A stretch of DNA of 5,458 bases, from assembly GCA_003144275.1 (NCBI GenBank), contig NJBF01000103.1:1-5458 (forward strand), given 5' to 3'. This stretch comes from Candidatus Heimdallarchaeota archaeon B3_Heim (GTDB lineage Archaea > Asgardarchaeota > Heimdallarchaeia > Hodarchaeales > Hodarchaeaceae). The notes under the pieces are model-generated. The model saw nothing but the letters and a program-made list of their open reading frames with translations. It searched no databases and was not told the origin of the DNA. The position numbers and the translations under genes were made by a program. Positions 1 to 5,458 of this stretch are shown here, piece after piece (within the stretch, counting starts at the first letter, position 1; the number at the start of each line of letters is the position of its first letter).

Positions 1-468
1 TTCCACTTGTGGTCTACCCTCTTTAAAACAAATACTGAAAATACTCTCTGCCCTCATAGCTAAAACGTCATCTGATATTTTAGCAAATAATACGTTCTCT
101 AAATTTTCTATCTTAATAATTAAAGGCTCAGAGGTAATTTTTTCTTCTAATGTCCATTGAGAAGCATTTATTTTAAAAATTACTGAGGGTTCTTCTGGAG
201 TTCCAGTAATTATAAATTCTTTTAATTGTTTTACCCTGCTGGTAATTGTTCCAGGGAGAGTTCTACCCACTAATTCTTTTTCTAAATATGCTACTCGCTC
301 AACCAAAGATTTTTCTTGAACTATTCCATAAATAGCCTTCTCTACCTGAGATAAATCTTCAATTAATATTACTTGGGAGACTTCCGCAGCCCAGGAAAAC
401 TGAGCTAACACTGAAGTGCATATAAAAGCTGCTATTAACATAAAAGAAAATAATCTTTTAAATAACAT
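1..468 (-). CDS. Exported hypothetical protein with ~19-aa helical repeats (5' part only, runs off the window start)
   Basis: Absent from the supplied ORF track because no stop lies in the window. Manual translation from ATG at 468 is open for 156 codons: MLFKRLFSFMLIAAFICTSVLAQFSWAAEVSQVILIEDLSQVEKAIYGIVQEKSLVERVAYLEKELVGRTLPGTITSRVKQLKEF...KEGRPQVE. SD-like AGGTGAT at 479-473, 4 nt before the ATG. N-terminus resembles a signal peptide (basic KR, hydrophobic core, small residues). Confidence 0.85.
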   Translation of the reverse strand, partial: MLFKRLFSFMLIAAFICTSVLAQFSWAAEVSQVILIEDLSQVEKAIYGIVQEKSLVERVAYLEKELVGRTLPGTITSRVKQLKEFIITGTPEEPSVIFKINASQWTLEEKITSEPLIIKIENLENVLFAKISDDVLAMRAESIFSICFKEGRPQVE

Positions 469-489
469 TAAGATCACCTGCCTTTTTAA

Positions 490-549
490 TAGTCGTTAGT
501 ATATGGTTAGCGTATAGCACATAGCAAAAAGCGCAAAACGTAAAACTGT
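490..549 (+). repeat. Degenerate heptamer tandem array
   Basis: TAGTCGT TAGTATA (TGGT) TAGCGTA TAGCACA TAGCAAA AAGCGCA AAACGTA AAACTGT: 7-nt periodic units drifting in sequence. Confidence 0.6.
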
Positions 550-607
550 AACTCAAAATTAAAAACCTTTTCCGTATTACTCATTGAGGTATCGCTTGAA
601 GATTTAT

Positions 608-646
608 CCCCCTCACTCTAATCCTCTCCTTCAAAGGGGAAAAGGA
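608..646. repeat. Degenerate pyrimidine/purine REP-like element
   Basis: CCCCCTCACTCTAATCCTCTCCTTCAAAGGGGAAAAGGA is an imperfect hairpin in otherwise AT-rich DNA. From recall it resembles the dispersed CCCTCACCCTAACCCTCTCCC...GGGAGAGGG intergenic repeat; not verified by search. Confidence 0.4.
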
Positions 647-698
647 ATAAACTTAAAACTATTAACTGGATAACTAATATCCTATCGGCTATATATTA

Positions 699-723
699 TT
701 CTGACTTCTGGCTACTGTCTTCT
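699..723 (+). repeat. Short heptamer array
   Basis: TTCTGAC TTCTGGC TACTGTC TTCT. Confidence 0.55.
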
Positions 724-736
724 AAATTCTTTTTTC

Positions 737-771
737 TTCACTATTCACTATTCACTAACGACTAACGACTA
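737..771 (+). repeat. Heptamer tandem array (5 units)
   Basis: TTCACTA x3 followed by ACGACTA x2. 761-773 (ACTAACGACTATT) is the exact reverse complement of 488-500 (AATAGTCGTTAGT). Confidence 0.9.
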
Positions 772-775
772 TTTT

Positions 776-804
776 ATTATAATATTATTCCATGAATTCC
801 GCAA
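776..804 (-). promoter_or_regulatory. Putative sigma70-type promoter for the 1-468 gene
   Basis: Minus strand TTGCGG (804-799), 17-nt spacer, TATAAT (781-776), located just downstream of the OmpM-like gene terminator. Predicted start near 769. Confidence 0.55.
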
Positions 805-828
805 ATGCTTTTCAAAAAAAACACTAAT

Positions 829-864
829 AAAAAAATAGCCCCCGGAATTTCTCCGGAGGCTATT
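829..864 (-). terminator. Rho-independent terminator of the OmpM-like gene
   Basis: Minus-strand AATAGCCTCCGGA-GAAAT-TCCGGGGGCTATT running into a T7 tract (835-829). The single non-Watson-Crick pair is a U:G wobble on this strand. Begins 30 nt after the stop codon. Confidence 0.9.
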
Positions 865-893
865 CCTATTATCTTACTAAGCTAATAATAAAA

Positions 894-2549
894 TTAGAAG
901 CTTACTTCGACTCCAGCTTCGAGAACACTGTCGGTACCAGTGATTTCTAAATCATCCCAATCATTGATGTCATCTTCCCAATCATTGTACTCGAATCTGA
1001 CAAATATATCAGTATTTTCAGCAACAGCATATTCTAACTTAGCTTCTGCACTATACACCGCTGCACCATCAGTATCAACACGGCCTTCCAAGAGAAGTGT
1101 CATATCTTCTTCGAAGTCGTAAATCAAAGTTGCAACACCCATATAATCTCCTGTCAGCATTGCATATTCAGCATGGGCACTGAGAATAAATTCGGTATCT
1201 TCTTCATCGCCCAAAGGCAGATTCACATATTCAGCTTCTATATCAATGCCACCGGTTAATACATCATAAGTGGCACCTACCATTGCTTCTTCTTCAGCGT
1301 CTGCATCTATAATAAAAGCTAATTCAGCACCAATCTCATGAGTTAGATTGATTGCAAAAGCGGCATCCATCTCATAATTCCAGCTTGCTTCAACATCAAT
1401 TTGGGTATCATCGTCCTCATCGGTAAGCGGGAATCCAACGGTTACATCAACTCCCAATAAATCAGCGTCCCAGTCAGAATTTGTAGGAACAAATCCTGGT
1501 TGCACGTAATAAACATCTACATCCAAATTGAAGTCATCATATTCACCAGACAATGACCCTACACCAGCAAAAGCCATAGCAGCACCGTAGAACATAGCTG
1601 CCTCTGCGGCTACTGTAGTGTCATCCTCATCTCCAATATCAAAGGACAAGTCAACACTAGCAGCATAACCGACAGCTAAAAGATCATAGGAAGCTGTAAC
1701 ACCAATAGGAATATCATCATCTCCTGCTTCGAAACCAATATTTAAGATGTAGAAGTCTTCAACATCCATAAATAGGGTCCATGCTCCAAGATCTGAATCA
1801 TCTTCATCCCATGTCCACTGTGCCCAGGCGCCATAAAACTCTTCTTGATAAGTATCATAGGCATAAATTAATCCTAATCCAATGTCCTCGCCATCCAGGT
1901 CAATTTCACCAACTAACAGGTGTAAATCTTCACCATCATGTTCTAACCAAAAATCTGCATCATCAAGGGTAACAGCTTCATTAAGAACATCTATCCATGT
2001 AAGTTCAATGCCAGCATTAGTTGTATCATTGATTTCAACTGCTATGTTTAGTGAGGTTTCGTCTGTGATGGTAGCAGGTGCCATTGCCGGAAGAATGACC
2101 TTTTCATATGTAACTTCAACGCCACCAGAAATAGTAACCGGTTCAAAGAAGGTATCTAATTTGGCAACTGTTGTTTCCAAAGCAGCGATTGCTGCAGTGT
2201 GCGCACCTAAAGCAGCCTCTAAATCAGCAACGGTTACTCCTAAGCTAGCTAATTCGTCGGCAAATTCAATGGCTAATTTCTCTAAGATTGCTACATCATC
2301 AGCAGCAGCAAAGTCCATGCCTTCAACATAGGCCAATGCTTTAGCTACTGCTTCAGCAAATTCGTAACGGGTTAGAGATTTTGCTCCACCAAATGTGCCA
2401 TCAGGATAACCTACGATAACTCCTTTTGCGGCTAAACTTTGAACTGAATCATATGCCCAGTGGTTTAAAGGAACATCTACAAAAGGATTAGCAAGTACTG
2501 GGAGTGCAAAAGCTAATACTAGTACTAATACCAATACTAATTTTTTCAT
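894..2549 (-). CDS. OmpM-like outer-membrane tether/porin: signal peptide + single SLH domain + coiled-coil stalk + C-terminal beta-barrel
   Basis: 551 aa. Signal peptide MKKLVLVLVLVLAFALPVLA. SLH motifs FVDVPLNHWAY, GVIVGYPDGTF, LTRYEFA. Stalk motif LEKLAIEFADELASLGV. Remainder has alternating hydrophobic beta-strand patterns and ends in VLEAGVEVSF (terminal Phe, BAM beta-signal-like). SD AAGGAG 8 nt before the ATG. Confidence 0.85.
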   Translation of the reverse strand: MKKLVLVLVLVLAFALPVLANPFVDVPLNHWAYDSVQSLAAKGVIVGYPDGTFGGAKSLTRYEFAEAVAKALAYVEGMDFAAADDVAILEKLAIEFADELASLGVTVADLEAALGAHTAAIAALETTVAKLDTFFEPVTISGGVEVTYEKVILPAMAPATITDETSLNIAVEINDTTNAGIELTWIDVLNEAVTLDDADFWLEHDGEDLHLLVGEIDLDGEDIGLGLIYAYDTYQEEFYGAWAQWTWDEDDSDLGAWTLFMDVEDFYILNIGFEAGDDDIPIGVTASYDLLAVGYAASVDLSFDIGDEDDTTVAAEAAMFYGAAMAFAGVGSLSGEYDDFNLDVDVYYVQPGFVPTNSDWDADLLGVDVTVGFPLTDEDDDTQIDVEASWNYEMDAAFAINLTHEIGAELAFIIDADAEEEAMVGATYDVLTGGIDIEAEYVNLPLGDEEDTEFILSAHAEYAMLTGDYMGVATLIYDFEEDMTLLLEGRVDTDGAAVYSAEAKLEYAVAENTDIFVRFEYNDWEDDINDWDDLEITGTDSVLEAGVEVSF

Positions 2550-2668
2550 TTTTTTTCTCCTTGGTTTTTTTATATTTCCAGTTAGCTAACCTTTAAGGAA
2601 AATTTATTAATTGAGTATCCAAAGTTCCCTCATCAATATCTTCTCTTTTTAGATTGCTAACCGGTTTT

Positions 2669-2763
2669 TATATCATCTTTACTTAAATTAAAGCAGGTCC
2701 AAGTATTTTTCACCTCCTTTCTACCTACTTTAACCAATCTGAGATGATATACTTTTATATCAT
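2669..2763 (-). promoter_or_regulatory. Putative structured 5' leader element with loop-displayed SD and 4-codon micro-ORF
   Basis: Helices 2751-2742:2678-2669 (10 bp, perfect) and 2733-2723:2698-2688 (11 bp, one G:U). Loop contains AAAGGAGGTGA (2720-2710). TTG GAC CTG CTT TAA at 2702-2688. Competing hairpin 2763-2756:2751-2744. Confidence 0.5.
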
Positions 2764-2782
2764 TCTCCCATACTAAATACAT

Positions 2783-2810
2783 ATACTACATCGATGTTTA
2801 AAAATCCTTC
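2783..2810 (-). promoter_or_regulatory. Possible SigH-like promoter
   Basis: Minus strand GAAGGATTT, 12 nt, GTAGTAT, versus the Bacillus sigmaH consensus RNAGGAWWW-N11-12-RNNGAAT (one mismatch in the -10). Confidence 0.3.
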
Positions 2811-2936
2811 TTTTTTTTGAAAATATTTTAAAAAAATTTAAAAAATTTTCGATATTTTCCCCATGTTCATATTTTATAAGGTATTTTTTATACAAATAAT
2901 TCACCATAATGTTATATATCTATTGTTATTGTTTTT

Positions 2937-2966
2937 ATTATAATTGTTAATGTATTGCAATGTCAA
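2937..2966 (-). promoter_or_regulatory. Consensus sigma70/sigmaA promoter upstream of the OmpM-like gene
   Basis: Minus strand TTGACA (2966-2961), 18-nt spacer, TATAAT (2942-2937): both hexamers are perfect. Implies a leader of about 380 nt. Confidence 0.75.
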
Positions 2967-3039
2967 ATAAATTTTGTATTTCGTATCTCGCGAAGATAAC
3001 AAAAATCGAGAATCAGAATAAATTCAAAATAAAAACTCC

Positions 3040-3062
3040 GTAGGACAGGCGTCTCGCCTGTC
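3040..3062 (+). repeat. GTAG-type REP element, copy 1
   Basis: GTAG + GACAGGCG-TCT-CGCCTGTC (8-bp perfect palindrome directly after the GTAG tetranucleotide). Confidence 0.75.
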
Positions 3063-3067
3063 TACAA

Positions 3068-3091
3068 GGGCACAATTCATTGTGCCCCTAC
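3068..3091 (-). repeat. GTAG-type REP element, copy 2 (different sequence, opposite strand)
   Basis: Minus strand GTAG + GGGCACAAT-GA-ATTGTGCCC (9-bp perfect palindrome), 5 nt from copy 1. Confidence 0.75.
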
Positions 3092-3147
3092 AGTCAGTAC
3101 ATAACTATAATATATTAATAAAGAAGAGATTAATATTGTAATTAATA

Positions 3148-4299
3148 TCAGTCGGAAGTTAGGGGGTTCGAAGAAGAAATAGGGTTAGCTTCCATTCTCA
3201 CTCTCAAGGGACCCGTACTCCAAGTATCATAAATTGAGATTACTGTAACTTTCATTATTGTACCCGATTCTACAATAGTCTTTACTGTATTATATAGATT
3301 AACTGCTGATATGGATCCTACAAAACTGGATTTGGGATCAGGAATGATTCCTCTCCCTACTGCCAAAATATTTACTTTTCTTAAAAGAGTTAAAAGTTCT
3401 TTTTCCACTTCGCCAGGCACTTTAAAACTTTCAATTTCCCATGAAATAATTTCTTCGTCTATTTTAAAGACTAATTTATTCTCCAAGGTTTTAAAATGTG
3501 CTGCTATAGGTTCTCCTTCAACCACGTTTATTGAAGATAAAAGTCTCACTATCATCTCTTTATCACTATCATATATCTTCTGTACTATATCTTCGAATTC
3601 ATTTTGAGCGATAATGAACACCTGATTGGTTCGCTCATCCTTTTTAGCTCCCATGACTAATACTTTATTGGAAGCTTCGTTCAAAAATCTAATTAACTCT
3701 TTCTTTATTTCTTCAATCGGCCTTTGCCCTTGAATAATAGTCAGCGCAATCTGTTCGTCCGACCCAAAAATAACCTCTCCTTCTCTAATCCAGGCAATTC
3801 CAGAGTAAAGAGCTTTTATGGTGGCATTTAATTCTTCTACTTCTTCAGCCAGCTTCTCTTTTTCTTCTATCAAACTTTCCCTAATCATCAACAATTCTTC
3901 TAATTGACCTGTTTTATTTTTTATGTCTTCAGATAATTCCTGATATTTCTCTTCCATTTCCTGTAATTGAGTAGTTTTTTCCTTTAGGTCTTCTTTGGTA
4001 GAGGATAGCTGCATGTTTCTTAACTCTACTTCCCGGGATAAATTGGAAAGTTTTTCCTTTAACTCCTCCATTCCGAATAGGGCGGTTCTAACATCATTAG
4101 AGGAGATAGCAAGTATGGTTACTGTAATAATGGCAATTAAAATACCACTAATTATAGTGATAAATATTGCTGTAGAGTGTGGGCGCAAGCCAAAGATAGT
4201 TACTCTTTTTTTGCCTATTTTAAGGCCTACCCAGTCACCAACAAAAGCTATTAAACCACTGATTATGATAACTGTAAATACTAAAATAAGACTGTACAT
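3148..4299 (-). CDS. DUF3084-family protein (N-terminal transmembrane helices + coiled coil + C-terminal soluble domain)
   Basis: 383 aa. N-terminal GLIAFVGDWVGLKIGKKRVTIFGLRPHSTAIFITIISGILI matches the pattern I recognise for DUF3084. Heptad-rich E/K/L segment at about residues 75-165. SD AAAGGAG at 4316-4310. Confidence 0.8.
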   Translation of the reverse strand: MYSLILVFTVIIISGLIAFVGDWVGLKIGKKRVTIFGLRPHSTAIFITIISGILIAIITVTILAISSNDVRTALFGMEELKEKLSNLSREVELRNMQLSSTKEDLKEKTTQLQEMEEKYQELSEDIKNKTGQLEELLMIRESLIEEKEKLAEEVEELNATIKALYSGIAWIREGEVIFGSDEQIALTIIQGQRPIEEIKKELIRFLNEASNKVLVMGAKKDERTNQVFIIAQNEFEDIVQKIYDSDKEMIVRLLSSINVVEGEPIAAHFKTLENKLVFKIDEEIISWEIESFKVPGEVEKELLTLLRKVNILAVGRGIIPDPKSSFVGSISAVNLYNTVKTIVESGTIMKVTVISIYDTWSTGPLRVRMEANPISSSNPLTSD

Positions 4300-4328
4300 G
4301 TCTTTTGGACTCCTTTCAGTCGTCCGTT

Positions 4329-4368
4329 TAGTTAGTTACTTAGTTAGTTGGTTAACTGGTTAGCTAGT
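4329..4368 (+). repeat. Octamer tandem array A (5 units)
   Basis: TAGTTAGT TACTTAGT TAGTTGGT TAACTGGT TAGCTAGT. Confidence 0.9.
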
Positions 4369-4412
4369 TAAGAATACAAATACAAGAAACATGACAATAC
4401 AATTTACCAATT

Positions 4413-4469
4413 AATTTGGTTAGCTGGTTACTTAGTTAACTGGTTAACCGGATTAACTAGTTAGCGGGT
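4413..4469 (+). repeat. Octamer tandem array B (about 7 units)
   Basis: AATTTGGT TAGCTGGT TACTTAGT TAACTGGT TAACCGGAT TAACTAGT TAGCGGGT. Confidence 0.9.
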
Positions 4470-4515
4470 TAATGTTAGTTCACCAGATTTTCTAACCAAA
4501 AAATACTAAAAATAC

Positions 4516-4935
4516 TTAAAGATACTGTTGGATTTGTTCATTAATTTTTGTTGTTTTTGGGTAAGTTTTTACTTGTGATCTTAAATAAGTAATTAATTTA
4601 TTAATTGACATAGATATTTTCTGTGCATGATTATAAATAGTTTCGAACTCTTCCTTATTAATATAGTTTAGGTCTAAAGAAATGTATAGATCGTTTTGTA
4701 CTTCGGATATCGAAGCTCGAGATATTATTAAAAAATTTATAAATTCTTTTGTTGATCTTCTGTTAAATCCTTCAGCAATATTGGACATGATGGAAACTGA
4801 AGCTCTTCTTATTTGCGAAGTTAAACCATATAATTCTTCTTTTGGGAATCTTTTAGATAAGATATAAATTCTATTAGTAAGTTCTCTCGCTTCCTGCCAA
4901 ATAGTCAGCTCTTCAAATGATTTTACAGTTGGCAT
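4516..4935 (-). CDS. Four helix bundle protein (23S rRNA intervening-sequence protein family, TIGR02436/PF05635-like)
   Basis: 139 aa with family motifs SFEELTIWQEA, FPKEELYGLTSQIRRASVSIMSNIAEG, STKEFINFLIISRASISE. SD-like AAGGGA 7 nt before the ATG. Confidence 0.93.
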   Translation of the reverse strand: MPTVKSFEELTIWQEARELTNRIYILSKRFPKEELYGLTSQIRRASVSIMSNIAEGFNRRSTKEFINFLIISRASISEVQNDLYISLDLNYINKEEFETIYNHAQKISMSINKLITYLRSQVKTYPKTTKINEQIQQYL

Positions 4936-4982
4936 ATGAAGTTCCCTTCATTATATTTCTACTTTATTTCTTTGCAAATTTC

Positions 4983-5013
4983 TAACCAGCTAACTAAGTA
5001 ACCAGCTAACTAA
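4983..5013 (-). repeat. Octamer tandem array C, inverted relative to A and B
   Basis: Plus strand TA ACCAGCTA ACTAAGTA ACCAGCTA ACTAA; its units are exact reverse complements of the TAGCTGGT and TACTTAGT units of array B. Confidence 0.9.
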
Positions 5014-5014
5014 T

Positions 5015-5458
5015 TCACAGATTAAATCTTTCCCCCAGATAGATTTTGCGGGTGATTTCACAATTAGCTACGTGACGGGGAGTTCCTGAAGTCAGTATTT
5101 TTCCATTATGCATAATATAAGCTCTATCGGTAATTTTAAGAGTCTCCCTCACATTATGGTCGGTAACTAATATCCCCAACCCTTTTTCTTTTAGATAAGA
5201 AATTATTTCCTGAATGTCATAAACCGCAATAGGGTCAACTCCGGTAAAGGGTTCGTCAAGCAACATAAAAGAAGGTGAACTGGTTAAAGTTCGGGCTATT
5301 TCTACCCGGCGTCTTTCCCCTCCGGAGAGCATATATCCTTTGTAATCAGCGAGATGGTCTATTTCTAACTCCTTTAATAAAGAATAGCACCTTTCTCTCT
5401 GTTCATCTCTTTTGACTCCCAACGATTCTAAAATTAGAAGGAGATTTTCTTCTACAGT
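5015..5458 (-). CDS. lptB: LPS export ABC transporter ATP-binding protein LptB (3' part, starts outside the window)
   Basis: Frame is open to the window edge (TVEENLLLILESLGVKRDEQ...). ABC signature LSGGERRRVEIAR, Walker B MLLDEPFTGVDPIAV, H-loop GILVTDHNVRETL and C-terminal RKIYLGERFNL are all LptB-typical. Confidence 0.92.
   Translation of the reverse strand, partial: TVEENLLLILESLGVKRDEQRERCYSLLKELEIDHLADYKGYMLSGGERRRVEIARTLTSSPSFMLLDEPFTGVDPIAVYDIQEIISYLKEKGLGILVTDHNVRETLKITDRAYIMHNGKILTSGTPRHVANCEITRKIYLGERFNL

Follow-up and report, generated by a model that had tools for sequence, protein, structure and literature searches.

The leader of an ompM-like porin gene combines two structural modules, domain A and domain B, which are best read together as a control element acting on the RBS of this gene. 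It was found in a stretch of 5,458 nucleotides, further called the window. In domain A, a long stalk displays a decoy Shine–Dalgarno (SD) sequence in its loop, and domain B carries the most conserved hairpin of the leader. Comparison of related leaders from Atribacterota (JS1), Synergistota and diderm Bacillota shows the predicted structure, the complementarity to 16S rRNA, anti-RBS segments that covary with the RBS and the association with ompM-type genes. The regulatory reading that we propose, and that we hold to be about evenly poised between right and wrong, is that a 30S subunit bound to the decoy would unlock the RBS, with domain B serving as a protein binding site. If true, this would add to the modes of translational control one whose ligand is the 30S subunit itself. 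The gene matters because, in diderm Terrabacteria, OmpM serves as the main tether of the outer membrane and as the main porin (PMC10628300).

The Source Contig and the ompM-like Gene

The window spans positions 1–5458, i.e., the whole length, of contig NJBF01000103.1 (C42 in assembly G000). In this host assembly, archaeal RpoA1 was found and bacterial RpoA is absent. No homologue of the window region was present in approximately 40 relatives of the assembly, as the assembly is archaeal, and none of the envelope genes of the window recurs elsewhere in it. The N-terminal part of the ompM-like gene (2549–894) is 73–84% identical to genes of Atribacterota JS1. Taken together, the contig is therefore a JS1 fragment that was mis-binned into an archaeal MAG.

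The gene is ompM-like, with a putative beta-barrel part. This assignment is based on the signal peptide, the SLH domain, the terminal Phe and the relatives in the PDB, the best of which are the SLH-domain porins 8BYS/8BYM and SlpA 7ZGX, matching the N-terminal part only. Features of the gene and its leader are listed in Table 1. Perfect sigma70 boxes, such as those in the window, are also present upstream of approximately 28 JS1 leaders, and a sigH-like gene was found in the JS1 genomes G045, G047 and G048. No terminator-like site is located between the sigma70 promoter (2966–2937) and the ompM gene. Because conserved promoters precede it and no terminator separates it from the gene, we infer from conservation that the element belongs to the transcribed 5′ leader of ompM.

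Other elements were observed around this gene. Directly upstream lies a gene for a DUF3084 coiled-coil membrane protein (3148–4299), and downstream of the latter two neighboring GC-richer, REP-like palindromes are found (3030–3095). Between the lptB-like and DUF3084 genes, there is a gene for a 23S-IVP/bAvd-like four-helix bundle (4516–4935), flanked by short degenerate palindromic repeats (4320–4470, 4980–5015). Their sequence resembles that of the domain B basal stem in the JS1 lineage.

Table 1. Features of the ompM-like gene and its leader in the window.
Feature	Position	Strand	Remarks
Sigma70-type promoter	2937–2966	−	12/12 consensus
SigmaH-like promoter	2783–2810	−	predicted start near 2776; conserved among leaders of JS1 and Sporomusaceae
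Optional 5′ arm competing for the P1 5′ strand	2756–2763	−	above chance in 13/45 Atribacterota leaders
Domain A outer helix P1, 5′ strand	2742–2751	−	26 JS1 leaders: 99.2% of cells paired, 3 pairs with two-sided changes
P1, 3′ strand	2669–2678	−
Domain A inner helix P2, 5′ strand	2724–2734	−	98.6% paired, 2 pairs with two-sided changes
P2, 3′ strand	2687–2697	−	contains the stop of a non-conserved micro-ORF
Decoy SD in the P2 loop	2710–2722	−	13-nt complement of the 16S 3′ tail; near-invariant
Anti-RBS 1 (CUUGG)	2699–2703	−	putative pseudoknot with 2564–2560; includes the UUG of the earlier note
Domain B basal helix P3, 5′ strand	2656–2664	−	84.6% paired, 4 pairs with two-sided changes
P3, 3′ strand	2578–2586	−
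Domain B mid helix P4, purine-rich 5′ strand	2641–2645	−	pairs with and holds anti-RBS 2; 90.7% paired, 3 pairs with two-sided changes
Hairpin B (P5)	2612–2632	−	two G-GNNA-C units form its 13-nt loop; no other part of the leader is as conserved
Anti-RBS 2, P4 3′ strand	2595–2602	−	complementary to the real RBS over 8 nt
Real RBS with constrained 5′ flank (CCAAGGAG)	2557–2564	−
ompM-like gene	894–2549	−	551 aa: signal peptide, SLH domain, stalk, probable beta-barrel, terminal Phe
Intrinsic terminator of ompM	831–867	−

Domain A Displays a Decoy Shine–Dalgarno Sequence

An earlier note on this DNA had described, on the minus (mRNA) strand, an 11-bp inner helix with one U:G pair closing a 24-nt loop, a perfect 10-bp outer helix and a competing 8-nt arm (2763–2756), all of which are present where it had placed them. 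The inner helix is real, but its innermost U-A pair (2723:2698) is not conserved and the helix is better drawn as 2734–2724:2697–2687. Similarly, the loop indeed contains an SD sequence that goes beyond the own RBS of the gene, but the match to 16S rRNA comprises 13 nt (2722–2710) instead of 11. The note had confined the element to 2669–2763, where the helices do lie; it continues, however, up to the start codon. Half of the anatomy, i.e., domain A, was thereby described, while the anti-RBS pairing and a second domain (2664–2578) were missed.

Domain A folds with a predicted energy of −25.8 kcal/mol (z −4.64), and none of 200 shuffled sequences folded equally well. The covariation that the note had put forward as a check is observed, as both P1 and P2 have two-sided changes in 26 JS1 leaders, and homologous leaders keep the SD in the loop. 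In other clades the stalk is also formed, from differing sequence (70 leaders, median z −2.8). RNAalifold returned no pairs on a MAFFT alignment of mixed JS1 and OP9 leaders, which was misaligned; the pair statistics are those of JS1-only and anchored counts. In Negativicutes, the stalk (L075:2802–2911, L085:5784–5893) is interrupted by an internal loop where GAA faces AGUA; this loop resembles a bulged-G (loop E/sarcin-ricin) motif and is not conserved in JS1.

With the sequence of the 16S tail taken from genomes of Atribacterota (JS1 included) and Negativicutes, the predicted duplex of the decoy SD with this tail amounts to −22.1 kcal/mol, vs. −8.3 kcal/mol for the real RBS. The decoy surpasses the real RBS in all 65 leaders compared. 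Moreover, the decoy is nearly constant across leaders and the real RBS is variable, as expected if the partner of the decoy is 16S rRNA. Opening the loop region is predicted to cost a median of 5.6 kcal/mol across leaders and 11.1 kcal/mol in the leader of the window.

The competing hairpin formed with the 5′ arm had been presented as a switch. As a general feature this does not hold, since it exceeds chance in just 13 of the 45 Atribacterota leaders. The arm occurs in two sub-lineages and was lost in sister taxa, so that this hairpin is optional and sporadic.

The Loop Covaries with the RBS

The segment following the decoy, at a median distance of 7 nt, is complementary to the RBS and its 5′ flank in each clade: CUUGG faces CCAAG in the window, CCUUAGG faces CCUAAGG in Negativicutes and a C-run faces a G-run in Synergistota. 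The core columns of this pairing are paired in 42/43, 43/43, 41/43 and 41/43 distinct leaders. Between clades, G-C is replaced by A-U and U-A by G-C. Additionally, compensations within single lineages are found in L023, L019 and L025, as well as in L263 and L320. In total, there are more than 10 different compensated sequence versions. The RBS flank is unable to pair with the bases upstream of the decoy itself, and the covariation therefore marks a pseudoknot between loop and RBS. In line with a constraint that is specific for this gene, a CC flank of the RBS is found in 33 of 35 ompM genes vs. none of 34 other Atribacterota genes.

Cognate pairing between loop and RBS exceeds non-cognate pairing across clades. 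Among 14 Bacillota leaders that had been found via hairpin B alone, cognate pairing was compared with permuted pairing (p = 5e-5; p = 3e-4 for the flank only), and in 24 metagenome leaders found in the same way, from partly overlapping clades, none of 20000 permutations matched the cognate pairing; all of these permutation p-values are overstated, as related leaders are not independent. The Bacillota set adds new versions of the pairing, e.g., L244, L246 and L250. In Synergistota leaders, cognate pairing scores 19.4 vs. 12.1 for shuffled pairs.

There are also leaders with a weak anti-RBS match or none (L024, L045, L062, L232, L264). In the window, the pairing comprises just 5 bp and −7 kcal/mol as a free duplex, the median across leaders being −9.9 kcal/mol, and a weak pairing of the anti-RBS 1 segment with the decoy is also possible. 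When the decoy is blocked in nested folding, the accessibility of the RBS stays the same, although such folding cannot represent pseudoknots. The putative pseudoknot would have to span a stalk of approximately 25 bp with a linker of approximately 13 nt.

Domain B Is the More Widely Conserved Module

Domain B is a long stem-loop (2664–2578) that is more widely conserved than domain A. The stem of its apical hairpin B is paired in 86.9% of cells and has 93 two-sided cells, exceeding every shuffle and every slide. The loop counts 12–13 nt and is a direct repeat of G-GNNA-C, of which the first unit is always GNRA. This twin-loop hairpin was found at 152 distinct sites before porin-type genes, which were partly selected by pattern; the decoy module is also present at 79 of these and domain A is lacking at the other 73. 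It occurs in nearly all ompM-type leaders that were fetched by protein and precedes ompM genes as well as genes for porin-like proteins without an SLH domain. A model of the hairpin matched in 30/41 Atribacterota, 16/41 Synergistota and 24/141 Bacillota genomes, and in Sporomusa all stemmed matches are located upstream of ompM paralogs. The hairpin was not seen at four plasmid-borne SLH genes of Deinococcota and cyanobacteria.

Anti-RBS 2, the second segment complementary to the RBS, tracks the RBS flank and is held paired in the predicted ground fold. It is weak or lost in one JS1 sub-lineage, which keeps the decoy and anti-RBS 1.

Several other pattern matches were set aside. In 201 Synergistota genomes the strict pattern returned mostly noise. 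Viral matches are due to chance, the top ones lying in unrelated, mostly coding contexts and none before a porin, and a 23-nt match on contig C86 lies within a coding frame and is likewise a chance match. A DNA operator is disfavored as an explanation for the repeat of loop B by the covarying flanks with G:U pairs. On one viral contig (L136:846–972), four matches to the loop-B pattern are arranged in tandem with a 27-nt period. In L232, L237 and L248, hairpin B is located approximately 260 nt upstream of a gene for an SLH-less exported protein, with additional conserved-looking sequence in between.

Relation to the SLH Motif

Genome G070, which we take to be that of T. lienii, contains a leader (L113) in which the decoy SD, the anti-RBS and hairpin B follow one another as in the window. 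This leader falls in the region NC_016148.1/613490-613841, which was published as an example of the SLH motif, a riboswitch candidate (Stav et al., 2019; PMC6429828), so that the word "undescribed" in the earlier note is not supported. The SLH gene in G070 begins right at the end of this region and, like the published motif, the leader of the window type is located upstream of SLH-domain genes. For the motif, 80 examples were reported in Synergistaceae and Firmicutes and a second messenger was guessed as ligand, none being identified (PMC6429828). The reported range (Synergistaceae, Negativicutes and "Clostridia") agrees with the range found here. Judged by region and gene context, the ompM leader thus very probably belongs to the SLH motif family.

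Atribacterota are absent from that report, which proposed a small-molecule ligand, and its text contains no 16S-complementary loop, anti-RBS pseudoknot or two separable modules (Stav et al., 2019). A search of Rfam, as had been suggested in the earlier note, was run on the window and five homologous loci and matched no family over the leader. In open-access literature, neither a follow-up of the SLH motif nor a matching mechanism was found. As far as this literature shows, the following is new: the occurrence in Atribacterota and before SLH-less porins, the division of the leader into two modules, the complementarity of the decoy to 16S rRNA and the pseudoknot with its covarying anti-RBS. To this motif, an orphan among riboswitch candidates since 2019, the pairing between loop and RBS gives a concrete mechanism, in which ribosome sensing and a protein site would replace the metabolite. 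The tandem ompM copies of T. lienii (G070:C1:612025 and 613748; L385, L396) have identical leaders over the compared parts, which suggests a recent duplication or conversion.

Proposed Mechanism and Alternatives

In the ribosome-free state, the loop segment would pair with the RBS across domain B, damping initiation. A 30S subunit captured by the far stronger decoy SD would then cover anti-RBS 1 and free the real RBS. Capture appears feasible, since the predicted gain of −22 kcal/mol is well above the median opening cost. A ribosome on a strong SD protects the mRNA up to +16 (PMC5737220) and is therefore large enough to cover the anti-RBS segment. The output of ompM, which encodes a very abundant envelope protein, could in this way track the supply of free ribosomes, and would do so independently of a leader peptide. 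Domain B is most likely the binding site of a candidate protein that would provide a second input via anti-RBS 2; the direct repeat and the simple fold point to a protein site. The full proposal, which has somewhat less than an even chance, is that of a peptide-free switch in which a non-translating 30S subunit on a maximal decoy SD acts as activator by unlocking the RBS pseudoknot, at the ancestral outer-membrane tether gene in three phyla, and in which an RNA-binding protein of a porin regulon reads the twin GNRA/GNNA loop.

The earlier note had proposed a ribosome-loaded stabilizer or switch, of which the switch is also our preferred reading. As a stabilizer, the leader would resemble the STAB-SD, where a ribosome parked upstream shields the mRNA from decay, and the other features would be incidental. 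The B. thuringiensis cry3A (cryIIIA) STAB-SD and the strong SD of B. subtilis hbs share with the decoy a very strong, ribosome-holding SD that needs no start codon (PMC3997798, PMC5737220), and here as well a maximal SD, apart from the translated RBS, is found in the 5′ UTR of a highly expressed gene. The ompM decoy differs in that it lies 150 nt into the leader, in the loop of a structured element and beside a covarying anti-RBS; neither this segment nor domain B is explained by stabilization. Moreover, STAB-SD acts by blocking RNase J (PMC3997798). RNase J is present in Sporomusa and T. lienii, but RNase J (TIGR00649) was found in none of 71 Atribacterota genomes while positive controls were detected, and nearly all leaders of this phylum retain the decoy. 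The STAB-SD mechanism is hence unsupported in this lineage and unlikely overall; a decoy-bound ribosome could nonetheless shield the mRNA from endonucleases as a secondary effect. The same survey indicates that Atribacterota may lack bacterial 5′–3′ exonucleolytic decay. The covariation of loop and RBS would equally fit an activating pseudoknot that brings the decoy-bound 30S subunit beside the start codon, to which the same subunit is handed over. That the pairing often spans the 5′ flank and just part of the SD core agrees with this. However, the path from the decoy over the helix to the AUG measures approximately 12–19 nt, which exceeds normal SD spacing, a duplex of −22 kcal/mol is expected to release slowly, and the pairing in Synergistota covers the entire SD core, which makes hand-over an improbable reading too. 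For the decoy as a split SD that serves the ompM start directly, the path is too long.

A metabolite riboswitch, as proposed for the SLH motif, e.g., for a second messenger of envelope homeostasis (PMC6429828), would have hairpin B or both domains as aptamer and the anti-RBS as expression platform. Conservation across phyla, the strict gene association and the RBS-occluding platform found here fit such a riboswitch. The conserved core, however, is one hairpin loop of 12–13 nt with a direct repeat, which is simple for an aptamer, the conserved bases of domain A are accounted for by pairing with 16S rRNA and RBS, and no riboswitch of Rfam matched, so that we regard this as quite unlikely. Very unlikely is an exchange between RNA segments only, in which the decoy would be no ribosome site but a partner of anti-RBS 2. 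In many leaders this segment could pair with either purine tract, but it covaries with the RBS flank, whereas the decoy remains an unchanging complement of 16S rRNA, it does not read the final GUG of the decoy, and the sub-lineage without it has kept the decoy. Lastly, the UUG at 2702, seven nt downstream of the SD, and the stop ending at 2688 are correctly placed in the earlier note, which saw a micro-ORF here. Initiation at this UUG with termination at the base of the stem could melt P2 and act as an attenuator. Almost every Atribacterota leader has a UUG behind the decoy, and the 4-codon ORF is present in approximately 17 leaders, all of close JS1 relatives. Elsewhere, frame, length and start codon all vary: the ORF counts 1 to approximately 50 codons, in some leaders it is fused to ompM or overlaps it, the spacing ranges from 8 to 14 nt, and a start codon is lacking altogether in 17 of the 70 leaders, UAG or a C-run taking the place of the UUG. 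The UUG is thus present but not a conserved start; it is part of the segment complementary to the real RBS, a pairing that demands it anyway. With neither start codon nor frame conserved, a translated attenuator is highly improbable.

Likeness to Other Leaders

In attenuation of the ermC type, the downstream RBS becomes free when a ribosome occupies an upstream site and thereby masks an anti-SD. The proposed ompM switch would share this logic, but in its leader neither a leader peptide nor a start codon or stalling sequence is conserved, and binding of the 30S subunit would itself be the input. Another long regulated leader of an SLH-barrel gene is the 5′ UTR of slpA in Thermus thermophilus, which reportedly binds a fragment of its own product; the likeness is one of gene type and reported regulation. 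With the sites of CsrA/RsmA, which have GGA in loops, the ompM leader shares several GGA-containing loops near the RBS. The GGA of loop B is not invariant, though, as GGU, GGC and GGG occur as well, and the distributions differ, with CsrA in 22 of 71 Atribacterota genomes vs. hairpin B in 30 of 41.

Follow-up and report, generated by a model that had tools for sequence, protein, structure and literature searches.

The window analysed here, a stretch of 5,458 nucleotides that makes up an entire 5.5-kb contig within a 3.9-Mb metagenome-assembled genome (MAG), carries between lptB and a DUF3084 gene what we read, with a probability of about 0.6, as an insertable hairpin cassette, that is, an intervening-sequence-like (IVS-like) and REPIN/RAYT-like unit in which a PF05635 four-helix-bundle gene is held within inverted arrays specific to its lineage. 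The cassette is lodged exactly between the lptB stop codon and the ribosome-binding site of the next gene, and it is oriented with the operon. Comparison with close relatives shows, at the level of sequence, that the same gap may be empty, gene-less or occupied by another cassette lineage, and that the gene is gained and lost together with its arms, as a single unit. A first-pass annotation of this DNA had arrived at a similar picture; its self-contained unit, variable site, arm-bearing paralogs and array family are retained here, and its proposals that the operon tolerates the element by excision and that a repeat-bounded remnant lies at 488-773 are given up.

According to the open-reading-frame (ORF) list and profile searches, the minus strand of the window carries five genes, of which orf159 is unassigned; they are listed with the other features in Table 1. 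Because the lptB, SLH-domain and DUF3084 genes are bacterial and the DUF3084 protein is closest to Atribacterota loci (77-88% identical to 17 loci, nearly all labelled Atribacterota), the contig is read as a mis-binned fragment of a JS1-type Atribacterota genome inside an Asgard MAG, and paralogs and relatives were therefore sought in Atribacterota. Rfam returns no family at its gathering score in the window, and nothing in the locus L010 or in 17 related cassette loci, which are likewise free of rRNA; the cassette, flanked by lptB and the DUF3084 gene, lies outside the 23S rRNA sites (helix 9, 25 or 45) that IVSs occupy. A PADLOC search of the DNA gave no meaningful match.

Table 1. Features of the window, in the order of transcription on the minus strand.
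Feature	Coordinates	Strand	Basis and remarks
lptB, 3' part (LPS export ABC ATPase)	5015..5458	-	TIGR04406 2e-59, PF00005; gene truncated by contig end; stop codon 5015-5017
5' arm on the transcript, four YTRGTTAV-type octamer units	4983..5014	-	repeat finder and sequence reading
AT-rich leader of the cassette gene	4936..4982	-	purine-rich Shine-Dalgarno-like stretch immediately 5' of ATG
PF05635 four-helix-bundle gene, 139 aa, intact	4516..4935	-	profiles, PDB homology, dN/dS
Proximal 3' array	4411..4475	-	arm 4416-4446 pairs with the 5' arm; missing in one strain variant
Spacer between proximal and distal 3' arrays	4379..4410	-	sequence reading
Distal 3' array, alternative partner of the 5' arm	4319..4378	-	inverted repeat I2, 27 nt, 89%; duplex -34.5 kcal/mol
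Ribosome-binding region ahead of the DUF3084 gene	4300..4318	-	abuts the cassette; common to relatives with other gap contents
DUF3084 membrane/coiled-coil gene, downstream host gene	3148..4299	-	PF11283 2.1e-26
SLH-domain protein gene	894-2549	-	ORF list and profiles
Gene-less hairpin in the gap between the SLH gene and orf159	488..773	.	TAGTCGT/TAGTGAA heptamer arms; 737-771 with period 7
orf159	1-477	-	ORF list

The 31-bp octamer-array inverted repeat noticed in the first pass was reproduced exactly by a repeat finder and by reading of the letters. This repeat (I1) joins 4416-4446 and 4983-5013, two stretches of 31 nt that are 94% complementary and lie 536 nt apart; the plus-strand arm is identical to the reverse complement of the other at 29 of 31 positions, differing at positions 3 and 24 and sharing a 20-nt perfect core, and on minus-strand RNA the arms would form 29 Watson-Crick pairs, one G:U pair and one A.C mismatch, i.e., 30 pairs in 31 positions closing a 536-nt loop. 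Both arms are tandem arrays (4417-4472 with period 8; 4983-5013 with period 16 and 100% matches), and the 5' array extends to 5014, one base off the lptB stop codon. The inverted-repeat score is 26 vs a maximum of 12.5 in 100 shuffles, and the predicted arm duplex reaches -47.6 kcal/mol vs -13.4 +/- 3.2 kcal/mol for shuffled arms, values well outside chance expectation; a long ORF-enclosing stem of the kind formed by IVS-type terminal inverted repeats (31-nt arms, 30 pairs) is thus predicted. When the whole region is folded (-142 kcal/mol, z = -3.1), the 5' arm is paired with the distal array and not with the proximal arm, and blocking of the 5' arm costs the fold 30 kcal/mol. A strain variant recovered as a metatranscriptome contig has the proximal array absent (4404-4499). 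A weak promoter-like match in the cassette leader is no better than chance (5 promoter-like sites vs 3.5 expected), and no terminator was found inside the cassette.

PF05635/TIGR02436 is, to our knowledge, a very common bacterial family of solved structure to which no function has been assigned, and we know of no catalytic site in the four-helix-bundle protein. The window protein matches PF05635 at 2.2e-39 (134.4 bits vs a cut-off of 33.8; residues 8-112 on profile positions 1-105 of 106) and TIGR02436 at 9.3e-37 (125.6 bits vs a cut-off of 24). Its translation keeps the RxxxSxxxNxxE core (R44, S48, N52, E55) that forms part of the family motif reported in PMC3936711, with the leading G of the published motif offset; the same paper describes a PF05635-family gene in cas loci, and arms go unmentioned there. 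Homology to PDB entries 2GSC (2.6e-22) and 2RLD (3.4e-06), each comprising five chains, indicates that the protein is related to these pentameric four-helix bundles. Values of dN/dS of 0.15-0.27 between the window gene and close relatives, and of 0.10-0.28 across 12 pairs of cassette proteins, mark the cassette gene as intact and evidently under purifying selection. The protein is not assigned to the Avd equivalog, since NF033474 gives 22.3 bits vs a cut-off of 80 (1.3e-04), and PF22296 (Avd) gives 25.1 bits vs a cut-off of 40 (2.6e-05). Neither reverse transcriptase nor template/variable repeats were detected among the ORFs and profiles of the window, and the cassette encloses no transposase, recombinase or reverse transcriptase, its sole gene being the PF05635 gene; profile searches thus uphold the earlier statement that the element encodes neither transposase nor reverse transcriptase.

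The lptB-DUF3084 junction was compared across the 17 related loci and loci found later, and it proves to be variable: near-empty, gene-less and three-lineage alleles occur, and presence of the gene here is not fixed. The shortest gap (L007) measures 35 nt, has no gene and consists of three AATTGGTN octamers that include the Shine-Dalgarno sequence GGAG. Gene-less gaps of 58-410 nt are present in 11 relatives, two of which have 58 and 82 nt, and the other nine (153-410 nt) are composed of nested inverted arrays and small hairpins. Cassettes of clade A occupy the gap in the window and in L005 (98%), L044 (96%), L043 (93%) and L018 (83%, with a frameshift); those of clade B, with a protein 47% identical and TAGTCGT/TAGTGAA heptamer arms, occupy it in L014 and L065; and those of clade C, with AGTATTG arms, occupy it in L058 and L063. 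In the DUF3084 tree, all three well-supported sister pairs differ in gap state. L018, which has a cassette, and L016, which has a gene-less gap of 229 nt, share flanking genes that are 94-96% identical to within about 6 nt of the gene ends, and despite these near-identical flanks the entire spacer is unrelated. A tblastn search of the gene-less gaps and of 488-773 detected no gene remnants at E<=0.01.

The exchange of filled alleles between strains can be followed in the comparison of the window with L005, in which dS is 0.06 for the cassette and 0.34-0.45 for the DUF3084, SLH and orf159 genes. A recent transfer limited to the cassette was considered for this pair and rejected, as a sliding comparison extends the near-identical tract about 400 nt into the DUF3084 gene, beyond which identity falls to 80-88%. 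The low-divergence stretch is accordingly identified, from its extent, as a homologous-recombination tract, and the filled allele passes between strains by ordinary homologous recombination through the conserved flanks. Because the low-dS tract runs into the flank, the support for insertion of the unit itself comes only from its occurrence at different sites; among near-identical strains, no movement of the cassette was seen.

Such different sites are known for two lineages. Clade B copies are found directly 3' of polA (L064) and in the gap between an ECF sigma gene and a zf-HC2 anti-sigma gene (L056), and a clade-A-like copy with 74% protein identity lies in the sigma/anti-sigma gap of another genome (L046). 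The copies in the lptB gap (L014) and after polA (L064) are 88.6% identical over 447 nt, and the homology begins at the 5' arm and does not extend beyond the 3' arm; this arm-to-arm homology, together with the occurrence at different sites, sustains the first-pass view of the gene and its inverted arrays as a self-contained unit. Among 24 sigma-gap alleles having both sigma and anti-sigma genes, 22 have no four-helix-bundle gene, while the two filled ones hold the clade B cassette in one case and the clade-A-like copy in the other. The L109 allele is fully empty, in that the stop codon TAG abuts a conserved TTGAAAC...CGTA promoter-like motif, and in both filled alleles the cassette sits precisely between this TAG and the TTGAAAC motif. 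Comparable empty (L109) and filled (L102, L107) junctions exhibit no target-site duplication; neither a transposase nor a target-site duplication, the hallmarks by which IS elements and MITEs are recognised, accompanies the unit. In every case the 5' arm starts 0-3 nt past the upstream stop codon, and the first repeat unit contains the host stop codon in a number of gene-less alleles as well as in L064 and L056. The idea that units of 7/8 nt exist to supply stops in three frames was dropped, since several arm types have no stop triplet.

The association between gene and arms extends across the phylum. Matches to the window protein occur in 46 of 86 Atribacterota genomes, about 130 in total and up to nine per genome. 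Among the 40 distinct copies with sufficient flank, an inverted repeat with a score of at least 16 and a period of 7 or 8 surrounds 23 (57.5%), vs four of 460 ordinary ORFs (0.9%) in two Atribacterota genomes (Fisher p 5e-25), so that enclosure is about 60 times as frequent for the PF05635 family as for other ORFs in these genomes; the remaining 17 copies have no strong inverted repeat under a score that leans towards ungapped pairing. Paralogs and relatives thus do carry inverted arrays of short repeats whose unit differs from lineage to lineage, and in the protein tree the arm unit is specific to the clade (YTRGTTAV, TAGTSRW, AGTATTG, AGCGTAN, ACAGAAN, CCAATTNN, GTATATC and AGTATCG). The neighbours of the cassette gene are co-directional with it in 40 of 41 cases upstream and 34 of 35 downstream, and in none are both opposite, vs a background of about 86% co-directional neighbours in Atribacterota genomes. 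If inserts took their orientation at random, one in two would lie antisense.

The arrays also occur in large numbers apart from the gene. A census by TRF and ungapped inverted repeats returned few hairpins in 200 kb of genome G040 and 348 kb of genome G003, because the arrays are imperfect and shifted in register, and pattern counts were therefore used instead. With an A-type pattern of three consecutive octamers and one mismatch allowed, up to 490 matches per genome were counted, about equally on the two strands, vs 0-11 for a reversed control pattern, and the A-type pattern is missing altogether from about 45 Atribacterota genomes; B-type heptamer arrays reach 266 matches per genome. All nearby opposite-strand array pairs that were checked among those listed have the forward array before the reverse one, which is the polarity found around the gene. 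The claim that the arrays form a genome-wide family consequently holds in the true host lineage, with up to 490 A-type and 266 B-type matches per genome. A-type density has a median of 192 per Mb in genomes with a clade-A gene vs 36 per Mb in those without (p=0.0004), and B-type density is 71 per Mb with a clade-B gene vs 42 without (p=0.011), a correlation between density and lineage in which shared ancestry and MAG incompleteness (e.g., G055) act as confounders; the non-cognate comparisons of arrays and genes give p=0.58 and 0.42. For both types, tens of arrays per Mb are present even in genomes that yielded no cognate gene. That array density tracks the cognate gene fits a relation between a gene and its non-autonomous copies, subject to the same confounding by ancestry and MAG incompleteness.

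Within the window, the region 488-773, which the first-pass annotation had taken for a remnant of the cassette family, is one such gene-less hairpin (I12). It stands as a hairpin of the wider family; its arms are of the clade-B type and thus of a different lineage from those of the window cassette, it holds no gene remnant, and relatives have clade-A-type or other hairpins at the same position.

Sequencing runs provide a further view of the locus. The window sequence is present in cold-seep and sediment metagenomes and partly in lake metatranscriptomes, the latter comprising six runs in the form of assembled contigs, which carry no transcript starts, ends or strand. Contigs from the RNA libraries cover the gene body (4500-4931) at 95-99% identity, and contigs from a DNA run span the junction between the 3' array and the 3' end of the gene (4345-4551) as well as the gene body (4522-4908). 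Bins over the arrays reach 10-50 times the summed contig depth, as multi-copy sequence does. Short joined forms, 4447>4984 and 4361>4983, were also recovered with 25-26 foreign letters between sides of only 20-33 nt; their interpretation as products of RNA excision was rejected, since the DNA run likewise contains joints of these two arrays, and they are read as gene-less hairpins from other loci.

Several known systems resemble the cassette in part. ORF-bearing intervening sequences in 23S rRNA were reportedly described in Leptospira by Ralph and McClelland in 1993. The S23p IVS of Coxiella burnetii has a 28-bp stem and tandem heptamers 5' of its ORF, the first repeat lying at the site in the stem that RNase III cleaves, and the ORF itself is reported to be in decay (Warrier et al. 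2016, PMC4990558). Like these 23S rRNA IVSs, the window cassette holds a PF05635-family ORF in the loop of a long terminal-inverted-repeat stem, is of similar overall size (about 430-600 nt) and encodes no mobility enzyme. Unlike them, it is situated in an intergenic operon gap and not in helix 45 of 23S rRNA, its gene is intact and selected in contrast to the decaying Coxiella ORF, and its units are octamers with two alternative 3' arrays; moreover, excision has been demonstrated for the rRNA copies, whereas the window cassette is known from sequence.

A second resemblance concerns the REPIN/RAYT systems, in which, as here, one small gene stands between inverted repeat copies, the repeat recurs as many gene-less intergenic hairpins that lie mostly between co-directional genes, and the repeat type is paired with the gene lineage. 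The many gene-less inverted copies and the tie of their abundance to the cognate gene, confounded as that tie is by shared ancestry, are REPIN-like features; the enclosed gene, however, is a PF05635 gene only, whereas RAYTs are HUH/Y1 transposase-like enzymes. In addition, the cassette arms are tandem arrays of 7-8-nt units instead of single imperfect palindromes of about 20-35 nt, and several cassette lineages coexist per genome. With Avd of diversity-generating retroelements, which is pentameric and binds nucleic acid or reverse transcriptase, the window protein shares a distantly related four-helix-bundle fold (Avd homology is discussed in PMC10053308), but it scores under both curated cut-offs, and the window has no reverse transcriptase and no template/variable repeat. 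Intergenic 7-nt repeats, namely TAACTGA of Beggiatoaceae (PMC4679880) and GGGNATC of Xanthomonas and Nostoc (PMC4692102), are described as tandem units, two to a few at a time, which are largely confined to intergenic regions, in most cases where the adjoining ORFs are co-directional, and which lie near start or stop codons, much as the arrays do here; unlike the arrays, they are presented as mainly direct repeats with regulatory or G-quadruplex readings, and the text searched draws no link to PF05635 genes or to inverted pairing. Intergenic heptamer repeats without a gene partner are likewise found in PMC2700814. A full-text literature search returned no paper in which PF05635 genes are connected, outside rRNA, with inverted arrays of 7-8-nt units.

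A tentative mode of operation can be sketched. With no terminator and no better-than-chance promoter, the cassette gene would be expressed by read-through of the host operon, and on the read-through transcript the arms could form a duplex of some 30 bp. This stem might serve as a substrate of RNase III, for which five relatives have genes, by analogy with the 23S rRNA copies of the family; the ring-forming protein may recognise its own repeat units; and the gene would then relate to the gene-less hairpins as RAYT genes relate to REPINs. In its full form, the proposal that PF05635 pentamers are sequence-specific partners of 7-8-nt tandem-repeat hairpins, each lineage maintaining or spreading its own cassette and gene-less hairpins without a recognisable transposase, is speculative and is put forward at well below even odds.

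The arrays might instead be intergenic repeats of the host (REP-like stabilisers, attenuators or recombination-prone simple repeats) among which the gene is a passenger without functional tie. Gene-less arrays are indeed some ten to a hundred times as numerous as genes, the gaps combine arrays of several types and other small hairpins, nested in one another, arrays persist where the cognate gene was not found, their units overlap and even supply host stop codons, and gene-unlinked intergenic heptamer repeats have been published (PMC4679880, PMC4692102). A passenger gene would nevertheless leave the roughly 60-fold enrichment of enclosure for PF05635 genes unexplained, along with an arm unit that stays with its gene lineage at whichever site the cassette is inserted, an array density that tracks the cognate and not the other lineage, and a gene kept under purifying selection, and this alternative is considered unlikely. 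It is also conceivable that short repeats misled metagenome assemblers into producing a chimera; the contig is short and sits in the wrong bin, related contigs (L004, L005, L006, L044) break at arrays, and the array bins stand at 10-50 times the summed contig depth. However, the order lptB-cassette-DUF3084 recurs in independent assemblies from different projects, with L018 spanning the full gap and L005, L043 and L044 spanning one junction each, DNA-run contigs cover both the 4345-4551 junction and the 4522-4908 gene body, and the coding sequence is intact and conserved, which makes a chimera very improbable.

The first-pass annotation, taken strictly, describes an intervening sequence at the RNA level, whose stem is cut and whose loop is removed so that the operon tolerates it, and which would spread with help in trans, perhaps through an RNA intermediate. 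The strong stem, the strict co-orientation with host transcription, the absence of an internal terminator, the presence of RNase III genes in five relatives and the excision of the family's rRNA copies by RNase III (PMC4990558) would all agree with it. Yet RNase III would sever operon mRNA and not splice it, leaving the flanks unjoined and lptB parted from the downstream gene; since cutting would split the operon mRNA, tolerance through excision is not needed, and an operon tolerates a co-oriented, terminator-free gene in any case. The short joined forms, moreover, exist in DNA, no reverse transcriptase is linked, and the protein remains far below the Avd equivalog cut-off (22 vs 80 bits). The claim that the element is tolerated because it is cut out of the mRNA is hence neither needed nor supported, and the strict reading appears distinctly improbable. 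The insertable hairpin cassette is retained as the preferred reading.

The locus ties the common family PF05635/TIGR02436, which has no known function, to intergenic heptamer and octamer repeats that have long been noted, and the evidence in JS1-type Atribacterota is unusually clean, in that one gap is found empty, gene-less or filled by three lineages, these lineages recur at other sites with homology from arm to arm, and gene-less arrays go with the cognate gene. Should PF05635 proteins truly be sequence-specific partners of such repeats, the long-noted excess of 7-8-nt intergenic repeats would be accounted for, and so would the origin of rRNA IVSs that bear an ORF. Annotators and binners should be aware that such arrays break assemblies and overlie the stop codons and ribosome-binding sites of essential operons.

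PF13366 nuclease genes were considered as another cargo of the arms and set aside; they are present in two of five relatives, but their flanking words are different. A survey of paralogs within the window's own genome is of little use, as the MAG is mostly an Asgard archaeon. It contains two other PF05635-family matches, both on further small contigs, and on its contig C71 a family copy with an internal TAG is bracketed by inverted GTGAAAG-type heptamers, with a third inverted array 1.2 kb away.

Compared with Atribacterota MAGs, the window (contig C42 of G000, a MAG assigned to a Heimdall-type Asgard archaeon) carries a DUF3084 gene that is 77–88% identical and an lptB gene that is 93–97% identical; this contig is an Atribacterota contaminant that has been mis-binned within the Asgard MAG.

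In the spacer between the ECF sigma and anti-sigma genes of related loci (L102–L116), a TTGAAAC(N16-17)CGTA motif, typical of ECF-type promoters, is conserved, and the insertion point of both the four-helix-bundle cassettes and the gene-less (solo) arrays lies precisely between the stop codon of the sigma gene and this motif. Some of these genomes have AGCGNAT arrays that overlap the final sigma codons and provide the stop codon. The shortest lptB–DUF3084 spacers, exemplified by that of locus L007 and similar in L015 and L017, are made up of AATTGGTN octamers, the last unit of which (AATTGGAG) supplies the Shine–Dalgarno sequence of the DUF3084 gene; octamers of this type form the 3' arm in the CCAATTNN cassette lineage (L024, L048).

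Coordinates of repeat-associated features in the window and at related loci
Feature	Location	Position
GC-rich hairpin, downstream of DUF3084 gene	window	3038-3100
GGGG/CCCC palindrome, unbroken	window	~600-640
Insert (~640 nt) in SLH-orf159 gap	L010	7700-8340
AATTGGTN octamer spacer	L007	3966-4000
Three GTGAAAG-type heptamer arrays	L002 (G000 contig C71)	5400-7226
Three four-helix-bundle matches	G084:C1	204330-208397

Other small hairpins also occur. The GC-rich hairpin of the window, of GGACAGGCG...CGCCTGTC type, is present as well in the lptB gaps of four relatives (L004, L011, L013, L015), and the gene-less lptB gap of L016 holds a second hairpin, a copy of which is found at a different site in its cassette-filled relative L018; the two have the look of distinct MITE-like families that are interspersed in nested fashion with the arrays. 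At L010, the palindrome that is intact in the window is interrupted by an insert in which no long ORF was noted and no Rfam match was obtained at gathering score.

Further four-helix-bundle copies were observed elsewhere. The three matches in G084 lie inside 4 kb of one long contig, one of them is interrupted by stop codons, and an inverted-repeat scan detected strong arms in none of the three. At L002, the arrays alternate in orientation; between them lie, in order, a four-helix-bundle copy whose family match contains a TAG and an unrelated signal-peptide gene of ~1.1 kb. Small PF13366 (GxxExxY/PDDEXK_3) nuclease genes of two relatives, at L132 (G056:C1) and L133 (G002:C83), are likewise framed by repeats of short words such as CACAGAT-type heptamers; these words differ from the arms of the four-helix-bundle cassettes.
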